From Myxococcota bacterium (GTDB lineage Bacteria; Myxococcota; Myxococcia; Myxococcales; Myxococcaceae): a DNA stretch of 37,122 nt. Positions within the stretch are counted from its first letter, which is position 1. The number at the start of each line of letters is the position of its first letter. Positions 1 through 37,122 of this stretch are shown one piece after another. A model generated the notes under the pieces. That model was not told where the DNA came from. It made no database searches and worked only from the letters and a program-made list of their open reading frames with translations. The stretch covers positions 62,001-99,122 of the forward strand of contig JBMORE010000127.1 of NCBI GenBank assembly GCA_049322255.1, written 5' to 3'. The translations under genes and the position numbers were made by a program.

Positions 1-299
1 GCTCTTGTTCGAACGGCGGTTGCCGCGGCGGCACCTGCGGGCGAATCAACCAGCCGCAGTGTGGAGGAAACGTGGTGTGCACGGCGCCCTACACGGTGGA
101 GGTCGACAACGTCTGTCGCGCCTGCGGAGGGAACGGCCAGCGCTGCTGTGACGCTCCGGGCGGGCTGTACTGTGGCACCGGGTTCACCTGTGGGCAGAAC
201 AGCACCTGCGTTCCTTGCGGAGGGGCGGGCGAGCTGTGCTGCTATGGTCGTTTCTGTGATTCAGGATTGAGCTGCGGTACCAACCTGCGATGCAACTGA
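1..299 (+). CDS. 3' end of a Cys/Gly-rich repeat protein (5'-truncated by the window edge), paralog of the next gene
   Basis: Frame is open from nt 3 (SCSNGGCRGGTCGRINQPQCGGNVVCTAPY...CGGNGQRCC...CGGAGELCC...CN*) to TGA at 297-299. It aligns by eye with the C-terminal part of the 338-1249 protein. Confidence 0.8.
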   Translation, partial: SCSNGGCRGGTCGRINQPQCGGNVVCTAPYTVEVDNVCRACGGNGQRCCDAPGGLYCGTGFTCGQNSTCVPCGGAGELCCYGRFCDSGLSCGTNLRCN

Positions 300-337
300 C
301 GACGTCGGTGCCTTCTTTGAAGCGGCAGGGAGAAGCG

Positions 338-1242
338 ATGACGAATGACTCGACGATGTCCGCGGCGGTGTTCCATCGAGGCGCGGCGGTGGCGCTCGCG
401 CTTTGGGCCGGGGCAATTTTGGGCGGTTGCAACTGCGGCGGAACACCGGCGAATTGTGGCGGTCTGGGGCAGGCCTGCTGTGCCGGCGCCACCGAGTGTG
501 CCGCCGGCGGCGTCTGCCAGCGTGGCGTCTGTGCACAGTGCGGCGGCCCCGGGCAACCCTGCTGTGAGGCGAGCAGCTGCGCGGGCGGCGGCTGTTGTCT
601 GAACAACGTGTGCGTGGCGGTCGGAGCAACTTGCCCCGGCTTCGGCGTGTGCAGCGGCGGCAGCTGTGGTGGCTGCGGAGCAGAGGGTCAGAACTGCTGC
701 GGTGGCCGGTGCACGGCCCCTGGCATGGGCTGCAACGGCTCGGTTTGCGCGCCCTGCGGCGGCGCCGGACAGCCGTGCTGCGCCAATGACACGTGCACCG
801 CTCCCAACTTGGGCTGTACGGGCGCCAACACTTGTGCGGCGTGCGGGGGCGCCGGCCAGCCGTGCTGCGCGAACCAGACGTGCGGCGGGAGCGGCCTGGC
901 GTGCAACAACTCGGTGTGTGCGGCTTGCGGCGAGGCGGGACAGCCTTGCTGCCCGGGCAGCGTGTGCAACAGCGGCGGCTGCTGCGACCAGAACGGCCCC
1001 ATCTGCATCGCCAGTGGAGCGGCCTGCCCAGGAGGCCAAGGCACCTGCTCGGGTGGTGGCTGCCAGAACGGCGCCTGTGGCCTGGCCGGCCAGGCGTGTT
1101 GCGGCAATGGTGTGGAGTGCACGGCGGCCTTCACCGACTGCCGCAACAATGTCTGTGCGCAGTGCGGAAATGCCGGCCAGCGGTGCTGCCCGAACGAGGT
1201 CTGCGCCACCGGCCTGGTGTGCAACCGAGGAAACGACGTCTG

Positions 1243-1249
<7 letters not shown>
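338..1249 (+). CDS. Cys-rich repeat lipoprotein with eight CGxxGQxCC repeats
   Basis: ATG 338 is preceded by GGGAG. Hydrophobic signal ends in lipobox ILGG-C (Cys at 428), followed by NCGG. Repeats: CGGLGQACC, CGGPGQPCC, CGAEGQNCC, CGGAGQPCC x2, CGEAGQPCC, CGLAGQACC, CGNAGQRCC. Confidence 0.85.
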
Positions 1250-2553
<1,304 letters not shown>

Positions 2554-2567
2554 GAGGAACGTTTCGC

Positions 2568-2882
2568 TCAGTGCTTCGAGCCAAAGACCGCGTCCTCGAG
2601 GCGCTTGACGCGCACCTCGAGCGACTTGTCGCTGCCCAATTGCTTGATCGCGCTGGTCATCGCGTTGGTCAGAGCAAACTGAGTCTTCTGAATGCCTTTC
2701 ACCGCGGTGAGCAGCTCATCCTGGCCCTCCCGCACCTCGTCTAGGCCCGTGCGGACCTCTTCTAGCCCCGCGCGCAGATCTTCTTGATCAACACGCAGTG
2801 ACTTCACCTCGCCACGCAACTCGCTCATGTCCGTCGTGAGCTTGCGGACCGCTGCCTCGAGCTTCTCCATCGGAGTTGCCAT
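2568..2882 (-). CDS. Small coiled-coil hypothetical protein
   Basis: 104-aa ORF from ATG 2882 (or 2870) with heptads LRAGLEE/VRTGLDE/VREGQDE and the ending RVKRLEDAVF. It stops 14 nt before the rarA start. Confidence 0.7.
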   Translation of the reverse strand: MATPMEKLEAAVRKLTTDMSELRGEVKSLRVDQEDLRAGLEEVRTGLDEVREGQDELLTAVKGIQKTQFALTNAMTSAIKQLGSDKSLEVRVKRLEDAVFGSKH

Positions 2883-2980
2883 CGCAAAGGAAGTTGAGCG
2901 CAAACCAGACCGGGGCGCAACCGCCGCCCCAGCGCCCAAAAAGTCGGACCGTTCTTCTGTCCGCGTATGATGGCGTGCGC

Positions 2981-3811
2981 ATGGAGCTCTTCGAACTCCT
3001 TCAGGCCGCCACCACCGTCGTCCGCCAGCGGGCTTTGGGGTTTACGCCCGAAGTGGGCATCATTCTCGGCTCAGGCCTGGGCGCTTTCGCCGACACCTTC
3101 GAGAACAAGGTGGTCATCCCTTATGGAGAGTTGCCCAACTTTCCGACTTCTTCGGTCGCCGGGCATGCGGGCCGGCTGGTGCTGGGCACCATCGGGGGCG
3201 CCCGCGCGGTCGCCATGCAGGGCCGGGTGCACTACTACGAGGGCTACCAGCCCTGGCAGGTCGCCTTTCCTGCCCGGGTGCTCTGCGCCTTGGGCATCCA
3301 ATCGCTGGTGGTCACCAATGCCTCCGGCTCCATCAACTTGCGCTTCCAGCCCGGAGACCTGATGGCCATCACCGACCACCTCAATCTCTCGGGGTGGAAC
3401 GCATTGGTGGGCAAGAACGACGATCGCCTCGGCCCCCGCTTTCCTGACATGAGCACCGCCTACGACCCCGGGCTCACCGCCCGCTTGTTCGAGGCGGCCC
3501 GGGAGCTGGGCATCGACCTCAAGCGAGGCGTCTACGCCATCCTCTCCGGGCCCTCGTACGAGACGCCGGCGGAAATCCGCGCGCTGCGGGTTCTGGGTGC
3601 CGATGCGGTGGGCATGAGCACCGTCCCCGAGGTGATCGCCGCCGCCCACATGGGGGTGAAGGTCGCCGGCATCAGCTGCCTGACCAACCTCGCCGCGGGC
3701 ATCGGCGACAAGCCGCTCACCCACGAAGAGGTCGCCCAAACGGCCGACCGCGTGCGCGACGTCTTCATTCGGCTGCTCAGCCGGTTCCTCCCCGCAGCGG
3801 CGAAGGTATAG
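2981..3811 (+). CDS. punA: Purine nucleoside phosphorylase (trimeric PNP I, inosine/guanosine type)
   Basis: GIILGSGLG, GHAGRL, MQGRVHYYEG, VTNASG, GPRFPDM, GPSYETPAE, VGMSTVPE, TNLAAG and THEEV motifs; likely ATG at 2981. Confidence 0.95.
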   Translation: MELFELLQAATTVVRQRALGFTPEVGIILGSGLGAFADTFENKVVIPYGELPNFPTSSVAGHAGRLVLGTIGGARAVAMQGRVHYYEGYQPWQVAFPARVLCALGIQSLVVTNASGSINLRFQPGDLMAITDHLNLSGWNALVGKNDDRLGPRFPDMSTAYDPGLTARLFEAARELGIDLKRGVYAILSGPSYETPAEIRALRVLGADAVGMSTVPEVIAAAHMGVKVAGISCLTNLAAGIGDKPLTHEEVAQTADRVRDVFIRLLSRFLPAAAKV

Positions 3812-3820
3812 TTCGCCTCC

Positions 3821-4213
3821 ATGTCCGAACGCCGAACCCAGCAGCGTCGCGCCGAGCCGAAGCTTGCGGAACCCTTGGAGCGCAAGCAGGAGCGGCGTAC
3901 CGGAGAGCGCCGTGATTCTCCTCGCGTCCCCATGACCTTCCTGGTGCGCGACCTCGTCGAAGGTGGCTCCTACGAGGAGCGGGAGGGAGACCTCTCCACC
4001 GGGGGCATCTACTGGAAGGGGAAGTACCCAACGCTGAACAGCGCCGTCGAGGTCCGCTTCCGGTTGGCTGGGGTGCCCCGCGAGATTCGTGCCAAGGGAG
4101 AGATCATCCGCGTCACCGATGGCGGGAAGGGCATCGACTTCCACCTGCGCTTCACCGAGCTCGACGTGCAGTCTGAGCTGGCAATCGCCAGGTTCATCGA
4201 CAAGCACGGGTGA
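3821..4213 (+). CDS. Stand-alone PilZ-domain protein (c-di-GMP receptor candidate)
   Basis: RRDSPR (RxxxR) and DLSTGG (D/NxSxxG) PilZ motifs; GEIIRV...LRFTEL beta-barrel pattern. Confidence 0.85.
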   Translation: MSERRTQQRRAEPKLAEPLERKQERRTGERRDSPRVPMTFLVRDLVEGGSYEEREGDLSTGGIYWKGKYPTLNSAVEVRFRLAGVPREIRAKGEIIRVTDGGKGIDFHLRFTELDVQSELAIARFIDKHG

Positions 4214-4225
4214 CCTGTCGCCGCG

Positions 4226-4627
4226 ATGCCCAAGCTGCCCTGGAAAGAGCTGTTCGACGCTGCGGCGGCAGTCCGCACCCGCGCCTACGCGCCGTACTCG
4301 AGCTTCCAGGTGGGCGCGGCGGCGCTCGCCGACGACGGCTCGATTCACACCGGCTGCAACGTAGAGAATGCTTCTTACGGCCTGGGCGTGTGCGCCGAAC
4401 GCAACGCCATCGCGCGCATGGTGGCGGAGGGGCGGAAGAAGCTCGTGGCGGTGATGATTGTCATCGACACCTCCGAGCCCACGCCTCCCTGCGGCGCGTG
4501 CCGGCAGGTGATGGCCGAGCTGGGCGGGCCCGATCTGGCGGTGGCGAGCCGTAACTTAGAGGGCCAGGAAGCGCGCTGGACGCTGAAGGAGCTTTTGCCC
4601 TTTGCCTTCACGAAGGATTTTCTTTGA
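4226..4627 (+). CDS. cdd: Cytidine deaminase (homotetrameric type)
   Basis: AYAPYSSFQVGAA, GCNVENASYGL, CAER and PCGACRQ zinc motifs; LKELLPFAF ending. Confidence 0.96.
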   Translation: MPKLPWKELFDAAAAVRTRAYAPYSSFQVGAAALADDGSIHTGCNVENASYGLGVCAERNAIARMVAEGRKKLVAVMIVIDTSEPTPPCGACRQVMAELGGPDLAVASRNLEGQEARWTLKELLPFAFTKDFL

Positions 4628-5369
4628 CCGCTTTGCCTGCGGGCAGCTTTCCCAACGCCTCCTCGAAGTTGTGAAAGGCGTTGCATGGTTTCCGTAGCCC
4701 AAGCAGGTAGGGCACCCCGCGCAGCTCCATCTTGACCTTCTGCCACAGCCGGCCGAGGAGGGAGCGCTGCCGGGCCGTAGGCTTTTCGACCGCGAGCTCC
4801 TTGAGATCGATGTAGTGCGTGGAGGTCTGGCCGATTCCTTCGAAATCGTGGGTCAGCGTGCGGGCGAAAGGCCGAAGTCCCTCGTCCACCTGGGCGAGCG
4901 CGGCGTCGGTGAGCAGCACGTACTCGGGCACGGGCACGTCGTTCTTGAGCATCCGGTGCACCAAAATGACGTCGACCCCCGCCAGCTCGGTGTGGCCCTT
5001 CACCCGCTGGAAGGCCACTTCGCCCTCGTGGGCGACGAACTTGAGCTTGAGCTGCTCGATCTGCATGCAGCTGTCGCAGTTGCACATCCGGTCGGCGACC
5101 AACTGCTCCTTCTGGCGCACGAAGGCGCGCAGCATCTCGGCGACCTGGCGGCTCACCGCCAGCGCACGGCTGTTCCCCACTGGCGCGTAGAAGAACGCCG
5201 CGTCGCCCTCGAGCTTGGCGAGCTTGAGCCGGCCGGCGCCGTCGATGACCGCCTCCAACAACCGGGCGACGATGTTTTGGGCGTGCGTGAGGTTCCAGCG
5301 GTGCACGGTCATGAAACGCGTGTACCCGCCGATGTCCGCGATGAGCAGCATGGCGCGTTCGATTCCCAT
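4608..5369 (-). CDS. DUF2652 family protein (class III nucleotide cyclase-like fold)
   Basis: LLIADIGGYTRF, KLEGDAAFFY, CNCDSC, LKLKFVAHEGE and GVDVILVHRMLKN motifs. It starts 2 nt after the fadL stop and overlaps the cdd 3' end by 20 nt. Confidence 0.85.
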   Translation of the reverse strand: MGIERAMLLIADIGGYTRFMTVHRWNLTHAQNIVARLLEAVIDGAGRLKLAKLEGDAAFFYAPVGNSRALAVSRQVAEMLRAFVRQKEQLVADRMCNCDSCMQIEQLKLKFVAHEGEVAFQRVKGHTELAGVDVILVHRMLKNDVPVPEYVLLTDAALAQVDEGLRPFARTLTHDFEGIGQTSTHYIDLKELAVEKPTARQRSLLGRLWQKVKMELRGVPYLLGLRKPCNAFHNFEEALGKLPAGKAVKENPS

Positions 5370-5371
5370 GG

Positions 5372-6565
5372 CTACTGTCGAAACCCCACCGAGAGCCCGA
5401 GCATGTGGGCCGTTCCCTGATAGCGCGCGGGAAATGCCTCCCCGGTGGATTGCCGCGGTGTCACCAGCACGAGGAGGTAACCCAAGTCGGCGGTGAGGTT
5501 GCCCATCTGGTAGCCAACGCCCATCGAGGCGAGCACTCGGTCGCTGTCCGGGAGCGAGGGGGAAAGTGTGTCGGTGGGGGAGGGCGTAGGGTCGAAGCCG
5601 GCTCCCAGGCGCACGGTCAGCTGCGGATTCACCGAGAGCTCCCCCGCCACCCGCGCGGTGAAGGTGTTCTGCCAGTCGCGGCGTAGCTCTTGGTCGAGCG
5701 CGTCGTCTTCGAAGTCCAGCCGCAGAGCATCGAGCGAGCTCCAGGCGGTGTAGCTGACGTCTCCGCTCACCCGGAGGCGCGGAGTGACCCGGTAGCTCGC
5801 GCCCATCGCGACCACGTGGGGCAGAGTAAGAGAGGTGCGTATGTCTTGATCGCGCAGCAACGCTTCGGCCTCCCGGGGCACGGTGAAGTCGGCCCGGCCC
5901 TGAAAAGAAAGGGGAACATCGCTGCGCCAGCTCGCGCCCACCGAGAGGCGATCGGAGAGGAAGCGCGCGCCGAAGCCCAAGTTGAAGCCGAAGCCGAAGG
6001 TGCCTCCGCCCATGCGTAAGGAGCCCTCGGAATCGACGAAGTTGATTTGCTGCGCGAGCTCCACCGTACCGCGCACCAGCGAAACACCCCCTCCGATGCC
6101 CAGACGATCGTTGAGCCGATAGGCGACGCTGGGGTTGACGGTGAAGGTGGTGACGTTCGAAGCGCTCGCTTCGAACCGGCCGTCGAAGGTGGCGGGCCAG
6201 GAGAGCCCCAAGCCGAAGTTGGAGAAAGCGCCGACGCCGGCGAAGAGCTGGTTGCTGAGCGGCGCGGCGGCGAAGACGCTGGGAATGGCGAACAGCCGCG
6301 GGTCGACGGTGGAGGGAGAGCCGTCCACCGCGCGCACCGGCGCGTAGCTGAAGGTGGGGAGAATGAGGTTGGTCGACACCTCGGCGGAGATGCCGTCTTC
6401 GAAGGGAAGGAGGCCGGGGTTGTAATAGAGGGTCGAGGCTCCGAAAGCCGAGGCCGTTCCAGTGCCGGCGCTGCCCACCGCGCGCGCCGACTGCTCGGGC
6501 ACCGCAAACCCGGCCGCAGCTGCTTCGACGGCGGCGAAGGTCACCACCACGAGCCAGCGCTTCAT
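5372..6565 (-). CDS. OmpP1/FadL family outer-membrane transporter for hydrophobic substrates
   Basis: Signal peptide followed by AGFAVPEQSARAVGSAG, YYNPG, FGLGLSW, VNPSVAYRL and LSPSLPDSDR; aromatic residue near the C-terminus. ATG 6565 overlaps the upstream stop (ATGA). Confidence 0.92.
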   Translation of the reverse strand: MKRWLVVVTFAAVEAAAAGFAVPEQSARAVGSAGTGTASAFGASTLYYNPGLLPFEDGISAEVSTNLILPTFSYAPVRAVDGSPSTVDPRLFAIPSVFAAAPLSNQLFAGVGAFSNFGLGLSWPATFDGRFEASASNVTTFTVNPSVAYRLNDRLGIGGGVSLVRGTVELAQQINFVDSEGSLRMGGGTFGFGFNLGFGARFLSDRLSVGASWRSDVPLSFQGRADFTVPREAEALLRDQDIRTSLTLPHVVAMGASYRVTPRLRVSGDVSYTAWSSLDALRLDFEDDALDQELRRDWQNTFTARVAGELSVNPQLTVRLGAGFDPTPSPTDTLSPSLPDSDRVLASMGVGYQMGNLTADLGYLLVLVTPRQSTGEAFPARYQGTAHMLGLSVGFRQ

Positions 6566-9342
6566 AGGTCCACCCATTGAACGGCTTCGTTCTGCGCCGA
6601 AATGGCGAGGGAGGCCGCGGTCACGCCCGAAAAGAGGTCGAGCAGGAAGGCGTGATTGCCGCCGGTGTACTTCTTTTCCTTGAAGTTGGCGGGCGCCAAA
6701 GCGGCGTCGATGCTGCGAATGAGCGCCTCGGTGGTCGGGTTGGGCACCACGAGGTCGCCCTGAATCCAGGAGATGAAGATGCGCTTGCGCGGATGGGAGG
6801 GGGTGAGCGGCTCGGCGATGAGGTGCCTGCCCACGTTCTGTGGATCGGCGGGGTCGAGCGCCCAGCGGGCGATGTCCATGAAGCGTTCGTACGCCGCCGA
6901 CCCCGGAGGCATGTTGCGTCCGGTGAGGTAGGCATCGAGCGCGTCCTTGTCGGCGCGGAACCCTTCGGCGGTGAGCAGGATGTCGGTTTGCGAGGCTCCG
7001 GGAACGTTGAGGCAAGCGGCCAAAATCTCGGGAAGGGCGGCGGTGACGAGCGCGCCCATGATGGCGCCCATCGACTGGCCGATGTAGCGGGGGTTCGCCG
7101 GCTCCAGCCGCTCCACTTCTGCGGTGTTGGGGTCGTCGACGTCGATCGCGCCGATGCCGCTGGTGGTGTCGCTCAGCACGCGCAAGAGTTGGGCGATGTC
7201 GATCACCTGGTGGCGGAAGTGGTCACGGGTGGCGAAGAGATGGGTGGTGGAGTTGAACTGGTTGCTGGAAATCGCCGGCGTCTCCAAGGGGTCGAGGAAG
7301 GCGCCCAGGTTGCGAATGAGGTAGCCGTCGTTGGGGTCCGCCAGCGCGTCGGCGCAGCGGTGGTTGATGCAGAGACTCCCGCCGCGACAAGCATTGTTCG
7401 TGTGGCAGTACGAGCGGAGCCCGTGAAAGGGCGCGTCGATGGCCAAGGTGGCGTACCCGGCGCGGGCGATGGAGTTGGCGATCGCCACCGCGTCACGGCG
7501 CGACTGGCCCAGGCCGTGCTGGTAGATGACCACCGGAATGCGTCCGTCGGCGTGCTTGGGGGTTGTCGGTACCGCGAGGAGGAACCGCCGGCTCTCTTGA
7601 CGCGGAGTGGTCAACGTCGCCGAGGTGAAGGGGCCGTCGGTGGCGACGTTCTGTCCGGTGGAGTGGTTCACCTCGGTGGCGTTGGGGTCGAACGCATTGG
7701 CCGAGGTGAAGTCGCCCTCTTTGACCCAGCGGATTTGCGAGCTCAAGTCCTGCCCCACCAGCCCGCCGAGGGTCGCCAAGAGCGAGACATCGACCGTAGC
7801 GAGGTTCGCGGGGCCTCCGGTGACGCCGGAGGGAAGGTTCCACTGGGCCGGTTTGGCGGCGAGCGGGAGCAGCTCGGCGGCGGTGCTTTGGGTGGTGAAG
7901 GTCCACGCGAGCAAGACCAGCTCCCGGGGGACTTGCAGCGCCTCGGCGGCGGCCAGGGCCTCTTGGGTGCGCTCGCGCAAAGGCTCGAGCAAGGCCGCGC
8001 TGGCGTCGTCCAGGCTGTCGAGGGTGCTCCCGTCGCCGGCGAATACTGGGGTGGTGAGCCGGGTGAGCGCGAAGACCGACCCGGGAACCACCGGCCGGTC
8101 TTCGAGGGTGCGCGCGCCCGAAAGCCACAGCACCGCATACCGGGTGTTGGGGCGGAGCGGTCGGGTGGGCTTGAGCGCCACCTGATCCGGCGTGCCTGCC
8201 GGAGCTTGGTCCGCAGTCCCGCAACCTCGGCACTGAACGGTGAAGGGCACCTGCTCGGTGGGGTCGTTTAAGTTGATGAGACGGAACTGCGAGGCATCGA
8301 GAGTGCTCCCGTCCAGGCGAGTGTCGGCGGCGCCCAGCGCATCGCTGGAGTCGGTGACCATCGACGCGGTGGTGGAGAACCCATCGAGCTGGTTCAGCCG
8401 CGCCTTGAGCTCTTGCGCCGTGGCGTCGTCGCCCGCCTCGGCGGGAATGTTCACCCTCCCGTTTTCGAGGAGCAGATCGTTGGGAAAGGGGATGACCGAA
8501 GCCGCGGGATCGAAGGTCGCCACGCCCATCTTCACCGTGCGAAAAGTCCATGCCGCCACCAGCGATTCGCGCGTCACCCCGTTCTTTTCCAAATAATCGA
8601 GCCCGGGGCGGAGCTGCCGCCGCACCCGCTCCAGGGTCACCGCCGCTTCGCCGCCGTCGATGAGCGAGGTGACCGAACGGCAGTTGGTCTGGTTGAGATC
8701 GGCGCAGGTGGTGAGCGGCTTTTTCGCGCGCAGGAGCACGAAGGCCGGCGAGCCCACCACCTCCACGCCGCCTGCGCCCCGCAGGCCTTGGGCGCCGCCC
8801 AGGAGCGCCACCGCGTAGAGGCGAGCGCGTTGCCAGGGGGCGGTGATGCGCACCCGCCTTCTGTCCGGGTCGTAGATGATGCTGGGGGTGAGCGCGGCGT
8901 AGCAGCTCAAGACGCAGGCATCGGGGTCTGCCGCGGTGGTGCAGCCGTCGCGGCACTGCAGAAGCTGGCCCTGAGTGGGCACCTCCGCGACCGCGTTGGG
9001 GTCGGTGACGTCGAGCACCCGCAGCGCGCCAGGGGTGACCGAGGCTGGGTCGAGCGCTCCCGAGAAGTCGTGCGTCGCCACCGCCTGGGTAGGAAAGCCG
9101 TCGAGCGTGCGCAGGTAACGGTTGAACTGCTTGTCCGCCTCGGAGGCATCGGGCGCGTCGGGTGGGTTGACGAAGCCAGTGGCGGCATCGATCGCCAGGT
9201 CATTCGGCTTGGGAACGATGGGAAGCTCGGCGCTTGGGTCGAACTGGGCCACCACTCGTAACGGAACCGGGTCGCGGGGAATGTCGGGGGTGCACGCGAC
9301 GCCGGCAACGAGGGCGAGAGGACACATCCAAAGCGAGCGCAT
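6562..9342 (-). CDS. Surface lipoprotein lipase/phospholipase (Pla-1/Cef/VolA-like) with a duplicated N-terminal domain
   Basis: ATG 9342; lipobox AGVA-C; two FDP..P(K/F)PNDL..LDGF(P/S)T..WTF domains. The alpha/beta-hydrolase part has VVIYQHG, AIDAPFHG, nucleophile elbow GQSMG (Ser at 7072-7074), GDLVVPN and GNHAFL. Confidence 0.85.
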   Translation of the reverse strand: MRSLWMCPLALVAGVACTPDIPRDPVPLRVVAQFDPSAELPIVPKPNDLAIDAATGFVNPPDAPDASEADKQFNRYLRTLDGFPTQAVATHDFSGALDPASVTPGALRVLDVTDPNAVAEVPTQGQLLQCRDGCTTAADPDACVLSCYAALTPSIIYDPDRRRVRITAPWQRARLYAVALLGGAQGLRGAGGVEVVGSPAFVLLRAKKPLTTCADLNQTNCRSVTSLIDGGEAAVTLERVRRQLRPGLDYLEKNGVTRESLVAAWTFRTVKMGVATFDPAASVIPFPNDLLLENGRVNIPAEAGDDATAQELKARLNQLDGFSTTASMVTDSSDALGAADTRLDGSTLDASQFRLINLNDPTEQVPFTVQCRGCGTADQAPAGTPDQVALKPTRPLRPNTRYAVLWLSGARTLEDRPVVPGSVFALTRLTTPVFAGDGSTLDSLDDASAALLEPLRERTQEALAAAEALQVPRELVLLAWTFTTQSTAAELLPLAAKPAQWNLPSGVTGGPANLATVDVSLLATLGGLVGQDLSSQIRWVKEGDFTSANAFDPNATEVNHSTGQNVATDGPFTSATLTTPRQESRRFLLAVPTTPKHADGRIPVVIYQHGLGQSRRDAVAIANSIARAGYATLAIDAPFHGLRSYCHTNNACRGGSLCINHRCADALADPNDGYLIRNLGAFLDPLETPAISSNQFNSTTHLFATRDHFRHQVIDIAQLLRVLSDTTSGIGAIDVDDPNTAEVERLEPANPRYIGQSMGAIMGALVTAALPEILAACLNVPGASQTDILLTAEGFRADKDALDAYLTGRNMPPGSAAYERFMDIARWALDPADPQNVGRHLIAEPLTPSHPRKRIFISWIQGDLVVPNPTTEALIRSIDAALAPANFKEKKYTGGNHAFLLDLFSGVTAASLAISAQNEAVQWVDL

Positions 9343-9396
9343 GAGGGCGCGGGATAGCACAGAAACCCGTGCGGGCGGCAGGGCGGGGCGTGCTAA

Positions 9397-10731
9397 ATGC
9401 CGCCCACCTTGGACCTGGTGCTCACCAACGCCACGGTGGTGACGATGAACCGCGAGCGCGAGGTGCTCGCGCACGTCGACGTCCTGGTGCGCGAGGGGCG
9501 AATCGCCAAGGTCGGCAAGAACCTGGGCAAAGGGCCGCGCCGCACCCTCGACGCGTCGGGCAAAGTCATCGTCCCCGGGCTCATCCACGGACATTTGCAC
9601 GCCTGCCAGACGCTGTTTCGCAACCGCGCCGACGGGCTGGAGCTGCTCGACTGGCTGCGCGAGCGCATCTGGCCTTTCGAAGCAGCGCACGACCGCGACT
9701 CGATGCGCGCCTCGGCCGACCTGACCTTCGCCGAGCTGATTCGCTCCGGGGCCACCGCCGCTCTCGACATGGGCACGGTGCGCCACTACGAGGCGGTGTT
9801 CGAGTCAGCGCGCGACTGCGGGTTTCGGCTTACCGGTGGCAAGGCGATGATGGATGCGGGCCAGGGGGTGCCCGCCTCGCTGCGTGAGACCACCAGCGAC
9901 TCGCTCGCCGAGAGCCTGCGTCTCGCAAAAGCCTGGCACGGAGCGCACGAGGGTCGGCTGCGCTACGCCTTCGCACCCCGCTTCGTGCTCTCTTGCTCCG
10001 AGGCGCTCTTGCGCGAGGTGGCGGCCCAGGCCAAGGCGCTGGGAGTTCGAATTCACACCCACGCGAGCGAGAGCCAGGCGGAGTGCGACGCGGTTCGCCA
10101 GCGCACCGGCATGGACAATGTCACCTACCTGCACTCGTTGGGCATCGCTGGTCCCCAGGTGACGCTGGCGCACTGTGTGTGGCTCACCGCGCAGGAGCAT
10201 CGCTTGCTCAAGGAAAGCGGCACGGTGGTCTGCCACTGCCCCAGCTCGAACTTGAAGCTCGCCAGCGGCGTGGCCAAGGTGCCCGAGCTCCTCGGCGAGG
10301 GGGTGCCGGTGTGTCTGGGCGCCGATGGAGCGCCCTGCAACAACAACCTCGACCTCTTCGTGGAGATGCGGCTGGCGGCGCTGCTCCACAAGCCGCGCGC
10401 GGGGCCGCTGGCGATGCCGCCGATGCAGGTGCTGGAGATGGCCACTTTGCACGGCGCGCGTGCGCTCGGCCTGGAGGAGGAGATTGGCTCCATCGAGCCG
10501 GGCAAGCGCGCCGACCTGACCGTGCTCGAGCTGGTGGCGCCGCACGCCGTGCCCGCAGGCGACGACGTGGTGGCCCAGCTGGTCTACGCCGGCCAATCGC
10601 GCGACGTCACCGACGTCTTGATCGACGGACGGGTGGTGATGCGCAACCGCGAGCTGCTCACGCTCGATGAGCCCGCGGTGCTCGCCGCCGCCCAAGAGCA
10701 CGCCGCGCGCCTCGTCGACCGCGCAGCCTAG
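9397..10731 (+). CDS. Amidohydrolase, 5'-deoxyadenosine / 5'-methylthioadenosine-SAH deaminase family (DadD/MtaD-like)
   Basis: PGLIHGHLH, LDWLRERIWPFEA, HTHASE, LAHCVW, HCPSSNLKLASG, GADG and GSIEPGKRADL motifs. The start may be TTG 9409. Confidence 0.9.
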   Translation: MPPTLDLVLTNATVVTMNREREVLAHVDVLVREGRIAKVGKNLGKGPRRTLDASGKVIVPGLIHGHLHACQTLFRNRADGLELLDWLRERIWPFEAAHDRDSMRASADLTFAELIRSGATAALDMGTVRHYEAVFESARDCGFRLTGGKAMMDAGQGVPASLRETTSDSLAESLRLAKAWHGAHEGRLRYAFAPRFVLSCSEALLREVAAQAKALGVRIHTHASESQAECDAVRQRTGMDNVTYLHSLGIAGPQVTLAHCVWLTAQEHRLLKESGTVVCHCPSSNLKLASGVAKVPELLGEGVPVCLGADGAPCNNNLDLFVEMRLAALLHKPRAGPLAMPPMQVLEMATLHGARALGLEEEIGSIEPGKRADLTVLELVAPHAVPAGDDVVAQLVYAGQSRDVTDVLIDGRVVMRNRELLTLDEPAVLAAAQEHAARLVDRAA

Positions 10732-10760
10732 CCGGACCATTCATTGTAGAGTCCCCTCCC

Positions 10761-11369
10761 ATGCTGGTTCCTCCTACCGAAGAACAGACTCTCAACGTCG
10801 ACCACCGGGTCATCCTCCATGGTGTGAGCTGGGCGGGCTACGAGGCAATTCTCGCCGCGCGAGGTGACCACTCGGCGCCGCGCATTGCGTACCTCGAAGG
10901 AGAGCTCGAAATCATGTCACCCTCCGGAGGCCACGAAGCCACGAAGAAGACATGGGCTCGTCTGCTCGAGGCATGGTGCGAGGAGATGGGGGTGCCCCTT
11001 CAGGGCTTTGGATCCTGGACACTGAAGCGCCGCAAGGAAGAACGCGGCGCCGAACCAGACGAGTGCTACATCGTCGGGCGGCGGCATGCGCAGGTGCCCG
11101 ACCTGGCCCTCGAGGTGATTTGGTCGCACGGGGGCCTCGACAAGCTCGAAATCTACCGGCGGCTCGGTGTTCGCGAGGTGCAGCTTTGGGAGAGGGGGCG
11201 CATTTCGGTGTTCGTCTTGCGGAAAGAGCGTTACGTGCGTGCCAGGCGAAGCGCGGTACTGCCAGCGCTCGAGCTCGAGCTGATCGCCCGCTGTCTGAAG
11301 GTGCAGTGGCAGGACGAGGCGGTCAGCTCGCTCCGCAAGGCTTTACGCCGGGAGCGGAAGACGCACTGA
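10761..11369 (+). CDS. Uma2 (DUF820) family restriction-endonuclease-like protein
   Basis: GVSWAGYE, YLEGELEIMSP, EPDECY, PDLALEV and DKLEIYRRLGVREV motifs. Confidence 0.92.
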   Translation: MLVPPTEEQTLNVDHRVILHGVSWAGYEAILAARGDHSAPRIAYLEGELEIMSPSGGHEATKKTWARLLEAWCEEMGVPLQGFGSWTLKRRKEERGAEPDECYIVGRRHAQVPDLALEVIWSHGGLDKLEIYRRLGVREVQLWERGRISVFVLRKERYVRARRSAVLPALELELIARCLKVQWQDEAVSSLRKALRRERKTH

Positions 11370-11445
11370 AGTCCCGGCCCTGACCTTGTCCTGACGCCCT
11401 TCGCCGCGCTAAGTGTCCCCGCGGCCGGTTTCTTGGCGGTGACTT

Positions 11446-13404
11446 GTGTCGAGGCTTTTCTTCCGAGCGATGACGTTGGCGACGGCGCTTCTGCTCGGCG
11501 GCTGCCAGTGCGGTCCGTCGGTGGTCGAGGAGGCTCCCTTGCCGGTCCCGGAGCCGCCTCCGGTTGCCGATGCTGGTTCGCCGACGCCGATCGATCCGGT
11601 GACGACGCCCGATGCCGGGCCCCAGTACTCCGGGCAATGGGCGGGCGAGGCCTGCCCCGAGGAGAGCTTCGTCTTCGCGGCGGACGCAGGGGTGCCCGAG
11701 GGGGCCTTCCCGTTCGGGCTGTGCATCGCCTTGCGCTCGCTCGGCGGAACCGCCCAGCTCAACGGCAAGCCGGCGCCGGGTGAAATCGACGTCAAGCTGG
11801 AGAGTGGCGATTACGAGGGGCGGTTGCGCACCCTCCCCGACGGTGCCGGCCACTACCACGGGCGGGCGATGCGCAGCCGGTACGACGTGCTCAAGTACCA
11901 CCCCTCGGGCATCTTCCCCACTCACAATGGCTACCAGGAGCTCGGGGTGGCCGATCTCACCCAGGACCGCACCAAGGACCTGGACGTGCGCACCCACACG
12001 CTCAAGGGCACGGTGGCGATGGGCGGGGTGCCTTGGCTGTCGGTCGTGACTCCTCCCGACGTGCAGCTCGCGGCCGTCGGCCTGCCACGCGCTCAATCGG
12101 TCTCTACCACCCACACAGCAGGCGCCTACTCGGTGAACCTCATCGAGGGAGCCTTCTCCCTCTTGCTCTCGGTGCCGCGGGAGGCGCTGGGGGAGACCGA
12201 GCTGGTTGCCTTCCCGGTCCACTCCGGGGTCGGCTTCTACGCCGACGTCGACTTGGACATCGCCGTGGTGGCCTCGCAGCTCGAGGGGCAGCTCTTGGTC
12301 GACGGGCAGCCCTACCCGCGGCGGCAGCTCCAGGGGTACGACTACCGCATCGAGTACCGCCGGCTGGGTGAGGTCGACCCGGTCGCCCGCACCTTCCACA
12401 CCGGAGGGGTGGCCGACTTCCGCGCCCTGGTGCCGAGCGGAAAATACGGGCTTTTCCTCGACGTCGAGTCGGTGCCCGACCGCCACTTCCCATCGCTTCT
12501 GGTCAACAAACAGCTCGCCGCCTCCGCCGACCTCACGGCGAGCACCGCGGCGGCCTTCTCGCTCACCACTGTCGCGCTCGAGGGAGGCATCACCATCGAC
12601 GGGCAGCCGGTGCCCACCTCCCCCAACTACAACGCCGTCTTCTATCTCTATGCCTACGGCACCCAGAGCGAGCCGTGGTCGATGGCGTATTACGAGGTGC
12701 CGCTGGAGACGGCCTCCTTCTCTTTGCGCGCCTTCCCCGCCCAGTACTACGTCGGTCTGTGGGTCGACCCCTTCTTCCACCCCGAGCTGGTCGAGGGCTG
12801 GTACATCATCGATTCGGCCAAGAACGTGTTCGCCGACACCACGCTCCCGGTGGAAATCGAGACCTCGGTGCTCGAAGGCCGCCTGCTCATCGACGGCCAG
12901 CCGCCTCCTGCCGGGGAGGTCGCCGGGACGGTCGAACTGCAGAGCAGTGCGGGGGTGTACCGGCGCAAGCTGGTGCCCCAGAGCGGCGGCTCTTTCCGCG
13001 TGCGGGTTCCCAAAGGCATCTACGACGTCGACTTCACCATCGAGCCCAAGACCTTCCCGCAGTACGCCAGCGGGCGGCAGCGGCTCCTCACCAACTTGAA
13101 CCTCCAAGGCTCACAGACCCAGGACCTCGTCTACGACACCGTGGCCTTTGCCGGGCCGCTGCGGGTCGGCGGTGAGCAGGTTCCCGACACCTTGCCTGGC
13201 GCGGAGGTTGGGCTACGGCTTCGCCGCACCGCCGGGAACCAGCGCTTCACCTGGAGCTTCGACGGCGGACAGCCGACCTACGTGTTGCGCGTGCCTTCGG
13301 GCGACTACCAGCTCACCTTCGTCATCGAGGAAGGCGCTCTTTCCGACGTGGCCTACGGCACCGCGCCGGTGGGGGTGAAACTCTCGGCGAGGCCGCCCCA
13401 ATAG
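11446..13404 (+). CDS. Lipoprotein with a Pro-rich linker and six tandem beta-sandwich-type repeats
   Basis: Lipobox LLGG-C (Cys at 11503) followed by QCG; DAG-containing linker. Repeat starts: GTAQLNGKPAP, GTVAMGGVPW, GQLLVDGQPYP, GGITIDGQPVP, GRLLIDGQPPP, GPLRVGGEQVP. Most repeats carry a later (P)xGxY-like motif. Confidence 0.85.
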   Translation: MSRLFFRAMTLATALLLGGCQCGPSVVEEAPLPVPEPPPVADAGSPTPIDPVTTPDAGPQYSGQWAGEACPEESFVFAADAGVPEGAFPFGLCIALRSLGGTAQLNGKPAPGEIDVKLESGDYEGRLRTLPDGAGHYHGRAMRSRYDVLKYHPSGIFPTHNGYQELGVADLTQDRTKDLDVRTHTLKGTVAMGGVPWLSVVTPPDVQLAAVGLPRAQSVSTTHTAGAYSVNLIEGAFSLLLSVPREALGETELVAFPVHSGVGFYADVDLDIAVVASQLEGQLLVDGQPYPRRQLQGYDYRIEYRRLGEVDPVARTFHTGGVADFRALVPSGKYGLFLDVESVPDRHFPSLLVNKQLAASADLTASTAAAFSLTTVALEGGITIDGQPVPTSPNYNAVFYLYAYGTQSEPWSMAYYEVPLETASFSLRAFPAQYYVGLWVDPFFHPELVEGWYIIDSAKNVFADTTLPVEIETSVLEGRLLIDGQPPPAGEVAGTVELQSSAGVYRRKLVPQSGGSFRVRVPKGIYDVDFTIEPKTFPQYASGRQRLLTNLNLQGSQTQDLVYDTVAFAGPLRVGGEQVPDTLPGAEVGLRLRRTAGNQRFTWSFDGGQPTYVLRVPSGDYQLTFVIEEGALSDVAYGTAPVGVKLSARPPQ

Positions 13405-13418
13405 GCATTCGGCAGGTC

Positions 13419-14153
13419 ATGCCGCCCTCCTCTTCTCCCATTCGGCTGTCGGGCCTGGGCAAGTCTTTCGGTGCCTTCCAGGCGGTGGCCGAGGTGTCGC
13501 TCGAGGTGGGGGAGGGGGAGGTGGTGGGGTTGCTCGGCCCCAACGGCGCGGGGAAGACCACGACCTTGCGTATGCTCGCGGGGCTCATCACCCCCAGCGC
13601 GGGCCAGGCTTGGGTGTGCGGGCACGAGGTGGCGCGCGAGCCGCAAAAGGCCCGGCGGTACTTGGGTTTCCTCACCGCTTCCACCGGCCTCTACGATCGG
13701 CTCACCGCCCGGGAGGTGCTGGTGACCTTCGGCCGGTTGCACGGGTTGGCGGAGGAGAGCTTACAGGCGCGCATCGCCGCTCTCGCCGCCGAGCTCGACT
13801 TGGGCGCCTTTCTCGACCAGCGCTGCGGGGCGCTCTCTTCGGGCCAGAGGCAGCGCGTGTCGATCGCCCGCGCAGTGGTGCACGACCCCCCGGTGTACGT
13901 GCTCGACGAGCCCACCGCGATGCTCGACCCCCTCGCCTCGCAGGCGATTCTCGAGTTGGTGCGTGGCGCCAGCGCGCGGAAGAAGGCGGTGCTCTTCTCC
14001 ACCCACCGCATGGAGGAGGCCGAGTTTCTCTGCCAGCGAATTTTCTTTCTGCGCCAGGGGCGTGTGGTGGCCCAAGGGGCTCCGGTGGAGCTACGGCAAG
14101 CGAGCGGGCAGGCCTCGCTGACCGGGGCCTTCCTTCACTTCGCGAAAGGCTAA
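13419..14153 (+). CDS. ABC transporter ATP-binding protein, NatA-like
   Basis: GPNGAGKT, GLYDRLTARE, LSSGQRQRVSIARA, LDEPT and FSTHRMEEAE motifs. Confidence 0.93.
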   Translation: MPPSSSPIRLSGLGKSFGAFQAVAEVSLEVGEGEVVGLLGPNGAGKTTTLRMLAGLITPSAGQAWVCGHEVAREPQKARRYLGFLTASTGLYDRLTAREVLVTFGRLHGLAEESLQARIAALAAELDLGAFLDQRCGALSSGQRQRVSIARAVVHDPPVYVLDEPTAMLDPLASQAILELVRGASARKKAVLFSTHRMEEAEFLCQRIFFLRQGRVVAQGAPVELRQASGQASLTGAFLHFAKG

Positions 14154-14161
14154 AAAGGTTT

Positions 14162-14671
14162 TCAGCCTCGGTTGTACAGACGCGACAGCTCGATGGAACG
14201 CATCAGCTCACGGTTGGCGTCGTCATGCAGCCGCATGCGGTGATGCAGGAGGGAGCTCTCGAGCGAGCGGTTCTCGAGGGTGCGATCCAGGGTGCGGCGG
14301 TTCATTGCTGCGGCCCGCGCATCGGTGACGGCTCGCTCCGCCGGCGAGAGCGTGGGTGGTACCTCAGGCGTCGCCACCGGTGGGGGCGGCGGCATGGGCG
14401 CGGGGGCGACGACGAAAGGGTCTGCCCCCAGCCGCCCAAACCAGCGTGTGTCCTCGGCGACGCGGTGGGAGTTGGCGACCATCGGGCCCGGAGCCGTCGT
14501 GTCCGCCGTGAAGAAGGAGGAAGCGTGCGGAAATCCCCCGTACGGACCGACGGGAACGGAAGCGACGGGCGGTGGTTTGAGCAGGCTCTTGGCCAACAGC
14601 GCTGCTCCCACGGCCGCCCCCGCCGCCACCAGGGTCCACAGGTCGTGGTTGGAAGATTTGATCTTGCTCAT
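14162..14671 (-). CDS. Hypothetical protein with an N-terminal hydrophobic segment and Pro-rich middle
   Basis: ATG 14671: MSKIKSSNHDLWTLVAAGAAVGAALLAKSLLKPPP...; fills the gap between the NatA- and NatB-like genes on the opposite strand. Confidence 0.55.
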   Translation of the reverse strand: MSKIKSSNHDLWTLVAAGAAVGAALLAKSLLKPPPVASVPVGPYGGFPHASSFFTADTTAPGPMVANSHRVAEDTRWFGRLGADPFVVAPAPMPPPPPVATPEVPPTLSPAERAVTDARAAAMNRRTLDRTLENRSLESSLLHHRMRLHDDANRELMRSIELSRLYNRG

Positions 14672-14804
14672 CGGGAGAATTGTCGATGCCCGGGGGGCAA
14701 AAGTTGTGTCGCCCATGACGCGCCGCGCCAGCCCCGTTCCTGGCCTCGCTCGAGACGACCGCAGTTTGCGTTGCACGCAGGTCAGGCCTACCGTCCTTTG
14801 CCAC

Positions 14805-15992
14805 GTGAGCGCGTTTCGGGCCCTCTTGGCGAAGGAGTTGATCGACTCGCTCCGCGATCGCCGCACCCTGGCGATGATGATTCTCGTTCCCCTCCTGCTC
14901 TACCCGCTGCTCATCGGCCTGGTGGGAGTGGTGATGGCGGCGGGCCGGGAGCGAATGGCGAAAGAGGAGCTGACGGTGGCGGTGGCGAGTGACGACGCCT
15001 ACGAATTACTCTCGGCGCAGCCGCTGCCGCCCCACACCAGCTACCAGCGCATGGAGAGGGTCGCTACCGAAGAAGCGCTGCGCGAAAAAAAGGTGTGGGC
15101 GGTGGTCGACGCTCCGGCGGGCGCGCTGGCGCGCATGGAGGCAGGGGAGCAGGCCTTGGTGACCCTCGTCTACACCAAGCGCCACGATCGCTCGATAGAG
15201 GCGTTGGAGCGGCTGCGGCGGGTTTTCAAGGGGGCGACATCGAACGTGCTCGCCACCCGGCTCGCCGAGCGCAACTTGCCCGTCACTTTCGCCGAGCCGC
15301 TGCGCGCCGACGAGGTCGACCTCGACTTCGAAAAGGACTTAGGTCCCCTCATCGCCTCGCGCATGCTGCCGGTGATGCTCTTGGCGATGCTTTTCATGGG
15401 CGCGCTCTATCCGGCGATCGACCTCACCGCGGGAGAAAAGGAACGCGGCACTCTGGAGACGCTTTTGGTGGCGCCGGTACGGCCCAGCGAGGTGCTGGCC
15501 GCCAAGTACCTCACCGTTGCCCTCATCGCCTCGGCGGCCACGTTGATGAACCTGGCTGCGATGGGGCTGAGCTTCGGCCTGGGGCTGTCCTTGGCCGAGG
15601 GAGTCACCGCCACCGTACGTTTCGGGGTCGGCCAGGTGGCGACCCTCGTCGTGTGCCTTCTGCCGACGGCGTTCCTGGTGAGCGGGCTGGCTCTGGCGGT
15701 GGCGTCGTTGGCCAAGAGCTTCAAGGAGGCGCAGACCCTGCTCACCCCGCTGGTGCTCGCGGGCACGGTGCCGGGGACGATTGCCCTGATGCCCGGCATC
15801 GAGCTCAGCGCGCTCACGGCGGTGGTGCCGTTACTCAACGTGGCGCTTTTGGTGAAGGCGGCGGTGCTGGGAACGGCTCAGCCGCTGCACGTCCTCATCT
15901 GCTTCGCCTCGGTGGCGGGGTGCGCGGTGCTGGCCGTCCGTCTGGCGGCCAAGGCCTTTCAAAAGGCAATCGAGGGCGGGTGGCCAGCGTAG
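14805..15992 (+). CDS. ABC-2 type permease, NatB-like
   Basis: GTG 14805: KELIDSLRDRRTL, PAIDLTAGEKERGTLETLLVAP, AKSFKEAQ and VPLLNV motifs; multiple TM segments. Confidence 0.9.
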   Translation: MSAFRALLAKELIDSLRDRRTLAMMILVPLLLYPLLIGLVGVVMAAGRERMAKEELTVAVASDDAYELLSAQPLPPHTSYQRMERVATEEALREKKVWAVVDAPAGALARMEAGEQALVTLVYTKRHDRSIEALERLRRVFKGATSNVLATRLAERNLPVTFAEPLRADEVDLDFEKDLGPLIASRMLPVMLLAMLFMGALYPAIDLTAGEKERGTLETLLVAPVRPSEVLAAKYLTVALIASAATLMNLAAMGLSFGLGLSLAEGVTATVRFGVGQVATLVVCLLPTAFLVSGLALAVASLAKSFKEAQTLLTPLVLAGTVPGTIALMPGIELSALTAVVPLLNVALLVKAAVLGTAQPLHVLICFASVAGCAVLAVRLAAKAFQKAIEGGWPA

Positions 15993-16068
15993 TTAGACCT
16001 ATCGGGCAAGGCCGATCGTGTAGAGTCCCATGCATACCCAGAGCCTGGCGCTAAGAAGGGATTTTTCC

Positions 16069-16803
16069 ATGTGGAACCGGTTCAAAAGAGCGATGCGCAG
16101 CTTCGTGGGGTTCTTCGTGAGCTCCATCGAAGACCCCGAGCTGATCCTCGAGCAGAACATTCGTGACCTGAACGACCAGGTTCCGAAGATGAACGAGTCG
16201 ATCGCCATGGTGCGCGCCAACGTCACCCTCTTGGAGAAGGAGAACGCCAAGTACAAGCAGGAGGTGGGGGACCTCACCGCGAAGGTGAAGGCGGCGATTC
16301 AGGGGGGGCGTGACGACCTGGCGGCGCAGTACGCCACCCGATTGCAGATGGAAAAAGGAGCCCTGGCGCGCAACGAGGCTCAGCTCTCCACCGCCAAGGC
16401 AGCTTACGAGAAGGCGCTGAACGTCAAGAAGATGTTCATGCGCGAGAAGGACAAGAAGACCCAGGAGGCGATGAACGCCATCCGCGACGCGCGGCGCGCC
16501 AAGTGGCAGGCCAAAGTCGCCGACGCCATGGAGTCCTTCGAGGTCGCGGGCATCGACGCCACCCACGACGAGATGGTGCGAAAGGTGGAGGAGCAGACCG
16601 CGGTGAACGAAGCACGCATGCAGATGGCGCTCGAATCGGTCGATCACCAGGCGGTGCAGATCGAGGAAGAGGCGGAGAAGCTCCAGGCCCAGGAGCTGGT
16701 GAAGCAGTTCAAGATGGAGATGGGCCTGACCAGCCCCGCGCCGGTGTCCGAGGTGGGAAGCGCGGGAGAAAAGACGCTGGGCAAGAAGGTCGAGGTCAAA
16801 TGA
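16069..16803 (+). CDS. pspA: PspA/IM30 (Vipp1, ESCRT-III superfamily) protein
   Basis: AGAAGGGA SD before ATG 16069; N-terminal amphipathic [40 protein letters not shown] and long coiled coils. Confidence 0.9.
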
Positions 16804-16809
16804 CAACCT

Positions 16810-16848
16810 CCCCCTCTCCCCTTGGGAGAGGATAGGGGTGAGGGGCGC
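16810..16848. repeat. BoxC-like intergenic palindromic repeat, copy 1
   Basis: CCTCTCCC-CTT-GGGAGAGG hairpin followed by ATAGGGGTGAGGGGCGC; its reverse complement closely matches 19388-19422. Confidence 0.75.
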
Positions 16849-16868
16849 AAGCTCGAGGGAAGCGTCAT

Positions 16869-18026
16869 TTGATTCGCCGCGGCGGCCTCCTGCTCTTCCT
16901 CGGAATGCTTTTGGGCGCGGCCGCGTACGTCGCTGCGTCACGGTTGGGTTACCTCGACCGGCTCCTGGCGCGGGTGATGGGCGCTCCCCTCGCGTCCCAG
17001 CGCCTCTCGGCGGGTGACTTTCCTGCGGGGGTGGCGGCTCCGGTGGGGGAGATTGCCTCGGTGCCCTTGCGCCCGGTGCGCATCGGCTTTTCACCGCGCG
17101 GCTCCTCGGCGGCGCTCTTGTTGGCCACCGGTGGCGCAGGAGCCGAGCCCAGGGGAGGCCTCTTCAAGACCGCCTATGCGCTCGACGCCCAGGCCGTGGT
17201 GTTTGCCAAGGAAGAGGAGCTGCGAGGGGCGCTCATGGCCGGCGCGGAGAACGGAGGGGTGGACATGGCCGCCGTCTCCGTCGATCGGCTCGCCTTCTGG
17301 TCCGGTGGGCTACGAGACGCCTCGCCTCGTACGGTGCTGCTCTTGGGGAGAAGCCGCGGGCAAGAAGCCCTCGCCGCCGTCGACGTGGAGCAACTCTCGG
17401 AGCTGCGGGGCAAGCGCGTGGGTGCCTACCCGCACAGTCCGTCGAATTACTTCGCGCTGTGGGTGCTCTCGCGGGTGGGGCTGGGCCCGTCAGACGTGCG
17501 GTGGGTGGACCTCGGTTCGGCCCTCGAGGCGGGCGCTGCGCTCAGGGAGGGACGGGCCGACGCAGTCGTGGGACTCTTCGGAGACGTGGAGCTCGCGGCG
17601 CGCGACCGAGGAGGCAAGCTTTTGGCCACCACCGCTGACGCGCCGCACTTGATCTCCACCGTGCTGGTCGCACGGGGCGAGTTCCTCGCGCGCTATCCAG
17701 ACGCGGTGCGGAGGGTGCTGCGGGGGCTACTCGACGCCGCCGGGAGCGTGTCACGAGACCCCATGCCCGCTGCGCGGCTGTTGGGAGAGGTGGCGCCTTA
17801 CCTGGGCGACCCGGTGGAGGCGATCAAGGCCGCGCCGCCAGCGACGCTGCGCGACAACATGGCGTTCTTCGGCCTCTCGGGTGAGGCGCCGGTGACTTAC
17901 GACGAGCTGTTTTTGAGCGCCAGCGCGCTGGCGGTGAAGCTGCGCCGAGCGAGCTCTGTGCCCATCCCCGAAGACACTCGGCACCTGGGAGCGCTCAAGT
18001 ACGTTGCCGAGGCGAGCGGGCCGTGA
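16869..18026 (+). CDS. Membrane-anchored ABC substrate-binding protein, NMT1/SsuA/TauA-like
   Basis: N-terminal [44 protein letters not shown] and DNMAFFGL motifs; TTG start after GAGGGAAG. Confidence 0.8.
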
Positions 18027-18027
18027 G
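17991..18027 (+). repeat. Direct repeat, left copy (current 3' end of the SBP gene, [11 protein letters not shown])
   Basis: gcgctcaagtacgttgccgaggcgagcggGccGtgag; 35/37 identical to 18503-18539, with the first 29 bp identical. Confidence 0.95.
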
Positions 18028-18034
18028 GCTCGGC

Positions 18035-18262
18035 ATGTTCGAGATCATCGGCGCGATTGGGGCCGTCGAAACCATTGCCGTCGGGCACTCGATTCGCGAG
18101 TTGCGCCGGCTCCAAAAGACCTATGGTCGAGGGCGATGGCGGAAGCTAAAGGGCGTTGCTAACGTTCGTTTTCACGACGGCAGGTTCGCCACCGTCGAGG
18201 TTCACTGGTACGAAGCCCATGGGATCGGTCGAAAAGAATTCAAGATCAAGCGGTTCCTCTAA
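18035..18262 (+). CDS. Small basic hypothetical protein, putative toxin
   Basis: ATG 18035 with GAGG SD (alternative GTG 18023 overlapping the SBP stop). Sequence MFEIIG..ETIAVG..IRELRRL..YG.GRWRKLKG..EVHWYEAHGIGRKEFKIKRFL. Confidence 0.8.
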   Translation: MFEIIGAIGAVETIAVGHSIRELRRLQKTYGRGRWRKLKGVANVRFHDGRFATVEVHWYEAHGIGRKEFKIKRFL

Positions 18263-18497
18263 ACGTGCTCGCTCGCGGGCGAGGCGACGTTATGTGGTGT
18301 GCCTGAGCAACGAGGGCTACGAAGCGTCACTCGAACCTCGAAAAATCTATCTCGCGTTGACGGACCCAGCAGCTGAACGTCGGGGATTTCTAAGAGTGGT
18401 CGACGAGTCTGGGGAAGACTATCTGTTCCCGAAGACGTACTTTGCGGCGATCGATCTGTCCGACACGGTAGCCCAGGCCGTTTCCACCATGATGTAG
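18219..18497 (+). CDS. Small hypothetical protein, putative antitoxin/immunity partner (start uncertain: ATG 18219 or GTG 18294)
   Basis: YVVCLSNEGYEASLEPRKIY...FLRVVDESGEDYLFP; overlaps or abuts the preceding ORF and ends 5 nt before the right direct repeat. Confidence 0.78.
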   Translation: MGSVEKNSRSSGSSKRARSRARRRYVVCLSNEGYEASLEPRKIYLALTDPAAERRGFLRVVDESGEDYLFPKTYFAAIDLSDTVAQAVSTMM

Positions 18498-18502
18498 CCG
18501 TT

Positions 18503-18539
18503 GCGCTCAAGTACGTTGCCGAGGCGAGCGGCCCATGAG
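18503..18539 (+). repeat. Direct repeat, right copy (displaced 3' end of the SBP gene)
   Basis: gcgctcaagtacgttgccgaggcgagcggCccAtgag still reads [11 protein letters not shown]; followed by the SD and GTG of the next gene. Confidence 0.95.
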
Positions 18540-18551
18540 AGGAAGCGCGCC

Positions 18552-19361
18552 GTGGCCAGGTTTTTCGATTTCCTCAAGGCGACGCTCTTTTCTCCCGCGA
18601 ACCTGATCTCGCTCGCCGCAGGGGGCGCCGCGGCGGCCACCCTCCACGACCCGACTCCAGTGTACTTCGCGCTGGGGGCGCAAGGGTTGTACCTGGCGCT
18701 CCTGGGAACTTCGCCTGGTTTTCGCCGATGGGTTCTGAAGACCGCCGACGTCGGCGAAGCGCCGGCCACCGGGCGCAAAGAGTTGGAAACGCTCGCTTCG
18801 GAGCTGGCGGCCTCCCAGCGCGAGCACTACTTGGCGCTCAGCGAGCTACGGGATCGCATTCTCGACAACTACCGCAGGCTTCCCGGCGGGCCGGTGCTGG
18901 TCGCCGCCTCGGAGCAGAAGGTCGACGCGTTGCTCGGGGCCTTCTTGCGCTTGCTCTCCACCCTCAACACCTACCGTCGCTACCTCAGCGCCACCGATCG
19001 CAAGTCGCTGGAGCAGGAGATCGACCAGCTTCGGGCCGAGGCCGCCGCCGAGGAGAACTCGCGCGTTCAAGAAGTGAAGAGAAAGCGGGTGGAGATTCTC
19101 CAGAAGCGGGTGCAGCGCTTCGTTCAGGTGGAGGAGAGCCGCGAGCTGGTCAGCCATCAGCTCGCCGGCATCGAGGACCTGTTGCGCTTGACCCACGAGC
19201 AGTCAATCGCCATTCGCGACCCCGAGTCGGTCAGCCGCCAGCTCGATGCCTTGGCGGCCGAGGTGACATCGACGGAGGAAACCGTACGGGAGCTGGAGCA
19301 GTTCATGGAGCTCGGGGAGGAAACGGGCGCCACCATCCCTCAGGGCACCAGGGTGAGATAG
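18552..19361 (+). CDS. Hypothetical protein with N-terminal TM segments and a long C-terminal coiled coil
   Basis: GAGAGGA SD then GTG 18552; two hydrophobic segments followed by an E/L/R-rich helical region (QLAGIEDLLRLTHEQSI). Confidence 0.85.
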   Translation: MARFFDFLKATLFSPANLISLAAGGAAAATLHDPTPVYFALGAQGLYLALLGTSPGFRRWVLKTADVGEAPATGRKELETLASELAASQREHYLALSELRDRILDNYRRLPGGPVLVAASEQKVDALLGAFLRLLSTLNTYRRYLSATDRKSLEQEIDQLRAEAAAEENSRVQEVKRKRVEILQKRVQRFVQVEESRELVSHQLAGIEDLLRLTHEQSIAIRDPESVSRQLDALAAEVTSTEETVRELEQFMELGEETGATIPQGTRVR

Positions 19362-19362
19362 G

Positions 19363-21042
19363 GTGCCGCGTGTGAAAAATACTGGTTCCCTCACCCTTGC
19401 CCTCTCCCAGTGGGAGAGGGGAGCTCTTGTGCTCTGCCTGGCGGCGTTGGTTGCAGGATGTGGAAGCTGCGGCAAGAAGACGGTTGCCGCCCACGCCGGG
19501 GAGCTCAGCCGCTATCTGCCGAAGGACGCCGATGCCGTCCTGGTGGTGAACGACCTGGGCGCCCTGGGTGGAAAGATCGCGCTGCTTCAGCGGCTCAAGG
19601 TCGCCTCCTTCACCGCGCAGCTCCAGGGCTTTCGCGACGCCCAGGAGTACACCTCGGCGCTGATGTCGCAGATCGGCGTCGACTTGCGCTCCGCCGAGGC
19701 GATGGAAAAGGCAGGCATCGATCCTGGCCGTGGGCTCGGGGTAGCGCTTCTTTCCGGCGATCGTGCCTACTCGGTGCTGGCGGTGAAGGACGAGGGCAAG
19801 CTCGAGGATTTCCTCTTGCGCCTCTCCTCGATGCGCATGGGCGCCGGTGTCACCAACACGAAGACCGACCAGGGCGTCACCGTCACCTGGTTCAGTCGCA
19901 TCACCGGCGCGTCTCCTGCGTTGGGCTACGTGATGAAGAACGGGCACGCCTTCATCGCCGCGGGGGCTTCGGTGCCGTTGCTTCCCTCCCTCGTGGCGTT
20001 GCCGGAGGAAAAGTCGCTCGCTCAGGAGCCTGCCCTGAAGGCCGCGCTGGCCCGGCTGCCACAGGAGCGCGACCTCTATGTCCACGTTCCGGCCGCCTCG
20101 TCGCGCGCCAAAGGAGGCGGCGCCGCCGGGGCCACCGTCTCGGCCCACCTCGCTGCGAAGGCCCTCACCTTGGTCGCCGACCTGCCATGGACCGGCCCCC
20201 AAGAGGCGCTCGCCCTGGCCAAGAAGCAAGAGGGGCCCGAGCTGTTCGGCGCCCTTCCCCCCGACGCATTTCTTTTGGGGCGTTTCTCGGGAGACCCCGC
20301 GCTGCTCGCGCCGTACTGGGCAAGCTTGGTGGGGCCCCATCTCACCAAGGCGTTCACCGAGGCGGGCTTCGACTTCAAGGGAGAGGTGCTCGACAACTTG
20401 AAGCCGGGCGCCGCATTCGCCCTCTCGCTCTCACCCGGCATCAACCTCGGCGGCGGCGTGCCCGAGCTCGATGTCCGCCGCACCAACCCTTTCCGCTATG
20501 TTCACCTGTCCGCGGTCGCCGAGGCCAAGGACGGAGCGAAGGCCTCGCAGACGTTGGCGAAGATCCCTCCCCTCGCCCCCCGCTTCGGCGCTCGCATCGA
20601 AGCGGTCGAGCGCGCGGGGAAGAAGCTCTACTCCACCACTTATTCGCAAGGAGAGGGCGTTCACTTCGCCCAGGCGGGGAACCGGGTGCTCTTCGGCGCT
20701 CCCATGGCTCGCTTGGAGGAGCTGCTCGCCAGAGCGGGCGGAACGTCGGCTCCCACGGGTGGCCCGGTGGCCGATGCGGCGCTGCGCGGGGTGCTCGACG
20801 CTCACGCGGGAGCGATGGTGCTGGACCTGCGCCGGCTCGCGCAGTCGGTGCAGGAGCTGCCCTCGCAGGCGTGGGGCATCGGTGGTTTTGCCATCAAGGC
20901 CACCACCTTGCGCTGGCTTGCGGCAACCGATGACCTGCGTGCGGTGACGTTGGCGCTCGACGCCAAGGAAAACGCGCTCCAAGCCGAGATTCGCCTCGCG
21001 CTCACCGAACCCCCAGAGGGAAGGGGTGAGGGGCGCGAATGA
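19363..21042 (+). CDS. Large lipoprotein of unknown function (start GTG 19363 or GTG 19429)
   Basis: Lipobox LVAG-C (Cys at 19459) followed by GSCGKK; LSRYLPKDADAVLVV and GIDPGRGLGVAL; stop overlaps the next ATG (ATGA). Confidence 0.85.
   Translation: MPRVKNTGSLTLALSQWERGALVLCLAALVAGCGSCGKKTVAAHAGELSRYLPKDADAVLVVNDLGALGGKIALLQRLKVASFTAQLQGFRDAQEYTSALMSQIGVDLRSAEAMEKAGIDPGRGLGVALLSGDRAYSVLAVKDEGKLEDFLLRLSSMRMGAGVTNTKTDQGVTVTWFSRITGASPALGYVMKNGHAFIAAGASVPLLPSLVALPEEKSLAQEPALKAALARLPQERDLYVHVPAASSRAKGGGAAGATVSAHLAAKALTLVADLPWTGPQEALALAKKQEGPELFGALPPDAFLLGRFSGDPALLAPYWASLVGPHLTKAFTEAGFDFKGEVLDNLKPGAAFALSLSPGINLGGGVPELDVRRTNPFRYVHLSAVAEAKDGAKASQTLAKIPPLAPRFGARIEAVERAGKKLYSTTYSQGEGVHFAQAGNRVLFGAPMARLEELLARAGGTSAPTGGPVADAALRGVLDAHAGAMVLDLRRLAQSVQELPSQAWGIGGFAIKATTLRWLAATDDLRAVTLALDAKENALQAEIRLALTEPPEGRGEGRE
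19388..19422. repeat. BoxC-like palindromic repeat, copy 2, within or at the lipoprotein 5' end
   Basis: CCCTCACCCTTG-CCCTCTCCC-AGT-GGGAGAGGG; reads in frame as SLTLALSQWERG. Confidence 0.75.
21015..21036. repeat. BoxC-like repeat remnant, copy 3, within the lipoprotein 3' end
   Basis: AGAGGGAAGGGGTGAGGGGCGC is 20/22 identical to 16827-16848; it encodes the C-terminal EGRGEGR. Confidence 0.6.
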
Positions 21043-21716
21043 TTCACGCCCGCGCCCTCCAGAAGACCTACCGAGACGGCGAAGGCGGAGTGCTTTCGGT
21101 GCTCGACGGGCTGACCCTCGAGGTGCGCGCGGGAGAGTTCGTCGCTGTCGTGGGCCCCTCGGGCAGTGGCAAGTCGACGCTCCTGCACGTGCTCGGAGGT
21201 CTCGACGCGCAATATGAAGGCGAAGTCGAGGTCGGCGGAACCCGGCTGCGCGGGTTGTCGGAACGCTCCCTGGCGGCGTTTCGCAACCAGAAGGTCGGCT
21301 TCGTCTTTCAGTCCTTTCACCTGGTGCCCAACCTGCCGGCGGTGGAGAACGTGCTCTTGCCCGCGTATTTCGGGGAGCGCCCGGTCGGTGCCGCCGAGCG
21401 TGAGCGTGCCCAAGCGGTGCTCGCCCGGGTGGGGATGGGGGCGAAGGCCGACCGGGTGCCCTCGCGGCTCTCGGGAGGAGAGCGGCAGCGTGTCGCCATC
21501 GCCCGCGCGCTCTTTCACCGTCCGCAAGTGCTCTTCTGTGACGAGCCCACCGGCAACCTCGACGCGGTGACCGGGAGCGAGGTGATTGGCCTGTTTCGCG
21601 AGCTTCAGCGCGAGGGGCTCACGATTCTCGCGGTGACGCACGAGGAGCGAATGAGCACGGCGGCGGGCCGGGTCCTGCGCCTCGAGAAAGGGCGGCTGGA
21701 AGGGCCGGCGTCATGA
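21039..21716 (+). CDS. ABC transporter ATP-binding protein, LolD/MacB/FtsE-like
   Basis: GPSGSGKS, FRNQKVGFVFQSFHL, LSGGERQRVAIARAL, CDEPTGNLD and VTHE motifs. Confidence 0.94.
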   Translation: MIHARALQKTYRDGEGGVLSVLDGLTLEVRAGEFVAVVGPSGSGKSTLLHVLGGLDAQYEGEVEVGGTRLRGLSERSLAAFRNQKVGFVFQSFHLVPNLPAVENVLLPAYFGERPVGAAERERAQAVLARVGMGAKADRVPSRLSGGERQRVAIARALFHRPQVLFCDEPTGNLDAVTGSEVIGLFRELQREGLTILAVTHEERMSTAAGRVLRLEKGRLEGPAS

Positions 21717-22993
21717 CTCTGAGCTCGCTCGCCGCGCTGGTGCGCCTGTCTTTGCGCCGGGACGCCAAGGGGGCGGTCTTTTCGGGGTTCGGGGTGGTGA
21801 TCGGCGTCGGCTCGTTGGTGTTCTTCGTCAGCCTCGGCCTGGGGGTGGCCAGGGTGGTGCGAGAGAGGGTGTTCCCTGTGGACGCGCGGCTCATCGACGT
21901 CGTCCCCCCCACGGTTTCTTTGGGCGCGCTTTGGGGCGACGGGAAGATCGATCACCAAGTGGTCGAACGTCTCGCGGCGCTGCCCGGGGTGGAGCGGGTT
22001 TACCGGAAGATGAATGTGCGGGTGCCGGCGGTGAGCCGCTACGATGGTGCCTTCTTCGGCTCGCGCATTCGTATGGGGCTGGAGATTCTCGCCGTGGGAG
22101 TCGACCCAGGCTTGGTGGCTCGCGACGTGCAGTTGGGGGACTTCGTCGATCCGGGGCCGGGCAAGCCCATTCCCACCGTGGTGGCCGCGCGGCTGCTCGA
22201 GATTTACAACAAGAGCTTCGCCCCGGCGCGCAAGCTGCCGCAGCTGTCGGCGGCGATGGTGGTGGGCTTCGAGTTTCCGGTGGAGCTCAACCGCTCCTTC
22301 GTCGCCGCCGTCGCCCCCGGGCCTGCCACCTCGTCGCAGCTGCAAATCGTCGGCGTCTCCGACCGCGGGCTCTTGGCGGGGGTGACCATTCCGCTGGAGG
22401 TGGCGGTTCGCCTCAACCGGGCGGCGGGAGTGGACGCCGAAACCTTCACCGGGGCCACCTTGCACGCCAAGACCCCCGGCGACGTTCCCCTCCTGGTGGA
22501 GAAGGTGAAGGAGATGGGGTTGCAGATTGACGACCAGGAGCGGCGGCTGGCGGAGAACGCCGGTGCAGCGGTGGCGGTGACCACCTCGGCCCTGGCGCTG
22601 CTCTCGGCGCTCATCTGTCTGCTCGCCAGCGTGAACATCGCGCACGCCCTCTCCGCTTCGGTGCGCGCGCGCGCCAAGGAGATCGGCGTGATGCAGGCGG
22701 TGGGTGCTTCCCGAGGAGACGTGCGTGCGCTCATTCTCGCCGAAGCGTTCGCCTTGGGGCTCTTCGGTGGAGTGGTGGGAACCGCCGCGGCGCTCTTGGT
22801 CGCTCGAGGGGTCGACGCCCTCTCCGCCGCCTATCTGCCCCCGTTTCCCTTCAAGCCCGAGTCGTTCTTTTCCTTTCCCTGGTACTTGCTGGTGGGAGGA
22901 GTGGCCCTGGGGGTGGTGGCCTCGCTCGCGGGCGCGTTCTTTCCCAGCCGAGCGGCGGCGGCCACCGACCCGGCGAGGACCCTGGCGGGATGA
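21713..22993 (+). CDS. ABC permease, MacB/FtsX/LolCE family
   Basis: TM1 (GVVIGVGSLVFFVSLGLG), a large periplasmic domain, RAKEIGVMQAVGAS and PSRAAAATDP; ATGA overlap with the ATPase gene. Confidence 0.92.
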   Translation: MTLSSLAALVRLSLRRDAKGAVFSGFGVVIGVGSLVFFVSLGLGVARVVRERVFPVDARLIDVVPPTVSLGALWGDGKIDHQVVERLAALPGVERVYRKMNVRVPAVSRYDGAFFGSRIRMGLEILAVGVDPGLVARDVQLGDFVDPGPGKPIPTVVAARLLEIYNKSFAPARKLPQLSAAMVVGFEFPVELNRSFVAAVAPGPATSSQLQIVGVSDRGLLAGVTIPLEVAVRLNRAAGVDAETFTGATLHAKTPGDVPLLVEKVKEMGLQIDDQERRLAENAGAAVAVTTSALALLSALICLLASVNIAHALSASVRARAKEIGVMQAVGASRGDVRALILAEAFALGLFGGVVGTAAALLVARGVDALSAAYLPPFPFKPESFFSFPWYLLVGGVALGVVASLAGAFFPSRAAAATDPARTLAG

Positions 22994-23718
22994 AGTGGCC
23001 CGGGCGCGGTTTGCCGGTGGCGAGCGGCTCGTTTCTCGCCGTGCTGAGCTGGCTCTACTTGGGTGACGTGGCCGACTGGTGGCGTGGTCGGAGCGCCGAA
23101 GTGGCGGCGATGCCCGAGCTGCCCCGGTTGGGCTTCGCGCTGGGGGTGTTGCTCGCCGCCGTCGGCGCCGGAGGAGTCTTCGCGGCCGGCGTCCTTCAAG
23201 CCCGACCTGCGTCGTGGCGTGGCTTTCGCCTGCTGCCGATCGTCGGCGTGGTGGCGCTCTTCGTCGACCTGTTCGTTCTCTCCTCCTCCCGGGCGCTCGT
23301 CTCGTCGCCCGACGAGCTCTCCATGGCGATGCGAGCGTTCGGGCAACACGCCGGTGAGCTCAGCCGCGGCGGGTGGGTGCCGCACACCGTCGAAGAGCTG
23401 TCGAGTGCGGTGGCGGAGCTGGGCGCTCCCCCGTATTTGGTGCGCGGCGAGCAGGTGAGGGCCTACGCCCTGCAAGTTCGCACCGAGTGTGAGGGACCGG
23501 TGACCCAAGCGGAGGGGGTGGGAGCGGGTACCTTCATCTACTGCGTTGCCAAGGATCGCAGGTCGGCCTGGTTGACTGCGGTGGCGCTACCCGCAGAGGA
23601 GCGTTTCGGGCCTCCCGCGGTGTTCTCCGTGCGGGGTCGGCCGGTGATGGTGGAGGTTGCCGAGCCTTCTGCACTCATCGAGTCGGTTCCCTCGGAAGCC
23701 GATGCAGGTGGACATTGA
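22990..23718 (+). CDS. Hypothetical membrane protein (three TM segments plus a C-terminal soluble domain)
   Basis: ATGA overlap with the permease gene; three hydrophobic segments; C-terminal domain with two Cys. Confidence 0.7.
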   Translation: MKWPGRGLPVASGSFLAVLSWLYLGDVADWWRGRSAEVAAMPELPRLGFALGVLLAAVGAGGVFAAGVLQARPASWRGFRLLPIVGVVALFVDLFVLSSSRALVSSPDELSMAMRAFGQHAGELSRGGWVPHTVEELSSAVAELGAPPYLVRGEQVRAYALQVRTECEGPVTQAEGVGAGTFIYCVAKDRRSAWLTAVALPAEERFGPPAVFSVRGRPVMVEVAEPSALIESVPSEADAGGH

Positions 23719-23780
23719 CCGTTCAACTGGCGGGTCGCTACGCTTTCGCGCCACACCTCGCTGCCTAGGCGGCTTTCCCC

Positions 23781-25646
23781 TTGACCGCGCCTTCTCCCAA
23801 GAAACAGCCGATTCCGTTCGGCAAGTACCTGTTGCTCGATCGGGTCAACATCGGCGGCATGGCCGAGGTGTGGAGAGGCAAGACCTTCGGCGCCGGGGGG
23901 TTCGAGCGCCTGGTCGCGATCAAGCGCATCTTGCCGAGCATCGCCGAGGATGAAGAGTTCATCCACATGTTCATCGACGAGGCGAAGATCACCGTCCAGC
24001 TGACGCACGCAAACATCGCGCAGATCTACGAGCTGGGGAACCACGCCAGCTCGTATTTCATCTCGATGGAGTACATCTCCGGCAAGGACATGCGGGCGAT
24101 TTTCGACCGCTGCCGCAAGCGGGGCGAGCCGGCCCCGGTGCCGCTCGTCTGCTACGTCATCTCCAAGGTCTGTGAAGGCTTGGACTACGCCCACCGCAAG
24201 AAGGACGGCATGGGGCGGGACATGAACATCGTTCATCGCGACGTCTCGCCGCAGAACGTGCTCATCAGCTACGAGGGGGAGATCAAGGTCATCGACTTCG
24301 GTATCGCCAAGGCGGCGGGCAAGATGACCAAGACGCAGGCCGGCATCCTCAAGGGAAAGTTCGGCTACATGAGCCCGGAGCAGATTCGCGGGCTGCCCAT
24401 CGATCGGCGCTCCGACGTCTTCGCGGTGGGGGTCTGCCTCTACGAGATGCTCACCGGCGAGCGACTCTTCGTGGGCGACTCCGACTTCTCGGTGCTGGAA
24501 AAGGTGCGCAAGGCCGAAGTCTTGCCGCCGTCGACTTACAACCGGCGCATTCCCGAGGCGCTGGAGAAGATCGTGCTCAAGGCCCTCGCCCGAGAGGTGG
24601 AGGAGCGCTACCAATACGCCAACGAGCTGGCCGACGACCTGCAACGCTTCCTCATCACCTCGGACACCATCTTCAGTCGCAAAGACCTGATGCAGTACAT
24701 GAAGTCCACCTTCGCGGAGGACGTGGAGCGCGAGAAGCAGCGGCTCCAAGAATACGTCGAGATCAAGGCGCCCGAGGGCATGCGGATGGCGGCGGACATG
24801 GGGTTCGGCCTGGGCCAGACGCTGCCCCCTCTGGCACCGGCTGCTCCTTCGAGCGCGGTCACCGCTCCGCCGGCGGTGGCGCCGCCCGTGCTCTTGCCCG
24901 CAGCTGTCGCGGGAGGGGTCAGCGCCCCGCCGGTGCTCACCCCAGCGGGAGTGAGCGGAGTGGTGCGCACGCCTTCGGTCACCGGTCTGCCCAAGCTGAC
25001 CGCGGCCGCGCCGCTGCTCACCAACCGCGCCGAGGAGGAGCAGCAGGCGACGATGATCGTGGGCGGTGAAGCCGGCGATGAGCCGACCACCGACAGCACC
25101 GCCGTTTTCCCCAAAGTCGCGCCCATTCCCCTCACCGAGGCGGCGCGTGTGGTTTCCACACCGTCGTCCCCGACGCTGCCTTTGATCGCGGCGGGCGACC
25201 GCGCTCCGCCAAACGAGCCGCCCTCTCCGCGCCCGGGCTCGGTGGTGGCCCACCCGCGACAAGCTCCGTCTGCTCTTGTGCCCAGGCGCAACGGTACACT
25301 CTACGCGGTCATCGGCAGCTTCGCGGTGCTGGTGGTGGTCGCTTCGTTGGCCGTCGTCGCCGCCTTACGGCCCCCGCCGACCGGGCTGTTGCTCATCGAG
25401 GTGTCCTCGGAGCTGCGCGGCAAGGCACGGGTGAACATCAACGGCGAGGAGATTCGCGATTCCGATGGCAAGCCGACCCGGGAGTGGCCGGTGCTCCGCT
25501 CGGTACCGGCGGGGAAGGCGGTGGTGCTCATCGCCGCCGAGGGTTACGAAACCTTCACCGAGACGGTGGAGGTCAAAGAAGGGCAGGGCTTCTCGCCGCT
25601 CAAGGTAAAGCTCAAGCGCACCAACCAGACGGTGCAGGGCCCTTAA
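23781..25646 (+). CDS. Hanks-type Ser/Thr protein kinase with Pro-rich linker, TM and PEGA-like extracytoplasmic domain
   Basis: FGKYLLLDRVNIGGMAEV, VAIK, HRDVSPQN, DFG, YMSPEQ and SDVFAVG motifs; TM YAVIGSFAVLVVVASLAVVAAL; AEGYETFTETVEV. Confidence 0.95.
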   Translation: MTAPSPKKQPIPFGKYLLLDRVNIGGMAEVWRGKTFGAGGFERLVAIKRILPSIAEDEEFIHMFIDEAKITVQLTHANIAQIYELGNHASSYFISMEYISGKDMRAIFDRCRKRGEPAPVPLVCYVISKVCEGLDYAHRKKDGMGRDMNIVHRDVSPQNVLISYEGEIKVIDFGIAKAAGKMTKTQAGILKGKFGYMSPEQIRGLPIDRRSDVFAVGVCLYEMLTGERLFVGDSDFSVLEKVRKAEVLPPSTYNRRIPEALEKIVLKALAREVEERYQYANELADDLQRFLITSDTIFSRKDLMQYMKSTFAEDVEREKQRLQEYVEIKAPEGMRMAADMGFGLGQTLPPLAPAAPSSAVTAPPAVAPPVLLPAAVAGGVSAPPVLTPAGVSGVVRTPSVTGLPKLTAAAPLLTNRAEEEQQATMIVGGEAGDEPTTDSTAVFPKVAPIPLTEAARVVSTPSSPTLPLIAAGDRAPPNEPPSPRPGSVVAHPRQAPSALVPRRNGTLYAVIGSFAVLVVVASLAVVAALRPPPTGLLLIEVSSELRGKARVNINGEEIRDSDGKPTREWPVLRSVPAGKAVVLIAAEGYETFTETVEVKEGQGFSPLKVKLKRTNQTVQGP

Positions 25647-25667
25647 AACCGTGGCCAGGGTGTGAGG

Positions 25668-27428
25668 ATGGCAAGACCGAAGAGCGCGAAGACTGATCCA
25701 CTGGGAGATTTTCCCGCCTGGGCACAGAAGCTCGCCCAGCGCTACTACACGCGAACGGTGAGCACCTTTCTCCTCTACGGGGCGGTGCGCGATCTGCAGC
25801 CCATCACCCAGGAGGACGGCTCACGGGGTTTTGGCACGCTCAAGTCTTTCCTCGCTGATGAGCTCTTCGGTGGGCGAGATCATCTGGTGTTCTACGATCG
25901 CTCGAGCGGCATACGCGCCGGCGCGCCAGAGACCCAGGCCGATCTCTCCCGGGCGATGGCCGGGTACGACGCTCTCTACGGCACCGACTACGCCAAGGTG
26001 ATGCCGCGCGACCCCGGCCGGGCCTTGCAGATTCTGGAGAACTACCTGCGGCTGAGGCTGTCCGACGGAAAGTCGATGGCGCTGGTGATCGACTTTGCCG
26101 AAACCATCGTCCCCGGCGGCGAGCTGGCCCACCTCTCGGCGGAAGACCGCTTCGCCCTGACCACCTTGACCAAGTGGGCGCACGACCCGCAGTTCCTCTC
26201 GGGGGACTTGTCGATCGTCCTCATCGTCGAGAACCTGGCCGAGGTCTCCCCCCGGCTCTCCCGCAACCCCTACGTGGCCAACATCGAAATCTCCCTGCCG
26301 TCGGAGACAGACCGACTGGAGTACGTGAAGCACAAGCTCGAGGGAAAGAAGCTGGCGTCGATCTCCGAGGTGCCGCTGGCCGGGTTGGCGAAGATGACCG
26401 CCGGGCTGTCGCGCATCAACCTCGACCGGGTGCTCACCGAGGCGAGCGAGCGGGACGTGAAAATCTCCCCCGCCCTCCTCAAGGAGAAGAAGAAGGAAAT
26501 CATCCAGGCCGAGTGCCACGGGTTGCTCGAGCTCATCGAGCCGGCGCACACCCTCGACGCGGTGGCCGGCCACGCCAAGGCCAAGCAGATGCTGCGCCAC
26601 GCCGCCGAGGCGCTGAAGAAGGGCCGCATCGAGGTGATGCCCATGGGCTACCTGGTGTCGGGGCCGGTGGGCACGGGCAAGACCTTCATGGTCACCTGCT
26701 TTGCCGGAGACATCGGCATTCCGTGCGTGAAGTTCTTGAACTTCCGCAGCCAGTGGCAGGGTGTGACCGAGGCAAACCTGGAAAAGATTTTCAACCTGCT
26801 CAAGGCGCTCTGGCCGGTGGCGGTGATGATTGACGAAGCGGACGCCTTCTTGGGCAACCGCGACGCCTCGGGCGACTCGGGCACCTCCAGCCGGGTGTTC
26901 GCCTCCATAGCCTCGTTCATGGGCAATACCGAGTACCGGGGAAAAATCGTTTGGTTCCTTCTCACCTGTCGTCCCGACCTGTTGCCCATCGACTTGAAGC
27001 GCCAGGGCCGCGCCGAGGAGCACCTCGGGCTTTTCTACCCACAGAGCGACGCCGAGCGAGACGAGCTCTTCCGCGCGATGTGCAAGAAGACCAAGGTGGA
27101 GGTCGAGGTGCCCTCCTTCGCCGCGCTGATGGAAAAGAGCGCCGCGCGGCCGGCCCACTTCTCGGGCGCGGACATCGAGGCGATGCTGGTGCGTGCGAAG
27201 TTTCGAGCGCTCTCGGCGGGTCGAGAGAAGGTGAGCGCTGACGACCTGTCGGCGGTGCTGGCCGACTTCGTGCCACCCTCCTACCCGCTGGAGATCGAGC
27301 TGCAGAACCTGGTGGCGGTGCAGGAGTGCACCAGCCGCGACCTGCTCCCCGAAGCCTTTCGCCACATGGAGCGGGACGAAATCACCCGCCGGGTGCGGGA
27401 GCTCAAGCTCCTCCTCGAGGAGCGATGA
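25668..27428 (+). CDS. Classical-clade AAA ATPase with a degenerate N-terminal ATPase-like domain (Ycf46/SpoVK/Vps4 group)
   Basis: GAGG then ATG 25668; Walker A GPVGTGKT, pore loop SQWQGVTEANL, Walker B VMIDEAD, SRH RPDLLPIDLKRQGR and FSGADIE. The N-half has LVIDFAETIVP but no intact Walker A. Confidence 0.9.
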   Translation: MARPKSAKTDPLGDFPAWAQKLAQRYYTRTVSTFLLYGAVRDLQPITQEDGSRGFGTLKSFLADELFGGRDHLVFYDRSSGIRAGAPETQADLSRAMAGYDALYGTDYAKVMPRDPGRALQILENYLRLRLSDGKSMALVIDFAETIVPGGELAHLSAEDRFALTTLTKWAHDPQFLSGDLSIVLIVENLAEVSPRLSRNPYVANIEISLPSETDRLEYVKHKLEGKKLASISEVPLAGLAKMTAGLSRINLDRVLTEASERDVKISPALLKEKKKEIIQAECHGLLELIEPAHTLDAVAGHAKAKQMLRHAAEALKKGRIEVMPMGYLVSGPVGTGKTFMVTCFAGDIGIPCVKFLNFRSQWQGVTEANLEKIFNLLKALWPVAVMIDEADAFLGNRDASGDSGTSSRVFASIASFMGNTEYRGKIVWFLLTCRPDLLPIDLKRQGRAEEHLGLFYPQSDAERDELFRAMCKKTKVEVEVPSFAALMEKSAARPAHFSGADIEAMLVRAKFRALSAGREKVSADDLSAVLADFVPPSYPLEIELQNLVAVQECTSRDLLPEAFRHMERDEITRRVRELKLLLEER

Positions 27429-27431
27429 GGT

Positions 27432-29126
27432 TCACCTCTGCCCGCCAGCGGCCGCGTTCGCCAAGGTCCAAATGTGCAGGCGCATGCCGGTCTTCAGCCG
27501 AGCATGCCGGGAGAGGCCGTTCCACCTTCGCAGCTCGTCGACCGAGCACCCGAAGCGCCTGGAGATGGCCCACAACGAATCGCCGCTCTGCACCCCGTAG
27601 GTGACGCGCGTGCGACCGTCGATGACATCGGTTCTCACCGGTCCGTGCGCTACCTTGCCCGACGTCCCCGCGGGGAGCTCCTCCTCCGGACGAACGGCGG
27701 CGAAGCCGCTCCGGCGGGCGCGGCTGACTTGTCGCTCGAACGTAGGGTCTGCGGCGCCCTTCTTACTTGGCACCGGCACCACCAGCTCGGTGTTCACCCG
27801 TAAAGAGCGCGCGGTGCGCAGGCCGTTCAGCCGCATGATCGCCTCGCCCGCGCTGCCGTAACGCTTGGCGATGCCCGAGAGGGTGTCGCCTTTCCTCACC
27901 CGGTGCACGCGAAACGCAAGCCGCTCCGATGGCGCGAGCGTGGCAAAACTCTCGGAAAAGGCCGGGCCCTTCCCTGCGGGCACGCGCAAAGTGTAGGGCG
28001 CCTTCGCCGTCGCCGGCGGGGTGCACCAGCGCTTGAGCTCGGGGTTGAGCTCGCGAATCTCCTCCGCGGTGGTGCCGGCGGCGCGCGCGATGATGTCGAG
28101 GTCAGCAGCCGACTCCAGCTTCACCTCGTCGAAGGCGAAGGGCGCTTGGTAGTCGAACTCGTGGTGAGAGAAGCCGAAGGCCTCGGGGTTCTTGCCGATG
28201 AGCGCGGCGGCGATGAGCTTGGGCACGTAGTGCTGGGTTTCCTTGGGTAGCCCCTTGCCCTCGGAGATTTCCCAAAAATCGGTGGTGCCCTTCTTCGTCA
28301 CCAGTCGCCGTACGCGGTTACCGCCGGTGTTGTACCCGGCCCAGGCCAAATACCAATGGCCGAGGTCCCGGTAGAGGTGCGAAAGGAAACGCGCCGCCGC
28401 GTGGGTGGACTTGATCGGGTCGCGCCGCTCGTCGACCCAGAAGTTTTGCTGAAGGTCGTACTCCTTACCGGTGGTGGAGATGAACTGCCACGGCCCGGCG
28501 GCGTGCGCCCAAGAGTAAGCGTGGGTGGAAAAACCGCTCTCGATCATCGCCAGGTACACCGTGTCGCGCGGCAGGCCTCGCTCCTCGAGAATGGGGGTCA
28601 TCACCGGGATGTAGCGGGTGGATCGCGACATCCAATTTCGAAACCACTTGCGCCCGCGGCCTTGGAAGAAGTGGACGTACTGTGCCACCAGCGGTTGCAT
28701 CTCGACGGGGATGTCGTACCGCTCGCGCACGGTGGAGACATCGAAGCTGGCCACGTCGGTCACCACGGGCAGGGGCGGCCACTCGGCGTCGTCGCGCAGG
28801 GAGTCTTCGTCGAAGGCGCACTGCAGCCGGTGGCGCAAGGGGTTGCCGAAGCTCAGCCGGCGCATCGCCTGGAAGAGCTCGGCGTTCGGCTGGGCCTTGG
28901 GGTCGAGCTCGGCGTCCTCCAGGGCGCGAAGCTCCTCCAGCTCGGCCGATTGCGCTTCGACGTCGGGCGCGGGCTCGGGAGCTTCTGGGCCTCCGCTGGC
29001 GAGGCGAAGCAGCCGCGCCTGTTCGTCGGCGGTGAGCAGCCTCATCCCTTGTGGTGGAGGAGGCATCGGCAGGTCCATGGTCCGCGCAGTGGCGGTAAGG
29101 ACCCAGATGGCGAGGGCGAGCTGCAT
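27432..29126 (-). CDS. mltD: MltD-like lytic murein transglycosylase with two LysM domains
   Basis: LAMIESGF, AAGPWQFI, DERRDP, AGYNTG and ETQHYVPK motifs; LysM repeats HRVRKGDTLSGIA and YGVQSGDSLWAIS. Confidence 0.93.
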   Translation of the reverse strand: MQLALAIWVLTATARTMDLPMPPPPQGMRLLTADEQARLLRLASGGPEAPEPAPDVEAQSAELEELRALEDAELDPKAQPNAELFQAMRRLSFGNPLRHRLQCAFDEDSLRDDAEWPPLPVVTDVASFDVSTVRERYDIPVEMQPLVAQYVHFFQGRGRKWFRNWMSRSTRYIPVMTPILEERGLPRDTVYLAMIESGFSTHAYSWAHAAGPWQFISTTGKEYDLQQNFWVDERRDPIKSTHAAARFLSHLYRDLGHWYLAWAGYNTGGNRVRRLVTKKGTTDFWEISEGKGLPKETQHYVPKLIAAALIGKNPEAFGFSHHEFDYQAPFAFDEVKLESAADLDIIARAAGTTAEEIRELNPELKRWCTPPATAKAPYTLRVPAGKGPAFSESFATLAPSERLAFRVHRVRKGDTLSGIAKRYGSAGEAIMRLNGLRTARSLRVNTELVVPVPSKKGAADPTFERQVSRARRSGFAAVRPEEELPAGTSGKVAHGPVRTDVIDGRTRVTYGVQSGDSLWAISRRFGCSVDELRRWNGLSRHARLKTGMRLHIWTLANAAAGGQR

Positions 29127-29142
29127 TGGGGAACGATGAAAA

Positions 29143-29173
29143 AGCGTAGGCGTCGCTTTGACAAGCCGTCAAA
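29143..29173 (-). promoter_or_regulatory. Candidate sigma70-type promoter for mltD, with an inverted repeat over the -35 element
   Basis: Minus strand TTGACG (29172-29167)-N18-TACGCT (29148-29143); perfect inverted repeat TTTGAC-N5-GTCAAA at 29157-29173. Confidence 0.5.
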
Positions 29174-29203
29174 CAAGCAGCTCGGAGAAGGCTCCGTCGA
29201 GCG

Positions 29204-30724
29204 CTAGTTCTTGCCAGCCAGCGGTTTTCCGTGGCCTGGGCCGAGAATCTTTTCCCGATAGGGGACGAGCTCGAAGTGCGGCGAGTTCTCGGGGTCGTGG
29301 CAGCCCACGCAATTCTCGAGGCGGTTGCCCAGCGGAGCGTCGATCTCGTCGGGGTCTTCGGCGTGGAGCGAGCCCGGCCCGTGACAGCTTTCGCAGCCGA
29401 CGTCTTTACGGCCGTCGACCTTGTCGATGCGGCAGACGCCCCCCGGCTGGTCTGCGCCGGTGACGTGGCACTTGACGCAGTCCAAATGGAAGTGCTTCCC
29501 CACCTCCTCGAGGGTTCGGTAGGCGTGCGCGTGCTTCGACGCATTCCACGCGGCGAAGGCCTCTTCGTGGCAGCTTTGGCAGCCTTCGTTGCCGATGAAC
29601 GCCGCCTGCTTGGGCCCGGGCGGAGGGCAGTCTGCCCCGTGCTCCTTGGCCCAGGCGAGGTTGATGAGGCCCACGTCCTGGTCGTAAGCGGTGACGAGCG
29701 CTTTCGCCTCAGGGAGGCTGGGCAGGCTCGACTCCAACGGGAGGAAGCGCACCGCCATCGCGTTCTTTTCTTTCGGCGTGGGAAGAGAGGAAAAGGCGAG
29801 CGTGTGGCGGCGATGGATGGTCTCCTCCAGCTTGGCCTTGCGTAGCTGCATCAGCTGCGGCGCGAGGGAGGGCTCATTGACCTGCTTGCGCAACAGCTCG
29901 ATGCGCTGGTCGAACGCCGACAGCTCGCGCTCCTTGTCCGCCTCGCCGCGTATCAGCTCGAAGGGCGTGCCCACCCTGCCGCCGAAGGTGAGGTCCACCC
30001 GGGCGAGGCTGCGGCCCTTGCTCTGGACTTGCACCACCGGGACTTTGCCGCGCACCAGGCGGTTCTCTTCTCCGGCCAGCTCGTCTTGGGTGACGGTGGC
30101 GAAGATCAGGTCGGCGGCGAGGCCTTCACGCTCGGTCACCGCTTGTGCCTGAGCGATCGGTTGGTGAAGCACCCCGAGCACGAAGGCCGCCCCTTGCGTG
30201 CGAGCCTTGGCAGAAAGCTCGAAGAGCTGGTCAGCGGTGCTCGCGGCCACCACCGCCACCGCTCGTCCGTTGGCGTCGAGCATCTGCACGCTGCCCAGCG
30301 GCTGGTCGGGAAGCCCGAGTGAGGCGCGGAAGGTGGCTCCGCGCGCGTCGTCGAGAGTACCCACCACCTTGGTGCTCACTCCCATCAGCTTCATCGCCGC
30401 CGCCAGCGCCTGGGCCTTGCGCTCCTCTTGGGGAATGGTTTGGGCGTTCAGGGCCAGCTTGCCGAAGAGCGAATTGCCTCCTTCGATGAAGAGCACCGGA
30501 GCGGCCTCCTTGCGCGCCTCGGAAACCTGGTAGGCAGCGCGGGCGATGCCTCCACGCATGTTCTCGCTGCAGCCGCAGGGCCCCAGGTAGCCCCGCATGT
30601 CGGCGGTGAGGAGCAACACCGCCGCGGGTGTGCCACCTGCGTCACCACGCACGTCCTTGCGCGCGCAGCCGTCGATGAAGGGGAAGACGAAGAAGAGAAC
30701 GAGGGCGAAAGCCCGGCAGCTCAC
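29204..30724 (-). CDS. Lipoprotein with a UshA/5'-nucleotidase-like N-terminal domain and a tetraheme c-type cytochrome (c554-like) C-terminal domain
   Basis: Signal ends in IDG-C; TADMRGYLGPCGC..GGIARA and EGGN motifs; four CxxCH (CQSCH, CVKCH, CESCH, CVGCH); WNASKHAHAY; ATGA overlap with the receiver gene. Confidence 0.88.
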   Translation of the reverse strand: MSCRAFALVLFFVFPFIDGCARKDVRGDAGGTPAAVLLLTADMRGYLGPCGCSENMRGGIARAAYQVSEARKEAAPVLFIEGGNSLFGKLALNAQTIPQEERKAQALAAAMKLMGVSTKVVGTLDDARGATFRASLGLPDQPLGSVQMLDANGRAVAVVAASTADQLFELSAKARTQGAAFVLGVLHQPIAQAQAVTEREGLAADLIFATVTQDELAGEENRLVRGKVPVVQVQSKGRSLARVDLTFGGRVGTPFELIRGEADKERELSAFDQRIELLRKQVNEPSLAPQLMQLRKAKLEETIHRRHTLAFSSLPTPKEKNAMAVRFLPLESSLPSLPEAKALVTAYDQDVGLINLAWAKEHGADCPPPGPKQAAFIGNEGCQSCHEEAFAAWNASKHAHAYRTLEEVGKHFHLDCVKCHVTGADQPGGVCRIDKVDGRKDVGCESCHGPGSLHAEDPDEIDAPLGNRLENCVGCHDPENSPHFELVPYREKILGPGHGKPLAGKN

Positions 30725-31101
30725 CAGAGAATACTCTCCACCAGCTCGTCGACCTTCTCCCCCAGCGCATCCAGCCCGTTGGCTTTGGAGAGGAAGCCGT
30801 CGGCGCCCACCTGCTCGGCGAGCTTGCCCAGCTCGGCGTCGTTCAGGCTGGAGAAGAGCACGATGGGGATGTCTTGGGTGCCGTATTCGTTCTTGAGCGT
30901 CCGGCAGATGTCGGCGCCGGTGGCCTCGGGCATGTGGATGTCGGTGAGAATGAGGTCGGGACGCCAGACCTGCAGCATCTTTTCGAACTCGACCAAGCTG
31001 GAGGTCGCCCGCACCTCGTAGCCGCGCGCCTCGAGCACGGACTTCTCCATGGCGAGGGTGATCTCGCTGTCGTCGATGAGGAGGATCTTCCGTTTCTCCA
31101 C
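30721..31101 (-). CDS. Single-domain response regulator (CheY-like receiver)
   Basis: GTG 31101: KILLIDDS, PDLILTDIHMP (phosphoacceptor Asp), IPIVLFSS and GADGFLSK motifs. Confidence 0.92.
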   Translation of the reverse strand: MEKRKILLIDDSEITLAMEKSVLEARGYEVRATSSLVEFEKMLQVWRPDLILTDIHMPEATGADICRTLKNEYGTQDIPIVLFSSLNDAELGKLAEQVGADGFLSKANGLDALGEKVDELVESILW

Positions 31102-31142
31102 GGAGGGTATGCCTAGCAGAAGCGCGCGCTCTTTGGCGAGCG

Positions 31143-31172
31143 TTGACGTGGCGCGCACCCGGCGGCTATGAC
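31143..31172 (+). promoter_or_regulatory. Candidate sigma70-type promoter for the fis-like/hicAB unit
   Basis: TTGACG (31143-31148)-N18-TATGAC (31167-31172), 11 nt before ATG 31184; no SD in between. Confidence 0.55.
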
Positions 31173-31183
31173 GCGCGCCCCTC

Positions 31184-31429
31184 ATGAATCACCTCGAGCT
31201 TCCGCTGGAGAACCTCCTCTATCTGCGCCTGGGTCGATTTTTCGACCAGCTCCACGGGCGCAAGGTGCCTGACCTCTACCGGGTGCTGTTGGACCAGGTC
31301 GATCGCGCGGTGCTCAGGCAGGCGATCGAGCGCTCCGGCGGGCAGATGAGCGCCGCTGCCGAGTTTCTGGGCCTCGACCGCAACACGGTGTCCCGCAAAG
31401 CCAAACGGCTGAAGCTTTCCTCCAGGTGA
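31184..31429 (+). CDS. Fis-like small HTH DNA-binding protein
   Basis: DLYRVLLDQVDRAVLRQAIERSGGQMSAAAEFLGLDRNTVSRK matches the Fis/HTH_8 pattern. Confidence 0.88.
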   Translation: MNHLELPLENLLYLRLGRFFDQLHGRKVPDLYRVLLDQVDRAVLRQAIERSGGQMSAAAEFLGLDRNTVSRKAKRLKLSSR

Positions 31430-31626
31430 AGATTCGAGACGTCATCAGGCTGATCGAGGCCGATGGTTGGTATCTCGTCGCCACCCGTGGGAGCCATCGT
31501 CAATACAAGCATCCGTCGAAGCCAGGGCGTGTCACCATCGCCGGGCACCGTGGCCACGACTTGGCGCGCGGAACGCTTGCGAGTGTTCTTCGCCAGGCTC
31601 AGATAAGCTTAAAAGAAAAGGAATAG
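31426..31626 (+). CDS. hicA: HicA family mRNA interferase toxin
   Basis: MKIRDVIRLIEADGW..RGSHRQYKHP.KPGRVTI.GH..DL..GTL.S pattern; GTGA overlap with the fis-like stop. Confidence 0.93.
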   Translation: MKIRDVIRLIEADGWYLVATRGSHRQYKHPSKPGRVTIAGHRGHDLARGTLASVLRQAQISLKEKE

Positions 31627-31630
31627 GTTC

Positions 31631-31843
31631 ATGCATCGGTTTTTAGTTGTCATCGAGCAGGCGGGAAAAAACTACTCCGCGTATTCGCCAGACCTTCCGG
31701 GCTGCGTCGCCACTGGAAAGACCCGGGAAGACGCCGAGCGAAAGATGCATGAGGCAGTCGCACTTCATGTGCGGGGCCTGATCGAAGACGGGCTGCCGAT
31801 ACCGACGTCCAAGTCTTTCGCGGAATACATTGCGGTTGATTGA
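31631..31843 (+). CDS. hicB: HicB family antitoxin (short form, no C-terminal DNA-binding domain)
   Basis: YSAYSPDLPGCVATGKTREDA..M.EA..LH..GL.EDG.PIP pattern; AAGGA SD. Confidence 0.93.
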   Translation: MHRFLVVIEQAGKNYSAYSPDLPGCVATGKTREDAERKMHEAVALHVRGLIEDGLPIPTSKSFAEYIAVD

Positions 31844-31888
31844 ATCGGCTTGCTCTCCCTGCGAGCGTTTGCCCTTCTACCGGTCATC

Positions 31889-32194
31889 ATGATGAAGAGC
31901 TCCCAGAGACAGGCCGTGGCCAAGCACCGTCGACGGTTGCGCGAACGAGGCATCAGCCGTTACGAGGTGCGCGGCTTGGACGAAGACAAAGAGCTCATCC
32001 GCGGGCTCGCCCAGCGTCTGTCCCAGCTCGGTGAGGCCGATGCGGTCCAGCTGCGGCTGGATCTTGCTCAGAGGGTCGTTGCCGAGCCGCAACGCCGGTG
32101 CGGGATTCTGGCCGCGTTGCGCCGTTCGACGCTGATGGGGGCGAGGTTGCACCTCATGCGGGAGACGGGTCACGGGCGGCAAGTCGACCTGTGA
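31889..32194 (+). CDS. Antitoxin partner of a PIN/VapC toxin (VapB-type)
   Basis: SQRQAVAKHRRRLRERGISRYEV..DKELIR.LA..GILAALRRS..GRQVDL; its stop overlaps the GTG of the PIN pseudogene (GTGA). Confidence 0.75.
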   Translation: MMKSSQRQAVAKHRRRLRERGISRYEVRGLDEDKELIRGLAQRLSQLGEADAVQLRLDLAQRVVAEPQRRCGILAALRRSTLMGARLHLMRETGHGRQVDL

Positions 32195-32472
32195 CCCGGT
32201 TTCTGCTTCGACACGAGCGTTGTCAGTGAGGCAACCAGGCCAAAGCCTTCGGCAGCGCTGACCGACGAATCCTCCCGTTCGACGAGCGAGCCGCCCTTGA
32301 GTGGGCCAGGCTGATGGCAGAAGGAACTGCCGCCGGTCGACCGCGCAGCGCCCTCGACATGGTGATCGCCGCGATTGCGGCCGTCAACCGGTGCACCGTT
32401 GTCGCCACCAACGAACGTCACTTTCGAGGCTCAGTCCGATTCATCAATCCGGCGCGGGTCGGCCCAGGGTGA
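32191..32472 (+). pseudogene. vapC: VapC/PIN-domain toxin pseudogene (frameshift plus internal deletion)
   Basis: MTRFLL [extra base near 32207-32209] DTSVVSEATRPKPSAALT [frame break near 32264] RILPFDERAALEWARLMAEG...RSALDMVIAAIA...VVATNERHF...FINP..*. The central PIN segment carrying the second acidic residue is absent. Confidence 0.88.
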
Positions 32473-32567
32473 TGGGACCGCGACAGCCCGAGGTGCTCGG
32501 CTCCGGCGAGGTGACTATGAGCAAGCCGAGGAAAAAGCCGGCCAGCGACACAGGTTCCTTTGGTGAG

Positions 32568-33089
32568 CTACTTCGAGAGCGAGCCGAGAAGCTTGTCGAA
32601 GTCCGCCTTCGCCGCTGCCACGGTCTTCGCCGGCCCGGTGAGCTTGAAGAAGACGTTGCCTTCGGGGCCTTCGACGATGGCTCCCAAGAGGCGGTAACCC
32701 GCCTTGTTCGTCTTGGGCGCCATCGGGCCCATCGAGGCGGTGTAGGTGCCGGAGAGGTCCACCGTGGTGACGGCCAGGCCGTTCACCTTCTTCTTCTCCG
32801 TCTTCGCCGCCTTGTCCGAGGGCTTGCCGTCGGGCTGCACGAACTGGCCGTACCAGCGCGTGAGGTTGGCGTCGACCGCGCCCCCCTCGCCCTTGCCGAA
32901 ATAGAAGACAGCCAGCTCGGCCTCTTCGGGGTCGCCCTTGGCGGCGGCGATTTTATAAGTGGCCACGCGCATCGGGCGGGGACCGTCGGTCTTCCACCCG
33001 GCCGGGGCCTTCCAGCTCAACCCGCCGGCCGATTCGGCAAGCGCGGCAGGGGCCAACAACATCAAAGAGAGAGTGAGCGTTCGAGTCAT
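32568..33089 (-). CDS. Secreted conserved hypothetical protein
   Basis: ATG 33089; signal peptide ALA|ESA; PAGW, MRVATY, GGAVDANLTRWYGQF, LLGAIV and FFKLTGP motifs. Confidence 0.85.
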   Translation of the reverse strand: MTRTLTLSLMLLAPAALAESAGGLSWKAPAGWKTDGPRPMRVATYKIAAAKGDPEEAELAVFYFGKGEGGAVDANLTRWYGQFVQPDGKPSDKAAKTEKKKVNGLAVTTVDLSGTYTASMGPMAPKTNKAGYRLLGAIVEGPEGNVFFKLTGPAKTVAAAKADFDKLLGSLSK

Positions 33090-33159
33090 GGGCGGGAATC
33101 TCGTCAATCGGGAGCCCGCGCGCAAGCGCTGGCGCTTTTAGATAAGGTCCGCCGCGCTC

Positions 33160-33951
33160 ATGAATGGCGCCGCGGGGCTCGCCCTCTACTCAGGCATCAT
33201 CGTGCTGGGTTCGCTCGCCGGCGCCCTGGTGCCCATCCACACCTCCGAGAAGACCCGCCTGGTGGGCTTTTTGGCCTTCGCCGCCGGGGTGATGCTCGGG
33301 GCGGCGTTCTTCCACATGGTGCCCGAAGCTTTTCACGCTGGCGGCTACTCGGCCTTCACCGTGGTGCCGGTGGGCTTCGTCTTCTTGTTCCTCCTCGAGC
33401 GGTACGTGCTGGTGCACGTGTGTGAGGAGCCTCCGGACTGCAAAGAGCACAGCCACGGCAAGACGCTCGGGCTGGCTTCCTTCGTGGGACTATCGGCGCA
33501 CACCTTGTTCGACGGGGTCGCGCTCGGCTCGGCGGTGACCGAGGGAGTGGGCTTGATGGCCTTCGTGGCCATCGCCGCCCACAAAGTACCCAGCTCGCTC
33601 TCTTTGGCCGTCATCCTCAAGCACGAGGGAAGGCCGAGGGCGAACATCCTCCTCTACGCGGGGCTGTACGGGCTGATGGTGCCGGCGGGCGCCGCCGTTT
33701 ACCACGCGCTCAAGGCGGTGCTGCACGTGGGAGCGTTTGCCGCCTATGCGCTCGCCTTCTCCGCCGGCACCTTCCTCTACATCGCCGTCTCCGACCTGTT
33801 GCCCAACGTCAACCGACACGGGCGCGGGAGCCGGCTGGGTCACATCGCGGCGCTCGCGGTGGGTCTGGCGCTGATGTTCGCCTTGAGCGCCATCGTCGGT
33901 CACCCGCACCCGAGCGCGATGCCACAGGTGCCGCCAGGGGCTGGTTTTTGA
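33160..33951 (+). CDS. ZIP family divalent metal transporter
   Basis: AFAAGVMLGAAFFHMVPEA, His/Cys loop HVCEEPPDCKEHSH, HTLFDG, AHKVP and AGTFLYIAVSDLLP motifs. Confidence 0.92.
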   Translation: MNGAAGLALYSGIIVLGSLAGALVPIHTSEKTRLVGFLAFAAGVMLGAAFFHMVPEAFHAGGYSAFTVVPVGFVFLFLLERYVLVHVCEEPPDCKEHSHGKTLGLASFVGLSAHTLFDGVALGSAVTEGVGLMAFVAIAAHKVPSSLSLAVILKHEGRPRANILLYAGLYGLMVPAGAAVYHALKAVLHVGAFAAYALAFSAGTFLYIAVSDLLPNVNRHGRGSRLGHIAALAVGLALMFALSAIVGHPHPSAMPQVPPGAGF

Positions 33952-33964
33952 TATCGAAGGTGAC

Positions 33965-35101
33965 GTGACGCCGCCCACCCGCATCCCCGAGCGTGTCGAG
34001 GAGGTCTACTCTCCCTGGGAGCGGCACAAGCTGGCGGTGAACGGCTTGTCCCGGCTGGCGATGGTGGTGCTTGCCGCGTCGGGAGCGCTTCTGCTGAGCG
34101 ACGTGGTGCTCTTTCGGCATGGCCGGCCCGAAGGGGCCTGGCCGGGGACGTGGGCATGGAGCGCGCTGGCGGTCGTCGTGGTAGGGGCCACTGCCTTGTA
34201 TGTCGTCGTGGCTCGGCTGCGTTTCGAGCTCCACCGCCCCTTCACCTGGGCGTCCATCTTGGTCGTCGCTCCGGGGCTGGCCGGAGGCGTCGCCGCCGTG
34301 GCCGCGGGAGGGTGGAGCGGGCCGTTGGGGTTCGGGCTGGTGCCGGTGTTTTTCGTCTGGCCACTGGTGATGCCGGGGGGGGCGAACCGGGCGGTCTTCC
34401 CCTTGGCCGCTGGGCTGATGGCGCATGTGGTGGTGATGGGAGCGGGGTCGGAGGGAGTGAGCGCGCAGGTCGTGCCTCTCCTCGTGTTGATGGTGGCGGC
34501 GGTGGGCGCGGCGATCGGTGCTGCCGAGCTGGTGGAGTATTGGCGCAAGCAGGCGGCGGTGGCTTCGCCGACCGACTGGCTCACCGGCGCTCTCACCAAG
34601 GACTCGTTGGTGGCGCAGCTGTCCGCGCTGTGCGCGCACCGGGCCCGCAGCCTGGCGCCGGTGTCGCTGGTGATGTTCGACATCGATCGCTTCAAGAACG
34701 TCAACGACGCCTTCGGGCGTGGCGCGGGTGACGAGGTGCTCGAGATGCTCGCCGCCGCGGTCCGGGCCGAAATCCGCGCCGCCGACTTCGTGGGACGTTA
34801 CGGGGACGACGAGTTTCTCCTCGTGCTCGACGAGTGCGAGGGCGGGCACGCGGTCGGCCTGGTCGACCGTTTGCGCCGCCGGGTGAGCGATACCCAGCTT
34901 TCCGTGGGAGGGCAGCAGGTGCGCGTGACCTTCTCCGCGGGCATCGTCTCGGTGCGCATGGGCGAGCCGCTGGTGCCGGTAGACCTCTTACGTCAAGTGG
35001 AGAAGGCGTTGGCAGACAGCAAAGAAACCGGGCGCAACCGTACGGCGCTCGCACCACCGCCCGCCCCCACCGAATCGCCCGAGACGGCGACCATGCCTTG
35101 A
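33965..35101 (+). CDS. Membrane-bound GGDEF-domain protein with a GDDEF A-site and RxxD I-site
   Basis: Multiple N-terminal TM segments; DWLTGA, FDIDRFKNVNDAFG..AGDEVL, RAAD-FVGRY-GDDEF (34802), TFSAG and KETGRN motifs. Confidence 0.9.
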   Translation: MTPPTRIPERVEEVYSPWERHKLAVNGLSRLAMVVLAASGALLLSDVVLFRHGRPEGAWPGTWAWSALAVVVVGATALYVVVARLRFELHRPFTWASILVVAPGLAGGVAAVAAGGWSGPLGFGLVPVFFVWPLVMPGGANRAVFPLAAGLMAHVVVMGAGSEGVSAQVVPLLVLMVAAVGAAIGAAELVEYWRKQAAVASPTDWLTGALTKDSLVAQLSALCAHRARSLAPVSLVMFDIDRFKNVNDAFGRGAGDEVLEMLAAAVRAEIRAADFVGRYGDDEFLLVLDECEGGHAVGLVDRLRRRVSDTQLSVGGQQVRVTFSAGIVSVRMGEPLVPVDLLRQVEKALADSKETGRNRTALAPPPAPTESPETATMP

Positions 35102-35111
35102 ACACCAGATC

Positions 35112-36101
<990 letters not shown>

Positions 36102-36103
36102 GG

Positions 36104-36985
36104 GTGCTCCCCAAGGAGCTCATCAAGCGCATTCGCAAGCTGGAAATCGCCACCCGCAAGGCGGTCTCCGACATGCTCGCCGGGCAGTACCACTCGGTAT
36201 TCAAGGGCCGCGGCATGGCCTTTTCCGAGGTGCGCCAGTACCAGCCGGGGGACGAGATTCGCGTCATCGACTGGAACGTCACCGCGCGCATGAACGACGC
36301 CTACGTGAAGGTCTTCACCGAGGAGCGCGAGCTCACCGTGATGCTCTTGGTCGATGTCTCCGCCTCCAAAGATTTCGGTACCTGCGCGCGCAGCAAGGCG
36401 GAGATGGCGGCGGAGATTTCGGCGCAGATCGCCTTCTCGGCGATCGCCAACAACGACCGGGTGGGGCTGGTGCTCTTCTCCGACCAAGTGGAGAAGGTCA
36501 TTCCCCCCAAGAAGGGTCGTAAGCATGTCTTACGGGTGGTGAGCGACATTCTCTCCTACCGGCCCGCGCGCAAAGGCACCGACCTTTCCGCCGGTCTCAC
36601 CTACCTCTCGCGCCTGGTGAAACGAAGGAGCGTCACCTTCCTCGTCTCCGACTTTCTGGCCACCGGCTACGAGACGGCGCTCAAGCTGGTGGGCCAAAAG
36701 CACGACCTGGTGCCGGTGGTCATTTCCGATCCGCTCGAGTCTGCGTTCCCCAAACTGGGCCTGGTCGATTTGGAGGACCCGGAGACCGGCGAGCGCGCGC
36801 TCGTCGACACCTCCGATCCGATGGTGCGAGGCGTGTTCGCGCGTTCCATGCAGCAGCGCCGCGAGGAGCGCCGCAAGCTCTTCAAGAAGCTCGAGCTGGA
36901 CCACGTGGAGCTCGACGCCGGAAGCGACTACGGCGGCGCGTTGGCGCGCTTCTTCAGGGCCCGGGCCCGGCGCATGGCGGCGTGA
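36104..36985 (+). CDS. DUF58 (vWA-like) protein of MoxR/Bat operons
   Basis: GQYHSVFKGRGMAFSEVRQYQPGDEIRVIDWNVTAR, VDVSAS, NDRVG and SDF motifs. Confidence 0.95.
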   Translation: MLPKELIKRIRKLEIATRKAVSDMLAGQYHSVFKGRGMAFSEVRQYQPGDEIRVIDWNVTARMNDAYVKVFTEERELTVMLLVDVSASKDFGTCARSKAEMAAEISAQIAFSAIANNDRVGLVLFSDQVEKVIPPKKGRKHVLRVVSDILSYRPARKGTDLSAGLTYLSRLVKRRSVTFLVSDFLATGYETALKLVGQKHDLVPVVISDPLESAFPKLGLVDLEDPETGERALVDTSDPMVRGVFARSMQQRREERRKLFKKLELDHVELDAGSDYGGALARFFRARARRMAA

Positions 36986-36998
36986 GGCGAAAGCGGCG

Positions 36999-37122
36999 CT
37001 AGAGAGCTGACCCGGTTAGGTCGAGTGAGGCGAGGGCCCGAAGGTTGACGAGGGCGGCATGTCGTCGTTGGTCGAAGAGGTTCTTCCGGATGCCGCGGTA
37101 ACGGGCTCGCTTCCCTGAGCGG
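36999..37122 (-). mobile_element. End of an insertion sequence: C-terminus of an IS1182/IS5-like DDE transposase (truncated by the window edge)
   Basis: Minus strand 37121-36999 reads RSGKRARYRGIRKNLFDQRRHAALVNLRALASLDLTGSAL*. RARYRG..KN....A...NL is a typical C-terminal motif of these transposases, and the stop lies in a terminal CTAG. Confidence 0.7.

Follow-up and report, generated by a model that had tools for sequence, protein, structure and literature searches.

A duplicated gene tail around a putative toxin-immunity pair in a Myxococcota genome points to probable gene gain by host recombination

In the window analysed here, a 37,122-nucleotide stretch of one contig of a Myxococcota bacterium, the 3′ end of a gene for a solute-binding protein (SBP) occurs twice, on either side of a 475-bp insert with two small open reading frames, ORF1 and ORF2, which resemble a toxin and its immunity protein (Table 1). 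This duplicated tail is probably the scar of an additive, recombinase-free gene gain by host recombination, with one homologous and one illegitimate joint.

Table 1. Features of the SBP locus (positions in the window)
Feature	Position	Strand	Basis or remark
pspA/IM30-family gene, first of the host cluster	16030..16803	+	PF04012, E 4.5e-20; adjoins SBP in relatives
NMT1/SsuA-like solute-binding protein (SBP), target gene, intact, 385 aa	16869..18026	+	PF09084, E 4.9e-10; orthologs share the C-terminus
Repeat copy 1, working SBP tail and stop	17991..18027	+	Repeat comparison
ORF1, 75 aa, putative toxin	18035..18262	+	Free-standing form of a polymorphic-toxin C-terminal domain
ORF2, putative immunity protein/antitoxin, SH3-like, acidic (DESGEDY), 92 aa from the probable ATG 18219	18219..18497	+	Predicted complex; start codon inferred
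5-nt linker between cargo and second tail copy	18498..18502	+	Sequence
Repeat copy 2, stranded SBP tail and stop, outside called genes	18503..18539	+	Repeat comparison
Downstream host gene, family not assigned	18552..19361	+	Directly 3′ of SBP in 18/24 loci

The two copies of the 37-nt direct repeat, spaced 512 nt apart, are identical at 35 of 37 positions: the first 29 nt are exact and the remaining differences (GGG/GGC and CCG/CCA) are both synonymous. Compared by BLASTN with the whole 4.85-Mb genome the repeat gave an E value of 5e-9, and no third full-length copy of the SBP tail was found there. The insert has 57.5% GC against 66.5% for the genome, and the GC3 of its ORFs is 0.70 and 0.64, compared with 0.83-0.88 in the neighbouring genes. 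Deleting one repeat unit in silico brings the SBP stop to 13 nt upstream of the GTG at 18552 with the GAGG/AGGA preserved. An earlier note on this DNA had described the last SBP codons as present twice with two synonymous third-position differences, the insert as about 58% GC, and a 512-bp deletion as restoring normal operon spacing with the Shine-Dalgarno sequence intact, and all three descriptions are borne out by these comparisons. It had also considered that the duplication might arise in assembly; a separately assembled contig (run X1), probably from the same sample and not independent, covers 17000-19417 at a depth of 38.6 with 0 differences, and no joint is listed for it over that interval; runs X2 and X3 leave this stretch uncovered. 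An assembler artefact is therefore unlikely and the duplicated tail is taken as real.

The GAGG at 18025-18028, 6 nt upstream of the ORF1 ATG, is a candidate ribosome-binding site for ORF1. The cassette had been called seemingly promoterless, and a promoter scan at the pair indeed gave 0 sites, a result that is uninformative since only 0.2 are expected by chance. The downstream gene had no Pfam match over the cut-off. A palindromic repeat family with many copies genome-wide flanks the cluster at 16811-16844 and 19388-19421. Elsewhere in the window, a Uma2-family gene (10761-11369) between amidohydrolase-like and large lipoprotein-like genes is a probable accessory insert with no flanking repeat. 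At G000:C162:45311-49204 the SBP and the downstream gene both have distant paralogs, which are near neighbours there.

An SBP match was found in 28 of the 41 genomes searched. The downstream gene lies directly 3′ of the SBP stop in 18 of 24 orthologous loci (other genomes, all in other genera), giving the one-copy empty site that is looked for in an insertion with long target duplication; in the remaining six the downstream gene is absent from the locus, or the locus ends early. Neither ORF1 nor ORF2 was present at any of the 24, so that the empty allele for which the earlier note had called does exist. Our genus search found no genome of the genus besides the source genome, so the donor allele and a same-species empty allele were not seen. 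A second insert, carrying a Phd/ParE pair, was followed in the relatives in the same way: the methyltransferase-GGDEF gap is 25-244 nt in 18 of 29 loci and the pair is present in 0 of 29. For an insert at hpt, neither cargo nor tail copy was found within 1.5 kb in any of 29 relatives, a weak test given that the source copy lies at 1726 bp.

The scar is not confined to the SBP gene. Of the 95 homolog loci that could be tested, 8 have the pair between duplicated coding tails, compared with 2 of 332 dummy intervals (Fisher p 1.4e-4), the same test being applied to real and dummy intervals of the same loci, with kin not independent and loci with less than 700 nt of flank left out. The genes with duplicated tails are unrelated (an Fe-S oxidoreductase, nrdJ, purH on the opposite strand, a Zn dehydrogenase, MoxR, a luciferase-like gene and unnamed genes), and one of the eight bracketed loci is a duplicated HNH-like gene fragment. 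In the G406 family there were 0 clear cases and 1 weak one in 25 testable loci, a count that leaves out, as repeats, two loci already analysed. The idea that homologs of the cargo would also be flanked by duplicated gene ends thus holds in that the scar recurs at unrelated genes, and fails in that about nine out of ten pair loci have no flanking repeat. For this reason, and since other toxin-antitoxin families of the source genome are scarred at a similar rate (5 of 54 PIN/ParE loci), the pair is not supported as a dedicated element.

One target seems to have been hit many times. In the order around G405, ORF1 was found in 58 of 401 genomes, a tally in which the two unpublished genomes G496 and G641 are counted, their loci playing no further part. 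The pair follows nrdJ in 14 loci (12 of the 28 analysed from this search, together with L091 and L189), of which eight have a second nrdJ tail and six do not. The eight left boundaries are all distinct, at 66, 68, 84, 94, 100, 109, 135 and 138 nt before the stop, and seven of the eight tail copies begin between -11 and +20 nt from the ORF2 stop. The cassette tree and the nrdJ tree reject each other (AU p < 1e-50). As far as the sequences tell, the nrdJ series is better matched by repeated re-entry anchored in homology than by a fixed att site; the varied boundaries may partly reflect erosion of one older copy.

The source genome itself holds 336 direct repeats at 250-8000 bp spacing, 53 of them unique and two-copy. 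After paralogs, internal protein repeats and duplicated genes had been removed by eye and one three-copy site added, 22 other inserts were left, 16 of them with toxin-antitoxin-type modules and six without, which answers the earlier note's call for a genome scan for further tail-bounded inserts. The modules belong to the PIN, ParE, HepT/HEPN with nucleotidyltransferase, BrnT, AbiEii, DUF433 and UPF0175/DUF3368 families, the last two of which we take to be of toxin-antitoxin type. The enrichment is modest: the scar occurs at 5 of 54 PIN/ParE loci versus 14 of 612 controls (p 0.014), which are small genes in general and among whose hits several resemble toxin-antitoxin genes.

Several of these inserts have a structure of their own. 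Three copies of a response-regulator tail enclose two successive inserts at L221 (G000:C189:22800-27400), LysR/CMD/DUF1801 and then nucleotidyltransferase-HepT, which reads as stepwise accretion at one site. At L209 (G000:C53:1-8500) a PIN gene region occurs twice, the copies 87% identical, on either side of some 7 kb with a BrnT pair and three genes, presumably an imuA-imuB-dnaE2 cassette. The head of lipA and its upstream region are duplicated at L210 (G000:C54:20000-22900), where an in-frame fusion of the extra head with a cargo ORF makes a 220-aa chimera, and a 47-bp repeat at L200 (G000:C1:28400-30700) holds the stops of two convergent genes, each copy serving one of them. L203 and L213 have a lone AAA_14-DUF4143 ATPase as the cargo of a repeat-flanked insert.

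The route that we consider probable for the SBP locus would begin with a related donor in which the SBP allele was immediately followed by the toxin-immunity pair. A donor fragment with the SBP end and the pair would have entered the cell and been closed, or joined, non-homologously just past the ORF2 stop, and the 5-nt linker may hold this joint. A single homologous crossover in the SBP tail would then have inserted the fragment and left the tail twice, the copies differing like two working alleles. The host gene and the ribosome-binding site of the next gene are intact in the sequence, and the pair would be expressed as part of the host transcript. The unit would be trimmed as far as the ORF2 stop because selection demands a complete antidote, and such selection may also slow its loss between the repeats; this step is weakened by the finding of Belot et al. 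(2026, PMC13617665) that the chromosomal neighbours of toxin-antitoxin systems are not conserved. The presence of ComEC and Ku genes in the source genome suits this route. A first landing beside a new gene falls outside this route and needs a rarer illegitimate event.

An experimental parallel exists in E. coli, where 56 of 60 clones obtained with a donor of one-sided homology to the end of lacZ carried partial duplications; these measured 109-950 bp in the 14 clones sequenced and were ascribed to degradation, recircularisation and a single crossover (Amarir-Bouhram et al. 2011, PMC3240628). As is proposed for our case, one-sided homology to a gene end led there to foreign DNA with a variable partial duplication; unlike in our case, the donor was an engineered plasmid, and the 37-bp repeat here is shorter than those duplications. 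Classical homology-facilitated illegitimate recombination (HFIR) yields a deletion rather than a duplication. HFIR has been proposed for effector-immunity arrays (PMC5361080).

The differences between the copies bear on whether two alleles met or one was copied. An in-situ long target duplication, in which foreign DNA is caught at a break with both joints illegitimate, for example by Ku-dependent repair, and the resident tail is copied and diverges later, seems to us unlikely. When 21 coding-tail cases were pooled, 78 differing codons were synonymous and 60 non-synonymous (0.57), a fraction far above the 0.36-0.38 of simulated in-situ duplication, reached in 0 of 300 runs, and next to the 0.58-0.73 of two working alleles. 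The 12 least diverged cases had 35 synonymous and 9 non-synonymous codons (0.80), the nine older ones a synonymous fraction of 0.46, between both models, as would be expected if two alleles meet and the spare copy then decays; six further nrdJ cases had 31 and 9. The second nrdJ copies are 82-94% like working tails, while the hosts' nrdJ genes average 77% identity, and five of the eight resemble another genome's tail more than their own. Copying in place does have points in its favour: it needs no donor with the pair at the same gene and so can explain a first arrival at a new site, the source genome encodes Ku, and Furuta et al. propose double-strand breakage as a shared cause (PMC2853133). 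The near-perfect copies in several source-genome inserts (267/267, 168/169, 220/223 and 57/57 nt) also speak for it, although a close donor would yield such copies too.

As to the slightly diverged donor allele that the earlier note had assumed, the pooled synonymous bias argues for it, and the source locus alone, with its two differences, cannot show it. There was no consistent left/right polarity of mismatches (9 versus 8 cases, pooled p 0.09) and no codon bias pointing to a foreign copy (25 versus 28), so a circle followed by a crossover is indistinguishable from an anchored insertion with a backward jump.

We regard it as quite improbable that the insert is the relic of an integrase island, or a cis-mobilisable element, cut down to the pair, with attL and attR on either side, and mobilised in trans. 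Integrase islands typically replace a gene's 3′ end with a carried copy, and 37 bp is within the range of att sites, both of which count for such a relic. More than 20 target sites in one genome count against it, given that this genome has 3 tyrosine-recombinase matches over the cut-off, none of them on the insert-bearing contigs. The repeats, moreover, range from 27 to 267 bp and copy the tail of a gene, the head of lipA or an intergenic junction in full, and a scan of part of the cargo ORFs, serine recombinases aside, yielded no integrase or transposase family. An integrase island or CIME has fixed boundaries at a specific target; the homologs here stand at nrdJ and many other genes, with eight different boundaries at nrdJ alone. 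Mobilisation in trans, one of the routes that the earlier note had offered, is hence not supported in the form of a site-specific integrase. The proposal of Belot et al. (PMC13617665) that a mobile element brings such systems and is then streamlined away speaks for the relic. Cutting driven by the cargo itself, which would suit the basic ORF1 with its invariant His-Trp-Tyr-Glu-Ala-His motif and the right joints lying tightly at the ORF2 stop, is very hard to credit when the same scar surrounds PIN, ParE, HepT/HEPN, BrnT, AbiEii and non-toxin cargo in the source genome and the rate at the pair (8/95) is close to that at PIN/ParE loci.

Integrase-free cargo is a feature of several known systems. 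CIMEs hold it between att-like repeats at a fixed, integrase-defined site, and minimal mobile elements hold it between conserved genes with no duplication needed. Insertion with long target duplication is reportedly also treated by Nobusato et al. in 2000. It was described for restriction-modification genes by Furuta, Abe and Kobayashi (2010, PMC2853133), which makes the earlier note's 'undescribed' route too strong a claim, since the architecture is published. Like those insertions, ours is shorter than 20 kb (475 bp, two ORFs with no family match), has no mobility gene and is bounded by a unique direct repeat of more than 30 bp (37 bp, two copies only); the repeats often span a start or stop and keep the target gene whole, and the insertion is into an operon with an empty site in relatives. 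Unlike them, the cargo is a toxin-immunity-like pair of which neither ORF matches a restriction-modification family in family-library scans (such cargo having been those authors' screening criterion), so that the architecture is the same and the cargo different; the word 'toxin' is absent from the article text of PMC2853133. In further contrast to those cases, the copies here differ like two working alleles and one site was hit repeatedly with varied boundaries. In its passages on the subject, PMC3874152 links long target duplications to restriction-modification systems only.

The toxin-antitoxin islets of PMC13617665 are also alike in being very small islands with only a pair, between core genes and without mobile-element genes, and their spread by host homologous recombination is proposed there, with chromosomal integration called unclear. 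They differ in that the recombination put forward for them takes place in both flanking core genes and leaves no duplication; 'direct repeat' is absent from the main text of that article, and two passages with 'duplicat' are about a Tn3 res-like palindrome and about a duplicated system. No report of the scar for toxin-antitoxin pairs was found in the literature searched, mostly the main texts of open-access articles. What appears new is thus the scar around toxin-antitoxin-like pairs, which we did not find reported, and what is known is its architecture, from restriction-modification genes.

ORF1 and ORF2 had no Pfam, NCBIfam or PADLOC match, and the PHROG matches of the pair were weak (E 0.04-0.35, with 0.35 for ORF1). 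ORF1, in which all 19 invariant columns of alignment A1 are present, resembles the C-terminus of the Rhs-HINT protein P0207 (50% over 64 aa) and that of a MuF protein (39% over 59 aa; MuF proteins P0210/P0211), so that its domain is found at the end of unrelated delivery proteins, the position of the toxic domain in polymorphic toxins (PMC3482391, PMC5576092). The predicted structure of ORF1 (pLDDT 94) matched those of minor capsid and VG15 proteins with TM 0.87-0.88. Among 48,161 chains of solved folds none reached Z>=5, the best being 4.9, with the Barnase/EndoU/colicin/RelE (BECR) folds included in the question. As in the MuF and Rhs-HINT modules (Jamet et al. 2017, PMC5576092; Zhang et al. 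2012, PMC3482391), the domain is terminal and a small partner gene comes next; unlike in those modules, ORF1 stands free, and it has no match to the named Tox/Ntox/Imm Pfam models. The relevant passages of PMC3482391 yielded no description of the pair. The pair is best seen as an unnamed and very widespread family, and a Ct_MAD or BECR subfamily in published supplementary models could cover ORF1.

The family is unevenly distributed. ORF1 occurs in 6 of 401 genomes of the phylum, the source genome included, and is absent from all 171 other same-family genomes searched. At least 7998 of the 8000 candidates scored are its relatives, spread across many phyla, and the family forms 2650 clusters at 50% identity, in which thousands of copies stand free, each having a start codon of its own and lacking a delivery domain. 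The pair had no match in the phage collection and a match in one record of the plasmid collection, and it was present at two loci in viral contigs, neither with a coding-tail duplication. Many split or stop-containing ORF1 matches in the genomes of one further family suggest frequent decay of the putative toxin.

ORF2 comes after ORF1 in 79 of 80 loci from genomes, in 81 of 82 from metagenomes and viruses and in 52 of 56 others, the exceptions in the first two sets being contig ends, so that the two genes form a conserved operon of small proteins as in type II toxin-antitoxin systems. The model of ORF2 is SH3-like (best Z 7.3, rmsd 4.0, 72 aligned) and no HTH or RHH match was found in Pfam, which makes it look more like an immunity protein than a DNA-binding, autoregulating antitoxin. 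The predicted ORF1-ORF2 complex scored 0.86 against 0.01 for the best control, with a mark passed by 116 of 157 solved pairs and 2 of 215 mismatched pairs; the runs share >=95% of contacts, partner pLDDT is >=84, and the acidic segment 47-56 of ORF2 is placed on the invariant R25, H57, K70 and K72 of ORF1. The model thus supports binding and the reading as a putative toxin with its immunity protein, and the toxin-antitoxin-like pair named in the earlier note gains from the conserved operon, the likeness to polymorphic-toxin C-termini and the predicted complex. Given its basic surface and His motif, ORF1 would be a cytoplasmic toxin, probably a nuclease, held by ORF2.

At some homolog loci the surroundings of the pair are of another kind. 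Hairpins resembling attC, which are common after toxin-antitoxin cassettes, follow it by pattern scan at six loci (L121, L131, L147, L155, L158, L163), and such sites were also seen around it by eye at L065, L077, L080 and L085, suggesting integron cassettes; at the source locus no attC follows the last gene. In L035, L043, L049, L052, L123 and L182 the noncoding stretch just 5′ of ORF1 reappears downstream, before the next gene, and in L043 it holds a TTGACA-like site; these are possibly arrays of cassettes, each with the same promoter.

The start of ORF2 required some attention, since at the source locus no ATG, GTG or TTG lies between the ORF1 stop and the Y-V-V-C motif of ORF2, the conserved part of which starts at 18291. 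A frameshifted ORF2 was considered and dropped, because its frame runs without a stop as far back as the ATG at 18219, which is nested in the His-Gly codons of ORF1, and the same pattern is seen at other loci. Of 157 loci with an intact motif, 10 have no near ORF2 start, all in the same frame, and a nested in-frame ATG (in the ORF1 Tyr-Glu or His-Gly codons) is present in 10 of these 10 versus 10 of the 147 others, four of the ten belonging to one clade, which leaves about seven independent cases. From this contrast ORF2 appears to start at 18219 and its translation to be under selection.

A wider picture, which we put forward tentatively and hold to be doubtful as a whole, is that of toxin-antitoxin pairs with a recombinase-free life cycle: they would sit beside the 3′ end of a conserved gene and re-integrate repeatedly across species through its tail, each round stranding the resident tail and toxicity trimming the unit to the antidote stop. 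On this view the cargo would represent a large new family of toxin-antitoxin pairs, derived by domestication from a polymorphic-toxin domain whose fold is unclassified, and its antidote start could hide in the toxin's conserved motif. More generally, these comparisons suggest that toxin-antitoxin-type pairs can enter chromosomes by host recombination rather than by an integrase. As a scar, the duplicated gene tail can be counted, and it comes with sharp predictions (RecA dependence, a variable boundary, the allele of origin), which makes one candidate integration route testable in genomes and at the bench, and the nrdJ series offers repeated events at a single site. The cargo family, for its part, forms a bridge between polymorphic toxins and free-standing toxin-antidote pairs, and its activity may be a new one.
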